From Promethearchaeota archaeon (GTDB taxonomy: Archaea > Asgardarchaeota > Heimdallarchaeia > Hodarchaeales > Hodarchaeaceae): a stretch of DNA of 64,000 nt. The stretch is taken from contig JBHLMN010000011.1 of assembly GCA_048938105.1 (NCBI GenBank), positions 32,001 through 96,000 of the forward strand. Reading direction: 5' to 3'. Below the pieces are notes generated by a model. That model worked only from the letters and a program-made list of their open reading frames with translations. It was not told the DNA's origin and did no database searches. The stretch's first letter is position 1; the number at the start of each line of letters is the position of its first letter. Both the position numbers and the translations under genes were made by a program. Below, one piece after another: positions 1 to 64,000 of the stretch.

Positions 1-518
1 TATTCTCCATTCGAATCTGTGGTAATTGGACTAGCTGATGTCCAAACTATACGTTCTTCATAAGGAATATAATCTTCTAGCCAATAGAAGTACCAACCAT
101 AATACTCACCTTCAATGATATCTACATAAAGTATTTCACCTGGAACAGGTTTAAATCCGCGAGTTACTTGAATAACATAGTTGAGGGGAGTACCAGGGGA
201 AATAACTTGTTTTTCTAAATCAATATTTATAATTATACCCCTTTCTTGATCTTTTAGGGAGTAAGAAGGATCTGCAGAGATATTATTTGTATTCAATGGT
301 CCTGGTTGATAATTTGAAGGAGAAGATGTATGCAACTGATCTTCAATTGCTTGAATTTCGCGTTCTACATCAAAAGCATTTGTAGAAGAATTCTCTTGAG
401 TTAGTTCCAAATTATTATCCAGTACTGCCGCATCAACAGACTGAGAAAAACCGATAGTGAAAAATACATTAAAATTAAGGAGTAGTAACAATAAAATACT
501 TAAAATCTTTCTTTTCAT
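1..518 (-). CDS. Secreted protein, 5' part only (runs off window); possible macroglobulin (MG2)-like domain
   Basis: Not in the ORF track. Hand translation from ATG at 518 is open to the window edge: MKRKILSILLLLLLNFNVFF (signal peptide) ... LEKQVISPGTPLNYVIQV ... PVPG ... ITTDSNGE. Confidence 0.75.
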   Translation of the reverse strand, partial: MKRKILSILLLLLLNFNVFFTIGFSQSVDAAVLDNNLELTQENSSTNAFDVEREIQAIEDQLHTSSPSNYQPGPLNTNNISADPSYSLKDQERGIIINIDLEKQVISPGTPLNYVIQVTRGFKPVPGEILYVDIIEGEYYGWYFYWLEDYIPYEERIVWTSASPITTDSNGE

Positions 519-725
519 CTTCTTATCACACGCTTCGACCTTATTAGTGAATAATTCGTTAATAGAAATCTTTAATCTCGAGTAATAAGATACCACACAT
601 TAGAACAGAAACTGAAAATATGTTCTAAAAATTAGACATGTGATTAGTTCTTTACAAAATTAGTCATTAAATGCTTTAACACTCTAAGAAACATTAAAAA
701 GCCTTTTTGGGGAAGAATTGATCGT

Positions 726-3326
726 TTATTTTAAGAAAACGGTTAACGGAATAATAAGAGCTCCTTGTTGCGCCTCACTTTCTTTAATATGAATCCCAAA
801 ACGTTTACTGGCTCCAAGGATTTCCCTTACATAATGTAATCGGTCAATTTCTTTCTCTTCCTTCTGAAAAACATCGGGATGATAAGCTCTAAGATATTGG
901 GGTTCATTAGGAGGACCTTTTGCAATAATATAAGGGAAACCATCCCACTTCTTCCATTCTTGTTCAGGATCTAGACTCATCTGTTCGCAATAATGTAAAA
1001 AGGCACCAATTGCTGGAGTTTTTGATTTATATTTGGTTGGAGAGCGCCGCAATGGGCCTCGAATCGTTAATTCTTGAATCAACTGAGAAATTGGATTTCT
1101 TAAAATTTCTCGACTGATGTTAAAAATCACTCTGCGAGCATTTTCTCTTCGTTCATCCGTTAGATCTGTCAAAAGCGTTTCGAGGAGCTCTCGTTGTGCT
1201 TTTCTTGCTAAAGGTGACCAATCTGATCTTACAGCCTCAAAACCTCTAATAATGATACTGTTAGACAACAAAGATACATAGGCATAGGCTTTCTTTCTTC
1301 CTTTCTTCAATATAATTCGAGAAGCTATATCCTCAAGCTGTAATTCAAGGAATTCGTGCAATTTTTTAGATAAAAATGATCTATATTCATTTATCGCATC
1401 AAGAATCTCTCTTTCTTTTGAGCTTCTTACCTCGATTGGTATTTCTGGTTGAAAATCTGCTAACTGTATATTAGGCAATTCAAATTCAACAAAAATTGAA
1501 TCAGTATCTCCATATCGAAGATACACATTGTATTTATGTCTATCTGAGTAATCATTAGTCCAATTCTCTAACTTTTCACTTAATAATTCCCTAGCGATGG
1601 CTGTGATACTGTTTGCTATAATGTGGTGATAAAATCTTCCTCGGGGATAGTTTGATGCACCTAAAAGAGAATTGGCCATTAATTTTAACGATATTTGTCT
1701 CTTTTCAAGGAGATCTGTCTGTTTTTGAGAATTCTGTACCCCATTTTCATTTATTTTTGTTAATTCCTCTATTGTTTGATAACGTTGCTCAAGAATTCGA
1801 TCCATCAAAATTGCAAGGGCACCACGAGGTTCTTTTAAGAAGCGTTTCTCTGGAGGAAATCTTTCTGAATCCGCAATCAAAGTTTCTCCAGAAATATTAT
1901 GTGTCCTGACAATATTAGGGTATAATGATCTGAAATCGAAAATTCCCACCATCGTAGCTTCGTCAACAGAAGGATCTATTACCCACCCACCCAAATGGGG
2001 GTATTTTCGACCAAATTCTTTCCTTGCTTTTAATTCTGTAGGAGTGGGTTTTGATGGGATAAACATGTTCTTTGAATGAAGAATCCTCATTAACTCGAGC
2101 TCACCGATATTTCTACTCGTCGAAAGAATCCCTTCAGGTATTGGATATCCAGTTAGACGACATAATTCAATTGAATTTGAAACCCCTAACTCAGAAGCCA
2201 ATTTAAACGTAAGAATTGCATCTCTTAATGAATACTCTCGGAATAATTGTGCATCTTCTTTGGATCCAAGTGACCCATCTCTCCACAACTCATCAAGACT
2301 CTTTTCCAGCTTGATTTTAGACTCACCTAATACTTCTTCTGACACTGAGTCGAGTGTCTTTTGTCCACTAATAGGGTGAATTCCCCAGGTTTTTGGCAAC
2401 AAATCTACCACTGCTCGTCCCTTCAATCTGTAACTTTCTACAGGAATATTTGATTTAATGATGTCCTTTTGAAGTCCTGTGAAAAGCGCCAATTCTCCCA
2501 AGGATTTTCCATATTTTGATAAACGAGCCGTTAAATAGGGGATGTCGAAAAATGTTCCATTAAATGAGAGTAAAACATCAGGTTTAATCTTCTTAACAGT
2601 CTTCAGAAAAGTAGTTAACAATTCATTTTCAGCATTATCGCTATCCTTTTCTAGAATGATAACCTTCGAGTCAGGGTTCTCTGTTTCTACAGTACCCCAA
2701 GCCATTGAAATTGCTGTAATTCTTCTTTTTTTCTCAAGTAATAATTCATGTATAGTTTCACCCTGCTTATAATCAACTTCAATATCAAAAGCGAGAAGAA
2801 GAGGTTGATAATCACTAGAAACCTCCGTTTTTTGCGAGAGGTTTTCAAAAGGTGCTTCTACAATAAGAATGTCATTATCTCGCTTAATTATCGTTCCTAT
2901 CACTGTGACTGCATGTAAAGCCCGTATATTCCTATCAATCAAGAAACGACGGGTAAATGGAATGTCTGCTTCATGAACAACGATGTTTGCATGTTGAAGA
3001 AGTTGTTTGATTTCAGGAACACGATAAGGGATGTTTCCAACCAATTGGGTTACATCTCGTGCAGATCCACCAAAAAAAATTTGTTTTTTACATCTTGAAG
3101 TTTTAATTAACCATTCTTTCGTCTGGTTTCCCCCTTTGGTCAGAATTTTCCTTATATCTTCTTCTGAAGCTTCTGCATAAAAGTATGGAAGAAAACCACT
3201 GACTCGTATTTCTACTCGTTTATTGCTAGATCTACCCCAGAGACGAAGAAGCGGTTTCTTAATTCCTTCATCCACATAAATCTCGTAATCAGCATCTAAG
3301 AGGATAAAGTCGATCGATGTGTTCAC
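726..3326 (-). CDS. polB: Family B DNA polymerase (archaeal PolB-type)
   Basis: Exo motifs AFDIE, FNGTFFDIPYL, YSLRDA; polymerase motifs DFRSLYP, KLMANSLLG, YGDTDS. Confidence 0.95.
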   Translation of the reverse strand: MNTSIDFILLDADYEIYVDEGIKKPLLRLWGRSSNKRVEIRVSGFLPYFYAEASEEDIRKILTKGGNQTKEWLIKTSRCKKQIFFGGSARDVTQLVGNIPYRVPEIKQLLQHANIVVHEADIPFTRRFLIDRNIRALHAVTVIGTIIKRDNDILIVEAPFENLSQKTEVSSDYQPLLLAFDIEVDYKQGETIHELLLEKKRRITAISMAWGTVETENPDSKVIILEKDSDNAENELLTTFLKTVKKIKPDVLLSFNGTFFDIPYLTARLSKYGKSLGELALFTGLQKDIIKSNIPVESYRLKGRAVVDLLPKTWGIHPISGQKTLDSVSEEVLGESKIKLEKSLDELWRDGSLGSKEDAQLFREYSLRDAILTFKLASELGVSNSIELCRLTGYPIPEGILSTSRNIGELELMRILHSKNMFIPSKPTPTELKARKEFGRKYPHLGGWVIDPSVDEATMVGIFDFRSLYPNIVRTHNISGETLIADSERFPPEKRFLKEPRGALAILMDRILEQRYQTIEELTKINENGVQNSQKQTDLLEKRQISLKLMANSLLGASNYPRGRFYHHIIANSITAIARELLSEKLENWTNDYSDRHKYNVYLRYGDTDSIFVEFELPNIQLADFQPEIPIEVRSSKEREILDAINEYRSFLSKKLHEFLELQLEDIASRIILKKGRKKAYAYVSLLSNSIIIRGFEAVRSDWSPLARKAQRELLETLLTDLTDERRENARRVIFNISREILRNPISQLIQELTIRGPLRRSPTKYKSKTPAIGAFLHYCEQMSLDPEQEWKKWDGFPYIIAKGPPNEPQYLRAYHPDVFQKEEKEIDRLHYVREILGASKRFGIHIKESEAQQGALIIPLTVFLK

Positions 3327-3568
3327 TATAGATTACACCGAGATGTTCTAACTGTTAGTAACTTCGATTTGTAATCATTTAAGTTTAATACTAAAACTAT
3401 ATGTTATGTCAGATTTTCATGATATTGAAGAAAAGAATCGTTTGGAAGAATCAAAGACATCTCATATTTTGAATTAACCAATAGTAGAAAATATGAAATA
3501 ATGTGGGAAAATTAAATCGAAATCGGGGAGAATTACTTTGAAAACAGAGTAAAGTGCTTTAATAAATT

Positions 3569-4930
3569 ATGGTTATAGTAAATATTCCTGAGTTCATCAT
3601 TTTCAGGATAGACTACGGTATGGTAATGTTGACACGGAAATTTACAATAAACCCTACGAAAGACCAAGTAGAAATTCTGTGTGAATTAGCAAACGTGTGC
3701 CGATTGCTTTACAATCATGCCTTAGCAGAACGAAAGTTCTGCTATGACAACTATCGAGTGTCTCTTTCTTATAAAGATCAACAAAACGCATTATCCTCCC
3801 TCAAGCGTAAATATCCACTCTATCAACAAGTCTATTCAAAAGTCCTCCAAATGGCTTTGAAGAAACTGGATAATGCATTTAAAGCGTTTTTTGGGTTACA
3901 GAAGAACGGAGAAAAAACAGCACATCCCCCCACATTCCGTGGGAAAAATCATTTCTTTACATTATGCTATAACCAATCAGGTTTTAGAATCAACAAGAAA
4001 TCGATCCAATTTTCTCATAAACACCCTAGTAGGATCCCATTAAAATTTAAAGTCCCATTCGATTTTACCTCCAGGAAAGTTAAACAAATTGAGATTTTTC
4101 AGGATCGATATGAAAAGTGTTTCTACCTCGCGGTCACCTACGAGCAGGATGAACTCCCCTATTATGATAATGGATTGTATCAAGCGTTTGATTTAGGAAT
4201 AGTAAAACATATTGGGATTAATTTGCAGGGGAAGTTTCTCAAAACAAAATTGAAACGCCCAGACAAGTACTGGGAACCTAAGATCCACTCCTTACAGCGT
4301 AGGAAAGATCACTGTAAAAAAAATAGTCGCAGGTACCGCTTATTCAATCAACGACTGATAACCATTCAACGGAGATGTAAAAATCAGACGAAAGATTGGC
4401 AACATAAACAAGCCTTGAATCTGCTGAAAAATACTAAAGCTAATACCATCATTGTTGGTAATTTATCCCCAAAAAGGATGGTACGGAATTGTAACGTTAG
4501 ATTGAATAGTAGAAACTATCTGAAAAAAGTCAATAGAGGTGTCCATAATACTGGGCATCTTGGTCGCTTTGTTGAATTACTGACCTATAAAGCTCGAATT
4601 TTAGGTAAAAGAGTAACAGTAATTGACGAACGTGATACTACAAAGACCTGTTCTGGATGTGGACATAAAAAGGAATTTATGCCCCTCAATCAACGCAAAT
4701 ATTCTTGTGAGATTTGTGGAACCGTGCTAGATCGTGATAAAAATTCGGCTATCAATATCATGAAACGGTTTCTCTCCTATAATGCTCTGTGGACGAGCTA
4801 TCATATTTTTTTGAAAAATCTTGATAATCTGCGACATACAGCCAATGGTCAAACGAAAGTTCCCTATCTACAGTTAGATGGGTTCAGAGGACTCGCAGAA
4901 AGTCTTTGAATGAATTCAAGGATAGTTCAC
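3569..4930 (+). mobile_element. Non-autonomous IS200/IS605-type (tnpB-only) element; right end at TCAC 4927-4930, left end not located
   Basis: No tnpA nearby; subterminal hairpin ctttgaat/attcaagg followed by tagTTCAC, typical of IS605-group right ends. Confidence 0.7.
3620..4909 (+). CDS. tnpB: TnpB RNA-guided endonuclease (IS200/IS605 family)
   Basis: N-terminal HTH region (CRLLYNHAL), RuvC-I AFDLG, Zn finger CSGC...CEIC, RuvC-III DRDKNSAINI; start at ATG 3620 or 3626 preferred over 3569. Confidence 0.93.
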   Translation: MVMLTRKFTINPTKDQVEILCELANVCRLLYNHALAERKFCYDNYRVSLSYKDQQNALSSLKRKYPLYQQVYSKVLQMALKKLDNAFKAFFGLQKNGEKTAHPPTFRGKNHFFTLCYNQSGFRINKKSIQFSHKHPSRIPLKFKVPFDFTSRKVKQIEIFQDRYEKCFYLAVTYEQDELPYYDNGLYQAFDLGIVKHIGINLQGKFLKTKLKRPDKYWEPKIHSLQRRKDHCKKNSRRYRLFNQRLITIQRRCKNQTKDWQHKQALNLLKNTKANTIIVGNLSPKRMVRNCNVRLNSRNYLKKVNRGVHNTGHLGRFVELLTYKARILGKRVTVIDERDTTKTCSGCGHKKEFMPLNQRKYSCEICGTVLDRDKNSAINIMKRFLSYNALWTSYHIFLKNLDNLRHTANGQTKVPYLQLDGFRGLAESL

Positions 4931-4950
4931 GTTCTATATTTAATGGCAAG
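4790..4950 (+). ncRNA. Predicted TnpB reRNA/omegaRNA (scaffold plus guide)
   Basis: Overlaps tnpB 3' end; stem tctgcga (4828-4834)/tcgcaga (4893-4899), internal hairpin cctatcta-cagt-tagatggg, terminal hairpin, then TCAC and flanking guide; 5' boundary approximate. Confidence 0.6.
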
Positions 4951-6885
4951 AAAATTAATAACCTCTGCTGCATCTTCAGCAGAGTCAGCAGCTTGCTCGA
5001 TTATATTAATAACATCTTTAATGGCATACCAAGTCCCATAATGCATTCCACGAGAAACAATGAAAAGATGTTGATTCATCATTTGATACAATAAATCAAG
5101 ATCTGATTCACGATCACGAATTATACGATAAACCCCAGTAACAGCGTCTAACTTGATCTCGAGTACTTGAAGAATGTCTACTGTAGTTCTAACCAACCCA
5201 CGTAACGCAATTGCGGCATCATGTAGCTTCTCTTGAATCAAGGGGGGTACTTCTTCAATAGGAATAGTTTGAATTCGAAATAATGCTCCTAAGGTTAAGC
5301 CAGCAACACGATCTAAGCGTCTTGCAATTCGTAAGAAATTCCCAGCATCAGGTGTTTTAACCATACTTTTGTAAGTCTGTACTGCAATTTCCTCTAATTG
5401 TTGATCAGCTTGCACTTCCAATTCTTTTGCTTGTAATGAGTATCTTGTCAGTTTTTTCTGAAAATTTGATTTTTCCATTGCTTCTTGTTCGAGATATACT
5501 ATTAATCCCTTGGTTCCCTGTATTACAGATGCTTCTACTAGTTGAGCATGTTTTAAACATGTATGGAACTGAACCCAACCTGGGTGTGTCTCTCGGACTA
5601 CAATAGTACTAAATGCTCCAATCAATAACAACAAACCTGCTGTATGTAGAGGTACATGTAAAATTTGGTCTAATCGCTCTGGATTTGAATCAAACCAAAT
5701 TTGAGTAACGAATCCAGCTACTAAAGGACCAGTAAAGTAACCAAAATCCTTCACAGCACGATAAAAGCCAATAATTCTTGGTTTTTGGTCTTCAGGAGCG
5801 ATATCAACTGAAATCGATGGTAATATAGGATAATAAAGGCCCACACCAACTCCTCCTAATAATGAAAGGATGAATAAAACCGGGAATGGGGAAATTCCTG
5901 TTTGTAAACCGAATAAAGCAAGAGCTTCAACAATAAGACCAAGAAATGTGGGTGCTTTTCGACCAATTTTATCACTAATATTGCCTGCTAGAGGCATTAT
6001 CGCGGCCCAAGATAATGTAAAAACTCCTGTGATTAATCCCGTCTCTGCAATTGAAAGCCTATAACCATATAATGTACTACTGAGTAATAGAGGGAGAAAT
6101 AATACAATGATACTATCCACCATTTTACTAATGTGGCCGTTTAAACAGGTGATAATTACGGTCGGCCTAATTATGAGATTTCTAAATCGTAGAACAGTTC
6201 TGGGTCTTTCAATTGGGGTACGAAGCTTTTCTAACATTTCTTGAGTATCAGATTTGACACTTGACCTCACAGCAGTTATTGCAATTATTAAACCGAAGAA
6301 AGAAACAATAACTGAGAATATGAAGACTGCACCAAACTTATTTGTCATCATAGTTATCCAGCCGGCCGTTATTGCTCCAAAAGAATACCCTCCAAAAACT
6401 GCCATTTCCATGACACCCATCCATTGAGCACGTCTAGATACAGTACTTACATCAGAGAGGTAGGTCATTGCACTAGCATAAAGCAGCCCTTCACCAACAC
6501 CAAGAATTGAATTTCCAATGCCTAAAAATAAAGGATCTCCCTCTGATAATAGAAGAGGAATAGCTCCCAAGACAAAACACCCCACCCCAAGAAGAATCAT
6601 AATTTTGGTGCCGATTTTCTGAGTATATACGCTTGTAAAAAGCCCTGCTAAGGCTTTAAAAAACCCAAAACCCGCTAAAGTAAAGGCAATAGATATCCAT
6701 GCCCAATTTTCAAACCATTTTGAAAATTCAAGTTGCTCTTCAGCGAAGGTTGAGAGAATGGTACGTTGAACCCCGTAAGAAGAAGCAACAAAAAAAAGGA
6801 CGCAAAGAATTCCTACAATTAAATATATTCGATCTGGTTTTTTCTCATTGACAGTTTTTTCCATATTTTCTTCCTTATCTATCAT
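4927..6885 (-). CDS. MFS transporter fused to a C-terminal DUF47/PhoU-like helical domain
   Basis: About 12 TM segments with MFS motif GNISDKIGRK; C-terminal ~210 aa with ELEVQADQ, RESDLD and ADSAEDAA patterns typical of DUF47. Confidence 0.85.
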   Translation of the reverse strand: MIDKEENMEKTVNEKKPDRIYLIVGILCVLFFVASSYGVQRTILSTFAEEQLEFSKWFENWAWISIAFTLAGFGFFKALAGLFTSVYTQKIGTKIMILLGVGCFVLGAIPLLLSEGDPLFLGIGNSILGVGEGLLYASAMTYLSDVSTVSRRAQWMGVMEMAVFGGYSFGAITAGWITMMTNKFGAVFIFSVIVSFFGLIIAITAVRSSVKSDTQEMLEKLRTPIERPRTVLRFRNLIIRPTVIITCLNGHISKMVDSIIVLFLPLLLSSTLYGYRLSIAETGLITGVFTLSWAAIMPLAGNISDKIGRKAPTFLGLIVEALALFGLQTGISPFPVLFILSLLGGVGVGLYYPILPSISVDIAPEDQKPRIIGFYRAVKDFGYFTGPLVAGFVTQIWFDSNPERLDQILHVPLHTAGLLLLIGAFSTIVVRETHPGWVQFHTCLKHAQLVEASVIQGTKGLIVYLEQEAMEKSNFQKKLTRYSLQAKELEVQADQQLEEIAVQTYKSMVKTPDAGNFLRIARRLDRVAGLTLGALFRIQTIPIEEVPPLIQEKLHDAAIALRGLVRTTVDILQVLEIKLDAVTGVYRIIRDRESDLDLLYQMMNQHLFIVSRGMHYGTWYAIKDVINIIEQAADSAEDAAEVINFLAIKYRT

Positions 6886-7086
6886 GAAAGACTACCCAAG
6901 GAGTTGTTCAAATTGAATTTTTTTCTATTACCTTTTCTTATTAAATGTAATTATCTCATAATTTATAGTATTATAAGAGAACTCAGTTAATATCCAAACC
7001 TAGAGATGAAAATAAACTCAAGGAAAAAAAAAGAAATTGAGGAAAATTAATCACAATACTGTTGAATTTGAGCTGATGAACTCAAA

Positions 7087-8070
7087 TCAATCTACGTTAT
7101 ATTTCCCACGGGATACTATATCAAGGAATCGAACAATGAGAAACATTTCAATAATACCCACACCGATTCCAACTACCAATAACACTATTATAATGAAGAT
7201 AACTGCACTAGTAACGTCAGTGAAGAAATCTGGTTGGGATGCTAACACAAATAATCCACTGAAAAATGTATATATACCCAGAGCATAAGATAAAAGCAAG
7301 TTTTTTCGATGAAATGCTATTGTCCTATTTGTAAGTCGTTCAGATCCAATAATTAATGAACTCAGTACCCGATTAAACATTAGATATATCCCATTTAAGA
7401 TTTCAAAAATCCTCGTGGGGGCCGTATAAACGAAATTAAACGATTTTGAGACAACTTTTATAAAAGCTGAAACTATTCCTGTTTCTGATAATACTATCAA
7501 GACCACAGCAATAATGACTCCCACAACACCAATTCCTATAAAGAGAGTTAAAGGATTATCTACCAAACCACCCCATATAAGCTCGATTAGGAATCGGAGA
7601 ATATCAATAATCCCACTTCTACGTTCGGTTCCATCAGGTCTATAACCAATTCCAATTACTGTTAATATTACTTCAATAATTAAAGCTGAAATGTCATAAA
7701 TCGCTTGTAAAAAGCCTTCAAGCCCAGTAATTTTTTGGAGAATCTCATCTATAACATCTGTTCCGAAAAGCCATACTAGAATTGATAACAGAATCCCTGA
7801 AAAAAGTCCGACGAAAATAAAGAAGGTTGGAATGCTTTCCATAAACCAACGTTCGTCTTCATTTAGAGCTTTTTCTGCTGCTTCCTTGGTTCTAACAAAA
7901 CGGATAGAACGCCCGAAAACACGAAAAATCCAGACATATGGCCAAAAAATAACTTTAAGTACATTCTTAATGAAACGCCAAATACTAGCAAAAATGGCCT
8001 TTAAATCTTCTGAACCAAAGCCATCACTCAAATCAAAAGTGTATCTACCTTTTTTAACTTTTTCTGTCAA
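7087..8070 (-). CDS. Multi-pass membrane protein, function unknown
   Basis: 327 aa ORF with several hydrophobic helices; gaggttg upstream of a TTG start. Confidence 0.8.
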   Translation of the reverse strand: MTEKVKKGRYTFDLSDGFGSEDLKAIFASIWRFIKNVLKVIFWPYVWIFRVFGRSIRFVRTKEAAEKALNEDERWFMESIPTFFIFVGLFSGILLSILVWLFGTDVIDEILQKITGLEGFLQAIYDISALIIEVILTVIGIGYRPDGTERRSGIIDILRFLIELIWGGLVDNPLTLFIGIGVVGVIIAVVLIVLSETGIVSAFIKVVSKSFNFVYTAPTRIFEILNGIYLMFNRVLSSLIIGSERLTNRTIAFHRKNLLLSYALGIYTFFSGLFVLASQPDFFTDVTSAVIFIIIVLLVVGIGVGIIEMFLIVRFLDIVSRGKYNVD

Positions 8071-8404
8071 TGAGACAACCTCATTATTGAATTAAAGGGT
8101 TTTTCTTATCAATTTAGGTTAATTTTTAAGACTATTACCAAAGGAGTTAGATACTAATTGTCTCTCTTAATTAATTTTTATATGTTTTGATATTCTTATT
8201 ACTTACTAGTGCGACAAACTGATTGGTAGGCTTTGATCAGAAAAATAATTCCATCTTAAGTTTTTTTATCAGAATAAGACGTTAGTCTTTTATGAAAAAT
8301 AGGAGATTTTTAAAACGGAACTTAAATTCTTCTAGATTCATGTAATATTTATTTGGGATTGTAAAAAATGCTACCAAGTATTTTTTACATTGTTTGGTGA
8401 TTTA

Positions 8405-9658
8405 ATGAAGATTGTTATTAGAAACGGAACACTTATTGATGGTACAGGTGTACCCCCTCAACAAAACAATCTTATTTTGATCGAAGATACAAAGATTGTA
8501 GCTATAATTCTAGAGTCAGATGATTCCGGTATTGAAACACAAATCCCTCACGATGCACAAGAAATTGATGCAACTGGAAAAACAATAATGCCAGGCCTCA
8601 TTGATGCTCATTTACATCTTATGGGTATTCGATCTATGCAACCTGTTCAATGGACACTAGATATGCCCGCTTTGAGAGCTGCCAGGGCTACTGCAGATAG
8701 CAAAAAACTCATTGAAGCTGGATTCACAAGTGTGAGATGTGCTGGTTCGGATGTAAGCGTCTATCTCAATAAAGCCATTGAAGAAGGCACTATCCCAGGT
8801 CCACGTATTGTAGCTGCCCATAAAATTATCACGCAAACTGCTGGGCACGGAGATACGCACGAATTACCACTGGAGTGGGCTATAGGCCCTTATTCCATGG
8901 CAAGAATAGCTGATGGGGTAGATGAATGTCGTCGTGCAGCTCGAGAACAAATCAGAGAGGGGGCTGGAGTCATTAAGATCTGTTCAACAGGTGGGGTCAT
9001 GTCTGAAAAAGATGCCCCTACTCAGGCACAATTTATTGACGAAGAGATTGCTGCAATAACAACGGAAGCTCACCGAGTGGGAATTAAAGTAATGGCACAT
9101 GCTCAAAGTCCGGAGGGAATACAAAACGCGGTTAAGAATGGGGTTGATACTATTGAACATGCTATATACCTAGACAATGAAACTATCAAATTATTACTAG
9201 AATATAATACTATTGTAGTACCAACCTTTGCAATAGTCAATGCTATTGTAACAAAAGGAGTTGAAGCCGGGGTGCCAGAATATGGCTTAGTCAAGGCAAA
9301 AGCGTCCCATGAAGAACACATAAGATCTATTAAGCAAGCTTATCAAGCTGGAGTGAGAATTGCACTCGGAACAGACTTTTGCGGCCCTGACATCATACCA
9401 CATGGTGAAAATGCTGTTGAATTAGAGATCTTTGTCAACCAAGTAGGCATGACTCCAATGGAGGCAATTGTGGCTGGAACAAAAGTTAGTGCAGAAGCTC
9501 TAGGACTAGAAAATGAAATTGGTACACTTGAAAAGGGGAAAAATGCAGATCTGTTAATTGTTGATGGAAACCCACTTGATGACATTAGAATCCTTCAAAA
9601 CAAAAAGAAATTACTGGTAATTTTGAAGGATGGCCAAATTAAAATAGATAGACACTAG
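8405..9658 (+). CDS. Metal-dependent amidohydrolase (imidazolonepropionase/prolidase-like family)
   Basis: MPGLIDAHLH, IKICSTGGV, AHA, IEHA, GTDF, GTLEKGKNADL. Confidence 0.92.
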   Translation: MKIVIRNGTLIDGTGVPPQQNNLILIEDTKIVAIILESDDSGIETQIPHDAQEIDATGKTIMPGLIDAHLHLMGIRSMQPVQWTLDMPALRAARATADSKKLIEAGFTSVRCAGSDVSVYLNKAIEEGTIPGPRIVAAHKIITQTAGHGDTHELPLEWAIGPYSMARIADGVDECRRAAREQIREGAGVIKICSTGGVMSEKDAPTQAQFIDEEIAAITTEAHRVGIKVMAHAQSPEGIQNAVKNGVDTIEHAIYLDNETIKLLLEYNTIVVPTFAIVNAIVTKGVEAGVPEYGLVKAKASHEEHIRSIKQAYQAGVRIALGTDFCGPDIIPHGENAVELEIFVNQVGMTPMEAIVAGTKVSAEALGLENEIGTLEKGKNADLLIVDGNPLDDIRILQNKKKLLVILKDGQIKIDRH

Positions 9659-9747
9659 GATACTTTTCTTAAGGATGCTATATTATACTAAGATCTAGTT
9701 GGAGGTAGTGATACCCTCAATTATTCTGCTAAAAAGGAAAATTAACA

Positions 9748-10137
9748 ATGTCAAACCTAAAGTTAAAGAAAATAGATTGTATAATGTTTTGTGTAGCTGA
9801 TTTATTAAAAGCTGCAAAATTCTATGAGGAAGTTTTAGGATTAGAAAAAGGCTGGTTTGATCAAAAAGAAGAAATGATGGGCTTTCTTCTCCCAAATACT
9901 GAGTCTGAAATTGTCCTACACAAAGATTCTACATTGCCAAACCCAGATATCAGTTTTCAAGTTGACAATGTTGATCTATTTTGTGATTATTATCTGAACA
10001 GAGGATATAAAGTTGAATTGGAACCAATAGAAGTCAGATGCGGAAAATACGCGGTTCTCCTTGACCCTGATGGTAATAAGATACCGATTATTGATTTGAC
10101 GAAATTTGAGGGAAAACCGAGATACAATGAAGTATGA
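9748..10137 (+). CDS. VOC/glyoxalase family protein
   Basis: VADLLKAAKFYEEVLG, FQVDNVD, DPDGN. Confidence 0.88.
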   Translation: MSNLKLKKIDCIMFCVADLLKAAKFYEEVLGLEKGWFDQKEEMMGFLLPNTESEIVLHKDSTLPNPDISFQVDNVDLFCDYYLNRGYKVELEPIEVRCGKYAVLLDPDGNKIPIIDLTKFEGKPRYNEV

Positions 10138-10175
10138 TTGAATCTCAACGAGAATGTTTTCTTATAATACCTTTT

Positions 10176-11654
10176 TTACCTTTTGAGATCTCGAAAATCT
10201 TTTTTTAATTGGGCCATTGTTTTCAAAAAATCACGATATGGTTTCCTTTTTATGCGATAATAGTTCTTAATTAATGATAGGGGAATAAGACGACAAAGAA
10301 GTCTGATAAAATACCAAGGATAAGCTCTACGGATATTTGTATTGAAAAGCCAATCTAAGCTTTTGAAATTATCATATAGATATTCTGTTAATATTTCTAC
10401 TTCTTCTGTAGTCAAGTAGGAGGTTTTTATATTTGCTGACAAAGCATCATATTTACTATAATCGTTAAGATTAGTTACCAACTTTTTTTGAAGTAAAATC
10501 TCACGAATTTGAGTATTTGGATAGGGAGTTAGTACAAAAAAAATTGGAGCATCTGCCTTTATTTGCTTAATGTAATGAAGAATATTTAAAAAATCATGAG
10601 TATTATCGTCTGGATTACCAACTATGAATCCACCTAATGAAATCGCCCTGTAACCCCTGATTTGTGCTACGACTGCTTCAGCCTTACTTGCCATATTTGA
10701 GACAGATTTTCCAATTGTTTGTAATTTGTTTTGACGTGGATTCTCTATTCCTAAGAAGAATGCGGTAAAATTGGCTTCTAAAGCTTTTTTTAACAGCTTA
10801 GGTTTATTATACAAACTTCCAACATGAGCTTGAGTGGTATAATGGATATCAGTTAGACCTCTTTCAATGATTCCTTCACAGAGGTTCTGAAAATGGTTAG
10901 AACTCAAGCTTATATTATCATCTGCAAAGAAAATTGCTTTAACTCCTTGTTTCTTACAAATCTCAATATCATTTAGTATACGCTCTATTGGATAAGTCCG
11001 AAAGCTCCGTCCATACATTTTATTTATAGAACAGAACTTACAAGCATATTTACATCCTCGGGAAGTTTCGATTACATCTGCTTTCCGTCCAAGAATATGA
11101 AATCCTTTCTTTAATAATCGGATATTTCGGTTTGGTAAATTTAAAATAGATAAATCGGTTAGAGATCTCCAAGGATTGTGAATGAACCGCCCATTATGCT
11201 GGTAGGACAAACCTTTGATGTTTTGTAAATTTGTTTCATTATTATCAAGAGCTAGAAGTAATTCTTGAAAGGTATGTTCCCCTTCTCCTTTAATAATAAA
11301 ATCTAGGTCATTTCTCCAGGAGTATCCGATTTCTTGAGGCAGCATGGAAGCATGATAACCACCCAAAGCGATTTTGATTTCTGGATCAATGGTTTTAATG
11401 AATCTTGCGATAGATCTAGCAGTTTTACTCTGAAAACTCATAGATGAGAGTCCAACAAGATCTGGTGTATGTTTTATAATCCTAGATTCTAGAAATTTCC
11501 TGAAGTTTCGCCTTATAAGGACTAGATCCGCAATAGCGACCTCATGTTCCTCATTAATATTGCCTGCTAGAGAACAAAGAGCTAAATTAGGAAGTACTGC
11601 AAAATGATGGAAAAAATATGCTGTATTAGGCATGGCTAATAATAGTACACGCAT
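10176..11654 (-). CDS. Cobalamin-binding radical SAM protein
   Basis: N-terminal B12 domain (PDLVGLS, GGYHAS, GEGE); ETSRGCKYACKFC; FADDN. Confidence 0.92.
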   Translation of the reverse strand: MRVLLLAMPNTAYFFHHFAVLPNLALCSLAGNINEEHEVAIADLVLIRRNFRKFLESRIIKHTPDLVGLSSMSFQSKTARSIARFIKTIDPEIKIALGGYHASMLPQEIGYSWRNDLDFIIKGEGEHTFQELLLALDNNETNLQNIKGLSYQHNGRFIHNPWRSLTDLSILNLPNRNIRLLKKGFHILGRKADVIETSRGCKYACKFCSINKMYGRSFRTYPIERILNDIEICKKQGVKAIFFADDNISLSSNHFQNLCEGIIERGLTDIHYTTQAHVGSLYNKPKLLKKALEANFTAFFLGIENPRQNKLQTIGKSVSNMASKAEAVVAQIRGYRAISLGGFIVGNPDDNTHDFLNILHYIKQIKADAPIFFVLTPYPNTQIREILLQKKLVTNLNDYSKYDALSANIKTSYLTTEEVEILTEYLYDNFKSLDWLFNTNIRRAYPWYFIRLLCRLIPLSLIKNYYRIKRKPYRDFLKTMAQLKKDFRDLKR

Positions 11655-11804
11655 GCATTGCTCCTCTGTATATCTACTCCAATAGAATAAATTGACAAAT
11701 CATCTGGATCGAGTTCCCTTTATCTATATTTTCATAGTCTAAGAAATCTAATTTCGAATTTCAAAGCTAAAGACTATAAACTAGAAAACAAAAGTGAACT
11801 ATTT

Positions 11805-12188
11805 GTGATTATTATGGCTGATTTGAAAGGTCTTGGACGTATTTTGGGAGCACTAGGGGGATTGATCATGATTGTGTTTGCCATCATCATAGCGGTTTCT
11901 AATCTCGCTGCTGATTTAGTAGAAGCATTTAGTGATATACTAGACTTAGCTACAATCAATGTTGCTGGACAAGCTCTAGGTTCAACCGCGTGGATCATCG
12001 CTGCTGCAATTACTCTAGTTTGTGGTGTGATAGCAATCTATGGTTATCAAAAATTATCCTCCAAAGATAAAGGAGATTTGATTTTGTGGGGGATTATCTA
12101 CATAGTTATCGGTATTGTAGGTGGAACTGTCGGAGGATTAATTGTTTTAATTGCCGGAGTTATCCTTGTAATAGATTATTTCATTTAA
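11805..12188 (+). CDS. Small Gly-rich membrane protein
   Basis: About 4 hydrophobic segments; followed by a long T-tract. Confidence 0.8.
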   Translation: MIIMADLKGLGRILGALGGLIMIVFAIIIAVSNLAADLVEAFSDILDLATINVAGQALGSTAWIIAAAITLVCGVIAIYGYQKLSSKDKGDLILWGIIYIVIGIVGGTVGGLIVLIAGVILVIDYFI

Positions 12189-12194
12189 ATACTA

Positions 12195-12218
12195 TTTTTT
12201 CTTTTTTTTCTTTTTTTT
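12195..12218 (+). terminator. Archaeal-type oligo(T) terminator
   Basis: T-runs immediately after the stop at 12188. Confidence 0.55.
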
Positions 12219-12577
12219 AGCAATAAACAGAGGTTCTTGAAAGTATAATCTAATTTTTTTGTTTGGAATTATTCAATTATCCTATTTCATCTGACTAAGC
12301 AAGAATTTATTACATGGATTGTTTTAAAGGAAAATGATGGTCAATTGATTTTGAACAAGAATATTTTTTTCTAGTTTGAATTAAACTAACAAGTTAATCA
12401 TTTTAACTTCTCAGCTTTACGGTATAATTTGCCCCTATAACTTTTTTTAAATACCCCTTAGTACCCAAGGAAATTAACACGAAAAAGTCTTCTCTAGTGA
12501 CAATAATCATCATTATATTGTGTAATTGGGTTGTAAAATTATTAAAAGGATTAGAATTACATGGGTGAGTTTGCCAA

Positions 12578-13075
12578 ATGAAAAAAGCAACGGCAGTTTG
12601 GATTACAATTATTTTTATCTCCACTGGAGTCTTAATGTATACAACTATGCATAATATTGATTCAATCAATTCAGCTGTAAATTTTGGTCTTGATATTTGG
12701 GATGTAAGTATCATAAAGAATGAAACTGGTGTTCCTGAACAATTACAAATCTCTGCTGTCGCTAGTAACCCCTCATTCTTTCAACCTTTAAAATTAGAAT
12801 CGATTCGGGGAACTGTCTATTTAAACGGACAAGAAACAAATTATCTTCGGGGATTAAAGTGGTTTTCTAAGTCTTTACAACCTCAGAGTCAGGATGAGAT
12901 TTCGTGGTCCTATGAGATTTCATCGCAAGATTTAGAATTTCTTGAAGATGCTGAAACCAATGGAATATGGAATTGGTATTTTTTCCTATCAGTAAAACTA
13001 AAAGATAGTTATCTTGAATCATCTCAACTTGATAAATCTCAACCCTTCGGAGGGGTGAACTACATAACAAAATAA
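12578..13075 (+). CDS. Membrane-anchored hypothetical protein (LEA_2-like beta sandwich possible)
   Basis: N-terminal TM, then SNPS...L..IRGTVYLNG; 3 nt gap to the next ORF. Confidence 0.75.
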   Translation: MKKATAVWITIIFISTGVLMYTTMHNIDSINSAVNFGLDIWDVSIIKNETGVPEQLQISAVASNPSFFQPLKLESIRGTVYLNGQETNYLRGLKWFSKSLQPQSQDEISWSYEISSQDLEFLEDAETNGIWNWYFFLSVKLKDSYLESSQLDKSQPFGGVNYITK

Positions 13076-13078
13076 TCA

Positions 13079-13540
13079 ATGATTGGTGGTACAATGTTAT
13101 CAATAGCGAAGAAATTTAATGATCATGTTAATGAAAATTCTTCATACATCCTTTCAATTTTTGGATCAATTATTATTACAAGCGCAATTTTTCAGCTCCA
13201 ATACTCCAAGTTGATTGATTTATCTTATGGTTGGATCTTCCTGCTTCTAAGTATTCCTCCGATTTTCACGGGAATTCTAATTGATAATGAGAAAAAGGTG
13301 TTTCATGCACTCTTTTTTTCGGTGATAGGCAGCCTTACTTTAATAACTTTTATGCGCACTTTACCAGCATTCTTAGGTATCATCTCAAATCAAGAAGATA
13401 TTTTTATTTTCCAACAAATCACAGAGACAATTCCCTTAATTTTCCTTATCTTTCCTGTTTTCATCATTGGATCAGTGATTGGTGTTGTTATCAATGAATT
13501 TCTTCTAAAATCCCCTTATAGTTCTAAGAAATCAATCTAA
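13079..13540 (+). CDS. Four-TM membrane protein
   Basis: Hydrophobic ORF, likely co-transcribed with the previous gene. Confidence 0.75.
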   Translation: MIGGTMLSIAKKFNDHVNENSSYILSIFGSIIITSAIFQLQYSKLIDLSYGWIFLLLSIPPIFTGILIDNEKKVFHALFFSVIGSLTLITFMRTLPAFLGIISNQEDIFIFQQITETIPLIFLIFPVFIIGSVIGVVINEFLLKSPYSSKKSI

Positions 13541-13896
13541 CTCTAATACAATTTATTAAACCCATTTTAGTAGAAGAAAAGGTAAAGTAGTAGAAGTATA
13601 TTTACAAATTATTATTTTTTTTATTTTCTTTATTCTACTGCTTCCGCCTCATTTATCACTAAAGATATTATTTTTTTTCTACTTCCATTAGGAATGTACC
13701 TTTTAAACACTTGAAGAAGCCATGAAATACTCTCTTCTGGAGTGAGGATAAGTTTAATTGAATAAGAAAACAATTTTCCGCGCAGTACGGGGGTCAGAAC
13801 TATCTTTTTGATTCATCAATTCATTAAAGATTAGTGTAGCCCACTTTCTTTCTATGTAATAATTCTGGAGAAAAGGATAAAGAGAAGGCGAAATAC

Positions 13897-14043
13897 TTGA
13901 CTAAAAAGGCTAAGACTCTAGAGCTGATGATATCTAGAGAAAAAATCGAGATAACATCACACTCAGAAGTACTTCACCCATTGGAACGAAAATATGGAAA
14001 AGAACCAAAAATAAATCCAAAAGATTTGTGGCATTGGCACTAA
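13897..14043 (+). CDS. 48 aa microprotein (KYGKEPKI-WxWH family, copy 1)
   Basis: TTG start after a purine-rich tract; MTKKAKTLELMISREKIEITSHSEVLHPLERKYGKEPKINPKDLWHWH*; homologous to 52137-52268; start uncertain. Confidence 0.7.
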   Translation: MTKKAKTLELMISREKIEITSHSEVLHPLERKYGKEPKINPKDLWHWH

Positions 14044-14125
14044 CTTTTGTTTCTCTTACAAATTTCTACACCACGGAGATCAATTAGAATCCTTAAACAG
14101 GGATCTATTTGAGGAAGTTCTATAT

Positions 14126-14422
14126 TTGACAAATGAGCAACAACCACTGGCTAATACTTCTGAAAAATCTTCCGAAAAAGTTCACACGGATGAAAGAGAA
14201 AGTCAAATCCTACCCATAACTACTAAATTGATACTATGGGTATTATTTTTAATGCTGGGAGTTATAGTTACCTTAATGATGCTATTTATCTCCTTAGCGT
14301 ATTGGGTAGTTACCAAAGAACCATTATTCTTGATCAGTGCAATAGTTGGGGGTTTTCTATTTGTGATTTGGGTTTACAAGAACTTATCCCCCATTCAGCG
14401 AAAAAATGAAAGGCTATATTAA
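14126..14422 (+). CDS. Small two-TM membrane protein
   Basis: 98 aa with two hydrophobic helices; gagg upstream. Confidence 0.65.
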   Translation: MTNEQQPLANTSEKSSEKVHTDERESQILPITTKLILWVLFLMLGVIVTLMMLFISLAYWVVTKEPLFLISAIVGGFLFVIWVYKNLSPIQRKNERLY

Positions 14423-14480
14423 ATTCGAGCTATGTATCAATTCTATTAAAAGAAAGAAGTATGAATAACGAATTCACACG

Positions 14481-14510
14481 TCTGAATTATTCTGAAATAT
14501 TCTGAAATAT
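14481..14510. repeat. Three tandem 10-bp units tctgaa(t/a)tat
   Basis: tctgaattat tctgaaatat tctgaaatat, read directly. Confidence 0.8.
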
Positions 14511-14543
14511 TTTCCTATATACACCCCTCTTGTTATTTAAACC

Positions 14544-15056
14544 TTACACATTTCCTGTTTTCTTTATAGGAACTATATTGAAGTGGGTTCCTTCTTTGAT
14601 ACCATATTTAGTAATTCTTTCTTTATTCTCTGGTTTAAACTTAAATTCGCCCGTATCTTTGCGGAGATGACCAACATATATTTTCTGCTCTTGACCATTA
14701 CTCCCATACCATAAATGAATAAAATTAGCGAATTGTGGTTCTTTCGAGCTAACTATCTCTAGCTTACCTAGTTTTTTTCCGTCCTCAGTTAACTCTAATC
14801 CATAACCTATAGCTGTTGGTTTGATGTCATCTGAATATAACGATGTTTGATGACTTGTTCCCCGCAATCGTTCCTCCTCTTCGTCTAAATATTCATTTGC
14901 AAGACGTGTGGCTTCTTTCACTGCTTCAATAATGGCAGAGTCATCTTTGATATCCAATTCATATTCAATCCAAATCTCCTCTGGTTCAAATTGACGCACT
15001 TGGATTTTACGACTCCGAGCAATCCTCTTAGGTACAACCCTAAATTTATCCTTCAT
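14544..15056 (-). CDS. Hypothetical soluble protein
   Basis: 170 aa ORF with normal composition; AT-rich promoter-like sequence upstream. Confidence 0.75.
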   Translation of the reverse strand: MKDKFRVVPKRIARSRKIQVRQFEPEEIWIEYELDIKDDSAIIEAVKEATRLANEYLDEEEERLRGTSHQTSLYSDDIKPTAIGYGLELTEDGKKLGKLEIVSSKEPQFANFIHLWYGSNGQEQKIYVGHLRKDTGEFKFKPENKERITKYGIKEGTHFNIVPIKKTGNV

Positions 15057-15313
15057 CCTGAATCAAACCTTTTGCTCTGACTAAGGGGTTAAGTTTATTT
15101 ATAACTATAGAAGGGAGAGATAAGTAGAAGTAATGTGTGTAAAATGTTCCTAGCATAATCATAAAACGTTCATATTACGGCTGTAAGCAGACTAAGACGC
15201 AGGATTTCCTTCCCACAGCCAAGTGGTTCTTCTTCTCATTATGATTAATATGACTCTTTTCAGAATTCTTCTTTCGAATAAACTTAGTTATAAAACAGAT
15301 CAGTATTCGAGAT

Positions 15314-16573
15314 TTAGAGCTCTTTTATGTCCGAGAGTCTCGCGTTTAAATGAGCTACTTCATTAGCTATAATGTTTGAAGTAATGAATGAAGGTTCATC
15401 TGCTGCTTGTTTCTCTAAAATTGTAATTTTCAATTGAATAGCTTCCAAAAGAATTTCAGGTGTTTTGGGATCAAGTCCTTTGATGACAGGATCAATAACA
15501 TGTAACGCGAGTTGCAGATTTCCTTGTGTTAATAGCTTCTTTGCATGGTCAAAATATGCTTCAGCATTATTTATCTTTAGGAATTCTCGAGCAACAGCAT
15601 TAGACTTAGCAGGAAATAGATCAGTAGGATTTCCCCCATCATACCACCCATGATACAGTCGATAAACCGCATGAATAGCAAATGGGTAGCATCCATAAAT
15701 TGGTTTGAGATAGGGATGTTCTTTAAACCTATCAGGATAAATCTCCAACATTTCATGGTAGATCTGTTCAAACCATTTTCCCTGATTCATTCTCTTGACC
15801 ACTTCATCATGAACAAAATGCATCACTTCAGCTGTTATCGACAAGACATCTTTGACTTTCTCTTTACTATCGATAAGAGGTCCATGGCCTGGTGCTAAAT
15901 ATTCAGCTTTTTTTAACAACATTCTTTCCATTGCCAACGCCCAATGCTTAGGATATCTCTGAACTTTGTAGGGATTCCCTACATTGGGAAAACCCGATAT
16001 TATTAAATCCCCTGAGAAAATGACTTTTTTCTCTGGAAACCAAAGCCAGATCGCATCATCAGTCTCCCCCTTATCATGAAAGAGTTCGAAAGAGAAATCT
16101 CCAAGTTTGAATGAATACTCATCTTGGATAATAATTGTCGGATCTAACGTTACACGGGCTGAAAGTCTGAAGTTACTATCATCCCCTATAACTGAGGCAA
16201 ATTGTTGACGATTTAACCATTTATGATACCCCTCAAGTATTCTATACTTTTTCCAACGATTTAGAATATTTTCATGAGCAATTATCTTAGGCATATCCCA
16301 CCCTTTCTGCTTGATTTCCTCCACAAAGGGAGTAAAACCAAAACAATGATCGAGGTGGCCGTGACTATAGATTAGGTACTTAATAGGCTTATCAGTAAGA
16401 CTTCTAAGTTGATCAAACACTAATTGACCGAATTGCTCTTGAGCAATGTCAAAAACGACTAATCCCTCATCTGTCTCAACAACACAACAGTTACCAAAAC
16501 CACCGATTAAATGACACATATCAGCGAATGATGTGGTATTTCCAAATCCTAAGAATGATAAAATCGTTTCCAT
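15314..16573 (-). CDS. Alkyl sulfatase-like metallo-beta-lactamase fold hydrolase
   Basis: SHGHLDH, GETDD, SGD, FPNVGNP, PGHG; C-terminal dimerisation region (GWYDGGNP). Confidence 0.88.
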   Translation of the reverse strand: METILSFLGFGNTTSFADMCHLIGGFGNCCVVETDEGLVVFDIAQEQFGQLVFDQLRSLTDKPIKYLIYSHGHLDHCFGFTPFVEEIKQKGWDMPKIIAHENILNRWKKYRILEGYHKWLNRQQFASVIGDDSNFRLSARVTLDPTIIIQDEYSFKLGDFSFELFHDKGETDDAIWLWFPEKKVIFSGDLIISGFPNVGNPYKVQRYPKHWALAMERMLLKKAEYLAPGHGPLIDSKEKVKDVLSITAEVMHFVHDEVVKRMNQGKWFEQIYHEMLEIYPDRFKEHPYLKPIYGCYPFAIHAVYRLYHGWYDGGNPTDLFPAKSNAVAREFLKINNAEAYFDHAKKLLTQGNLQLALHVIDPVIKGLDPKTPEILLEAIQLKITILEKQAADEPSFITSNIIANEVAHLNARLSDIKEL

Positions 16574-16741
16574 TTTATGTTTTCCTCTATTATCTCATAA
16601 TTATGAGAAAATTATAATTTCTAAAAATATGTATATTAGATCTGCATTAGAATTTTGATTTAAAATAAACCTGATTTAGCGTACTGTGTCATGCGACATA
16701 ATTAATAAATCATCTATAACAAGAAAATATTTAGCTAACCA

Positions 16742-18991
16742 ATGAATATCTCAGAAACTTTTCAAAGCGGGAATTTTAACAAGATGACAAAATCAGATTC
16801 AAAATTAACTCTTGACCATGCAAGTCTTAGCCCACAGAGCGATGTTATAGCTGGAAGTTATGGGACATGGACCTTGACCTTAACGGTAGGAATACACGGT
16901 ATAGATGATGGAGGGCACATAAAAGTCGCCTGGAGGGATGCATCTGACTGGAGAAGACCCCAACTGGGAGACCCAAAAGGCCCGAATTACACGATTGTCA
17001 CAACAACAGGAAAAGCTGATTTAAATGTTTCTTTTGAAGAGAGAGGCTATATCCGTCCTTGGAGGCCCTGTTTGACTATTACGATTTATGATGGTTATCT
17101 CGCTGAAGGAGATATTGTAACTATCATTTATGGTGATACTAGTAAGGGAGGACCTGGTTCAATGGCCCAGACGTTTGTGGAAGATAGCTTCGAGTTCCGA
17201 GTGTTAATTGATTCCTTTGGAACAGGCCAATATAGATTAATTCCTAACACACCTGTTCTTAAAGTGGTGGCTGGTGAACCCGAAGTATTAACAGTAACCA
17301 CTCCTTCAGAAACTGTGGTTGGTAGTCCTACTTGGATCTCAGTTAGAATAGAAGATAGGTGGGGGAATCCCACATCACAATATACCAAAACAATTAGCTG
17401 CTCTTCTAGTGATTCCAAGGCTTCTCTTCCAAAGTCTTACACATTCAGACTCAAAGATGGAGGTATACATCGATTCGATAAGGTTACATTCCAAACACCT
17501 GGAATTCATTATATCACGGTTTCTAATAATAAACTGAGTAGTACTAGCAATCCGATTGTGATACATGAAAAGGAATTGAATATGAGGCTTTATTGGGGAG
17601 ATTTACACGGTCAAACGGAAGAAACTGTTGGTTCAGGGACTGTTGACCAATATTTTAGCTTTGCTAGAGATGCTGCCTCCCTAGATTTCGTGGCTCATGC
17701 AGGTAACGATTTTCAAATCACCAAGGATCATTACAAAGATACGCAAAGAGTAGTTAAAGAATTTCATGACCCAACGAGGTTCATTACCTTTTTAGGGTAT
17801 GAATGGTCAGGTAATACCTCAACAGGCGGGGATCACAATGTCTACTTCCTAAATGATGACCAACCCATTCATCGTAGTAGCCATACGCAAGTAGAGGATA
17901 AATCAGATGAAGATACGGATCGATACACAATTTCACGCCTTTTAGAGACTTTTCAAGGAAGAAGTGATGTTTTAGTGATTCCTCATATAGGTGGACGACG
18001 CGCAATTTTAGATTATTATGAGTTTAATTTAACTCCATTTATAGAAATATGTTCAGTCCACGGACACTTTGAATGGTTTGCGCAAGAAGCAATGGAAAAA
18101 GGGATTAAAGTAGGGTTTATAGGGGGAAGTGATGACCACACATGTAGACCAGGAGGAGCAAAACCCACATCTATGGTGGAAGCTGTGCGTGGAGGGCTTA
18201 TGGGAACTTATGCTAAGGAATTGACCCGAGAGTCACTCTGGGAGGCATTCCGAAAGCGGCATGTTTATGCAACAACTGGAAAGAGGATCATTCTACGAGT
18301 GATGTGTGGTGACGCGATGATGGGGGACGAGGTCACCATTAATCAACCACCAACAATTTGTGTGGAAGTCATTGGAACAAATAGTTTAGAAAAAGTGGAA
18401 ATCATCCGAGGAGTGGAAATTATATACACCCATCAATTAGTCCAGTCTAAAGTAGACTCTGAAACAATTAAAATAACATGGAGTGGGGCCAGGGTGACCA
18501 CAAGACGAAGAAATACGGATTGGAGCGGTGAAATCAAGATAGACAAAGGAAAAATAATATCTGCTGAGGAATTCGCTTTTGACCTCCCTTGGCAAGGGAT
18601 AATTGAAAGGACTGAACGAAGAGTAGTTTGGTCCTCAACAACTTCAGGGGACTTTGATGGCATTATCCTAAGCCTGGAAGCATCGGAAGATGCTCATCTA
18701 TATTTCAACACGAAACCAGCTCAGTTTTCATTCCGACTAAACCAGCTAAAGGAGCCTTTGATCATAGGAGCTGGTGGAATTGAACAAAAGGTGGAAATAT
18801 CGCGTGATGCACAAGAAGAAGCACCAAAAAATGTGAAATTTGAATATATTGATCGAAAAATAAGCCCAGGTATTAACGCTTATTATGTAAGGGTTGTACA
18901 AAGCGACGGGGAAAAAGCGTGGTCAAGTCCCATCTTTGTAGATTACGATAAAAAAAAGCTAGAATATCGAAACATAGATAGAGAAATCTAA
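16742..18991 (+). CDS. DUF3604 / PHP-like metallohydrolase
   Basis: YWGDLHGQT, FLGYEWS, GDHNV, GGSDDH, YATTG, YYVRVVQSDGEKAWSSPI; true start may be ATG 16784. Confidence 0.82.
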   Translation: MNISETFQSGNFNKMTKSDSKLTLDHASLSPQSDVIAGSYGTWTLTLTVGIHGIDDGGHIKVAWRDASDWRRPQLGDPKGPNYTIVTTTGKADLNVSFEERGYIRPWRPCLTITIYDGYLAEGDIVTIIYGDTSKGGPGSMAQTFVEDSFEFRVLIDSFGTGQYRLIPNTPVLKVVAGEPEVLTVTTPSETVVGSPTWISVRIEDRWGNPTSQYTKTISCSSSDSKASLPKSYTFRLKDGGIHRFDKVTFQTPGIHYITVSNNKLSSTSNPIVIHEKELNMRLYWGDLHGQTEETVGSGTVDQYFSFARDAASLDFVAHAGNDFQITKDHYKDTQRVVKEFHDPTRFITFLGYEWSGNTSTGGDHNVYFLNDDQPIHRSSHTQVEDKSDEDTDRYTISRLLETFQGRSDVLVIPHIGGRRAILDYYEFNLTPFIEICSVHGHFEWFAQEAMEKGIKVGFIGGSDDHTCRPGGAKPTSMVEAVRGGLMGTYAKELTRESLWEAFRKRHVYATTGKRIILRVMCGDAMMGDEVTINQPPTICVEVIGTNSLEKVEIIRGVEIIYTHQLVQSKVDSETIKITWSGARVTTRRRNTDWSGEIKIDKGKIISAEEFAFDLPWQGIIERTERRVVWSSTTSGDFDGIILSLEASEDAHLYFNTKPAQFSFRLNQLKEPLIIGAGGIEQKVEISRDAQEEAPKNVKFEYIDRKISPGINAYYVRVVQSDGEKAWSSPIFVDYDKKKLEYRNIDREI

Positions 18992-19342
18992 TTATGTAAT
19001 ACAAAATACTAATCTGAAAATATTTCAAAAGGAAAGTGGGAAAATAAGTGAGAACCCCTCAAGAAGTGAGAAAGGAGCCTATAACCTGCGAACTGTCACT
19101 GCTCATTCAACTCCGATGTTTATAGAGTATGAGGAGAGGGTCGTTTTACTCATGGGAGGGGGCTTTCCAGAGAGAAAAATCTGTGCTAAACCAATAGAGA
19201 GATGATATAAAAGGAGGAAACAAAAAGTACAGTAATTTCACGCCGATCAGGTAAATTTTTATTAATACCCAATGAAAGTACATAGGTTATGTCATCACAT
19301 GCATAATAATGTAAAATGATGTTATTGAGAAGGTAATGTTTT

Positions 19343-21259
19343 ATGAAACAAGAGTCAAGAAAGAACCATTTTTTAATATTTATACTCTTATCTGCCCTTA
19401 TATTATCACAATGCTCATCATTTGATCTGTATGGGATGAATAACAGGTTAAATTATGCGAAAACAGAAAAATATACCAGTACAATGGGTAAGAAGTCATT
19501 ACAAGAAATATCTAATTCAGTTCCAATATTACTAACGACATTATCTGATCATTCATATTCGGTAGAAGCAATCGAATTCTCTCCAGATGGACGAGCATTA
19601 GTCTCTGGAAGTAGTTCTGGAGATCTGATTATCTTTTTAACAGAAAACGGTAGTACTCTTGCATCTATGAACGATTACAGTGTTTCAGTAAGTATAATTA
19701 GTTTTCACGCTAAAGGGACGTTTTTTTCAGTAAATTATGACTATCCATCTGGTATTGGAATTTATAATACAAAAACGTTTTCAAGAGATTCGTTCCGTTC
19801 AAATTTCATCCCCGGAACATGGGGGGCCCCAAACCCAGGGATAAAGGATCTAGTATTTAGCTATAATTCATCATGTAACATGTATTTAGCTGCAATTGAT
19901 GAACCCATTATGTGCACGGTGGCGGATGAAGCTGGCAACATTATGATTTGGACAAATTATTTTTTTTGTCGAAAAAGCTTTTGGACGGTACCGACTGAAA
20001 ATTTATCCAATCTGGTTTTTAATTCAAATGCTCAAATACTAGCAACTGGAACCACTGATGGAGTCCTAGAATTATGGGATGTATCTTCGGGTACTCTACT
20101 AGACACATTGACAGGCCATACAAGCGGGATTCATAGTCTACAATTTACCTCAGACTCATCAGTCCTAGCTTCTGGATCAAACGGAACAATAAATCTATGG
20201 AACGTTTCCGATGGATCACTAATTCATACCTTGAATAATCATTCCGACATTGTCACCTGTTTAGCATTTCAACCTGGTGATTCAATCCTTGCTTCAGGTT
20301 CTACTGACCAAACGGTAAAAATCTGGAATGCTTCAGCAGGAACGTTGATAGAAACATTTTCAGGACATTCAGATACAATCAATAACCTTGCCTTCCATCC
20401 AGGAGGGTGGACATTAGCTTCAGCATCAGCGGATCGCACGATAAAAATGTGGAATATTCTACCAGCAGTAACACCATCAAATGCTACAGATTATGATTTC
20501 GATGGGATGCCCAATACATGGGAGGAAGCTCAGAACCTAGATCCTATGCATTTTTGGGACAAATTCCAAGACAATGATGGAGACAAGCTAAGTAATTATA
20601 TGGAGTACTTGGTAGGGACAGATCCTCACAATAGTGATTCTGATAACGACACAATAGATGATCACTATGAATATTTTAACCAATTAAACAACACCAGAAA
20701 TGATGCAAATGAAGACAGAGACGGTGATGGGATGCTAAATTGGTATGAATACCAGTGTGAACTTTGTGCTGACATAGATGATACCTTAGGAGATAATGAT
20801 GCTGATGGCTTAAGTAATCTAGAAGAATACCAGAACAATACTCTTGCTAATGACTATGATAGTGATGATGACGGTCTGAGCGACCATTGGGAATTAAAAT
20901 ATTCTAATACAAACCCATGGAAAAATGATACCGATGAAGACGGTATGCCAGACGGGTGGGAAGTGAACTACTATTTAGATCCCTTAGTTAACGATTCTAA
21001 TAAAGATCCGGATCGCGATGGTTACACAAACATAGAAGAATATATTAATGGAACCAATCCCATAGTATCTGAGATTTCGACCACCTCGAGTTCTACTACT
21101 ACCACTACTACAGCTTCCTCTACTTCAGAGGAAACAGAGGAATCTAAAACAAAAAAAGCCACTACAACAACAAAAGCTGATACATCACCTAGTTTCCTAT
21201 ATATTACGTGCCTAATGGTATTTATAGTTTTAATAGTGTTCTATCGACGACAGAGATAG
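19343..21259 (+). CDS. Cell-surface WD40 beta-propeller protein with DxDxDG Ca-binding (TSP3-like) repeats and C-terminal anchor
   Basis: Signal peptide; GH...W(D/N) repeats; multiple D.DGDG...E repeats; Thr/Ser stalk; SPSF + TM + RRQR. Confidence 0.9.
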   Translation: MKQESRKNHFLIFILLSALILSQCSSFDLYGMNNRLNYAKTEKYTSTMGKKSLQEISNSVPILLTTLSDHSYSVEAIEFSPDGRALVSGSSSGDLIIFLTENGSTLASMNDYSVSVSIISFHAKGTFFSVNYDYPSGIGIYNTKTFSRDSFRSNFIPGTWGAPNPGIKDLVFSYNSSCNMYLAAIDEPIMCTVADEAGNIMIWTNYFFCRKSFWTVPTENLSNLVFNSNAQILATGTTDGVLELWDVSSGTLLDTLTGHTSGIHSLQFTSDSSVLASGSNGTINLWNVSDGSLIHTLNNHSDIVTCLAFQPGDSILASGSTDQTVKIWNASAGTLIETFSGHSDTINNLAFHPGGWTLASASADRTIKMWNILPAVTPSNATDYDFDGMPNTWEEAQNLDPMHFWDKFQDNDGDKLSNYMEYLVGTDPHNSDSDNDTIDDHYEYFNQLNNTRNDANEDRDGDGMLNWYEYQCELCADIDDTLGDNDADGLSNLEEYQNNTLANDYDSDDDGLSDHWELKYSNTNPWKNDTDEDGMPDGWEVNYYLDPLVNDSNKDPDRDGYTNIEEYINGTNPIVSEISTTSSSTTTTTTASSTSEETEESKTKKATTTTKADTSPSFLYITCLMVFIVLIVFYRRQR

Positions 21260-21345
21260 CCAATATTTTCAAATAACTTTCAATGTGCTTGTAGCATCTG
21301 ATTTATTTAATTGGAAGAAACTTCCGATTTAGGTAGGCCTGAGAA

Positions 21346-21429
21346 TGTTTATTTGGCCGTCTGTAACAAACACTAAGCGCATCACCCCTCTCTCCTCCAC
21401 AAAAACCACCCCAGACCCAAGAAGAAACC
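21346..21429 (-). repeat. 84-bp diverged copy of part of the LRR gene (36288-36371)
   Basis: Manual ungapped alignment: 75/84 identical, same orientation. Confidence 0.9.
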
Positions 21430-21609
21430 GAAATTTCGAGTTGAAAGATCTGTCCAAAGAATTAGGTAGGTTTAGGTTATAAATTAGATAAAGTGAATCC
21501 CTCTATCTTTTCACATTGTCGTACGAGAAGGGAGAATGAAATCAGCTTAATATCATTCAGAAAAGATATAATTTGAATAGAGTAGGTCTCTTAAAAATAT
21601 CTATCAAGT

Positions 21610-23703
21610 ATGGTGGACAAGTTGAGTAAGCTAAAGAGAGATTCGGAGATACGAGCAGAATATCCTCGCACAGAAAAGAAAATAGTGACTGAACACATGC
21701 ATGGGGTTCCAATTCAAGATTCCTATCAGTGGTTAGAAGAAACAAGTGATACTACTGTGGCTTCGTGGATTGAGGCGCAAAATCAACTCACAGACGAGGT
21801 ACTGAATAACTTACGAAAGAAGGATTCGATTAAAAAGCGGTTAACACAATTACAGTACCGTGACGAAGTTCTTAAAGTTAAGGAAAGTCGAAATGGTTTA
21901 TTTATTCTTAAAAAGCTCGCAAGTGAGGAGCAACCCATATTGTATTTCCAACCTCGCGACACACCTGAAACAGAACAGGTGTTAGTAAATACAAATCAAA
22001 TTGATCCAGCAGGAACCACATCATTAGATTACTATTACCCAAGTCACGATGGCAAAACACTTGCTTATGGATTGTCCGAAGGAGGATCGGAATGGGCGAC
22101 CCTTTATCTTCTGGATGTTAACACTGGGAACCAATTGAAAGAGAAAATTGAAAGAGCAAAATGGTCTTTAATTCAATGGACAAGTGACGATTCAGCATTT
22201 TACTACACACGATTTCCTAAACCAGGAGAAGTTCCACCAGGAGAAGAGGTTTTTGGATCACATGTACGTTATCATAAGCTAGGAGCAAATCCTGATAAGG
22301 ATCCAATCATTTTTGAAAATCCTGACAATCCTCAAGAATATCCCTATCCTGTGTTATCACCTGATGATTCATTCATGATTGTAAGATCGTATCGGTTTAC
22401 AGCGGCAGATCTGTACATTGTAGATTTAACAACAAGTCCTCCCCAAAAAAAACCAATTGTCATTGAGAGTCAATGGCTCCTTACTCCTTTTATTGGAAAA
22501 AATCGGATTTTTATTCTCAGTAACCATGAATCACCAAATTTCGGGTTTTACAGTGCAGCGAAAGATAATTTAGAGATGACATCCTGGGAGACCATATTAA
22601 AGCCCCAAGCAGACATTCTTCAAGATGTTCAATTGGTGTCAGACAAAATCATGGCACTATGGCTCCATGATGTCAAAAGTAGAGTAACACTTAACGAACT
22701 AGATGGAACTTTTGCATCTGATATTCCCATCCCAAAGGTAGGTGCAGTGGATCCATTAAATATGGGTGGGGGCTTTAGTGGTGGTTTAGCTTATAATGAT
22801 GTTTATTTCAATTACATGTCTTTTTTTCAAGCACCAACAACATATAAATATACTATCTCTTCAGGAAATCTTACAGAATTCTTTAATCCTGATTTAGGTC
22901 TGGATCCGTCTCTATACAAGATTACTGAAGTATGGTATCCCTCGAAGGATGGAACAAAAGTACATATGTTTATCGTTCATCCTCACAACATGTCAAAAAC
23001 GGGGAGAAACCCCACAATTCTCTCTGGGTATGGAGGATTTAATATCAGTAACACTCCATTCTTTTCACCCAACTATATCCACTGGATAGAAGAGGGAGGA
23101 GTATTTGCACTAGCGAACATTCGTGGTGGAGGAGAGTATGGCGATGATTGGCATAAGGCTGGAAACCTAGATAAAAAACAGAATGTCTTTGACGATTTTA
23201 TAGCTGCTGCAGAATCCCTGATTCAAGAAGGATATTGTTCACCGGATACATTAGCTATTGTTGGAGGAAGTAATGGAGGACTATTAGTAGGCGCGGTAAC
23301 CGTACAACGACCAGAACTTTTCACAGCAGTTTATTGTGCGGTTCCCCTTCTAGATATGCTGCATTATCATCACTTTTCCATTGGGAAAACATGGATCCCC
23401 GAATATGGAGATCCAGATAAACCCGAGGATTTCCAATGGCTCTTGGCTTATTCACCCTATCATCATGTTAAACTAGATGTGGAATACCCCGCTATTTTGC
23501 TTAAGACCGCAGTGAACGACAGTAGAGTTGATCCAAGTCATGCACTAAAGATGACAGCCTTAATGCAGAGCAATACCAAGACAACCAAGCCTATCTTATT
23601 ACGAGTTGAATCGGCAGCTGGCCATGGAGTGGGACGTTCTATCACCAAATTAATTACTGAAGGGACAGAAATGCTGTCGTTCTTTCATTGGCGCCTTAAA
23701 TAA
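21610..23703 (+). CDS. Prolyl oligopeptidase (S9A)
   Basis: DSYQWLE, NIRGGGEYG, GGSNGG (catalytic Ser), DSRV, AGHG. Confidence 0.95.
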   Translation: MVDKLSKLKRDSEIRAEYPRTEKKIVTEHMHGVPIQDSYQWLEETSDTTVASWIEAQNQLTDEVLNNLRKKDSIKKRLTQLQYRDEVLKVKESRNGLFILKKLASEEQPILYFQPRDTPETEQVLVNTNQIDPAGTTSLDYYYPSHDGKTLAYGLSEGGSEWATLYLLDVNTGNQLKEKIERAKWSLIQWTSDDSAFYYTRFPKPGEVPPGEEVFGSHVRYHKLGANPDKDPIIFENPDNPQEYPYPVLSPDDSFMIVRSYRFTAADLYIVDLTTSPPQKKPIVIESQWLLTPFIGKNRIFILSNHESPNFGFYSAAKDNLEMTSWETILKPQADILQDVQLVSDKIMALWLHDVKSRVTLNELDGTFASDIPIPKVGAVDPLNMGGGFSGGLAYNDVYFNYMSFFQAPTTYKYTISSGNLTEFFNPDLGLDPSLYKITEVWYPSKDGTKVHMFIVHPHNMSKTGRNPTILSGYGGFNISNTPFFSPNYIHWIEEGGVFALANIRGGGEYGDDWHKAGNLDKKQNVFDDFIAAAESLIQEGYCSPDTLAIVGGSNGGLLVGAVTVQRPELFTAVYCAVPLLDMLHYHHFSIGKTWIPEYGDPDKPEDFQWLLAYSPYHHVKLDVEYPAILLKTAVNDSRVDPSHALKMTALMQSNTKTTKPILLRVESAAGHGVGRSITKLITEGTEMLSFFHWRLK

Positions 23704-23872
23704 TTATGATGAAAAGCTAGTTGAATTAAATAATTCTTCTTCTTTATCTAGACCACTTCTAGGTTGAGTAACGAAAGGCAAATTAATTAATTTTTTTTTA
23801 TTTAGCTTTTATTCTATAAATAATTTATTATCTTCTTCTTTCCATTAAGTAGATACATTTAAGAGGATAAAA

Positions 23873-24376
23873 ATGTCAAAAAAAGGTCAAAAAGATAATA
23901 TTGGACTGGTATTGTCAAATCAATTTGCTAGTAGTTGGAAAATGCTACGACAAGCAATTAAAAATGTCCCTGATACTTATTGGTCTAAAGAAATTAATGA
24001 TTGGTCTTTTTCCTGGAATATTTATCATATCATTGAAACAGCTGATTATTATAAACAATCCACTCCTACAGGAATGGAATGGGGAAAAAGAGTAAATATT
24101 AATTTGAAAGCAGATTCTGAAAATACTATTAAACAGAAAAAAGCCAAAATAACGAAAGATCAATTGTTAGGTTACCTCGAGGAGATTGAAGACCAGGTTT
24201 CTGATTTATTAGAAAATTCCAGTGATGAAGAGTTATTAGGAAAGGACGAATTTGATGATGGGCATCTTATCATTCTTGAAAAAATCCTTTACCTCTTAAG
24301 ACATAATATGCATCATATTGGAGAATTGAATAAAGCATTACGAGACTGGCAATGTGAGAGAATAAAATGGCAATAA
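23873..24376 (+). CDS. DinB/YfiT-like four-helix protein
   Basis: WNIYHI and RHNMHHIGEL His motifs. Confidence 0.82.
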   Translation: MSKKGQKDNIGLVLSNQFASSWKMLRQAIKNVPDTYWSKEINDWSFSWNIYHIIETADYYKQSTPTGMEWGKRVNINLKADSENTIKQKKAKITKDQLLGYLEEIEDQVSDLLENSSDEELLGKDEFDDGHLIILEKILYLLRHNMHHIGELNKALRDWQCERIKWQ

Positions 24377-24522
24377 AGTGGATTCCTACATAATCTATCC
24401 ATTTCAAATTGTCACTCCAGATAATATCATAGTTATTTTTCTCTCTCATTCCACTCCTTTAGAATAGTGTTTTCAGTTTAATTCAGCTTGATTATCAATG
24501 TTTCATTATTTCTAGCTGTTTT

Positions 24523-27500
24523 TCACCTCTTTTTTCCCGATATTTTTTGTTTAATACGTGAAACTATTGCCACTAGAAACAGTGACAAGAGAATAGCAAG
24601 GATTGGAATGGGTGTTCCCTCTGTTGTCATTTCTGAAGTCATTGTCGTAGTTTTTGTTGAGGTTGTGGTAGTAGTTTCCGAAGTCATTGTCGTAGTGGGA
24701 GTGGTTGTTGCTGAAATTACTTCAACAATAAACACCTCACCATTATCAGCGATGAATTGAATATTCCCAGCCACATCGATCGCAACAGGAATGAAATAAT
24801 ATGTCCCCAAAGAGGAAGTGGGTAATTTGAAATTATAAGATCCATCAGAATCTAGATCGAGAATCTCGGTAATCTGAATCTCTTCTTCATTGAATGCCCA
24901 GACAAGTAACACCCTATCGATTCCGCTTGAGATTTCATTTGTAGGTGTTGGATCTTGAACATTCACGGAAAAGGACAGATCATCACCTTGCGTAACTTGA
25001 TTCGGGATAGCATCAAGCATGTTCATTACTGGAGCTGAGATGTCACCCGTATCAATTAACAATTCAATGTAGCCAGTAGCATTGACTTTTCTTCCCGCAT
25101 ATGACTCCCCAAACACGGTAACATCTATTTGTGCATTCCCTCCAGGATAATTCAATGGCACTTCAACAATAAAGCCATCACCACTTGAAACTTGATCTAT
25201 TAAATCACCATAAATACTACTTGCATTGTAGAGAAAGAGCTCAGAGGATGTGTTAGCTGATCCTGATACTCTGAATCCCACATTATCGACTTGGATATTG
25301 ATATAGAGTAAGAAAATCTCTCCTGGATCAGGAATCCCATCGTCATTCCCATAGACAGAATCATCGATGGAATAACTTAGCAGAGTGATGATAGGCGTGG
25401 GTAATTCTGTAATATCAATCGTAATATTGAAAACTTGAGCTACTTCATGCCCTTTCACGTCTTTTGCTATCAGGTACAATGTAAATGTCGCGGTTTGATT
25501 CCTAGCTGTTTTTGGTATTTCGATTGTAGCCTTGGTAGATGTAGTGCTTGCTGCAGCAGCAACATCACCAATGGTCACATTGGCTTTAGTAATATTTAGA
25601 TCAGGATTATCGGTAGTTATGATTCCTGAAACATCAAAGGCATTGCCTTCCCCGATATTTTGTACAGTAAATTCAATTTTAACCGTTTCGCCCGCTTCAA
25701 ACAAGCCATCAGAATCAGGTTCATATCCCACAGCTGAGACAATATCAAATTCAGGTTTTGGTAAAAATATGGGGATTGCGAAGTAAAGTAAATCAATATA
25801 AGCATACGTTGCGTCTTCATAATAGACATAGAAGTAGAGATAAATCAACCCATCGTCATGAGCAGTTGTAGTAGATATATTAACAAATCCTAGTGTCGTT
25901 GATGAACCTATTGATAGACTTGAGGAGTTTGTAATCCCATTAACTAAAGTCGCAGTATTAATCGTATCTGTATCGAATGCACTAATTACTGATAACTCAG
26001 CATAGGTTATATCAGTAGATCCGCGGTTTGTGACATTGAAGTATATCCCCACTGGGTCACCTGTTTTCCAATAAGTCCCAGGATGATCTAGAAAGATCGC
26101 ACTGATTTCCAGATAGGAATCTCCAGGCTGAACCACGCGGAAATATAGTTCGTAGAAGTTAGTATAAGTTGAGCCATTGGTAGCTAAATATTCAAATGTT
26201 GCATTAGCGAGGATAAAACTTCCTGAGTAAGCTGATGGAATGGAAAACTGAAATCCAGAGTGGAGATCATAATTCCCTCGATTTCGTTCGAGGAGCGATG
26301 TTGAGTCTTGCCCTGAAACGGTCACATTCACTGAGTCAACCGTTGAGTTTACCCCAAGCGCGGATCCATCCCCGAGATTAGTAATCCATACAGAAAAGTC
26401 AACAATATCACCAGGTTCAAGGATACCGTCATTATCTCCATTCACATCAGAAAAGTTATAATTCACCCCAAAGACAAAAGGAAGCTTTTCAGAAGGATTA
26501 ACATTAATCGCTAAATTTAAGGTATCAATATTTTCTGTTTGTAAATGAGCTTTTGCGATAGGGAATGAAAATATTGGAAAACTAAATGGTAGCTTAAATA
26601 TTGCAAGCCCTATGGTTATGTCCAAATAAAATACTAAGCTCAATGTTGCCTCCATATCAAAATCAAATAGATCTGTAGTAATAACATTATCAGAATAAAA
26701 TTCAGGAAGTTCTAGTGAAAATGATTGAATACTTCCATCTTTTCTCCATTCAAGTTTGTTAGTGGATAACCTTGCTGCCAAATCATTCGATTTTACTGAT
26801 GCAGTAAAATCCGAATCGATTTGAGGTCCAATAGAAACTCCAATATTGAGTAATGGAATTGCTACAGGAAATTGAACACCTCTTTTTTCGAGAATGGCCT
26901 TTCCATCCATAGGAGTATTAAAAACCCATTTTTTACTGAAAGGGAGACTCCCTGTGCCTGGGCCAATAACTGGGCCAATCCCAAATATTTGAGCCTTGAA
27001 AAAATAGTCTAGGCCAAATTCGACTGAAAACCCTGCATTCGCTTGATAATTCTCATCAACAATTGTTTGAGTAATGATCTGGGTTCGATCATTTGCATTC
27101 ATAGTCGTGTTTCTATAAGTTGCAAGAATAACAGGCATACTGGAGAAAAACGTTGTGGTGATAGTTTGATTAAGATTATACTGAATAACCCCAGAGGTAT
27201 CTTCTTGATGCGATTTGGATTGATAGACTTTATTATAAGTAAAATTCAGAAGCCAATAATCGACGCTATCATAAGCAATATTCGTTTGAGACGATTGGAT
27301 ACTGTTTAAAGGGAAGATCGATAACTCTTTTGTGCCTGAGATCTCCTCTAGTTCTGAATACACAGTTTGAGTATAGGATTCTTGAGTAAGTAAGTCATTA
27401 AAATTGCTGACACTAATAGGAGATTCATCTTGAATTGTATCTATTTGCTTTGGTTCAGGTGGGATAGTCACCAATAAACTAATAAACACAGAAATCAGCA

Positions 27501-27537
27501 GTATGCTTATAATAGTAAGCATAACTGGTTTTTTCAT
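24523..27537 (-). CDS. Large cell-surface glycoprotein with CARDB/Ig-like repeats and C-terminal anchor
   Basis: N-terminal signal/TM; repeated D.NGD.DG.(L/P)(E/D)PG(D/E) and NxGxG motifs; many N-x-S/T sequons; Thr-rich stalk; TP + TM + basic tail. Confidence 0.88.
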   Translation of the reverse strand: MKKPVMLTIISILLISVFISLLVTIPPEPKQIDTIQDESPISVSNFNDLLTQESYTQTVYSELEEISGTKELSIFPLNSIQSSQTNIAYDSVDYWLLNFTYNKVYQSKSHQEDTSGVIQYNLNQTITTTFFSSMPVILATYRNTTMNANDRTQIITQTIVDENYQANAGFSVEFGLDYFFKAQIFGIGPVIGPGTGSLPFSKKWVFNTPMDGKAILEKRGVQFPVAIPLLNIGVSIGPQIDSDFTASVKSNDLAARLSTNKLEWRKDGSIQSFSLELPEFYSDNVITTDLFDFDMEATLSLVFYLDITIGLAIFKLPFSFPIFSFPIAKAHLQTENIDTLNLAINVNPSEKLPFVFGVNYNFSDVNGDNDGILEPGDIVDFSVWITNLGDGSALGVNSTVDSVNVTVSGQDSTSLLERNRGNYDLHSGFQFSIPSAYSGSFILANATFEYLATNGSTYTNFYELYFRVVQPGDSYLEISAIFLDHPGTYWKTGDPVGIYFNVTNRGSTDITYAELSVISAFDTDTINTATLVNGITNSSSLSIGSSTTLGFVNISTTTAHDDGLIYLYFYVYYEDATYAYIDLLYFAIPIFLPKPEFDIVSAVGYEPDSDGLFEAGETVKIEFTVQNIGEGNAFDVSGIITTDNPDLNITKANVTIGDVAAAASTTSTKATIEIPKTARNQTATFTLYLIAKDVKGHEVAQVFNITIDITELPTPIITLLSYSIDDSVYGNDDGIPDPGEIFLLYINIQVDNVGFRVSGSANTSSELFLYNASSIYGDLIDQVSSGDGFIVEVPLNYPGGNAQIDVTVFGESYAGRKVNATGYIELLIDTGDISAPVMNMLDAIPNQVTQGDDLSFSVNVQDPTPTNEISSGIDRVLLVWAFNEEEIQITEILDLDSDGSYNFKLPTSSLGTYYFIPVAIDVAGNIQFIADNGEVFIVEVISATTTPTTTMTSETTTTTSTKTTTMTSEMTTEGTPIPILAILLSLFLVAIVSRIKQKISGKKR
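24635..24696. repeat. 17-bp direct repeat (45-bp period) in the Thr-rich stalk coding region
   Basis: gaagtcattgtcgtagt at 24635-24651 and 24680-24696. Confidence 0.85.
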
Positions 27538-28140
27538 GACATTACCTCCACTATATCACGTCTTCTCTTTGAGATTTTTTAAACAATTAAGATATAAGAA
27601 ATGACATTTTCTTGAGGTTACATTGTTTCGACTGTTTGTTTCCTAGTTCCCAAAATTTTTTCGTAAACCTCCTTATTGCCCTCTAATAGCGCTTTCATTA
27701 AGATCAAAATCACTCAATAGATTTTAGCTCAATACAACCTGAAGAAAGCCCCTACCGCCATCTCTTGGGTAATACGTTAATTAGTTCAAGGATTATATTT
27801 GCGAGAATACATAAGGACTTAGAATGAGCTGGAAATACTAATTTTACCCTCCTTTGTAATTTTCAAAGGGAAGTTGCTTTGGCAAGGAGCAGGGAAAGAA
27901 TCACCTCATCAATGTTCAATTTGGTTTTGGTGAAAGTAAAATTATGTAAGGAATACTCCTCAGCAGAGATTTTTATAGCAAAAATCCTAGAACAAATAAC
28001 CTCTTGGAAAATGTATTTTTTTATCCCTGATATCTATTTAAAGTCTTATACCTACGCATTCAGGAACCTATTCCTTCGACGAGTAAGAGTGGGATAGGGA
28101 AAATTGATTGTGATTTTAGTAAAAGTAGGTGGTGTGAGAA

Positions 28141-28935
28141 TTGAGACCTTATTCTATGGATATATCTAAGAAATTTAAGCAAAGTATTGAGCTACTAGTA
28201 GGTGATATTACAACTTTAGATGTTGAGGCGATTGTAAATCCAACAGATGCTCATATGACGATGGTTGGTGGATTGAGTCCCAAGATCAAGAGCGTTGGAG
28301 GTCAGGAACTAATTGATGAAGTTGAAAAACTCCGCGGAGATCTGACTAAATTAAATCTAGGAGACGTCCTCGTTTCAACAGGCGGAAACTTACCTGCTAA
28401 AAAGGTTTTCCATGCTCTTTTACCTCCATTGCAGAGAAGAGAGACCATTTTTGAAATAAATCCTGCAGATGTTTTTAACATCATGGAAAAAATCTTAAAC
28501 TTAGCTAAGACCGAAGGATTGAAAAGTATAGCCATACCCGAACTGGGTACTACTGGTGTATTTGGACTTGACCCCAAGGTGTCTGCTGAATCGATGTTGA
28601 ATGCACTCACTAATTTCTTTAGCGAGGAGGAGCTACCAATGAAGACCATAATCGTTCTATCTAAAAAAGAACTATTCGAACCATTTAAAACACAACTTGA
28701 AGACCACCAAATAGCTTTAAGAAAACCAGAAGAAATAGCACAAGAATTTAAGACTCAAATTGAAGAAATTTTTCAACAAGAAGGAGCAAAGGTCGTCCCA
28801 ATGAATGAAATTGTCCAAAAGCTTCAGTTATCAAGTCCACTTAATCTTGCTGATTTACTCCTGGAACACCCTATCCCTGAATATGATTTTGATTGGGATA
28901 GAAAAGTGATAAAACGGGTCACAAAGAGGAGATAG
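28141..28935 (+). CDS. Macrodomain (ADP-ribose-binding) protein with a small C-terminal helical/wHTH-like domain
   Basis: VGDITTLDVEAIVNP, STGGNLPAKKVFHA, SIAIPELGTTGVFG; ggtggtg RBS. Confidence 0.88.
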   Translation: MRPYSMDISKKFKQSIELLVGDITTLDVEAIVNPTDAHMTMVGGLSPKIKSVGGQELIDEVEKLRGDLTKLNLGDVLVSTGGNLPAKKVFHALLPPLQRRETIFEINPADVFNIMEKILNLAKTEGLKSIAIPELGTTGVFGLDPKVSAESMLNALTNFFSEEELPMKTIIVLSKKELFEPFKTQLEDHQIALRKPEEIAQEFKTQIEEIFQQEGAKVVPMNEIVQKLQLSSPLNLADLLLEHPIPEYDFDWDRKVIKRVTKRR

Positions 28936-28937
28936 AA

Positions 28938-29591
28938 ATGCCAGAAAGTATTGATGAAAAAGTCTATCAGGTTTTTCGATTTATCTCACGTAGAAGTTAT
29001 CAAGGTCAGAAACATACCACCCTTATTGACACAGTCGTTGCAAAATACTTCAACCAAGACCAAGCTGAATTTGATTCGTTCATTGATAAGTGCCCGATAG
29101 AATTTAACATTGATGATAATAACAAAACAATCAGCATAAAAGATGCTATCGCTACATACAGACACGGAATCCGATGTATTATAGAAGAGACTAATGCAGT
29201 AGAAACTGATTATGATGAGAAAATTGAAGGTTATAGTAAGTATAACTTATATTTGGGGATAGCTGTCATTATAATTGCAGCAATTGCAGCCACCTCAGCT
29301 TTTCAAATAATAGATCAATTCTTTGGTGGTTTATTAGCTGCAATTGTCGCTAGTGTTAGTACAATTCAGACTGTATTGAAAGAAAAGCATTTTGACCCTG
29401 AGACAAAAGAATCAAGAGAGAAAATATCAGAATGCCATAAATTATCTACTCGGGCTAGTACCATATACACCAAGCTTATTGAAAAACTTTGCAAAGACCC
29501 TGACAAATTCATAAAAGATTACGAGGACTTAACTGGAGACTACAATAAAATACGAAACAAGAAATCAAAATTGTGTATTGATGGTGAGTAA
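28938..29591 (+). CDS. SLATT-like two-TM protein with an N-terminal soluble domain
   Basis: YSKYNLYLGIAVIIIAAIAATSAF...GLLAAIVASVSTIQTVL followed by a polar helical tail, matching the SLATT/DUF4231 layout by eye. Confidence 0.65.
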   Translation: MPESIDEKVYQVFRFISRRSYQGQKHTTLIDTVVAKYFNQDQAEFDSFIDKCPIEFNIDDNNKTISIKDAIATYRHGIRCIIEETNAVETDYDEKIEGYSKYNLYLGIAVIIIAAIAATSAFQIIDQFFGGLLAAIVASVSTIQTVLKEKHFDPETKESREKISECHKLSTRASTIYTKLIEKLCKDPDKFIKDYEDLTGDYNKIRNKKSKLCIDGE

Positions 29592-29638
29592 ATCAAATCA
29601 ATGAGAAAAAGAGGAATAGGGAAAGTTACCGAATATAA

Positions 29639-30658
29639 TTGATAAGGAAGGTAAATATAATGATCTTTAATAAAGAGTGTGATCCACATCCTTATAATAA
29701 GAGTACATTCATGACGACTCATAATTCCTATCGATGGTCAATAACCAAACAACTTGATATTGGAATCAGAGGATTTGAACTGGACATACATGATACTTGG
29801 ACATTACCTGAAAGAATATTGGGAAAGTTATCAGGAGGTAGATATAAAGGGAACTTCAAGATAGGTCATGGTTGGGCTGGACATGAGGTGCATCATCGAA
29901 AAAGGGGAAATCCTTGGGGAAATAATGTCGAAAAGTGGTTAGGGAAGATAGCTGAATGGTCGAGAGAGCATAATGGTCATCCTCCGATCACAGTGTTTAT
30001 AGATATTAAGAAGAATTTGGTTGATGCCAATAACAAACCACCTGAGCAGTTCGGTCTTATCCGTTTGAACGAACAAATTCTCAATGTGTTCAAGAACAAC
30101 GAAGCTAGATTGGTTACTTCAGAAGATTTTGCCAACTTCTTCAAAAGACAGGATTCAGGCCCCACTATTGGAGATTTACGAAACAAGATCATTGTTGTTT
30201 TAATGAGTTTTCACGTCCCATTGGAAAAAGAGTTACAAAAAAATCCAAACCTCATCAAGAGAGTTTTTAGTCGGCTTATTAAGTCCTGGAAAGAATTACC
30301 TATCCATTTTTTTATTGATCCAATAGGTGCAATGAAAACGAGGATAGTTTATCAAAAAGGGAGGATTAAAAACGATATACCCCTTGATGCCATTTGTTGT
30401 GTCGCTTTCAACCCTCAAGATCCAGATGAATCTGATTATGAACCTTTCCTTGAGGAAAAATCATTATTTGTTACACCATACTCTCCCGATAAATATACAG
30501 ATTATATATCCCGTTGTTGCGAAAAAGGTTTGATTGTACGGTCAGATTATAAAAAACGAGATGGTTCTTGGCCCCCTCTTCCTCCTTGTGTTAATTTTCC
30601 CGTAGCTGACGATTGGGAAGATGACGGGTATCTAAACGCGACTGACTGGGTGAAATAA
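29639..30658 (+). CDS. PI-PLC X-domain phosphodiesterase (phosphatidylinositol-specific phospholipase C-like)
   Basis: THNSY, QLDIGIRGFELDIH, IGHG, PTIGDLRNKII; no signal peptide; start may be ATG 29660. Confidence 0.85.
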   Translation: MIRKVNIMIFNKECDPHPYNKSTFMTTHNSYRWSITKQLDIGIRGFELDIHDTWTLPERILGKLSGGRYKGNFKIGHGWAGHEVHHRKRGNPWGNNVEKWLGKIAEWSREHNGHPPITVFIDIKKNLVDANNKPPEQFGLIRLNEQILNVFKNNEARLVTSEDFANFFKRQDSGPTIGDLRNKIIVVLMSFHVPLEKELQKNPNLIKRVFSRLIKSWKELPIHFFIDPIGAMKTRIVYQKGRIKNDIPLDAICCVAFNPQDPDESDYEPFLEEKSLFVTPYSPDKYTDYISRCCEKGLIVRSDYKKRDGSWPPLPPCVNFPVADDWEDDGYLNATDWVK

Positions 30659-31387
30659 TGATTTCAAAATCATGAATCTAGACAGCTAATTCCAATCTTT
30701 CCTTTTGTGGTTCAAATATAGACATATCAACAGGAATTAAATCAACTTCTTGTAGTAAGGGGTATATCCATGGATCGCACACAATTTTTCAAGGGTTTAA
30801 GCGTTCCGATAATAGCATTAATTGTTTATTTGCTATTGTATAGCTAGATAGTATCAACACACAGACCTCCAGATGGACGGTACAGTGGTTATCTTTGCAA
30901 TGAAGAAGAGTAGGATAAAGTACGCAAGTGTCCACGGCGAGTGCGTCAACGGATGCTAGTACTGAATCGCAGCCCGATGCTTGAACTGCACCCCTTCATA
31001 TTGAAAGCTCGCAAGCGAAGGGGTTCACATTGTCATTTACAGCTATTCTTATTTTTGTTAAACTTAATGACTCAACTAGATTTTCGTATTGTCCATCTCA
31101 AAGATGATTTGAGCTTAGTGATCCTCTATTGCAATCAGGACCCGTCATTCATAACTAAACTAAGAGAAAAAATCATCCCACAATATGAGGAAGACTAAAA
31201 AAAGGGTATTTTTTTCAGGTAAGGCAAAATGATCATTATGGTTACTTATGACAAATCCCTCTTAACTGGAGATATGATGATTTTACACTTGGTTGATGGA
31301 AAAATCGCTCCAATCTACCAATCTAAGAGTCAAACTGCTAAAATCGAGGGGAACTGATAATCCTGAATCGCTTCAAAAAGTGGGAAC

Positions 31388-33025
31388 ATGTCGTCGATAC
31401 AACAGAAAATTAGGTACTTCAAAAACAATATTACTCCTCACTCCCGTAGCTACATTTATTTGGGGACTGGTCTCATCATCACGGGTCTGATTTTCTTACA
31501 GGTGTCGTCAAACATTTCAGTATCTTATTCTGCCTATATGGGATTTGAATACAAGTTTGAATGGGATAGTACACTCGCCTCTTATAATTATCTGCAGATT
31601 GGAACGATTCCACAGGGATTGGTTGGATTACAACTTGACATGCCGGTTCGATTCACAGAGAAGACCAATCATAGTTTTGTTCTTCATGTATTTTTATTAC
31701 CTGAAAAAGGAGATGTTTTGTATCATTATACAGGGGTATTCCCTGATCTTATTCCTGAACTCCGTAAGGATCTTACTCCAGAGATTCTCTCTTCTCACGC
31801 TGTTTTCGAGGACATTCTTAGCTTTGATGTACAAGGGACACAAGAAACAACCATTTCGATGAAATTCCCCTCCGATAATGCTTACAATGTGGTTTTCTTA
31901 GCTGATTCCGCCTCAATCTACGGGAATCTTAGCGGAACACTGATTGTTGAGAATTACTACTTACATGGGCATGACCAAGGAGGAGTACTGATCGGTGTAA
32001 CTCTATTGGGGTCAGGAATGCTTTTGTGGGGAGTTGTTGTTATCTATCCAGCTGCAGTACCGTTCATACAACAATATCGACAGAAAGATAATGAAGAAAA
32101 ATCCTCGTTTGGTAATCTTTTCGAGAATATGAAATCCTTTGTTAAGGAAAATAGGATGTCAGCAACCCAACGACAATCCCAAAATTTCCTTCTACTTCTT
32201 AAATATGAATTTCATCAGGTTATTGGAAGCCCATTCATCATTGGCTTTATACCATTTGTCGCATTCATTCTCCTTGAGCGGTTGCAAGAAGTCTTTCGTG
32301 CGTGGGAGCCTTCAGGTGGCTATAGATTTGGCGAGTTTGGCACAACCACAAGGGTACAGGGCATTGGTATATACATTATTGATTTAAGTCTTGTTCTTGT
32401 ATTTGCCCTTCTCTTTCTGTTCCGAGAACAGGATGAGGACCTACATAGGGTGCAACTCGCACTTCCATTCCGTAGGACTGGATACATCATGGCAAAGTTC
32501 TTTGTAGTTATGATACTTTCCTTTGTGCTGTGTATTTCATTTGTAGGTGGCACATTTTTTCTAGTTCCCGTCAGAAATCCAGCAATTGGTTTTCAGCCTT
32601 TGTGGTATATCTGGGCTCCTTTTCTTGCATATATTAGTTTTACATTTGCACTTACTTCGTTAGGATTCTGTTTGGCTATTATCTTGAAGAACTCCCGTCA
32701 TGCGATCTTTTTTTGGGTGGGAATTTTTGTTATTTGGTTCTACGCGTCACTCGACCTTCAAGGGGGAATTTTGCCTTATACTGAACATTACGCTAGGGAG
32801 CCACACCTGCAAGAGACATTTAACTCTCATTTTTCACTTCTTTCGGCCGAACGAATAATAGAATACTTTTTGTTGAGGCCTCAAACTCCTACTTGGGCGA
32901 TGAACGACCTACTATACTTCCATGACACAATTATAAATCCGTTGATTGCTCTGGGATTCATGTTGCTAGTAACAGTGGTATGTTCTATTGTTGCTTTTGT
33001 TATATTCAGGAGGAGAGACTTATGA
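31388..33025 (+). CDS. ABC-2 type exporter permease with extracellular domain
   Basis: LALPFRRTGYIMAKF motif, C-terminal FRRRDL, multiple TMs. Confidence 0.85.
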   Translation: MSSIQQKIRYFKNNITPHSRSYIYLGTGLIITGLIFLQVSSNISVSYSAYMGFEYKFEWDSTLASYNYLQIGTIPQGLVGLQLDMPVRFTEKTNHSFVLHVFLLPEKGDVLYHYTGVFPDLIPELRKDLTPEILSSHAVFEDILSFDVQGTQETTISMKFPSDNAYNVVFLADSASIYGNLSGTLIVENYYLHGHDQGGVLIGVTLLGSGMLLWGVVVIYPAAVPFIQQYRQKDNEEKSSFGNLFENMKSFVKENRMSATQRQSQNFLLLLKYEFHQVIGSPFIIGFIPFVAFILLERLQEVFRAWEPSGGYRFGEFGTTTRVQGIGIYIIDLSLVLVFALLFLFREQDEDLHRVQLALPFRRTGYIMAKFFVVMILSFVLCISFVGGTFFLVPVRNPAIGFQPLWYIWAPFLAYISFTFALTSLGFCLAIILKNSRHAIFFWVGIFVIWFYASLDLQGGILPYTEHYAREPHLQETFNSHFSLLSAERIIEYFLLRPQTPTWAMNDLLYFHDTIINPLIALGFMLLVTVVCSIVAFVIFRRRDL

Positions 33026-33759
33026 AATTGATGGAGAAGAGTACTCCATTTGTTGTTGCAGAAAACCTCAGTAAGAATTACACAACCGTCAAAGCTTTAT
33101 CCGAAGTCACTTTTTCTTTAGATCCAGGAATTTGGGGTTTAATCGGGCCAAATGGCGCTGGAAAGACCACACTCCTCAATTTAATATGGGGTATTATCCA
33201 CCCTTCCTCTGGAAGCCTCTCAATCTTGGGTTTTGACCCAACACAGGATGATCTTCGGTTAAAAAAACAATTAGGGGTTTGCTTCACGTCTCAAGGATTT
33301 TCTTACGGGTATTCTTGTAAAGATTACCTTAGAATGGTTGCAAGCGCATATGATATCCCTCTTGTGTTTATTAACTCTTTAGTGTTTTTTCTCTTGGAAA
33401 CCTTAGAATTGGATTCCGTGATAAATCGTGACACAAGAGAATTATCTTCTGGAATGAAACAAAAACTTGCTATAGCCCAGTGTTTGGTAGGACTTCCCCA
33501 CCTTGCTATCCTAGACGAACCTTTTGCTAATCTCGATCCATATGCTAAAGTATATGTCAGAGATCTTTTTCTAAAATTCTATAACACTTTTGAGACGAAC
33601 TTTCTAATTTCTAGCCACTCTCTTGAGGATTTAGCGGCCTTTTGCACAAATTATCTCTTTATTGACCGAGGAAAAGTGCTTTGGCAAGGTTCAAGTAAAG
33701 AAGTTCCCAAGGACGATCTACTTGATTTCTACCTGCGGATAACTGCGACCGCTGACTGA
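33022..33759 (+). CDS. ABC transporter ATP-binding protein
   Basis: GPNGAGKTT, LSSGMKQK, ILDEP, SSH; ATGA overlap with the permease stop. Confidence 0.93.
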   Translation: MKLMEKSTPFVVAENLSKNYTTVKALSEVTFSLDPGIWGLIGPNGAGKTTLLNLIWGIIHPSSGSLSILGFDPTQDDLRLKKQLGVCFTSQGFSYGYSCKDYLRMVASAYDIPLVFINSLVFFLLETLELDSVINRDTRELSSGMKQKLAIAQCLVGLPHLAILDEPFANLDPYAKVYVRDLFLKFYNTFETNFLISSHSLEDLAAFCTNYLFIDRGKVLWQGSSKEVPKDDLLDFYLRITATAD

Positions 33760-34264
33760 TTTCAATCTTAGGACCAAATAAATCTCTCAGAACTATTTAA
33801 ATGATAGAAATATAAGCGCAATTATTATGGGGCAGAAAGTGTGGTTTGTTCCAGACCCAAATATTTTTTTCATCCCAGGAATTCAGGATTGATATAATAA
33901 ATATTGAGATTAAGAGTATGGATACTAAGCCTATATTTTTACCTTTCAAAATTCTTCTCTCCATCATTATTTGTCTGTAGTACCAAAAAGGGGGTTAGAA
34001 ACATTTAGAAAATATTTCAATTGGCCTTCTTTAGCCATTGTATTCTCTCACTTCCTTTTTACTCTCTCACTCGCTTGATTAACGCCTTTTTATCCTCAAT
34101 TATTTACATAAAGGAGTCTTCTGGCGAATACGTTTATTGAAATTATGATATAATTATAGATATTTTCAAATAAAAGCCTTTTCGCATTTAACAAATCATC
34201 CCATTTTATGGCCTAGAAGTCGATTTGAAATATTAATCTTACTCCAATATTTCAGGGATTTATT

Positions 34265-35275
34265 TCACCCTGTTTGACTGATGAACCCTACACGACATGT
34301 CCATAGATAGAAGAACACCCCACCCACGATCACACAGGTCGCAATAATCAAGTTTAGGGAAGGAGGGATCGGAATTTCAGTCAATGCGATGAGAAAATAG
34401 GGAATGAACCACCCAACGACAATTAACGGAACAAAAACGAGGAGAGTAATAAAGAATCTTGATTGAGAGGAAGGAATCTCACTGATTTCCGCAATATTGG
34501 CAGGAACATTCCATCTAGTGAGAAAGAAGACCTTTCGTTTAATGACAGGTAAGAGAGAGATTAAGAAGATTAAAAATGTAATGATGATACTAAGTTGTCC
34601 AATAACAACTAAAATAGTCATGAGAGGGATAAATGAGAGGAATTTACGCCTATAGGCGTTAATTATAATTGAGACCAACAACCTGCCCCACCACTGTGTA
34701 CAATAAGACACAATCACAACACCAGGATAATACAATAACCCAGTATGGATGAGATGTTTATCCCAGTAAACAGAGAAAGAAAAAGCAACAAGAAAAAAGA
34801 GAATGGAACATAAACCCAACATGATGAAGAACAAAGTCATGAGGAGGTAATGTAGATTGTTCTCTATGAGAGGTATGGGAATAAATCCTTTATGGAAGGC
34901 GGAGAGAATTGGAGGGAGGGGAATAACCATGACAATGCCACAAATTGGAAAAACAGAGTAAAAGAGAATTTTAAACAGGCGAGGAACCTCAGTAGATGAG
35001 GTTGGAAAATCAATTTGAATCACAAACATTAAGAAAAGAAAGACTCCAAGAGTTAAGAGGGGAAGATAATGATATTCTGGGAGTAATATCAGGTCAGACG
35101 CCAATCCTGCATCCGCCTGAAGAAACTCAATCCAAGAGAAACCCGCAACACTAATTCCCCACAGAATTTCCTTCATCAACACGGGATAGTTGAACCCCGT
35201 CACCACAACAGCGAGCAGACACATGAAACAATAGAGCAGGGGGCGAGTTTGGAGGTGGCGTAACCGCTGATACAT
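34265..35275 (-). CDS. Multi-pass membrane protein coupled to the LRR gene
   Basis: About 8-9 TMs; start reassigned to the ATG overlapping the LRR stop (TAATG at 35273-35277). Confidence 0.72.
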   Translation of the reverse strand: MYQRLRHLQTRPLLYCFMCLLAVVVTGFNYPVLMKEILWGISVAGFSWIEFLQADAGLASDLILLPEYHYLPLLTLGVFLFLMFVIQIDFPTSSTEVPRLFKILFYSVFPICGIVMVIPLPPILSAFHKGFIPIPLIENNLHYLLMTLFFIMLGLCSILFFLVAFSFSVYWDKHLIHTGLLYYPGVVIVSYCTQWWGRLLVSIIINAYRRKFLSFIPLMTILVVIGQLSIIITFLIFLISLLPVIKRKVFFLTRWNVPANIAEISEIPSSQSRFFITLLVFVPLIVVGWFIPYFLIALTEIPIPPSLNLIIATCVIVGGVFFYLWTCRVGFISQTG

Positions 35276-36660
35276 TAATAATCCCAAGAATTTATATACA
35301 GGCGCCGTTGCTCTTTGTAATAGGCGTGGAGGCGTGGGGGAAGACCTGACACACAAATACGACCAATGGAAGGAGGAAGAACCCGTAAGGGATTGTTTGC
35401 TAAAGAAAGGCACAAGGTCAAGGAAAGATTGCCAATATTCGCAGGAAGCTCCTCTAAACAATTGGATTCCAGAGATAAGAAATCTAGTGGGAAATCACAC
35501 ACAAAATCAGGAAGATGGGAGATTTGGTTATTGGCTAATTCTAAATTCCGAAGCTGCTTCAAATTCTGGAGAGTAGGAGGAAGAGTAGTTAATTGGTTGT
35601 TACTTAAACATAAATTTCTTAATTTCGATAAGTGACAAATAATCTCTGGGAAATCAGAGATCTGATTGCTATGTATGCTTAAATCTTCCAACTGTGTGAG
35701 GTTACCAAGAGTGTTTGGTAAAAATTGTAACTTATTATTACTACAGAAGAGAGTATGCAGCTTAATCAGGTTACCTACTGACTCGGGTAACGTGGTTAAT
35801 TGATTATTACTTAAAATTAAGACTTTAAGTTGAAATAATTCGTTAATTCCCTGGGGAAGAGATGAAAGATTATTATCACCTACAGACAATCCTTCCAGCT
35901 GTTTTAGTTTACAAATCGCCTCAGGAAGCGCTGGAATCTGATTCCAGCCTAACCTTAAAATTTTTAAATTGATTAGATTACCAATGCTGTCAGGACATGC
36001 TGTAAGGCGATTATCCGAGAGATCAAGCAGAGTCAAGCTGGTCAAGTGGGTAATTTCTGCTAAAGCAGTCTCATCTAACGCATTGTTCGCTAAAGAGAGC
36101 TCTCTCAGGGCAGTTAAATTTCGGAAACATGATGGGATTTGTCGCAGTTGGGCATTCTTAAGAGTTAACGCCTCCACGCGAGGAAACTGACAAAATAAAC
36201 TGGGTATCTTCCCTAACGGGTAATTTTCCACCTCCAACTCCTCGAGGTGTACCAACTGAATGATCGAAGGAGGGAACACAAGCTGTGTGTTCATTTGGTC
36301 GTCCGTAACGAACAATAAGCGCACCACCCGTCTCTCCTCCACAAAAACCACCCCAGAACCAGGAAGAAACCAAGTCCACCCTTCCTCTTCCGTGACATCT
36401 TCCTCACTGACATAGACAAATCTGATCTTCCCGAACTCCTGTAGGATGTTCACTTCCTCCCGCTCGAGATACTCTAACGGATCGATAGGCTCTCCTTCCG
36501 TATCTATACTGCGCCGTTGTGGCCGTTGGCGTTCTCGTTCAAAGTACTTCAAGCTTCTTTCCGCTAGGAGCCTCTCCATCCGATCCCTCTCGGTTTCGTT
36601 TTTTCCCATATGCCTCACCGATTCATCCGTATTGGCTTTTCGTCTCCTCTCTTTCTCCAT
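35275..36660 (-). CDS. Leucine-rich repeat protein with charged N-terminal extension
   Basis: About 12 23-aa repeats LxxLPxxxxNLxxLxxLxLxxN; Arg/Glu-rich N-terminus. Confidence 0.93.
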   Translation of the reverse strand: MEKERRRKANTDESVRHMGKNETERDRMERLLAERSLKYFERERQRPQRRSIDTEGEPIDPLEYLEREEVNILQEFGKIRFVYVSEEDVTEEEGWTWFLPGSGVVFVEERRVVRLLFVTDDQMNTQLVFPPSIIQLVHLEELEVENYPLGKIPSLFCQFPRVEALTLKNAQLRQIPSCFRNLTALRELSLANNALDETALAEITHLTSLTLLDLSDNRLTACPDSIGNLINLKILRLGWNQIPALPEAICKLKQLEGLSVGDNNLSSLPQGINELFQLKVLILSNNQLTTLPESVGNLIKLHTLFCSNNKLQFLPNTLGNLTQLEDLSIHSNQISDFPEIICHLSKLRNLCLSNNQLTTLPPTLQNLKQLRNLELANNQISHLPDFVCDFPLDFLSLESNCLEELPANIGNLSLTLCLSLANNPLRVLPPSIGRICVSGLPPRLHAYYKEQRRLYINSWDY

Positions 36661-37238
36661 TGATTGCTATTAGCACTTTTTCCTATTTAAACCTTACTCT
36701 ATGCGAACCTTTATAAACCCCACAGGTGTATTTTTGAAAAACTTCCTTTCATGGGTTCCATAGTAATCTCTTCCCATTATTCCCACCATTTCCACCGACT
36801 GTGAGGTCATCCACCCCGACTTATTAGACATCTCTTATCATATGGTTCTCTCCTCCCCCTGTTCTTCCTTAGTTCACGATTTCAGGGGATGCCTTTTACC
36901 ATTTTTCATTTCCCCGTTTCTTCACTGTTGGTTTTTCTTAGCACCGACCCGACTTTTTTTCTTCGAACCCTATTCCATCGTACGGGAGGGGTTCCGCCTT
37001 CTTACCATTTCTATCGGGTTCGTTGGCTCTTTTCTCCTCACTCAAACTCCCTCAAATAAAAGCAATCTTACCTTAAAATCAAAACCAAAGGTTTTTAAAA
37101 CAACGGAGGAAGGTGGTACTTGCATACGCAAAATAAAGGCGTCTCCGCCAGTTGACTGAAACGGTGTCTGAGACGTTTATAAATGATCGCTTTGTAAGTG
37201 ATCTTTTTTTTGACAAAACTACTCTGAAGTGAACAAAA

Positions 37239-38381
37239 ATGTCTGTAGCAGAAGGAATTACTGGAAAACCCCTCGTCATCGATAATGGGACAGGGCTTAG
37301 TAAAAATGGTTATGCCGGTGAAGACCAACCCCGCTCAGTGTTCCCCACCTTAATTGGTTACCCCAAATATCAGTCCATTATGTCTGATGTGGATCATTAT
37401 GTCCGGGAATACTACGTGGGAGAAGAAGCCATGAACTTACGTGGTGTCCTCAAGCTTATCTACCCGATTCTTCATGGAATTGTGACGGATTGGGATGCCA
37501 TGGAAAAGATTTGGCATTACACTTTCCATAATGATCTTCGTGTCAATCCAAGTGAACACCCCATTTTATTGACCGAAGCTCCTTTGAATCCTGGATCTAA
37601 TCGTGAGAAGATGGCTGAAATTTTATTTGAGACGTTCAACGTCCCTGCCATGTATGTCTCAATGCAAGCAGTGCTGTCACTGTATGCTTCTGGTCGTACC
37701 ACTGGTTTAGTTATTGATGCTGGTGATGGTGTGATTCACATTGTCCCGATTTACGAAGGCTTTGCGATCTCCCATGCGATCAGTCGTATTGATATTGCGG
37801 GTCGGGACATTACTGAGTATCTCCGCCGATTACTCCGAACCCGTGGTCGGGCTTTGACCTCCTCTGCCGAGAAGGAAATTGTCCGTGATATTAAGGAACG
37901 GTTGTGCTATGTCGCTCTCGATCCCGAGAAAGAGCTGAAGCTTGCTGAGAAAGTTTCTGGTATGGAAAAGCAATATACTCTCCCTGACGGCGAAACCCTT
38001 ACCATTGGGCCTGAACGATTTTTGGCTCCAGAAGCTTTCTTCAATCCTAGTGCCCTCGGTAAAGAAGAAACACCTCTTGATGAAGCCATCTATAACGCTG
38101 TCCAGCTCTGTGATATTGACTTACGTAAAGAACTCTATCAAAATATTGTTCTTTCTGGCGGCTCTACCATGTTCCCAGGCTTGAAAGAGCGTCTTCACAA
38201 AGAACTCACTGAACTTGTTCCTGAAAATGTTGAGATTCGGATTGTCGCTCCTCCCGAGCGCCGTTATTCTGTTTGGATTGGTGGTTCTATTCTCTCTTCT
38301 TTAAAAACCTTCCAGCGCCTCTGGGTCTCCCGCAAAGAATATCAAGAACAAGGCCCTGGCGTTATTAAACGCGCTATCTAA
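37239..38381 (+). CDS. Asgard actin (lokiactin-type)
   Basis: [68 protein letters not shown]; co-linear with eukaryotic actin. Confidence 0.98.
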
Positions 38382-38382
38382 G

Positions 38383-38425
38383 TTCTTCCAATCTCCCCTT
38401 TTTTTTTCTTCTTTTTCTTTATTGA
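38383..38425 (+). terminator. Pyrimidine/oligo(T) terminator after the actin gene
   Basis: Long C/T tract with T-runs directly after the stop. Confidence 0.6.
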
Positions 38426-39108
38426 ATTTTCTTTAGCTATTTGCGAAAATGGCTTTTGAACCAATTAATCTTTCTTGATGAACCCACAACGTGCATAATT
38501 TTCTCGATAGTTCCAGGTAAGAGGTTGAAACTCCTAATTTTGTGATAGAAGTGATATTTAGGAGTTTTTTCACTTAATTGACGTATTGCAGTGTCTCTCT
38601 TTAATAAATAAGAATGGCTAGCATCTTTCAATTGATTTATCTTTCCTTATTAGTACTAAATTTTCTTTGCTTATGCAACCTTTTAATATTTTTCATAATG
38701 GAATCCATCATTTTCCTTTTCCTGCTATCAAAAGGATATTAAGAGCCTCTGTACATCCTTCTAGTCCAAATAATGAGAGAAAAAGAGAATGAAACCCCTA
38801 CTACACCTCAAAATCAATGAATTTGACATCCTAACATTAAGATTTTTGATATAACTCCTTATGGAGCGCGGTAAGGCTGGGATTGTAGTTGAGATCGCGT
38901 GTGATGTTTTTTTTCATTAAACAGAATTCTTTCTACTATTTGTGGAAAAGTTATTATACTAGAGATATCTGTATACATGGAAACAACCTGTTCAAACAGT
39001 CTCCCTACACCTTCTCTGAAACTGGAGGGGTAATTATCACAAAAAAGTCCATTTAAAGCAATATGGTTGTTTTAGATTACCATTTTGAAGTATTTGGAGA
39101 GTTAAACT

Positions 39109-42100
39109 ATGCAAAAGGGAAGAACAACATTTATCCTATTATTGATGTTAATTATGACAATAGTGCATTATAGTTCTAATTCAATGGTATCAAAACCAGT
39201 TACATCTATTACAGGAACGACAGAATATGAACAACACGATCCGATTAAAATTAGCAATGACAATGATTTTAAAGCGTATGGCTTCGAGGGATTTGGTACC
39301 CCTGATGAACCGTACCTGATTGATGGTTATAACATTACGGATTCCACAACAGACTTGATCCGTATTGACAATACAGTTGTGTATTTCAAAATTAGCAACT
39401 GTTATCTAAATGGCCTCGTAAAAAATTTTCGGGGAATTGTGCTCGGTAACGTCGCTCATGGGATAATTGATAGTAATATCATTTGCAACCCTGATTTTGG
39501 CATTGTTCTGGGTTCCTCCAGCAGTAATACACTGTCCAGTAATACGATCTATAACTGCAAATATGATGGGATAAGGCTACATCCCTCCAACACTAATAAT
39601 GTTCTGTCCAACAATACGATCTATAATTGTCTTAGGGATGGCATTAGCCAGTATTGGTTCAATAACTATAATACACTTTTCAACAACACGATCTATAACT
39701 GTGCTGATGACGCTATTGAACTGTCGGTTTGCAATAATTATCATACTATTTCTAGCAATACGATCTATAACTGCTCATATGGCATTAATTTTGATAACTA
39801 CAATCACTATAATACTCTATCTAGCAACATTATCTATGATTGTTCTAGTAGTGGCATTTTCCTAGGGATGGACTCCAACCATAGTATTCTGTCCAGCAAT
39901 ACGGTCTATAATGTTAATGGTGGCATTAGCGTTGTTGGCTCCCATTGCACTCTGTCCAGCAATACGGTCTATAATGCTACTGGTGGTGCCATTAGCATGA
40001 GTCAAGGCCTCTATTGTACTCTATCCAACAATACAGTCTATAAATGCAATAGTGGTATTACTCAGTATTTTTCCAACTATTGTACTCTGTCCAACAATAC
40101 GGTTTATGACTGCTCTTATATGTGCCTTAGCCTGTACAATTCCAACCATTGTACACTGTCCAGTAATACGTTTTATAACTGCACCCAGTATGGCGTCCTC
40201 TTGAGGGATTCCAGTAGCTATAATACTCTGTACAATAATACGATCTCTCACTGCTCTGATTGGGGTATTTATTTTTATGGAGGTGATTCCTGTAGCTATA
40301 ATACTCTGTCCTACAATACGATCGATGATTGTTCTAGGAATTGTATTTACCTTGATTGGACTAGTGACTCCAACACTCTGTCCTACAATACGATCTCTAA
40401 TTGCTCTGGTACTGGCAAGCTCCATGCTGGTAATGGTATTGTCATGTTTGGCTCCAACCATAGTACTCTATTCAGCAATGTAATCTATAACTGCTCTATA
40501 AATGGCATTTACTTGGACTATTCTCACCATAATACTCTGTCCAGTAATATGATCTCTAACTGCTCGAGTGGCATTTCCCTGGATTTATCCAGTAATTATA
40601 ATACTCTATCTGGTAATATGATCTCTAACTGCTCCAATGATGGTATTTTTTTGTATCAAACGAGCGATGATAATACTCTTTCCCACAATACGATCTCTCA
40701 CTGCTCCGATAATGGCATCGAACTGTATTATGTCTTCCATAATACTCTTTCCTACAATGCAATTTCTAACTGCTCCAATTATGGCGTCGGACTGTTTTCC
40801 GCTAACGATAATTTTCTATATAACAATACGATCTATAACAATACCAACTATGGATTTTACTTCGGAATTTCTGATCAGTCCAATGATAATATTGCACAAT
40901 GGAACAATTTCCTCAACAATAGTGAGGGTACAGAAACAGCTCAAGCGTGTGATGATAGGTGGAATGATGCTCCAACTAATGTATTCAGCGAAAACTATTG
41001 GCATGATTACATACCTCCTCCTGGTTATTATACCTTAGATACTTATAGTGGTAGTTCTATTCGTAACAATGATACATCTCCTCTAGCGACTCCTGGGCCT
41101 CCTCTGGTGAGCATAGTTACGCCTTTCGCGCAGGATTACAGTGCTGATGTGATCACTGTGATATTATCTGGAAATGCTGTCCAGTACTGGTACTACATTG
41201 AGGGAATTGATGGAGATAATCAAACTTGGAGGACAAGGGAGGAACGAACGTTAGATGATGGCACCTACACCCTCCATGCCTATGGAAAAATATTAAGAAC
41301 TATTACTCATGTCTCAGTCACGTTCACCATTGATACTACTCCTCCTACCTTTAACATCGATTCTCCTACTAGTAAAACTTATACAACGGGAACTATCACG
41401 GTAGATCTCTCGGGTGATGCTGATATTGCCTATTATTGGTACTATATTGAAGGATTCCACGTTGATAATCAGATCTGGACAACCCCTATTTCATGGACTT
41501 TAGCTGATGGTGCCTACATTCTCCATACTTATGCTATCGATACCGTTGGTAATATTGCGTATTTCCCAGTCGCTTTCAAAATTGAAACAGTGGCTCCCAT
41601 CATTACTTTGAAGTCTCCTTCACATGATACAAGCCATAATTCGATGACAATCATCAAACTTGATGTGATTGATGTTTTTCTCGATACCGTGCTCTATAAT
41701 TGGGATGGATCCACGAATAAAACGTGGAATCAGGATTATGAGTTTTGGACGCTTTTACCAAGTGGTGATGCGCAACATTTCCTATATGTGTATGCCAACG
41801 ATAGTCTTGGTAGATGGACCTCGGAAGTATTTACCTTCACGACTGATGACACAAACCCCACTGTAGATATTACCAGTCCGACAAATGACACAACGTACGA
41901 TCAAGACAGCGTCACATTAGCCTATACTGTTTCTGAGGGGACAGTCACTGTCTATATTAATGGGGTAACGAAAACTGTCCCTAGTGGGACGATTTTTTCA
42001 AATCTCTCGAATGGGATTTACAACATTACTATCACTGCTGTAGATCAAGCGGGGAACATTGGGACAGATACCATCATATTCATTATTGAAATCGTAGAAG

Positions 42101-42255
42101 AGGAATCTTCTGAAACAACTTCTGAAACATCTTCTGAAACAACTACTAAAACAGAATCCTCATCAGAAGTAGGCTCTTTCCCCAGCGTGTTTATTTTATT
42201 ACTATTCATAGTTCCTGTAATACTTTCTCATCGAAGGTATAAACGCAAAAGCTAA
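39109..42255 (+). CDS. Cell-surface right-handed beta-helix (NosD/PbH1) protein with Ig-like domains and C-terminal anchor
   Basis: Signal peptide; G.GTPDEPYLIDG; about 20 repeats of NTLSxNTIxNC..GI.L; Ig-like repeats (DTTPP, AVDQAGN); Ser/Thr stalk; SFPS + TM + basic tail. Confidence 0.92.
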   Translation: MQKGRTTFILLLMLIMTIVHYSSNSMVSKPVTSITGTTEYEQHDPIKISNDNDFKAYGFEGFGTPDEPYLIDGYNITDSTTDLIRIDNTVVYFKISNCYLNGLVKNFRGIVLGNVAHGIIDSNIICNPDFGIVLGSSSSNTLSSNTIYNCKYDGIRLHPSNTNNVLSNNTIYNCLRDGISQYWFNNYNTLFNNTIYNCADDAIELSVCNNYHTISSNTIYNCSYGINFDNYNHYNTLSSNIIYDCSSSGIFLGMDSNHSILSSNTVYNVNGGISVVGSHCTLSSNTVYNATGGAISMSQGLYCTLSNNTVYKCNSGITQYFSNYCTLSNNTVYDCSYMCLSLYNSNHCTLSSNTFYNCTQYGVLLRDSSSYNTLYNNTISHCSDWGIYFYGGDSCSYNTLSYNTIDDCSRNCIYLDWTSDSNTLSYNTISNCSGTGKLHAGNGIVMFGSNHSTLFSNVIYNCSINGIYLDYSHHNTLSSNMISNCSSGISLDLSSNYNTLSGNMISNCSNDGIFLYQTSDDNTLSHNTISHCSDNGIELYYVFHNTLSYNAISNCSNYGVGLFSANDNFLYNNTIYNNTNYGFYFGISDQSNDNIAQWNNFLNNSEGTETAQACDDRWNDAPTNVFSENYWHDYIPPPGYYTLDTYSGSSIRNNDTSPLATPGPPLVSIVTPFAQDYSADVITVILSGNAVQYWYYIEGIDGDNQTWRTREERTLDDGTYTLHAYGKILRTITHVSVTFTIDTTPPTFNIDSPTSKTYTTGTITVDLSGDADIAYYWYYIEGFHVDNQIWTTPISWTLADGAYILHTYAIDTVGNIAYFPVAFKIETVAPIITLKSPSHDTSHNSMTIIKLDVIDVFLDTVLYNWDGSTNKTWNQDYEFWTLLPSGDAQHFLYVYANDSLGRWTSEVFTFTTDDTNPTVDITSPTNDTTYDQDSVTLAYTVSEGTVTVYINGVTKTVPSGTIFSNLSNGIYNITITAVDQAGNIGTDTIIFIIEIVEEESSETTSETSSETTTKTESSSEVGSFPSVFILLLFIVPVILSHRRYKRKS
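42106..42144 (+). repeat. Three tandem 12-bp units encoding (S/T)SET in the stalk
   Basis: (t/a)cttctgaaaca x3. Confidence 0.85.
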
Positions 42256-42384
42256 CAAAGATACCGATTTCGACCAGATCGAAACTGATCCATAATTCAC
42301 CTGTGGATGCCTTCATATTCATCAAAATATTCTAATTTTCAGTCAACCAAATATGAATCTAAAAAGAAAGTATGAAAGTGGGGA

Positions 42385-42717
42385 TTACACTTCAAAATCC
42401 ATGAACTTTACGTCGTCCAAAGTGCGTAGAAATTTGGTGTGCATCCACTCAAATGGCATACCTATTTCTGCGAACATTTCTAGATTCAGTTCTTCGGCTT
42501 TTTTATTATCTCTTTCCCTGTCTAAAACCGCCCAATTATCTATTTCATACCACATTTCAAAATCGTGATCTGCAGTCGCATTAATTATGATGTACACTCC
42601 AATGAATTTCATCCCAGGTATTAATACTTCTTCTATTCGTTTTTTATTTTTTCGCATCCATTTTATCCAAGCAGCATCTTTTAGTTCTTTGAATTTTCCA
42701 TACCACACCATGTACAA
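42385..42717 (-). CDS. Hypothetical protein, probable dimeric alpha/beta-barrel fold
   Basis: 110 aa; GMKFIGVY...DFEMWYEIDNWAVLD pattern. Confidence 0.7.
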   Translation of the reverse strand: MYMVWYGKFKELKDAAWIKWMRKNKKRIEEVLIPGMKFIGVYIIINATADHDFEMWYEIDNWAVLDRERDNKKAEELNLEMFAEIGMPFEWMHTKFLRTLDDVKFMDFEV

Positions 42718-42833
42718 ACCATGTCACATCCAATTTTCCGTTGATAAGTGAACAGAGAGTAATATGGTTGAATTTATTTTATAAGGTTTTTTCCCTCTAT
42801 CTTTGAACATCCAACTCAAAGCCTAAGATCCTG

Positions 42834-43583
42834 TTATGGTTGGGTTAAGTTATTGATCGTCTGTTGGTACATGACGAGTATCTCGTCTGATAGCTCCTGT
42901 TCTAGGATGAAGTTCATCCTATCTAGTGCGCGTTGAATCCGTTCATTGTCTCCCGCTTCCAATACTCTATCCAACAATATCATCAATGTTTGTACACGAG
43001 TCTGTATTAATTTCTGTTCGTCCTCTTCCAATGATGATACTAGATAAGAATCTAAATATTTTGATAGATGTTCCCGGATTTTCTCTCCTTCATTGATGAC
43101 TTTTAGTTTTCGCTGAAGAATGAGATCGGTTTCGTGGGCAATTTCTTTTAGTAATGCCTTTTTATGGTGAATTGGTTCTCCTTGATAGTACTCAAAATAT
43201 TTTGTAAAAACTGCTTGAATTTGTCGTAGGTCTATCCACGCCATCTCCATAATAACTTGAGGTAATAATATTGACACCAAATTGATACTAAACCCACCAC
43301 GATTGGTTTCTGACGTTTCATAAAGTACAGTGCAAACTGAAAACAACTCATGTTCTGGAAAAGGAATAGTCGCAGGCATTTTCGAATAAGAAATATGATT
43401 TGGTCGACTGGAAAAGACCGACATCCCTCTGAGGGATATACCAAACAATAATTTATCCGATAACGTTTTTGGAGTCCATTCAACTGGCATACCTCCCCTG
43501 ATGTCATCAAATGTCGTCCACACCACTCCTACGAGTATTTTATATGGCCTTGTACTATTATTCTGAGATTTATCGAAAAACAT
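42834..43583 (-). CDS. uDENN/longin-like domain protein with helical C-terminus
   Basis: VVWTTFDDIRGGMP...P, IPFP, RGG...SILL pattern as seen in Asgard DENN-like proteins. Confidence 0.62.
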   Translation of the reverse strand: MFFDKSQNNSTRPYKILVGVVWTTFDDIRGGMPVEWTPKTLSDKLLFGISLRGMSVFSSRPNHISYSKMPATIPFPEHELFSVCTVLYETSETNRGGFSINLVSILLPQVIMEMAWIDLRQIQAVFTKYFEYYQGEPIHHKKALLKEIAHETDLILQRKLKVINEGEKIREHLSKYLDSYLVSSLEEDEQKLIQTRVQTLMILLDRVLEAGDNERIQRALDRMNFILEQELSDEILVMYQQTINNLTQP

Positions 43584-43728
43584 TGCAAATCTGGCCTAAA
43601 GAGTACTCATTGACATCCTTGTGTCATTATTAAATACATTTCCAAGAATCAATTAAAGAATTTCGCTAAGTTGAATATTATCACTTAAAATAACTCTGGT
43701 GTGACTGATTGTTTTTTCTTTATGGATA

Positions 43729-44061
43729 TCATTCTTGTGATTGAAGCTTTTTAGCAATAAGATCCGCCACTAGCTCGCATATTTTCAAAATTTTTGGGTC
43801 AGACAACGAATAATAGACTTCATTAGCCTTTCTACGCGTTATCACTACTCCTTTATCTCTTAACACACGAAGATGTTGGGAAATATATGGTTGTGGTTTT
43901 TTTGTTGCTTCTTTTATATCAGAGACATTTTTTTCCCCATCTTCTAGAATTTGAAGAATTTTTAGTCTAAAAGGGTGGGTTAATGACTGACATAATTCTG
44001 CTTGGAGTGTTAAAGAGTTTTTTTCATCATCTAATGAGCCTGGAGCTTGATCTGAGGACAT
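43729..44061 (-). CDS. ArsR/SmtB family transcriptional regulator
   Basis: LTHPFRLKIL, ISQHLRVLR, VYYSL. Confidence 0.93.
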   Translation of the reverse strand: MSSDQAPGSLDDEKNSLTLQAELCQSLTHPFRLKILQILEDGEKNVSDIKEATKKPQPYISQHLRVLRDKGVVITRRKANEVYYSLSDPKILKICELVADLIAKKLQSQE

Positions 44062-44084
44062 ATCTTCGCCAGTGAAAATATATT

Positions 44085-44106
44085 GTGATTCATATATATG
44101 GATTAC
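44085..44106. promoter_or_regulatory. Imperfect palindrome in the divergent arsR/PDO promoter; candidate ArsR operator
   Basis: gtgatt-catatatatg-gattac with a perfect 10-bp core palindrome. Confidence 0.4.
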
Positions 44107-44180
44107 GGAATATTCAAAGAACGCAATATTTATAAAGAATTGATGAAAGTGTCAAATAAAGTCATTAAGGAGGATATTAC

Positions 44181-44882
44181 ATGTCCGAAAGTAAAGTAAG
44201 AATCGAAGAGAAAATTTTGACCGAAGTCCGTCAAATGTTTGATGGATTAACCTCAGATGTAACACTACACATGTTTACTAATAAGAATCATTGTTTATTA
44301 TGTAATGAAACTCTCGACTTAACAGAACAGATAGCAAGTCAATCAGATAAAATTAAGCTAGATCATTGTGAATGTTCTCTTGATAACGAAAAAGCTCAGA
44401 CTTGGCAAATCACAAGACATCCTGCGATAGCTATTGAAGGGAAAGGGAAAGGTATGATTAGATTTTTTGGTATTCCTTCTGGATATGAATTTGGTAGTCT
44501 CATTGAAAGCATTATTATGTCTGGTTCGGATAAAGAGAGTGATCTAGACCCTGAACTGATTGAGGAGATTGAAAAAATCGACCAGCCCGTTCACTTACAG
44601 GTTTTTGTGACTCCAACTTGTCCCTATTGCCCACGAGCAGTCTTGACTGCATTTAAATTTGCTATGTTGAATGAAAACATTACTGCTGATATGATTGAAG
44701 CGACAGAATTTCATGAATTATCAATGAAATATCAAGTGCAAGGTGTTCCGAAAACAATCATCAATGATGACTGGATTGAGGAAGATGACGATGGTGAGAT
44801 TTTTAAATATCCTAAATGGAGCGTTGTTGGTGCTGTACACGAAAAAACTTTATTAGATAAAGTTAAAGAAGCTCTTGCGTAA
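44181..44882 (+). CDS. Protein disulfide oxidoreductase (PDO, two thioredoxin folds)
   Basis: CLLC and CPYC, GIPSGYEF, VQGVP; aggagg RBS. Confidence 0.92.
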   Translation: MSESKVRIEEKILTEVRQMFDGLTSDVTLHMFTNKNHCLLCNETLDLTEQIASQSDKIKLDHCECSLDNEKAQTWQITRHPAIAIEGKGKGMIRFFGIPSGYEFGSLIESIIMSGSDKESDLDPELIEEIEKIDQPVHLQVFVTPTCPYCPRAVLTAFKFAMLNENITADMIEATEFHELSMKYQVQGVPKTIINDDWIEEDDDGEIFKYPKWSVVGAVHEKTLLDKVKEALA

Positions 44883-44949
44883 ATAAATAAGAGATTAATT
44901 GTTAAACGATTCCATCAAATAAATAATCCATATCAGGAGACACGAGACA

Positions 44950-45546
44950 TTGCTAGATCGAATAACTCAAGAATTCTATGAGACTGGTATCTCTTTTGAA
45001 GATTTCTTAAAATCGGGTACAGAGGACGAACAGCAGAGAATTAGTTTATATCATCGCAGGCTTGTGAACAAATTCTCCCCTGACGATTTCCGTATTGATT
45101 TAAATTATCCAGTCAATCTGCTGCTGATAGCTACCACATGGTGTTGGGACTCTATAACTAATGTCCCTGCCCTTGTTAAAATAGCAGAACATAGCCCTAA
45201 TGTTAACTTAAAAATATTCAACAAAGATCACTACCCCTTCTTAGTAGAACGGATTAATGGCGGGGAAAAAATCCCTCAAGTTTTAGTTTTTTCAAAGGAT
45301 TTCTATTATCTTGATCGTTGGGTTGAACGTACAACAATGGGTTATCAGCTTTATTCCGATGTTCGAAAAGAATATGGTTGGGATGAGAGTGTTTCTGATG
45401 ATTTCCTGAAGGAATATCGTAAAAGATTCCTCAAAAATCAAAAGAAACTCGAGGAAGCTCTCCTCCAAGAGATTAGAGCTTTACTAAAAAGAACAGATAC
45501 CATTCAAGCTGCAACTGCGCGTCATTTTAAAAAAATAGAAGAATAA
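44950..45546 (+). CDS. Thioredoxin-like protein (CxxS type)
   Basis: TWCWDS, KIP, RWVER. Confidence 0.82.
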   Translation: MLDRITQEFYETGISFEDFLKSGTEDEQQRISLYHRRLVNKFSPDDFRIDLNYPVNLLLIATTWCWDSITNVPALVKIAEHSPNVNLKIFNKDHYPFLVERINGGEKIPQVLVFSKDFYYLDRWVERTTMGYQLYSDVRKEYGWDESVSDDFLKEYRKRFLKNQKKLEEALLQEIRALLKRTDTIQAATARHFKKIEE

Positions 45547-45797
45547 GGGAGAGAGATCTCAAATCTATACCAATCAAGAATAATACTAACTCTATTCTTT
45601 TCTTTATTCCTTAGTAGCTAAACATTCAGAATTTAAAATCCTTTTGAAAAGGATTATACTTTATTTTCAATTTGATTAGTTTCTACGAAAATTGATAAGC
45701 TCGAATGTCTTTTTTTCAAGAAAGGCAGTTTCCCCTAATCAATGATTTCTATTGTTTATATTATCATTTTTAGCAATGATTATCATTCAGCAACCTG

Positions 45798-48413
45798 TTG
45801 AGATGCTTGGGTTTGAAAAAAAGAATAATTGAATGGAATCTTCCACTGGTTGAGATCTCAAAAGCATCTACACATGAAAAGAGTGTTCGTCATGGCCATC
45901 CTAGTACTTTGCATTTATGGTGGGCCCGTCGCCCATTAGCATCATCTCGAACTACCGCTTTTGCAGCGTTAATTGACCTTCCTTCAAGTTCTAAAGAAAA
46001 AAAAGAAGTTTTCAACATAATCAAAGAAATTGCACCTTGGAATACTGTAAAATCAAATTTAACTTCTACGATTCTTAAAAGCCAACAACTAATCGGCAAA
46101 CAGTGGCAAAAGAACCCACCAAAAATAATTGATCCGTTTTCAGGTGGAGGATCTATCCCTCTCGAAGCTCTCAGACTTGGGTGTGAAACTTATGCTAGTG
46201 ACTTGAATCCTGTAGCTGTTTTGATTAGTAAAGCAACACTTGAATGGCCCCAAAAGATCGCTAGTACCAAGCTTGCAGCTTTGATAGAAAAATGGGCTAC
46301 TCACATTCATAATGAAGCGCATCTAGAGTTAAGCCAATTCTATCCAAACGACCCTGATGGAAGTATCCCAATTGGTTATTTATGGGCAAGAACCATTCCA
46401 TGTCCCAATCCAAAATGTCTTGTAGAAATGCCCTTAATCAAGCATTTTTGGTTGGCTAGAACAAAGACACGCTCTATTGCATATAAACCTATTATAGATA
46501 AACAGTCAAAGACTATCTCTTTTCAAATTCAGGAGGGGGAAAATATTGACTTTAATCCCTCCATAGGAACTATTTCAAGAGCTAAAGCTAGATGTTTAGT
46601 TTGTAATCAAGTAACAAAAGCGAAAAAGATTCGTGAACTCGCACAAGAGGGAAAAATGCAACAAAAAATGACTGTGGTAATTCTACGAATTCCAAAGAAG
46701 GCAAAAAAGCATTATCGTATTGCCAATGAGAAAGATATCAAAAATTTCGCTCAAGCAGAAGATTTTCTCTCTCAAAAACTTTCTAATCTTGAAAATTTGG
46801 AATCTCTCTTTCCAAATGAAGAATTACCACCCATTGGAACCTTAGGTTTCGGTGTTCAACACTATGGGATGACTAAATGGAAAAATTTATTTAATTCACG
46901 ACAACAATTAGCGCTTATTACCTTCTTGGAGCGTATAAACGTAAATTCTCAACAAATTATGCAAGAACATCATGATATCATTGAGACAACTCCTCAACCA
47001 ATTTTACTTTCTAATATCATCATAGCATATTTAGCAATTATTTTGGGACGCTTAGCTGATAAAAATGCCAATTTAGTGGTTTATAATGCCTATGGTGAAA
47101 AAATTGAACATGTTTTTGGTCGAACAGCGTTACCAATGGCTTGGGATTACGCAGAATTGAATGTTTTTTCTGGGGCAAATGGCGATTGGCTCCACCAAAT
47201 GGATTGGGTATTACGCTTTTTAAGAAATAATTGCTGGAAATCTCCCAACACATCACAGGTTTTTCAGGCATCAGCGACTAATCTTCCTTTTGAAAATGAA
47301 TATTTTGACGCTGTTTTTACCGATCCTCCTTATTATGATAATGTTCCTTATTCAGACTTGTCAGACTTCTTTTATGTATGGTTTAAGAGAGCAATTGGAA
47401 ATTTATTTCCTAATCTTTTTGCAACTCCCCTTACTCCCAAATCAGAAGAGATTGTTGCTAATAAAGGGAGGCAAAAGAATCCTAAAGAGTTTTTTGAAGG
47501 AATGATTAGTGAATCTTTCCAAGAAATGTACCGAATTCTGAAGCCTGAAGGTATTGTAGTTATAGTCTATGCTCATAAGTCATCAGAGGGATGGGAAACG
47601 ATGTTGAAGGCATTAATACGAGCTGGATTCGTTGTCACAGCCTCATGGCCTATTCATACTGAAATGAAAACCCGTCTCCGAGCTAAAACCTCTGCTGCCC
47701 TTGCCTCCTCCATTTACCTCGTCTGTAGGAAACAACCTCAACGTAAAGTAGGATATTTTCATGAGATTCAACAAAAAATGGAAGCTCAAATATATAAACA
47801 ATTACTACGATTCTGGAGAGAAGGAATTCGTGGTGGAGATTTCTTTATTTCAGCAATTGGACCATCAATGGAAACTCTGAGCCAATATCGGCAAATAGAA
47901 CGTTATTCAGGGCAGATTGTTACTTTTCGTGACCAGCTAGCTTATATCCGCACGATCACAACGAATTTTCTTGTTCATAACCTCTTACAAAACTATGAAG
48001 AGATAAAAATGGATGCAATATCTCAATTCTATCTTGCATACCGGTGGACATTTCAAGATTCTACAGTTGATTTCGGAGAAGCACAAAAACTGGCTCAAGC
48101 GTGTGGAGTAGAATTCAATATTATTCAAAAGAAAGGATTTCTAGAGAAAAAAGGATCAAAAATTACGATTCTGGACGCTTTAAAACGACGAATTATCAAT
48201 CCAAAAGACACCTGTCTAGTTAACATTATGCATCAATCTTTAATTGCTTGGAAAGAAGGAAATGAAGCAAAACTAGAGAAATTATTATTTTCATATAACA
48301 TATCTAATCGTGGATTTTGGCAATTTTGCCAGGCAGTTGCTGAATGTCTTCCCCGAAATAATGTTGAAAAAAGATTACTTGAAGGACTTCTAGTCTCTAA
48401 GCATAGTAGATAA
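45798..48413 (+). CDS. DUF1156-type adenine-specific DNA methyltransferase with Zn ribbon
   Basis: LHLWWARRPL, DPFSGGGSIP (motif I), CPNPKC/CLVC, TDPPYYDN (motif IV). Confidence 0.92.
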   Translation: MRCLGLKKRIIEWNLPLVEISKASTHEKSVRHGHPSTLHLWWARRPLASSRTTAFAALIDLPSSSKEKKEVFNIIKEIAPWNTVKSNLTSTILKSQQLIGKQWQKNPPKIIDPFSGGGSIPLEALRLGCETYASDLNPVAVLISKATLEWPQKIASTKLAALIEKWATHIHNEAHLELSQFYPNDPDGSIPIGYLWARTIPCPNPKCLVEMPLIKHFWLARTKTRSIAYKPIIDKQSKTISFQIQEGENIDFNPSIGTISRAKARCLVCNQVTKAKKIRELAQEGKMQQKMTVVILRIPKKAKKHYRIANEKDIKNFAQAEDFLSQKLSNLENLESLFPNEELPPIGTLGFGVQHYGMTKWKNLFNSRQQLALITFLERINVNSQQIMQEHHDIIETTPQPILLSNIIIAYLAIILGRLADKNANLVVYNAYGEKIEHVFGRTALPMAWDYAELNVFSGANGDWLHQMDWVLRFLRNNCWKSPNTSQVFQASATNLPFENEYFDAVFTDPPYYDNVPYSDLSDFFYVWFKRAIGNLFPNLFATPLTPKSEEIVANKGRQKNPKEFFEGMISESFQEMYRILKPEGIVVIVYAHKSSEGWETMLKALIRAGFVVTASWPIHTEMKTRLRAKTSAALASSIYLVCRKQPQRKVGYFHEIQQKMEAQIYKQLLRFWREGIRGGDFFISAIGPSMETLSQYRQIERYSGQIVTFRDQLAYIRTITTNFLVHNLLQNYEEIKMDAISQFYLAYRWTFQDSTVDFGEAQKLAQACGVEFNIIQKKGFLEKKGSKITILDALKRRIINPKDTCLVNIMHQSLIAWKEGNEAKLEKLLFSYNISNRGFWQFCQAVAECLPRNNVEKRLLEGLLVSKHSR

Positions 48414-48433
48414 AAACTATTACCCTCTTTAAC

Positions 48434-48904
48434 TTACTCTTTTTCCAATTTGATGAGTTTTTTATTCATATTTGTCAAAATGTTTTCAATAACCTTCTGA
48501 CTTTTTTGAATATTTTTCATGTCTGAAGCTAAGGTTTTGATTTCATTTTCTATGGTTTTTATTGTGATTTCCATATTTTCAAGACGTGATGAGCTAGTGG
48601 TTGAGCTTCCAAACTTATAATCCATGGTGTTAGGGGATTGTGTCTGTTCTTGAATGGAGGAACCTGACCTCGATGATATGTGAGTTTCTGCTGTTTTAGT
48701 GACTGGAGGAGAAGAAAACCCAAAACCGTTTGTAGGAGGGGGAGGTTCATCAAAGTCACCCTGTAATTCGGTAGGAATTATAGGTTTGAATTCTTCAGCT
48801 GAACGATCATAAAATGATTCATCACTACCACAATGTGGACACGGAAACTTCATCACATAATTATGACATTTTTTACAAACGGGACTCATTTGAAACTCCA
48901 TCAA
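48434..48904 (-). CDS. Zn-ribbon, low-complexity linker and coiled-coil protein
   Basis: CKKC...CPHC, Pro/Ser-rich middle, heptad C-terminus. Confidence 0.78.
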   Translation of the reverse strand: MMEFQMSPVCKKCHNYVMKFPCPHCGSDESFYDRSAEEFKPIIPTELQGDFDEPPPPTNGFGFSSPPVTKTAETHISSRSGSSIQEQTQSPNTMDYKFGSSTTSSSRLENMEITIKTIENEIKTLASDMKNIQKSQKVIENILTNMNKKLIKLEKE

Positions 48905-48991
48905 TAAATGAATTAATGTTTAAGTTCAACCTCTATTTGTCATAAAAAAATTTTTCCGAAAGATAAGATCTGCAATTCTTTGTTATCACAA

Positions 48992-50389
48992 TTATTGTGT
49001 TGCTGTGGTAATTCGACAATCTTTTACCCGTATAGTTGGAATCCATGTAGGAGTCCGCACCTCCCACCATTTAACCTGTACCCGATCGTTCCCCATTGCC
49101 TCAATATTGGTAAACTGTCGCAAGAGATTATCACTTATACGAAAGTTCTTCAATGGTTTCCCTAATTCCCCATTTTTAATGAGGAAGGCAGCATCTCTAG
49201 GGATTGTACTACATTCAGTTGATATTCTGCTGGTAAACCGAGTGTACCAGTTACAGGTAACCAAAACAGCTGGATTTGAACCTTCTAACAGTTCAGCAAA
49301 AGTATGATCTCCATTATTGAAGATTATATTTGTAAGAGCGGGAATTAAAATTTTACTGCCAGTCCGACTCCCCCATATTGATCCCAAATCAAGTAATTCC
49401 CCATTTCCAGTTGATTTTCCTTGAGACATCTTACCTGTTGAGGTATTATGTATGAAATTGATCAATATTCCTTCATGAATAATGTCTGTTTTTTGTCGTG
49501 GTGTTCCTTCAAAATCAAATGGTGATGAAGCCAGCCCCTTTGACTTTAATCCATTATCTGAAACTGATACAAATTCAGGGGTTAATTTCTCACCCATTTT
49601 ATCACCTAAGGCACTCATTCCCATCATAATAGAAACTGGATTTGCCATAGCTGGAATATTTCCTAGTAAATTCGCTCCAACTGCAGGAGCCATAATAATA
49701 TCATACTTGCCTGGTTTTGCTTGATGAGCTCCTTTATGTAATTTAGAGAAATGTCCAGCACGTTCCCCTGCAGCTGTTAACTCCTTTTCAGCCGTTGTTG
49801 GTATTAAACCACAAGCTAAACCTTGGCCAGATGCATCTAATTCTTCTTGAAATCCTCTAATCGTAAGATTAAAGAAGGTTCTAGAATAGTTCCCATAAGG
49901 CCCTGCTGAACTGCGTAAATAGAAGTCCTCTTGGCCAAAAAGAAAAGACCCAGCAGCTCTTTTAGCACCTGTAGCAATTGCTGTATCGATACTTGCATTC
50001 ACAAATTGTGGTGCTTTTTCCCTAAAATCTTTAATTTTAGAATCGAATATCCCTGACAAATGGGAATGTGTTGTGATTCTTTCCTCAACCCCATGAAAGA
50101 ATGGACTAGGAGACATTTTTTCTGCAAATTTTACTAATTCTCTGACCTGTTTTCGAACATGTTCATCTGAACCAGGAGAAAATTCAATTACCGCTAATTG
50201 ATTTTTTTCAACAACCACAAATAATTCCAATAACTCTGTTTGCCATTGTTTGTTAATATCTATCTTATTTTGGGAGAATCGTATCTGGTTGTAAATCCTA
50301 TTAACCCCTCGTCCAATAATCAGATCAACGTTCATATCTTGTCCGTAATCAAGTGCTAAATCTGTAAACGCCTTCATTTGTTCTGTCAT
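48992..50389 (-). CDS. tldE: TldE/PmbA family protein
   Basis: IRFSQN, PGKYDII, PFDFEG, RISDNL; no HExxxH; directly downstream of tldD. Confidence 0.88.
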   Translation of the reverse strand: MTEQMKAFTDLALDYGQDMNVDLIIGRGVNRIYNQIRFSQNKIDINKQWQTELLELFVVVEKNQLAVIEFSPGSDEHVRKQVRELVKFAEKMSPSPFFHGVEERITTHSHLSGIFDSKIKDFREKAPQFVNASIDTAIATGAKRAAGSFLFGQEDFYLRSSAGPYGNYSRTFFNLTIRGFQEELDASGQGLACGLIPTTAEKELTAAGERAGHFSKLHKGAHQAKPGKYDIIMAPAVGANLLGNIPAMANPVSIMMGMSALGDKMGEKLTPEFVSVSDNGLKSKGLASSPFDFEGTPRQKTDIIHEGILINFIHNTSTGKMSQGKSTGNGELLDLGSIWGSRTGSKILIPALTNIIFNNGDHTFAELLEGSNPAVLVTCNWYTRFTSRISTECSTIPRDAAFLIKNGELGKPLKNFRISDNLLRQFTNIEAMGNDRVQVKWWEVRTPTWIPTIRVKDCRITTATQ

Positions 50390-50400
50390 TAGTTTCTCAC

Positions 50401-51813
50401 CTATCCTAATCTAATACCCCGCATTCTAACGTGTCCACCACCAGCGTAAACTGGTACTCCTTGCATAGGATCACTTTTTCCACAGATCCCTGGAAAATCA
50501 AAAGTAAGATCTCTAGAAACACCGTCAATTGAAGAAAATAATCCCACAGAAGTAAGTTCCATTACTGGACGACGAATCATTATCTCTGTAATTTCACCAT
50601 TCACTATTTGGTAACATTCAAAACCAACATATTTACTTTGATAACGTCGATCATCAATATTCCACTCCGTAAATGATAGCATATATATTCCATGTTTCAC
50701 ATCTTCAACCAGTTCTTCAAACGTGAAATCTCCTGGTTTCATATAAGTATTGGACATTCTTATTATAGGCTCACGATCAAAATTTTCAGATCTAGCTGAA
50801 CCATTTGACCCAAGACCAAATTTCACACCAAATTCTCTATTTAGTAAGGGTTCATTAATTATTCCATTTTTAATCAGAATTCTTTCACGTGCTTTCACAC
50901 CTTCATCATCATATTCATAATAACCGCCTGTACCTATAAGAGTAGGATCTTCACAAATTGTCACATGTTCAGAACCAACACGAGACTCTCCTAACTTTAA
51001 ATCACGCCAAAATGATTCCCCAGCTTGGGCACCTTCACGTCCCATGATTCTATCACCTTCACTAGGATGTCCACAATTTTCGTGACAAATAATACCCACA
51101 ACTTCAGGCCCAACAACAAAGTCTACTTTTCCTGTAATTCTACTGTCTGATTGAGCTGCAACTTTTGCTAATCGGGCGCAATGATCATCATATTCATCTA
51201 ACCAAGTTTTTACTCCTTCCCAACCAGTACTACGAGTTAAATCAACCCACCTTTGTTCAGAGTCTAGAAGTCCTTTAGCTGTTATAATTGAATAATATTT
51301 TAACATGGATAGATTCCCCTCGATCTTAGTCCCCTCAGAGGTTATGATATATTTTTTTGAACTCTGTGCCTCAAAGGTAGTTGCTCTAGTATTGATATTA
51401 TGATTTTCTGCCATTTTATCCATTTCTTGCAATAGTTCGAGCATTGTATCGGTATCAATGTCCTCTAATTTTTCTTTTGTATGAACCTCCCATTTTGCCT
51501 CATTCGTGATCGGATCACCAAAATCTATCTTTTCTTTAGGATTAGAGCGCTTTGCCATTTTCACTCCTGAGATAATAGCCCCTTTTACTTCTTTTTTTGA
51601 TATTTTGTCCACCGATACGAAGGCTAATCCTCCATTTACAAGGATACGAAACCCAATACCCAGCCATGGTTTATGTTCTCCTGAAATTAATGTACCATTA
51701 TGTAAAAAGAACACAGTTTTTTGTCCATCAATTAATCTCGCTTCTGCATAATCTGCACCATTTTGGTGAGCTAAGTCAACCCCATATTCAGCCAAATCTT
51801 TTCCAACTGACAT
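50401..51813 (-). CDS. tldD: TldD family metalloprotease
   Basis: HENCGHPSEGD, YDDEGV, RMSNTY, CGK..PMQ; start taken at MSVGK. Confidence 0.92.
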   Translation of the reverse strand: MSVGKDLAEYGVDLAHQNGADYAEARLIDGQKTVFFLHNGTLISGEHKPWLGIGFRILVNGGLAFVSVDKISKKEVKGAIISGVKMAKRSNPKEKIDFGDPITNEAKWEVHTKEKLEDIDTDTMLELLQEMDKMAENHNINTRATTFEAQSSKKYIITSEGTKIEGNLSMLKYYSIITAKGLLDSEQRWVDLTRSTGWEGVKTWLDEYDDHCARLAKVAAQSDSRITGKVDFVVGPEVVGIICHENCGHPSEGDRIMGREGAQAGESFWRDLKLGESRVGSEHVTICEDPTLIGTGGYYEYDDEGVKARERILIKNGIINEPLLNREFGVKFGLGSNGSARSENFDREPIIRMSNTYMKPGDFTFEELVEDVKHGIYMLSFTEWNIDDRRYQSKYVGFECYQIVNGEITEIMIRRPVMELTSVGLFSSIDGVSRDLTFDFPGICGKSDPMQGVPVYAGGGHVRMRGIRLG

Positions 51814-52136
51814 CCTTATCAACTCTAGAAATACTATTACCATAGTTTTATCGGTATTAGCTAATTTATTTTTTATCTGCAAATATCTTTCTCTCGGGTT
51901 TTTTAAACTCTTGTCAAGAAAATATTAAACAATTTCATCTCAATGTAGTAATGGTTAAAATCAAGCTCGAGTCTTTAATTTAGGGACTGCTTTTAACAAT
52001 AGAAATAATTGAGGCACACAAAGGCATAATTACAGCTCAGAGTGAGGGAATGGGTAATAAATAACCTTTTGTATTACCTTATTACGAGAGAAATTAATAG
52101 AACCTAAGTAAAAATAACTAAACAGAACAGGATAGA

Positions 52137-52268
52137 TTAATGCCAGTACCAACGCATTTTCTCTAATTCTTCTGCAGAAATCTTGGGTTCCTTGCCGTAC
52201 TTCTTTTCCAAATCATTGTACTTCTTAATAGTACCTTTGGGTAGGTTTTTGTGATGAGACGATGACAT
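52137..52268 (-). CDS. 43 aa microprotein (KYGKEPKI-WxWH family, copy 2)
   Basis: MSSSHHKNLPKGTIKKYNDLEKKYGKEPKISAEELEKMRWYWH*; TTTAAA 26-31 nt upstream of the ATG (leaderless-type promoter). Confidence 0.75.
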   Translation of the reverse strand: MSSSHHKNLPKGTIKKYNDLEKKYGKEPKISAEELEKMRWYWH

Positions 52269-52390
52269 ACAATTTTCATTATAGTATGAACCCTTTAAAC
52301 TCGAAAGAGAGAGAGTTAATCGAAAATGAAACTATGGTAGTGAATGAAGATTTATAAAGAGCTTAATCATCTATATAATTGATGATAAGT

Positions 52391-52522
52391 ATGACATTTA
52401 AGAAAAATCGCTCTTCTCCACGATTAAAAAAACACAAGATCAATAAAGAGGTTGTAGAGCAAATAAAAGACACTAAACGTCGTATGAAAGAGAAAATCAC
52501 AGAATCTAAACCTAAGAAATAA
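52391..52522 (+). CDS. 43 aa Lys/Arg-rich microprotein
   Basis: MTFKKNRSSPRLKKHKINKEVVEQIKDTKRRMKEKITESKPKK*; tatataa upstream. Confidence 0.5.
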   Translation: MTFKKNRSSPRLKKHKINKEVVEQIKDTKRRMKEKITESKPKK

Positions 52523-52615
52523 TAGATCAAAAATTTTGAGTGGTAATCCAGCAATCCTTAGTTATAATAACAATACATACAATTTCCAAAAAAGCTAATC
52601 GTTAGAGGTGACCAT

Positions 52616-52735
52616 ATGCCCCGAAAAGGAAAGGGAGTTAGACGTATTCTCCGAGAAGAAAAAAGATTGCGAGAGAAAAAAAAACAAGGGAAAAAATCTT
52701 GGCGTTTTAAAAAAGAAAATATCAATATGGACTGA
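52616..52735 (+). CDS. 39 aa Lys/Arg-rich microprotein
   Basis: gaggtga RBS; MPRKGKGVRRILREEKRLREKKKQGKKSWRFKKENINMD*; ends 18 nt before the tlyA-like gene. Confidence 0.6.
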   Translation: MPRKGKGVRRILREEKRLREKKKQGKKSWRFKKENINMD

Positions 52736-52753
52736 TTATATGATGTGGAGTGA

Positions 52754-53467
52754 TTGAGTATGCGTTTAGATGAATGGCTGGTTCAAACGCAATATTTTTC
52801 TTCCAGATCAAAAGCTAATCGCTTCATTCGAAATATTGGGGTAATTATAAATGAAAAACTTGTGAAAAAACCAGCTTATAAAGTAAAACTTCATGACCAT
52901 GTTAATATTGAGGAATCAGCACTTCAGACTTTTACAAAACCGTTAGGTTATGTCAAAATGAAATGGTTATCTTCAAATCCTCATTTCCCTCCCATTAATC
53001 TGCAAGATAAATGCTTAGATATAGGTGCAAGTGCTGGAGGATTTAGTCTTTATCTGTTAGAACAAAATGTACACTCTGTGCTAGCAATTGAAATCTCACC
53101 AGATTTTAAGCCATTTTTAGAAGAAATCCAAAATAAATTCCCTAATAAGTTCTCATATTGGATAAAAGATTTTTTTAAAATAACTTCCAATAGTTTTCCT
53201 TGTCTTTTCAATCTTATCACAGCTGATTTAACATTGGATCCCTATTTTTTACTTGAGAAATTAGAGCTTTTTACTTCACTCTTACAACCATCTTCAATTC
53301 AAGCACGTCTTCTATTAACAATTAAAACTGGGAAAATCACAAATTTTAAAGATGTACTGGTGAAAATTGAGCAAAATGTTGATGATCTTTGTACAGATAT
53401 ATCCCTTAAATGGCTAGAATCATTACCAGATAAACAAGAACAATTTCTACTTCTTTTAAAGTCGTAG
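52754..53467 (+). CDS. TlyA-like rRNA 2'-O-methyltransferase (S4 + FtsJ domains)
   Basis: MRLDEWL...SRSKA...KPAY (S4); LDIGASAGGFS. Confidence 0.85.
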   Translation: MSMRLDEWLVQTQYFSSRSKANRFIRNIGVIINEKLVKKPAYKVKLHDHVNIEESALQTFTKPLGYVKMKWLSSNPHFPPINLQDKCLDIGASAGGFSLYLLEQNVHSVLAIEISPDFKPFLEEIQNKFPNKFSYWIKDFFKITSNSFPCLFNLITADLTLDPYFLLEKLELFTSLLQPSSIQARLLLTIKTGKITNFKDVLVKIEQNVDDLCTDISLKWLESLPDKQEQFLLLLKS

Positions 53468-53589
53468 TTTATAATATTAAAAAATAATTTTGAATGAACA
53501 ACGTTTTCTATTCCATTAATAGTCAAAAAATATAAACCTAATTTTCTTGATCATCCTTACCAAAATTCTCTTATCAGGAATGTGCATTT

Positions 53590-54012
53590 ATGGGTGATGA
53601 AAGTCCTAAATTAAAATATCTAAGTGAAAAGTGGCTAGAGGAAGTAATAAAGCGGATTAAAGCGAATTTAACTGCTGAGGATATGAAAAAAGTTTCCTCT
53701 TCAATGAAGAATATATATCAAAATTGTCCTGATGGGAAAATCCATTACTTATTTTTTAAATTCGAAAATGGTCTCCTAGATGAAGCTTTAGTTGGAACCG
53801 ATGAAGATGAGGTGGCAAAGAAACCATCTGAATTTCAAATTCTTGGGGATTATGAAACTTTCTCCCTAATCTCTCAAGCCAAATTGGGAGCTAGGAGTGC
53901 ATTAATGAGAAATAAAATTAAATTGAAAGGAAGCATGGTTAAAGCTTTACGTTTAGCTAGTGTTGTTGATCGTCTAAATAAAATCATTGCTACCGTACCA
54001 ACCGAGTTTTAA
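53590..54012 (+). CDS. SCP2 sterol/lipid-binding domain protein
   Basis: YLSEKW, ALMRNKIKLKGSMVKAL. Confidence 0.85.
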   Translation: MGDESPKLKYLSEKWLEEVIKRIKANLTAEDMKKVSSSMKNIYQNCPDGKIHYLFFKFENGLLDEALVGTDEDEVAKKPSEFQILGDYETFSLISQAKLGARSALMRNKIKLKGSMVKALRLASVVDRLNKIIATVPTEF

Positions 54013-54022
54013 GGGATATATT

Positions 54023-55216
54023 ATGGATTATTACTATTCAATTGATCATAAAAAGCGATTGAAACTAATACAAGATAAGATGGAAGAGTGGGGATTATCC
54101 GTTTATCTTGGATCCCGATTACGAACCTTAAGCTATGTCGGTGATGTGTTTTGTCCTTGGCGCTCCTTTATTGTAATCCCTCAATCCGATGATCCAATAA
54201 TTTACACCTTTATTATTGATGCTGAGAGAGTACGGGACGACAGTTGGCTTGAGGAGGTTCGTGGATTTGGCCCATTAGGAGGCGGTCATCAGATCGACGT
54301 TATTGGAGAAGCTCTAAATGAATTTTTAACTGGTTCTGGAGTAGGAAAGATTGGAGTCGAATTAGGTATGTCCAATTACTTACCTGAGGGTCATTTAACA
54401 ACAGAAGAGTATAACGCTTTAACCAAGACTCTTCCAGATGCTGAATTCATCAACAGTATTGACATTATTGACGAAATCTCTATGTTTAAAGACCCTGGGG
54501 AAATAAATCGTTTTCGAAAAGCTTCGGATATCGTTGATATTGGCCATCAAGCTGTTTTGGATGAACTAGAAATTGGAATGACAGAAACTGAGATCGCAGG
54601 TTTAGCTGAATATGCCATGAGAAAAGCAGGGAGTGAGTGGGCCTGGTCCTTTACTGGCGGTAACGAGATCGCTTCTGGTTACCGAACAGCTTATCCTATG
54701 GGAGCTTGCACTCCAGCCACGAGACGAAGAATCAATTCAGGGGAGCCACTTATGGTTGATCTGCATGCAATGTTTAAACTAGGATTAGGAGATCATGCAC
54801 ATAATTATTTAATAGTTCCAGTAAATAAAAAGCAACAAGAACATGCAAATAACTTCATTGAGACAATCACTCGGGTTTTGGATCTTTATCAACCTGGTAT
54901 GACTCCTGGAAGGATGGCTGATGACATGATGGATTGGGCAGACATGAAAGGTTTTGCACAATTTCTAGTACCAGGATTTGAACATGGAATAGGATTAATG
55001 GGAGATGAATGGCGTATCGGTATGAACGATGGACCAATTCCTTATTGGACTAACCCTGATCACGTATACAAAGAAAACATGATGTTAATCTGTGCTATGC
55101 AATATATGTCTCCAGAAGATGAAGTAGGCTTTCGTTATGAAGCTCCAATTGTCATCACAAACGATGGGTGTGATGTGTTAGCCAAAACACCTCTTGAAGT
55201 TACTATTTTTGGATGA
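54023..55216 (+). CDS. M24 family (Xaa-Pro peptidase/creatinase-like) protein
   Basis: KDPGEI, GMTETEI, VDL, GDH, HGIG, GFRYE. Confidence 0.85.
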   Translation: MDYYYSIDHKKRLKLIQDKMEEWGLSVYLGSRLRTLSYVGDVFCPWRSFIVIPQSDDPIIYTFIIDAERVRDDSWLEEVRGFGPLGGGHQIDVIGEALNEFLTGSGVGKIGVELGMSNYLPEGHLTTEEYNALTKTLPDAEFINSIDIIDEISMFKDPGEINRFRKASDIVDIGHQAVLDELEIGMTETEIAGLAEYAMRKAGSEWAWSFTGGNEIASGYRTAYPMGACTPATRRRINSGEPLMVDLHAMFKLGLGDHAHNYLIVPVNKKQQEHANNFIETITRVLDLYQPGMTPGRMADDMMDWADMKGFAQFLVPGFEHGIGLMGDEWRIGMNDGPIPYWTNPDHVYKENMMLICAMQYMSPEDEVGFRYEAPIVITNDGCDVLAKTPLEVTIFG

Positions 55217-55235
55217 TTTGGGTTTGTAGATATCT

Positions 55236-55802
55236 TTATCTTTCCCTTTCCTCTAATTTTATGAGATTACCGTTTGTTGTCTCATAGATATAACCAACAA
55301 CTTCCACTCCAGTTGGTGAGATTAAAGGATGTTCTCGAATACTTTCAACCGTTTTCTGGATCTGTACTTTAACATCTTTAAAACCACGAAATGCTTCTGT
55401 AGGATTAGAGGAGTTTAGCAGATGTAAGACTTTTTCACGTGAAATACTTGCTTTTTGGGAAATATTGGACAATAACTGGTTCATATGATCCTCTGTCATC
55501 TTCCCTCCACAATCGGTGTGACCACAAACCACGATTAAATTTACATTCAGCTCATATACAGAAATTAATAAGGAACGAAGACTATCAAGAGTTAATAATG
55601 CACCTGCAGTCCTAATAATGATAGCTTCTCCTGGATCTTCAATCCCAAATACACTAGAGACTATCCGACAATCTATACACGTTAGAATGGCTACTCGCCA
55701 CATAGGTTTGTTTGTTAATTCCCCATAAGGAAAGTAGAACTTAAGATTTCTCCATTTTTTAAATTTAACATCTAAACTGTTAACATCCATTGTTATCAAC
55801 AA
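55236..55802 (-). CDS. Beta-class carbonic anhydrase
   Basis: LTCIDCR, RTAGA, GHTDCG. Confidence 0.9.
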   Translation of the reverse strand: MLITMDVNSLDVKFKKWRNLKFYFPYGELTNKPMWRVAILTCIDCRIVSSVFGIEDPGEAIIIRTAGALLTLDSLRSLLISVYELNVNLIVVCGHTDCGGKMTEDHMNQLLSNISQKASISREKVLHLLNSSNPTEAFRGFKDVKVQIQKTVESIREHPLISPTGVEVVGYIYETTNGNLIKLEERER

Positions 55803-55943
55803 GGAAATGCTTCAGGTAATTCCTTGTCAAAGCACTATTTATACCAGCTCTTGTCAGACTTAATGCTTAAAGAAGAAGAAAGATGATCATAATCAAAACT
55901 AAATTTACCCAGTTAAAGAGAAATGAATGTAAAGTATTATTAC

Positions 55944-57671
55944 TTATTCTGATGGTTCATATGTTTCTAATGGTGGTAAATACAAAGTAGAGAATAAAGA
56001 AAGATCAATTTCAAATGAAGCAGCAGGGACAAATATTTCCCAATTCTCAAGTAATAATGGAGAGACCTCACCAATTAGCCCGATTTCATCATCATCAACT
56101 AATATTCTCGCTGTTCTTCCTTGAATAAATTCAGGTGATTCAGTAACTTCAAGTTTGTATTTAGTTCCTAATGTTTGAAGTAAAGTTTCTAGAATACTGT
56201 GACAATGCTCGAATGAAACTTCAGCGCCAGCTAGGATAACTGCAGCCTTGTTGATAGTTTTAATTGTGTTATCCCCTACTATGACAACTTCTCCTACTTC
56301 AAAGAGGTATTGTGGATACTCTGTATGTGTATTTCGAGATAGAAAATCAAATAATCCAGGTAAGAGACGATTCCTCACAACTGAATAGGTTTGACTTACT
56401 GGATTAGCAACTTGAACACAAGAAGAAAGGACATCACCATCATATCCCATTAATGAAGATAATTTTGTTGGGTCAGTGAGGCTGAAGTTGAGAACCTCTT
56501 GCAATGAGCACCCACTTAAAATTTCCCGAACATAATTCTCACTTACCGTTCGAGGAGATAATCCCCCTATTGTTGGAACCTCTGAACCAGCGGGTTCAAT
56601 GTTCATATATCCATATGCAATTGCTACTTCCTCTGCCACATCAACCCAATGAAGTATATCTACTCGGTAGGGAGGGTATTTAACAACTAATGAACCATTT
56701 TTTTCAACAGCATCCAATCTTCTTTTACGAAGTAATTTGATAATGTCTTTTACGGTTAAATTAAGATCCAAATAATTCTCAATATCTTCTGGTTCTACTA
56801 CTATTTCATTTGGTTTAGTTTCAGGAGTGACTAGTGTACTAGGCGCATCTCCATGATTTTTTGGGTAATGAATTTCTACACTATATACTTTACCGTCACG
56901 ATCTCTTATTGCTTGCGTAATCAATGTGTTGACCACTTTAACGACTTCAAGGTTAGTTCCTGTGACTTCCACTAGGACATCAGTTGTTTCTTCGTTTATA
57001 CGTCCAACATCATTACTATTAATTATTGGAGGCATGGAAAGAATGACATCATTCACATCTCGAAGAATAGGTAGATCTCCTTTAGAAGGTAATATGTTAC
57101 CATACTCAATACCTTTTTCATGTCTTATTAGGATTTCATCTAACGTCATTTTCTCGTTATATCCAAGGGGATAGAAAGAAGTTGATCGTGGGGTAAGGCC
57201 ATAGTAAATAGGACTTTCTAGCATATTAGCATTATAAATTCCAATAGAAGAACGACGACGACGACGTCCATATGAAAAATCAACTTTCTCCTGTAATTGG
57301 ATCAATTGTTTAATAAGGAAATCAGAGAACTTTACTCCTTTAATAAGGGAACAAGCAATGTATGGACGAATGGGTTTAATTCGGGGGTCTACTTCTATTA
57401 CAAAACCACTAGGTTCGGCAGAGATCTCAGTCAATCCTTCTTGCAAGCCTATTATACCACTGATCTCTCTTACAAGCCCTTCAACACCCCAGATGTCTGG
57501 TCGATTAGAAGTTTTGCAGTCAACTTTAATATAACCCTCATCGGCCAAATCATGTTCTTCGATTTCCGATTTAGCAAAGCTAAAGAGACGATCCAATTCC
57601 TCTATTGAAGTATTGTCAGGTAGATTAAGTAATTCAATTATATCAAAGTATGATATTTTGAAAGCAACCAA
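55944..57671 (-). CDS. pheT: Phenylalanine--tRNA ligase beta subunit (archaeal/eukaryotic type)
   Basis: NRPDIW, SMPPIINS, PPYRVDILHWVDVAEEVAIAYGY. Confidence 0.97.
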   Translation of the reverse strand: MVAFKISYFDIIELLNLPDNTSIEELDRLFSFAKSEIEEHDLADEGYIKVDCKTSNRPDIWGVEGLVREISGIIGLQEGLTEISAEPSGFVIEVDPRIKPIRPYIACSLIKGVKFSDFLIKQLIQLQEKVDFSYGRRRRRSSIGIYNANMLESPIYYGLTPRSTSFYPLGYNEKMTLDEILIRHEKGIEYGNILPSKGDLPILRDVNDVILSMPPIINSNDVGRINEETTDVLVEVTGTNLEVVKVVNTLITQAIRDRDGKVYSVEIHYPKNHGDAPSTLVTPETKPNEIVVEPEDIENYLDLNLTVKDIIKLLRKRRLDAVEKNGSLVVKYPPYRVDILHWVDVAEEVAIAYGYMNIEPAGSEVPTIGGLSPRTVSENYVREILSGCSLQEVLNFSLTDPTKLSSLMGYDGDVLSSCVQVANPVSQTYSVVRNRLLPGLFDFLSRNTHTEYPQYLFEVGEVVIVGDNTIKTINKAAVILAGAEVSFEHCHSILETLLQTLGTKYKLEVTESPEFIQGRTARILVDDDEIGLIGEVSPLLLENWEIFVPAASFEIDLSLFSTLYLPPLETYEPSE

Positions 57672-57682
57672 GATTTACACCT

Positions 57683-59176
57683 CTAGATCAAAGGAACTTT
57701 CCGTAACCAATTCAAGTTTTGGGTGAAGAGCTCACGAATATCGCTAATTCCTCGATTTACCATATAGAGTCTATCCACCCCGAGACCCCATGCAATTACT
57801 GGATCAGAAATGCCAAAAGGCGCAGTAACCTCGGGACGAAAGATACCAGAACCGCCAAACTCAATATAACCGAGCTTAGGATGATAAGCACTAAGTTCAG
57901 CAGAGGGACTAGTGAATGGATAATAATCAGGCTTGAATCTAACTTTAGATGCCCCTGCGATTTCAATGGCAAAAGTTTTTAGAAGTCCTAGAAGGGTACG
58001 GAAGGTGATAGAGGGATCACAGGAAATTCCTTCCAGCTGATTGAACTCAGAAAGGTGAACAGCATCAACTGAATCAGGTCTATAACATCGCGCTATAGAG
58101 AAGTATTTTGCAGGAATTTTCATCTTATAAAGCGTCCTAGCACTCACAGCTGTTCCTTGAGGTCTTAATATCAATTGAGCAGCTTTTGATGGATCCCATT
58201 TATACCGCCACCCTCGTGAACCTACAGGTTCGCCAGTCTCATGAACAAGTTGAACGTTTTTAACGAGCTCCTGATCTTTCGGAAGGTTTCCATGAGTTGG
58301 TTTCTTTATAGTATACACATCAGACCATTCACGCGCTGAATGATCTTGGGCTTGGAATAAGGCATCAAAGTTCCAGAACTCAGACTCAACAAGTGGGCCC
58401 CTCATCTCGGTAAATCCAAGACCCACAAGTTTTTGTTTTACTTCATCCAAGAACATAAGATATGGATGTTTTCTACCTATTGGGATTTTTTTAGGATGAC
58501 TAGTAACATTATAGCTTTTTAGCTTTAAAGATCGCCATTCACCAGATCGTATATGATATGGAGTCAATCGTGACACAGTTTCTACAATTTGAGTTTTTTG
58601 TAATGCTTTGGATCCTGAATTAGTTATTTCAACGGTTGTACGTTGTCGTTCTTTTAATTCAATGAATCCTCTTTTCGAAAGTACTGGTAGTATTTTTTTT
58701 GAAACGGGAAATAAATGATCTTCAGATAAAGATTTCAAGGTTGCTTCTAATTCTTGATTTAAATTTGCTTCTCTTTCAACAGGAATAAGATTTCCTTTCT
58801 TAATTTTGATTAAATCCGCATTTCTTAATTTTCCAATTCCAGCGTTTACTTCCTGCTTAGTTAAACCTAAATTAGAAGAGAGCTGAGCTATTGGTATTCC
58901 TTTAGGTTTATTCTTTACTAGTTTCAATATCTGATTTTCCGGTAATCCCGCATTAACAATTTTTTGACCTTCTCTTGTTAATACAACACGAGTGATAATT
59001 TTTACATCTCTACTTGCCAATTTTTCTTTATTCAATTGTGAGGTAATTTGTTCTACTTTGGCATGGGGTTTCCCAACAATTTCAGCCAATTGATCTATTG
59101 TAACGGGCCCACTTTTACTCAATTGATCTAAGATTTCCGCCATATCTGGAGTAATGATGATAGAATCCTTATTCAA
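57683..59176 (-). CDS. pheS: Phenylalanine--tRNA ligase alpha subunit
   Basis: FWNFDALFQAQDHSARE, DAVHLSEFNQLEG, YYPFTSPS, GIFRPE, WGLGVDRL. Confidence 0.97.
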   Translation of the reverse strand: MNKDSIIITPDMAEILDQLSKSGPVTIDQLAEIVGKPHAKVEQITSQLNKEKLASRDVKIITRVVLTREGQKIVNAGLPENQILKLVKNKPKGIPIAQLSSNLGLTKQEVNAGIGKLRNADLIKIKKGNLIPVEREANLNQELEATLKSLSEDHLFPVSKKILPVLSKRGFIELKERQRTTVEITNSGSKALQKTQIVETVSRLTPYHIRSGEWRSLKLKSYNVTSHPKKIPIGRKHPYLMFLDEVKQKLVGLGFTEMRGPLVESEFWNFDALFQAQDHSAREWSDVYTIKKPTHGNLPKDQELVKNVQLVHETGEPVGSRGWRYKWDPSKAAQLILRPQGTAVSARTLYKMKIPAKYFSIARCYRPDSVDAVHLSEFNQLEGISCDPSITFRTLLGLLKTFAIEIAGASKVRFKPDYYPFTSPSAELSAYHPKLGYIEFGGSGIFRPEVTAPFGISDPVIAWGLGVDRLYMVNRGISDIRELFTQNLNWLRKVPLI

Positions 59177-59523
59177 CTCGTTTGAAACTCCTTTATCTGA
59201 AAAATGGTAATTCTGCTTATTTTTTGTAAGATTCGTGATCGATGTAAAAGTAATTGTAAAAATAGATAATTTGACAGGTTTAGTGATGCCTTATTTAATA
59301 CAAAAGAAGAGTCATTTTCATTTAGGGCTGTGTAAAGTCCAAGGCATCTACCTCAACCAGAGCCAGAATAAGAGTTAATTTAAATGTTTCGATTATTCTC
59401 TATTTTGTTCTTTAGTTATCTCAGATTTTTATCACAAAGGGTGTTCTCTCTGATTAACAGCCCAATCTTTCCCCCAGATCTTAGATTCACCTCATTAATC
59501 ACTAGTATCACTTAATTCCACCG

Positions 59524-62523
59524 CTATCTTTCAAATTTCCATTCAGGTTTAACTATTATCCCTTCTCTCTTCCGTCCGTCAATCATAACCAGAAGAGGAT
59601 CTTTAGTCCTGATATGGCGAATGAATTCAGTCTCTATTACTATATTTTTCTGACTGTTTAACCAATCCCAATCAATGAAGTCTTTTTTTGAATTATACTT
59701 TATAAAAAAGTATCCAATGTTGGCTGTGGTGATATTTTGAAAGAAATGACTTCCCTGAGAGTGTTCTACATGAAAATCTGCCAATCCAGTTTCAATCAAA
59801 ACTTGGGCTCCCGAGATATGGTTCCATTTCACAGGAATCCCCAAAAAACGATCAAAGGTTCCCCAACGACCAAATCCTAACAGGATGTAAGGAACTTTTT
59901 GGTTTCGAAGACGCTGATTTATTCGATCGATTTCTCTAACCATTTGTTGAGTTTTCATTTTATCAAAAGATTCGGGTTTAACATAGACAATATCATGAAT
60001 GTCTTTTATGATACGATTGCCAGAGATTTGTGATGAAAATGCTAACAGCTCGCTCTTGGGAACTGAAATGACTTCTTCACTCAATAATTCGTCTTGTTCG
60101 ATAAATGGCCGTATCTGTAAGAGATAAAAAGTAGTTCTTTTTTTAGGAATGAGTTGGAAATTACCTGCAAATTCAATTTCCACACTACAACCCATCGCTT
60201 TCTCTCCAAGCCCTAGGATTTTGGATATTGTTGTAGCAAAAGGGAATGTTCCATATCTCAACTGTTTACTGAAAGTTACAACAGGAGCACCTTCCCCCAT
60301 ATACCCGCTTCTGAGTGCTCGATCATTGTAATCATAAGTGTCCACAACTTCAGATAATAACTCTCTATCAGCTTCAAAAATGCTAGTTTTTACCAAAAAG
60401 GAATCTTCACCTTCAGTAATATCAGTTGCTGTTGATGCTAGATCTATTGCAAAGAAATCTTTTTGGCTATTATCTAATAATTGGTCATGAGTTGAGTAAA
60501 AACTTATTTCAGGATATTTAGGGCAAAATCGAAGAGCAATACCACCATCTACAATAGTTTTTCCCAACCCAACTGCAAGAAAGGCAATTCGGTCAGTAGG
60601 TTTCATATAAGAAATTGGGTAGTAATTATAGGAGGAGGCGACTCCTGAAAAAGAGGGATAAGACAAATCTCTAGGATGTTTTCTCCCTACTACCTGTTGA
60701 ATAACCACTGCCATTTTCGATTCTTCAATAGATTGATCTGTGGTTTCAGCATAACTTTTAGCCTTTTTCAAGAAAGATGAAGCAAAAACTAACTTGATTG
60801 CATCACAGAGTAATTTCACTCTTGTATCCATATCTTGGTTATTAGGTAAAAAATATGTTTCAAATATACCTGCGAAAGGTTGATATTGAGAATCTTCCAA
60901 CAAACTTGAAGATCGTACAGACAGTGGGCCTGTAAGTGTCTGTAAAATATATCTTAAATCGTTTTCTAGACTTTTAGAGATCTTTGCTTTTAAAAAACTC
61001 TCTTTAATATCTTTGTCAGGAGCATCAGAAAGAGCTATATCATAGAGCTCATCGTTCTTTTGCATAAAAAGATCAAATTCACTTGTTCCTATTACAAATG
61101 TCTTAGGAATGCGAATATCGACATCAAGAGAAAGTTCATCTGCAAGCAGAAATGTGTTTAGGAGAAATTGTAAAAAGGCAATTCCACGACCTTTTCCTCC
61201 CAATGAACCTGGTCTCAACCGAGTAAATCGAATTGCAGGATGGTGACTTTCTCTATCCCAATCATGTACAACACCACCTGATTTTTCAACGAGGATAGCG
61301 TTTATCGAGTCGAGAAGGAATTGTCGTAAACCTTCCTCTGTCATATCAGTGACTTTCACAGGTTTAATCTTTTGAGCAATAGCAAACTCTGCTCGATTCA
61401 TTAACCAGCCAGAAAAATGATCATGTGATCCATGATGAATTAAAGACTCATTAGGCACTACAGAAATAGCTTGATACAACTCCATAATATTTTTTGCCCG
61501 ACCAACGACAGTTCCATCAGCTAATCGAAAAACAAAGTCACCAAAGCCTAGGTATCTCAACATAAATTGTCTTAGATTTTGTAGAAGACGTCTTGCTTTC
61601 TTATGGATGAAATATGCTCCTAGTTCCTCAGCTCGTTGTATGTTCTTAAGTTCACTTGATTGCAATGCACAAGGAAGGGTTAAATTGTTTGTTTTCACCT
61701 CCTTAATGAAATCTAAACCTGCATTTTTATCAACCTTCCCACCTCTGGGAAATCTAACATCAGAGATCACACCTATGACATATCTTTTGTATGTTTGATA
61801 ATATTTCATGGCTTCTTCATAGGTGCAGGCTAAGAGGATTTTTGGTCTTGCTCGCATTTGTAATAAGTTGTAGAAATCATTTATACCAGATGAAATCAAC
61901 CGATGTGTTTGCTTCATGAGTTCACTGTATATTAAAGGTAAAAAGAGTGAATAATAACGGATAGAATCCTCAACAACGATGATCACACGAACAAGACCTA
62001 CTTCGGTATCATGTGCTACATTAAGCCGATCTTCTAAGTGTTTTATTATCGCTACGAATACTGTGGAATCTCCATTCCACAAAAAAATTTGGTCTATTCC
62101 TTGTCTTTTTGATAGAGGTGGTAAATATGGGATGATACTAGCATTGTTTAATAAAAGAATGACTGGTATATCTCGGATCTTTTTAATATTTTGTCCAAAA
62201 GCAAAGGCATCGACATCACCTAGACGCCTCATAGTAATAATTAAGTCAAATTCTTTTTCTTTCACTAATTTTAACGCTTCTTTGGCTGAAGCGACTCGTG
62301 TGATACTTGGTAATGTCCGAAGATTCAAATTATGGAATTCTTCAAATATTTGATCAGAAAGCCTCCCATCTTCCTCTAAGATGAAATTATCATAATAACT
62401 TGAAACAAGAAGCACTTTATTAATCCTTTTAGTCATTAAATCATGAAAGACACGATATTTTGGTTTATAATCAAGACTTAAATCATCTTCATCAATTATA
62501 TTAAGGGGAGTAGATTTAGTCAT
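59524..62523 (-). CDS. Receiver-domain plus PEP synthase/PPDK-type ATP-grasp protein
   Basis: Two REC-like regions (FDLII; VVEDS...VISDVRFP); GSLGGKGRG, VRSSSLLED...FAG, MAVVIQ, VEIEFA, LQIRP; no phospho-His swivel motif seen. Confidence 0.85.
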   Translation of the reverse strand: MTKSTPLNIIDEDDLSLDYKPKYRVFHDLMTKRINKVLLVSSYYDNFILEEDGRLSDQIFEEFHNLNLRTLPSITRVASAKEALKLVKEKEFDLIITMRRLGDVDAFAFGQNIKKIRDIPVILLLNNASIIPYLPPLSKRQGIDQIFLWNGDSTVFVAIIKHLEDRLNVAHDTEVGLVRVIIVVEDSIRYYSLFLPLIYSELMKQTHRLISSGINDFYNLLQMRARPKILLACTYEEAMKYYQTYKRYVIGVISDVRFPRGGKVDKNAGLDFIKEVKTNNLTLPCALQSSELKNIQRAEELGAYFIHKKARRLLQNLRQFMLRYLGFGDFVFRLADGTVVGRAKNIMELYQAISVVPNESLIHHGSHDHFSGWLMNRAEFAIAQKIKPVKVTDMTEEGLRQFLLDSINAILVEKSGGVVHDWDRESHHPAIRFTRLRPGSLGGKGRGIAFLQFLLNTFLLADELSLDVDIRIPKTFVIGTSEFDLFMQKNDELYDIALSDAPDKDIKESFLKAKISKSLENDLRYILQTLTGPLSVRSSSLLEDSQYQPFAGIFETYFLPNNQDMDTRVKLLCDAIKLVFASSFLKKAKSYAETTDQSIEESKMAVVIQQVVGRKHPRDLSYPSFSGVASSYNYYPISYMKPTDRIAFLAVGLGKTIVDGGIALRFCPKYPEISFYSTHDQLLDNSQKDFFAIDLASTATDITEGEDSFLVKTSIFEADRELLSEVVDTYDYNDRALRSGYMGEGAPVVTFSKQLRYGTFPFATTISKILGLGEKAMGCSVEIEFAGNFQLIPKKRTTFYLLQIRPFIEQDELLSEEVISVPKSELLAFSSQISGNRIIKDIHDIVYVKPESFDKMKTQQMVREIDRINQRLRNQKVPYILLGFGRWGTFDRFLGIPVKWNHISGAQVLIETGLADFHVEHSQGSHFFQNITTANIGYFFIKYNSKKDFIDWDWLNSQKNIVIETEFIRHIRTKDPLLVMIDGRKREGIIVKPEWKFER

Positions 62524-62898
62524 TCTTTCTCAGTACTTTCACAAAATTTTCACCTTGAAAAAGTTTCGTTGTTTGTTTTTTATTACTCTAATTATAAATC
62601 TAAAATCCGCTACTATCCTCTTTTTCTTTAGATTGGTTTGGAAAAGAGCCTTTTAAATTTAAAAAAGATAAATTTCTGATTAAATTTAGTACTGTCTATC
62701 AAAAATTTCATTAAATGCGTTGTACTTTCCTGTTCATATCTTTAAGCCGATTACTCATAGATTTAACATCTTTATATTATCAATAGAGCGAAATAATTCC
62801 TTCCATAGTATTAAAAAAAAGACTCCTAATTGCACAATTCCTAACAGATAAGGTACTTAAACGTCTGTTGTTGACTTATTACGTAAAATAATTCATAA

Positions 62899-64000
<1,102 letters not shown>

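Follow-up and report, generated by a model that had tools for sequence, protein, structure and literature searches.

A 64,000-nucleotide stretch of a Promethearchaeota genome (the window; contig JBHLMN010000011.1, positions 32,001 to 96,000 of the forward strand) contains two very short open reading frames, 38 kb apart and on opposite strands, that end in almost the same peptide, and this raises the question of whether they are genes and, if they are, what such a peptide does in the cell. To our knowledge, annotation of Asgard genomes is largely blind to microproteins, and we know of none with a described function in the order thought to be closest to the eukaryotes.

A first-pass annotation of the window, made from the letters alone, had noted a shared block with synonymous codon changes, W-x-W-H ends and unrelated N-termini, and had inferred selection on the peptide; both ORFs were found where it placed them and end as it described. 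The analysis below asks how far this family extends, under which constraints it has evolved, and which modes of action its sequence, neighbourhoods and relatives would allow.

A microprotein family defined by its C-terminus

The two reading frames, copy 1 and copy 2 (Table 1), share L-E-x-K-Y-G-K-E-P-K-I and a terminal W-x-W-H that is followed directly by the stop codon, and the codons used for the block K-Y-G-K-E-P-K-I differ between them. Given the six-frame residue frequencies of the window itself, chance would produce this 8-mer 5e-6 times per window, and a degenerate DNA pattern for the core matched 16 of 60 genomes (this genome and 15 of its 20 genus relatives) with zero matches of the reversed control in 60 genomes, so chance is excluded as the source of the likeness.

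Copy 1 encodes 48 residues if translation begins at the TTG at 13897 and 38 residues if the ATG at 13927 is used. Which of the two is the true start is uncertain; the TTG is positionally kept in the sole ortholog (G003, L037) and the ATG is not. This ortholog, present in G003 only (L037/L010), is 75% identical to copy 1 across all 48 residues. Against the family HMM, copy 1 scores 54.9-56.2 bits and copy 2 scores 57-64 bits. The module of copy 1 reads h-P-L-E-x-K-Y-G-K-E-P-K-I, a 5-residue linker and W-H-W-H, and that of copy 2 reads x-L-E-K-K-Y-G-K-E-P-K-I-S, a 9-residue linker that AF2 predicts to be helical, and W-Y-W-H.

Alignments of 23 members from the genus (A1) and of 53 sequences with metagenomic members added (A2) place both copies in a family of proteins of about 28-60 residues (36-89 aa among metagenomic clusters). 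All 53 members keep one Lys, one Gly, one Pro and the final His without exception, and conservation is 90% or higher at L, E, Y, E and the penultimate W. Two types can be told apart, a long type that includes copy 2 (Y-L-E-[KR]-K-Y-G-K-E-P-K-I-[ST], ~9 residues with an E-E-L pattern, then [RQ]-W-x-W-H) and a short type that includes copy 1 and a further copy on contig C8 (h-H-P-L-E-x-K-Y-G-K-E-P-K-I, ~5 residues, then W-x-W-H). The linker between the two conserved blocks spans ~5 residues in short-type and 9 in long-type members, with intermediate lengths elsewhere in the family, and the middle residue of W-x-W varies among N, S, H, Y, K, T, R, A and Q. The N-terminal parts have a polar composition with many Ser, Lys, Asn and acidic residues and can be aligned among close orthologs only, so that, as the first-pass annotation had remarked for the two copies, a variable front precedes a conserved C-terminus that runs to the stop. 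The N-terminal 10-30 residues are a variable, polar tail that is probably disordered.

The proposal that selection acts on the peptide is borne out by a dN/dS of ~0.1 (16 long-type genes over their final 25 codons and 7 short-type genes over their final 21), by saturated synonymous divergence (mean dS ~1.7 among unsaturated pairs, most pairs being saturated) and by the invariant core. Every synonymous codon occurs at the fixed L, E, K, Y, G, P and I positions, and this synonymous turnover at invariant residues establishes which frame is read and excludes DNA or RNA as the level of conservation. A search of the whole window against Rfam had no match, so the conservation is not attributable to a known RNA family. 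Purifying selection in frame, promoter and T-run signals and conservation across species were thus all found, as for a stand-alone, translated microprotein gene, and they confirm that both ORFs are coding genes of a real microprotein family under strong purifying selection on the last 21-25 residues.

Table 1. Positions of family members, their signals and neighbouring features (window coordinates unless a contig is named).
Feature	Position	Strand	Basis or remark
Copy 1, short-type microprotein gene	13897..14043	+	ORF, translation; TAA stop 14041-14043
Copy 1 C-terminal module, last 23 residues	13972..14040	+	alignments A1, A2, A4
Purine-rich GGAG...GAGAAGG, candidate SD-like element	13867..13888	+	read from sequence
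Copy 2, long-type microprotein gene	52137..52268	-	43 aa; ATG 52268-52266, TAA 52139-52137
Copy 2 C-terminal module, last 25 residues	52140..52214	-	alignments; per-codon synonymous variation; AF2
Long-type conserved promoter block	52292..52328	-	conserved in at least 14 long-type loci
T5 run, candidate archaeal oligo-T terminator	52110..52114	-	22 nt past copy 2 stop
Third intact copy	G000:C8:2061-2198	-	45 aa from GTG; six-frame scan
Decayed fourth copy, locus-B short-type pseudogene	G000:C6:158301-158477 = L101:2802-2978		alignment with orthologs
P0005 gene	L129 (Logan SRR14802573 contig) 7001-7177		mobile-element-like contig, 13.8 kb, 34.5% GC
B12-binding radical-SAM gene, then DUF4064 membrane protein	10179-11654	-	2.2 kb upstream of copy 1
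B12 radical-SAM gene and ABC-2 exporter	L040 (G011:C44) 2471-7247		upstream of a short-type paralog
Basic ORF of 43-47 aa	52379-52522	+	ATG 52391
Basic ORF of 39 aa	52616-52735	+	start M-P-R-K-G-K-G-V
TlyA-like methylase gene	52754-53467

Expression signals

Different signals precede the two types. Short-type genes have GTG or TTG starts behind purine-rich, SD-like sequences. The stretch before copy 1, a candidate Shine-Dalgarno-like element, ends 8 nt 5' of the TTG and is kept in the G003 ortholog, and the C8 copy has GGTGA before its GTG, starting 11 nt and ending 6 nt upstream.

Long-type genes have a conserved promoter block of ~37 nt, which in copy 2 consists of CATTTTC, 6 nt, a CT-rich run, TTTCGAG and a TATA box, TTTAAA, at 52299-52294. 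This TATA box ends 25 nt 5' of the ATG, and the gap is 24-25 nt among scored loci (23-25 nt when overlapping TATA matches are counted). In the usual archaeal geometry the TATA box is centred ~26-27 nt upstream of the start site, so this spacing implies a leaderless or near-leaderless mRNA. The full block occurs once in the 5.85 Mb genome and nowhere else in it, and therefore defines no regulon.

On the 3' side, a run of T5 or longer lies within 50 nt past the stop in 24 of 41 loci, whereas random 50-nt windows drawn from these loci have one in 15.5% of cases (binomial p = 3e-10), and all three stop codons are in use in the family. With their own promoter or SD-like signals and T-runs, the genes have the appearance of small monocistronic units.

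Gene neighbourhoods

A gene-neighbourhood analysis, which the first-pass annotation had proposed, showed that two loci (A and B) are common to the genus and that paralogs lie elsewhere in unrelated contexts with no conserved maturase. Locus A, of the long type, has genes for a PPDK_N-like protein, a carbonic anhydrase and a TlyA-like S4/FtsJ methylase (divergent), the microprotein gene, and then tldD and pmbA on the same strand, ~255 nt 3' of copy 2. The position of copy 2 between the TlyA-like gene and tldD/pmbA is likewise occupied in most genomes of the genus. This linkage is loose, since other genes are inserted in three genomes, and in G001 and G016, where tldD lies ~6.6 kb off, neither tlyA nor tldD adjoins the long-type gene. 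In G015, an assembly that is 70% complete, tldD was not found and two family members are retained.

Locus B, of the short type, is always divergent from a gene for a TPR protein of ~470-510 aa, followed by genes for a HAD hydrolase and an S8 subtilase, and its other flank is variable. A complex prediction for the locus-B TPR protein and its cognate short-type peptide (L082; A3, A4) gave a score of 0.00, which counts neither way. The copy on C8, like the additional ones in G011 and G012, lies at an unrelated location.

Several other genes near these loci deserve mention in their own right. The B12-binding radical-SAM gene upstream of copy 1 (Table 1) belongs to a set of only ~5 paralogs per genome, and it is syntenic in G008, G009, G011 and G018, all of which have no microprotein gene beside it. 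In G011, a B12 radical-SAM gene and an ABC-2 exporter (two permeases and an ATPase) precede a short-type paralog in a layout that resembles a RiPP cluster and is absent at the orthologous radical-SAM gene of G000 (C59:23626-25071).

On the other side of copy 2, a very basic 39-aa ORF ends 18 nt before the TlyA-like methylase gene. It is present in single copy in 18 of 20 genus genomes and in no other genus of the class, travels with tlyA where that gene is relocated, and had no match in Pfam or NCBIfam; it is a second genus-specific microprotein, with a possible ribosome- or rRNA-related role. Between it and copy 2, and divergent from the latter, lies the basic ORF of 43-47 aa, which is kept in five closely related genomes only.

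Further copies, a pseudogene and a mobile-element variant

A six-frame scan of the whole genome (G000; a 5.85 Mb assembly of 35% GC) revealed the intact copy on C8 and a decayed copy on C6. The latter adjoins an intact TPR gene and is the locus-B pseudogene of this genome. Relative to the intact orthologs (G003, G009, G011) it has six point substitutions, all in otherwise invariant codons: single-base changes replace the invariant Glu, Tyr, Gly and Pro and the terminal His, and one more introduces a premature stop. The decay of this relic strikes residues that are otherwise frozen in the family, and the locus-B copy of G000 has been lost in the presence of two intact extra paralogs.

One metagenomic member, P0005 (58 aa), has a Cys4 zinc ribbon before the family module, and this module is 88% identical to that of the G009 long type (79% at the DNA level). 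Its gene overlaps both neighbours in an operon that contains a 704-aa AAA ATPase gene, an endonuclease VII/HNH-like gene and a D12 methyltransferase gene, and the operon adjoins a tyrosine integrase gene and many tiny ORFs. No homolog of the ATPase was found in 21 genus genomes. Several other divergent members also sit among dense small ORFs, on contigs too short for classification, and PHROG scans of the neighbours of divergent metagenomic members returned a ribonucleotide-reductase fragment beside P0024 only. This one clear mobile-element case indicates that the module is a portable, transferable unit, and suggests that it may address something a mobile element wants to reach.

Distribution

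Within the GTDB genus of the window, the family profile matched 19 of 20 genomes and missed only a 1.4 Mb assembly that is 71% complete; the usual complement per genome is one long-type gene at the fixed locus and one to three short-type genes. The motif search across Asgard genomes that the first-pass annotation had suggested thus gave matches in one genus, and no credible match to the profile in 17 other genera of the class or in 84 other Asgard genera (399 genomes searched). Similarly, when 185,579 prokaryote species, each represented by one genome, were scanned with a pattern, 21 loci came out, which coincide with the genus genomes already found; the titles of these MAGs name Hodarchaeota, Heimdallarchaeota (including the closed CP070695.1, B3_Heim), Promethearchaeota and Hermodarchaeota only. 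The family was therefore found only in one genus of Hodarchaeales. A scan of IMG/VR had no relative.

A profile search of 1.84 billion protein representatives of any length added ~37 metagenomic clusters, of 36-89 aa and all ending in (W-x-)W-H, so homologues do exist beyond the window; none of these members carries a source name. The first-pass annotation had allowed that both ORFs could be C-terminal remnants of a longer protein family, a reading that is rejected because no long protein among these representatives bears the motif and in-frame stops lie just 5' of the ORFs.

Two long profile hits, P0031 and P0037, were rejected as family members, being repeat noise without the terminal motif. 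P0037 (1068 aa, metagenomic) has eight 63-residue units, each with K-K-Y-G-P-E-P-E-V, and its likeness to the family core probably reflects a widespread helix-cap/loop motif rather than homology. A 542-aa 'Mg2+-importing ATPase' in one 90% cluster has no motif and is a clustering artefact.

The family also went unrecognised in the first-pass annotation, and it remained so in database searches. For the two copies, Pfam-A returned 0 families at E <= 1 and NCBIfam 0 families at E <= 5, and a PDB sequence profile search gave chance hits only (E >= 0.003, unrelated proteins). Fold searches (Foldseek PDB, VIA-align wide) had no match, and an ESM Atlas feature search had no usable hit. A word-index homolog search recovered the query itself only, and it was the profile search that recovered the family. 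The motif string was in no paper found in the literature, where nothing relevant on Asgard microproteins appeared either, so the family is apparently previously undescribed.

Predicted structure and a proposed mode of action

AF2 models made with the family alignment (pTM ~0.3) have a disordered front and a module with pLDDT ~85, the module being so tiny that the models say little. For copy 2 the prediction has a helix at residues 19-24, a loop and a helix at residues 32-38, and for a short-type orthologue (the G009 locus-B copy) a helix, a loop and a short 3-10 turn. The predicted first helix ends at the invariant Gly, the E-P-x-I loop comes next and W-x-W-H lies at the end. In such models the hydrophobic residues L, Y, I, L, W and W might pack into a tiny core or else present a binding face.

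From these features we infer a mechanism of docking in trans. The functional unit would be the last 21-25 residues, carried by two subtypes, the long (one per genome, at a fixed locus) and the short (one to three per genome). The module would start with a short amphipathic helix, h-L-E-x-K-Y, capped by the invariant Gly, continue through a Pro-containing loop, x-E-P-x-I, and a linker whose length differs among members and which is predicted to be helical in the long type, and close on a free C-terminus with the invariant Trp-His, in most cases as W-x-W-H. Anchored by the terminal W-H carboxylate on one side and by the K-Y-G-x-E-P block on the other, it may dock on, or regulate in trans, a conserved cellular macromolecule (protein or nucleic acid). 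That the family is a free-standing, independently transcribed microprotein whose module acts in this way on a partner encoded elsewhere has, in our estimate, an even chance of being right. The first-pass annotation had proposed a motif-type regulator with a free, metal- or partner-binding C-terminal W-x-W-H; such a regulator fits all observations, its binding of a metal or partner being putative. Against a distant partner, the recurrent neighbours tldD/pmbA (long type) and the TPR protein gene (locus-B short type) could point to a specific local one.

Known systems offer partial parallels. The Methanosarcina mazei protein sP26 is reportedly an archaeal small regulatory protein that binds glutamine synthetase, and such small proteins have in common with the Hodarchaeal family a stand-alone gene of <50 aa with its own promoter, a lineage-restricted distribution and presumed binding of a larger partner. 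They differ in that there is no sequence relation and that in the Hodarchaeal family a genome has several paralogs and the free C-terminus is strictly conserved. Proteasome activators carry the HbYX motif and PCNA clients the PIP box; these C-terminal docking motifs share with the family an invariant aromatic residue next to a free C-terminal carboxylate and portability, here into a mobile-element protein too. However, the family follows neither the HbYX consensus (hydrophobic-Tyr-any) nor the PIP consensus (Q-x-x-[LIM]-x-x-[FY]-[FY]), as in alignment A2 Trp is the penultimate residue, preceded by a variable and mostly polar one, and a Q-x-x-h register is absent.

Alternative explanations

Among other explanations, the module could be a minimal nucleic-acid- or metal-binding minidomain, either a helix-extended loop-helix like SAP/HeH with Trp stacking or a metal site built from Glu, Glu, His and the carboxylate. 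Its layout of helix, Gly, extended loop and helix, which we take to resemble SAP/HeH motifs, agrees with this idea, as do the net positive charge of the module, the invariance of Glu, Glu and the terminal His, and the fusion of one variant to a zinc ribbon in a DNA-metabolism operon of a mobile element; however, the lack of any match in Pfam, NCBIfam or PDB sequences or in the fold searches, and extra His residues of the short type that are not conserved in the long type, make it improbable. The proximity of copy 2 to tldD-pmbA on the same strand, which recurs in most genomes of the genus and on a metagenomic contig with the divergent member P0019, would instead accord with the long-type peptide being a substrate or regulator of the TldD/PmbA (TldD/E) metalloprotease, which would trim it or be plugged by it. 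TldD/E acts on small unfolded peptides, for example the microcin B17 precursor and CcdA, and the likeness to the former (McbA) lies in a small gene for an unfolded peptide beside genes of the tldD/tldE family. Unlike that system, the Hodarchaeal loci have no heterocyclase genes and form separate transcription units, the microprotein gene having its own promoter and T-run and gaps of 200-400 nt; adjacency is not universal, being broken by the insertions, in G001 and G016 and perhaps in G015, and paralogs elsewhere of the short type bear the same module with no such neighbour. Descent alone also predicts synteny inside one genus, and a TldD/PmbA-directed role seems distinctly improbable.

The first-pass annotation had also raised the possibility of a RiPP-like precursor with an aromatic core, and a RiPP- or cofactor-like precursor could have its W-x-W cross-linked as in daropeptides, streptide and triceptides. 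The family shares with DarA a short peptide with W-x-W near the C-terminus (W-N-W in many long-type members), as the darobactin core contains W-N-W (PMC9055067), and the DarA of P. khanii has P-K-I, five residues and W-N-W, which is the short-type spacing from P-K-I to the first Trp (PMC8694152, Table 1). Radical-SAM genes of the B12 type, ~5 per genome, lie 2.2 kb from copy 1 and, with the ABC-2 exporter, near the G011 paralog. Yet no radical-SAM, YcaO or other maturase gene occurs within ~6 kb of either genus-wide locus, and no modification genes were seen in the flanks of these loci; the orthologs of the copy-1 radical-SAM gene have no family member beside them and flanks that are not syntenic, the G000 ortholog of the G011 gene has no nearby copy, and G000 has six SPASM radical-SAM genes, each either on a different contig or 135 kb off. 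The Hodarchaeal genes also differ from DarA genes in being chromosomal and archaeal, with neither an adjacent DarE-type radical-SAM gene nor a transporter, and their peptides have no Lys/Arg at core position 5, end at His, and have a variable front with no conserved leader and no I-T-A before the core (PMC8694152, PMC9055067). The daropeptide core W-N-W-x-[KR]-x-F (or W-x-aromatic) with a conserved leader was accordingly not found in the family. Nor do DarA peptides as a group conserve the P-K-I stretch; the leader residues that matter in them are at other positions. In the family any of several residues may stand in the middle of W-x-W, only one residue follows the second Trp, and the putative leader is the variable part, so that a variable front and an invariant end reverse the typical leader/core pattern. 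The absence of a conserved adjacent maturase, the non-syntenic radical-SAM genes, the distant SPASM genes and this reversed conservation together disfavour a RiPP, which we consider very unlikely. Equally hard to credit is a cis-acting regulatory nascent peptide, that is, an arrest or termination-stalling leader that controls the downstream gene in the manner of TnaC or SecM. In the family as in those peptides, only the C-terminal ~25 residues are conserved, with Trp and Pro prominent among them. In the family this stretch is about as long as the exit tunnel, runs up to the stop and follows a variable front; Lys is prominent as well, and the next gene is co-directional in 30 of 39 scored loci. 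However, nine loci, including the G003 ortholog of copy 1, are convergent with the next gene, and orthologous loci have different downstream genes; the 5- to 9-residue linker varies the distance from block to stop, which a mechanism based on tunnel geometry would tolerate poorly. Moreover, three stop codons are used, the genes have their own terminator-like T-run, unlike TnaC and SecM, and the module is also fused behind a zinc ribbon in mid-operon.

Implications

A bolder version of docking in trans holds that the module is a new portable docking peptide for a central Hodarchaeales machine, such as the replisome or a proteostasis hub, that several paralogous microproteins put it to use in the cell, and that mobile elements have copied the module and fused it to a zinc ribbon so as to reach this hub as well. 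We regard this extension as doubtful, and if true, it would make the family an archaeal counterpart of the PIP-box and HbYX-type motif systems, defined by a free W-H carboxylate. As the active part would be only ~25 residues, it can be synthesised and used directly as bait for a partner, so its function is testable without a cultured host.

In Hodarchaeales, this is a family that has been kept through saturating synonymous change and that has been duplicated, lost and taken up at least once by a mobile element. Should its partner turn out to be a core machine, a regulatory layer specific to this lineage would come to light.

Follow-up and report, generated by a model that had tools for sequence, protein, structure and literature searches.

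The analysed stretch of DNA (the window; 64 kb of contig JBHLMN010000011.1 of a Promethearchaeota archaeon, to which all positions refer) carries a conserved two-gene module, in which a gene encoding a macro-domain protein directly precedes a gene encoding a SLATT-like membrane protein with two transmembrane helices (2TM protein). The macro and SLATT genes are inherited and kept together, and the best explanation of the module, drawn by analogy with known systems and given roughly an even chance of being right, is that a macro protein sensing an ADPR-type ligand would control a SLATT membrane effector. The PI-PLC gene located downstream, which the original prediction had combined with the pair into a single three-gene defence or signalling system, is, judged from the gene neighbourhoods compared here, a lineage-specific addition in this genome, placed outside the conserved module and not a required component of it.

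Structure of the locus

Three co-oriented ORFs were confirmed, the third starting at 29639 or 29660 (Table 1). Their spacing agrees with that first described (2 nt and about 50-70 nt): the macro and SLATT genes are separated by 2 nt, and the SLATT and PI-PLC genes by 68 nt (47 nt with the TTG at 29639), the TTG start of the macro gene and the ATG start of the PI-PLC gene both being backed by the N-termini of homologues. The claimed isolation of the genes by long non-coding stretches was also borne out, with 603 nt (27538-28140) before the macro gene and 729 nt (30659-31387) after the PI-PLC gene; Rfam and tRNA scans of these flanks gave no match.

The genes neighbouring the trio encode (i) a WD40 protein, (ii) a prolyl oligopeptidase, (iii) a DinB protein, (iv) a 1004-aa protein of unknown family, (v) an ABC transporter, (vi) a membrane protein, (vii) an LRR protein and (viii) an actin. 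As previously stated, there is no TIR, cyclase or ART among the window neighbours scanned with Pfam. The description of the region as accessory likewise holds, since the pair is carried by 3/21 genomes of the genus, the 1004-aa flanking gene by 3/21 and a 398-aa flanking gene by 1/21. Orthologues of the 1004-aa upstream gene in two genomes (G002 and G018) share no further synteny with the window, and therefore no clean insertion boundary can be drawn.

Table 1. Features of the locus (positions in the 64-kb window).
Feature	Position	Strand	Remarks
Purine-rich upstream motif, copy 1	28076-28105	+	direct repeat; core GAGnAAnAGnGGrATAGGGAAAnTT at 28081-28105
Macro-domain protein	28141-28935	+	264 aa, TTG start
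Macro domain	~28174-28710	+	Pfam Macro
Macro C-terminal winged-helix domain	~28726-28917	+	AF2 model
WH-SLATT membrane protein	28938-29591	+	217 aa
SLATT-protein N-terminal winged helix	~28938-29138	+	
SLATT-protein TM hairpin	~29235-29378	+	
SLATT-protein C-terminal cytoplasmic helices	~29385-29579	+	
Upstream motif, copy 2	29598-29627	+	direct repeat
Cytoplasmic Ca-type PI-PLC-like phosphodiesterase	29660-30658	+	332 aa, ATG start

Conservation of the macro and SLATT genes

HMMER, run exhaustively against 1.84 billion representatives, recovered relatives of the 2TM protein only at six loci, namely the window, G005, G012, L028, L030 and L032; three of these belong to genomes of a single Asgard genus, and the other three are on contigs of sediment metagenomes. 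In 6/6 cases the gene immediately 5' of these independent 2TM homologues is a macro gene, always from one subfamily, at a spacing of -8 to +15 nt; in three loci the start and stop overlap by 4-8 nt. Across the loci the macro proteins share 31-48% identity and the 2TM proteins 18-35%. Because all six family members are adjacent to a macro gene, a real functional link between the two genes is supported by gene order. The 2TM family was found in 3/399 genomes of the phylum, all of one genus, and the macro alignment retrieved no further members from metagenome, genome and viral contig collections. In a word-index search the single protein returned only itself, and the alignment returned three family members. 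A 408-aa eukaryotic match with five repeated stretches (P0020; 1e-4) was dropped as low-complexity.

The gene in third position differs between the loci, being the PI-PLC gene (window), a gene for an LpxH-like metallophosphoesterase or one for a glycine-rich membrane protein, or being missing altogether. In two loci orthologous metallophosphoesterases (40% identity) adjoin the pair in different gene orders. This arrangement, together with the lack of defence context and the description in the literature of calcineurin-like phosphoesterases as ADPr-processing partners, is consistent with a role in the housekeeping or stress handling of NAD and ADPR at the membrane, where the macro protein, sometimes with the LpxH-like enzyme, would process ADPR derivatives and the 2TM protein would act as an anchor or channel. 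We consider such a role very unlikely, as the module is far too rare (see the genus and phylum counts above), in G009 and G018 the phosphoesterase is found unaccompanied by the pair, and the catalytic loops of the macro domain are degenerate.

No linked signal-generating enzyme was detected in any of the six loci, nor could a family be assigned to the unknown neighbours in L030, L032 and L045, among which no hidden signal synthase was found. PADLOC, applied to the neighbours in the window and in L030, L032 and L045, reported nothing but a weak PDC-S10 match to the phosphoesterase. It holds no model covering the pair, in line with the earlier statement that no existing defence model applies. 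The proposed check for association with defence islands went the other way: no known defence genes were found by PADLOC and Pfam beside the loci examined, and no recognisable defence island surrounds any pair locus. TIR_2 is encoded in this genome only on another contig (C63), and TIR_2 genes occur in 2/3 genomes of the genus with the pair vs 4/18 without it, a distribution which shows no clear co-occurrence and is not informative.

Macro-domain protein

The domain identities originally given to the three proteins (macro, SLATT-like 2TM and cytoplasmic PI-PLC) were upheld, with Pfam matches above the cut-offs for the first and third, and a sub-cut-off SLATT_4 match together with hydropathy for the second. 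The macro protein matches Pfam Macro (PF01661; 2.1e-18, 66.8 bits) above the curated cut-off of 22, and its AF2 model (pLDDT 81) has a macro fold, as indicated by Foldseek alignment with YmdB (TM 0.87, E 4e-14). The top matches of its profile in the PDB are the PARP14 macro domain, macroH2A1.1 and MacroD, and hydropathy revealed no TM or signal segment. Scores against NCBIfam equivalogs (~65 bits) are far under the cut-offs of 200-315, and the match to ThsA_Macro (PF20016; E 0.15) covers only residues 206-224, off the domain; in contrast to ThsA, the window protein belongs to the MacroD/macroH2A-like group.

The GDI motif, which contacts adenine, is present in 5/6 macro members. A MacroD-type ADP-ribosyl hydrolase would be expected to have a catalytic Asp within its GGxD loop and to retain loop 2 (G-x-G-x-[FY]-G) intact. 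The Asp occurs in 1/6 members, its position being occupied by Ser in 4/6 (including the window protein) and by Phe in 1/6, and loop 2 is variable across the family. This pattern would be more in keeping with an ADPR binder than with a MacroD-type hydrolase. Not all members can be taken to bind ADPR, as conservation of the ligand loops across the family is poor and the G012 protein lacks loop 2 through a deletion.

The same residues bear on a toxin-antitoxin-like interpretation, according to which the SLATT protein would be a membrane toxin and the macro protein would restrain it, either by acting as an antitoxin or by removing, as an ADP-ribosyl hydrolase, a modification that activates or inactivates it. 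Antitoxins of the macro type are established, DarG of DarTG being an example, and the module resembles DarTG in consisting of two genes for a macro protein and a potentially toxic partner; tight translational coupling (the start-stop overlaps in three loci) and a patchy, accessory distribution point in the same direction. In contrast to DarTG, the partner is a membrane protein, with no ADP-ribosyltransferase present, and the MacroD-type catalytic Asp is not conserved, being kept in the single member mentioned above; we regard this interpretation as unlikely. In type II toxin-antitoxin loci the antitoxin gene mostly comes first and the order is variable, so the macro-first order is uninformative here.

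SLATT-like membrane protein

The 2TM protein matches the NCBIfam SLATT_4 model (NF033632) with 1e-10 and 41.6 bits, below the 55-bit cut-off. Within the family, at E<0.1, SLATT_4 is matched by 5/6 members (best 1e-10) and SLATT_1 by 4/6. The PADLOC models of CBASS "2TM effectors" (PDLC00712 and PDLC00710) align with the window protein across the TM hairpin (2e-7), and such a match was obtained for 3/6 family members; the Pfam SLATT models (PF18186 and PF18181) do not match it. Hydropathy places a hydrophobic TM block at residues 100-147, followed by helices up to residue 214, and the protein thus has the SLATT architecture, in which a cytoplasmic helical segment comes after two neighbouring TM helices. 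Its AF2 model (pLDDT 81) gave nothing significant in a Foldseek comparison with the PDB, and in an Atlas search it was matched through the winged helix alone. The nearest Atlas cluster by features, "SMODS and SLOG-associating 2TM effector" (score 0.86), serves as a lead only.

Predicted winged helices on both proteins

In the models, an extra winged-helix domain of H-E-H-H-E-E topology with near-identical element lengths is found beyond the macro fold at the C-terminus of the macro protein and at the N-terminus of the SLATT protein, the latter matching winged-helix folds. The idea of matched winged helices rests on model topologies only, since the profile-profile similarity found by hhalign is weak (E 0.04, probability 1.3%). 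The pairing is not universal: the winged helix is missing from the G005 macro protein and from the G012 2TM protein. Both winged-helix profiles detected no third copy in the genome, e.g., on TIR proteins. Complex prediction of the macro protein with the N-terminal domain of the SLATT protein gave a score of 0.24 against a mark of 0.32, which counts neither way.

PI-PLC gene and upstream motif

The PI-PLC protein scores 33.9 bits against Pfam PI-PLC-C1 (PF16670; cut-off 29.9), only profile positions 114-234 being aligned, and matches the PI-PLC of PDB entry 5fyo with 9e-4. Residues H21, N22, E40, D42 and H70 (HN / ExD / H), whose catalytic roles we presume from knowledge of eukaryotic PLC-delta, are invariant in 6 homologues. 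In these respects the protein is like Ca2+-dependent bacterial PI-PLCs; it differs from them in that its family is specific to the genus and consists of lone genes, and in having no signal peptide, so that it would be cytoplasmic. No TM segment was found by hydropathy either.

The PI-PLC gene adjoins the pair in 1/6 loci, that of the present genome. In 6 other genomes of the genus its homologues are lone genes with no common neighbours, as is a paralogue on contig C39 of the present genome, and no macro or 2TM gene lies near any of them. Furthermore, in the syntenic metagenome locus L030 the pair is accompanied by the same downstream flank, whereas the PI-PLC gene and the ABC transporter are both missing. 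The expectation that the genes would be syntenic elsewhere was therefore satisfied for macro and SLATT in every locus and failed for the PI-PLC gene, and the claim that the trio forms one system was not sustained.

These observations make it decidedly unlikely that the three genes constitute a single three-part system, in which the PI-PLC would be a second membrane-attacking effector or the maker of an inositol-phosphate messenger; in addition, no PADLOC model matches the PI-PLC. Such a system would be in keeping with the common strand, the 68-nt gap free of a T-run terminator, the intact catalytic set and the occurrence of a phosphoesterase or membrane protein in third position elsewhere, as well as with the upstream motif shared by the macro and PI-PLC genes.

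From the end of copy 1 of this motif it is 35 nt to the macro start, and an A/T-rich TATA-like stretch lies between them, ~25 nt upstream of the start; copy 2, at a near-equal distance, ends 32 nt before the PI-PLC ATG, with the TATA-like AATATAAT between them, ~24 nt upstream of that ATG. Zero-mismatch matches of the 25-nt motif occur at these two sites only in the 64-kb window and the 5.85-Mb genome, and the two upstream regions rank 1st of 666 upstream-region pairs. The motif is absent from the five other pair loci. The PI-PLC gene probably has its own promoter, and because a genome-unique upstream motif is common to both, it may be co-regulated with the macro gene.

The position of the motif just upstream of the TATA-like elements of both units, together with the modelled C-terminal winged helix of the macro protein, could also indicate that this protein is an ADPR-responsive transcription factor, binding the repeated motif and controlling the macro-SLATT and PI-PLC promoters; the Nudix-wHTH regulator NrtR is a precedent. 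This is the least probable of the readings considered here, given that the other loci do not share the motif, that the G005 macro protein has no winged helix and that the same kind of domain on a membrane protein suggests protein-protein pairing, not DNA binding. This one locus is no sufficient ground for annotating the PI-PLC as a component of a three-gene defence system.

Comparison with known systems and proposed function

In type II Thoeris, the Macro domain binds His-ADPR/ADPR and drives TM clustering, the ligands being His-ADPR, ADPR or IAD (PMC11204291; bioRxiv 10.1101/2024.01.03.573942), and in type VII Thoeris the SLATT effector ThsH answers cADPR (bioRxiv 10.64898/2025.12.03.692087). 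SLATT proteins have also been predicted in the literature to be membrane effectors regulated by ADPr derivatives. The module studied here is like type II ThsA in combining a macro domain with a two-helix membrane element, for which a course from ligand binding through TM clustering to membrane damage can be proposed. Unlike ThsA, which joins 2TM and Macro in one polypeptide, it has the two parts encoded by separate genes, with a winged helix on each protein, a SLATT-like TM part and an archaeal host. The likeness to type VII ThsH lies in a SLATT-type 2TM effector that is presumed to form oligomers in the membrane in response to an ADPR derivative; whereas ThsH has a TIR partner and proposed signal pockets between SLATT protomers, a separate macro protein is the candidate sensor here. 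In contrast to both Thoeris types, no TIR (ThsB) gene is adjacent in any of the six loci. The TM hairpin is similar in sequence to CBASS 2TM (SLATT) effectors, but the N-terminal domain differs and no CD-NTase/SMODS cyclase was found nearby in Pfam and PADLOC scans of the neighbours.

According to the favoured explanation, the functional unit would consist of a soluble, divergent macro protein with a C-terminal winged helix and a downstream SLATT hairpin protein. The macro protein would recognise ADP-ribose in a ligand, which could be a small molecule or else a macromolecule that has been ADP-ribosylated, and by contacting the SLATT protein would control the assembly of the latter into a membrane-permeabilising oligomer. 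The module would follow the logic of type II ThsA, whose single chain holds both TM and Macro, and of type VII ThsH (SLATT), but with the parts divided between two proteins and no TIR in cis. Because no TIR is present in cis, the ligand would have an outside source, such as unlinked NADases or TIRs, viral ADP-ribosyltransferases or NAD breakdown. That an ADPR-type signal gates the membrane effector is what we infer by analogy with Thoeris. A more far-reaching proposal, which we rate as rather unlikely, is a self-contained archaeal immune or stress module without its own synthase, which would detect ADP-ribose-type products that others make, be they viral ADP-ribosyltransferases or NADases from other parts of the genome, and would then open the membrane; the matching winged helices would dock the sensor on the pore, and swappable phosphodiesterases (PI-PLC or LpxH-like) would tune or amplify the response.

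Macro-TM and SLATT effectors are not known outside bacterial Thoeris, where they partner TIR enzymes. If the proposed function is correct, the stand-alone, TIR-less macro and SLATT pair of an Asgard archaeon would represent a new architecture of ADPR-linked membrane effector and would offer a simple two-protein system in which to study the gating of a SLATT pore by a soluble nucleotide sensor. The pair would likewise enlarge the sparse knowledge of ADPR-based signalling among archaea related to eukaryotes.

Gene organization of the locus

The coordinates of the analyzed features are summarized in the Table. Inspection of the ORF list and sequence agreed with the original prediction of three co-oriented genes, with gaps of 2 nt (macro/2TM) and 68 nt (2TM/PLC; predicted as ~50-70 nt), isolated by long non-coding stretches (603 and 729 nt). 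The TTG start of the macro gene is favored by the aligned N-termini of homologues and by an upstream GGTGGTG, while the public gene call (P0004; 259 aa) begins from ATG at 28156. For the PLC gene, homologue alignment favors the ATG start over an alternative TTG at 29639 (7 residues longer).

Table. Features of the macro-2TM-PLC locus and its surroundings (window positions unless indicated).
Feature	Position	Strand	Description
1004-aa protein	24523-27537	-	No Pfam family
Purine-rich direct repeat (30 nt)	28076-28105 and 29598-29627		23/30 identical
Macro gene	28141-28935	+	264 aa, TTG start
2TM gene	28938-29591	+	217 aa
PLC gene	29660-30658	+	332 aa
G+C patch	30860-31020		~150 nt, ~50% G+C
Multi-pass membrane protein gene	34265-35461	-	Overlaps the LRR gene
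LRR gene	35275-36660	-	Head-to-head with actin
Membrane-LRR genes of metagenome locus L030	2356-5561		51% identity

The surroundings encode WD40, prolyl oligopeptidase, DinB, ABC transporter, membrane, LRR and full-length actin proteins and an uncharacterized 1004-aa protein, and fit an Asgard archaeon. In agreement with the original prediction, which saw none nearby, no TIR, cyclase or ART gene was found among the neighbors in the window. The 1004-aa protein shows only a faint Ig_VWA7 match, and has 65%-identical orthologues within differing neighborhoods in two genomes of the genus. The G+C patch, located within the AT-rich 729-nt spacer following the PLC gene, has no Rfam match and an ordinary fold energy (z about -1.3, both strands), and might be what remains of a gene.

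Conservation of the macro-2TM pair

The conserved part of the locus is the first two genes, and not the trio. Directly behind both of the nearest macro relatives in the genus (contig C233 of genome G012 and contig C80 of G005) is a gene for a ~200-220-aa protein that carries a hydrophobic hairpin in its center. When 1.84 billion representatives were scanned exhaustively by HMMER with the 2TM protein as query, the credible relatives numbered only three (P0017, P0018 and P0019), each encoded immediately 3' of a macro gene on its own contig. In total, six independent loci were distinguished (identical re-assemblies counted once), with macro-2TM spacing of -8 to +15 nt and amino acid identities of 31-48% (macro) and 18-35% (2TM). 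Of 399 genomes from the phylum, a profile of the six detected the family in 3, each belonging to this genus, and searches of metagenome, genome and viral collections with the macro alignment added no further members. The pair is a rare, fast-evolving and strictly paired module. A toxin-antitoxin-like pair is a less likely, rival reading of its function.

The third position is variable: (i) a PI-PLC in the window, (ii) an LpxH-like metallophosphoesterase directly downstream of the pair in G012 (L045), (iii) its orthologue in L032 (40% identity), located three genes upstream of the pair, together with an ICMT/PEMT-like methyltransferase downstream, (iv) a 177-aa glycine-rich membrane protein after or near the pair in L030, and (v) no co-oriented enzyme in G005 and L028. 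In G009 and G018, the LpxH-like phosphoesterase is found without the pair. In L032 (1700-4928) and L061 (6034-8448) it accompanies two uncharacterized proteins (313 and 367 aa) that are probably located in the membrane; the homologue of the former in the complete genome G009 is a 96-aa ORF, possibly truncated.

The next two genes of L030, for a membrane protein and an LRR protein on the opposite strand, are orthologues (51% identity) of the overlapping genes in the window flank, so this relative carries the pair at the equivalent chromosomal position but has neither the PLC nor the ABC transporter gene. This membrane-LRR gene pair is thus kept in a metagenome relative; no other genome of the genus gave a match to its membrane protein at E<=1e-20.

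The PI-PLC gene

The third gene was correctly recognized as a PI-PLC: it exceeds the Pfam PI-PLC-C1 cut-off (33.9 vs 29.9 bits), weakly matches a solved Ca-dependent PI-PLC structure (5fyo), and its HN, ExD and H positions are invariant over six homologues. Homologues (45-55% identity) were detected in 6 of 20 same-genus genomes and on a second contig of the genome carrying the window (G000), with neither a macro nor a 2TM gene lying inside 1.5 kb of any of them, and their neighborhoods (10-16 kb) share essentially nothing with each other or with the window. Hence the PLC falls in a family of solitary genes for cytoplasmic proteins, spread at the level of the genus, and the copy in the window is a diverged paralogue. 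Overall, members of this family, which lack a signal peptide, are present in 7 of the 21 genus genomes, always lone and in unrelated contexts (L051-L055; G000:C39:236994-237914), the two G000 copies being ~46% identical.

The proposal that macro, SLATT-like and PI-PLC proteins form one system was thus not supported and is an unlikely rival reading: the macro and 2TM genes co-occur in six loci, none of the PLC homologues detected in the genus lies within 1.5 kb of either, and L030 carries the pair without PLC.

The two copies of the direct repeat precede the macro and PLC starts by 35 and 32 nt, respectively, and each is followed by a TATA-like stretch ~25 nt before the start codon. The 25-nt core of the repeat (zero mismatch) occurs only at these two sites in the 5.85-Mb genome, and the two upstream regions rank first of 666 pairs within the window; the other loci of the pair lack the motif. 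Since a genome-unique repeat and a TATA-like stretch precede both genes, the PLC gene probably has a separate promoter, either a copy of the macro promoter or regulated together with it. The repeat itself could represent an operator common to both genes or a promoter region that was duplicated.

Domain architecture and predicted function

The first gene encodes, as proposed, a macro domain (Pfam, 2.1e-18). By profile, it comes closest to PARP14 macro domains, macroH2A1.1 and MacroD/YmdB. Five of the six family members retain the GDI motif, only one retains Asp in the GGxD loop of MacroD (Ser in four, Phe in one), and the second phosphate loop is variable (deleted in G012). This pattern would suit a binding protein better than a hydrolase of the MacroD type, and makes any assignment of a ligand tentative. 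An ADPR-metabolite-handling module is a second, less likely rival reading of the pair.

The 2TM protein, the only one of the three with hydrophobic segments (residues 100-147), has no Pfam family. Its predicted SLATT-like nature gained partial support: it matches NCBIfam SLATT_4 (1e-10, under that model's cut-off) and PADLOC CBASS "2TM effector" models (2e-7), and within the family SLATT_4, SLATT_1 and PADLOC 2TM effectors were matched by five, four and three of six members. In the AF2 model, the N-terminal domain is followed by a long hairpin of helices, which includes the TM block, and then by cytoplasmic helices; as modeled, this is the SLATT layout. SLATT membership is probable but not formal, because Pfam SLATT models gave no match.

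Both AF2 models (pLDDT 81 each) contain a small H-E-H-H-E-E domain. In the macro protein it comes after the macro fold (residues 191-254 of the 259-aa form), and in the 2TM protein it is N-terminal (residues 5-66) and matched winged-helix folds in the ESM Atlas. The two winged helices agree in model topology, with weak sequence similarity, and the domain is absent from the G005 macro and the G012 2TM proteins. The macro-winged-helix protein could alternatively be an NrtR-like regulator.

The pairing is conserved and the domain architectures are established; a mechanism can be inferred from published systems. The Macro domain of type II Thoeris binds His-ADPR/ADPR, causing its TM helices to cluster (PMC11204291; bioRxiv 10.1101/2024.01.03.573942), type VII Thoeris uses a SLATT effector responding to cADPR (bioRxiv 10.64898/2025.12.03.692087), and SLATT is predicted in the literature to be a permeability effector regulated by ADPr derivatives. 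By analogy, the simplest reading would have the macro protein sense an ADPR-type ligand and control the SLATT protein, possibly docking via the paired winged helices. Counting against this reading, no signal synthase is linked to the pair in any of the six loci, TIR genes (in G000 only on contig C63) show no clear co-occurrence with the pair in the genus, and no defence-island context was found. The C63 genes are three clustered TIR_2-domain ORFs (~36.9-40.5 kb; L048-L050; open frames of 864, 340 and 143 aa), which could represent an unlinked NADase or defence locus.

As anticipated, no PADLOC model covers the macro-SLATT pair, and it is not described in the TIR-system survey, the NAD-ADPr virus survey or the Asgard defensome paper. 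The pair is rare, known to date from a single Asgard genus and related contigs from sediment, and is best viewed as a putative ADPR-linked membrane effector.
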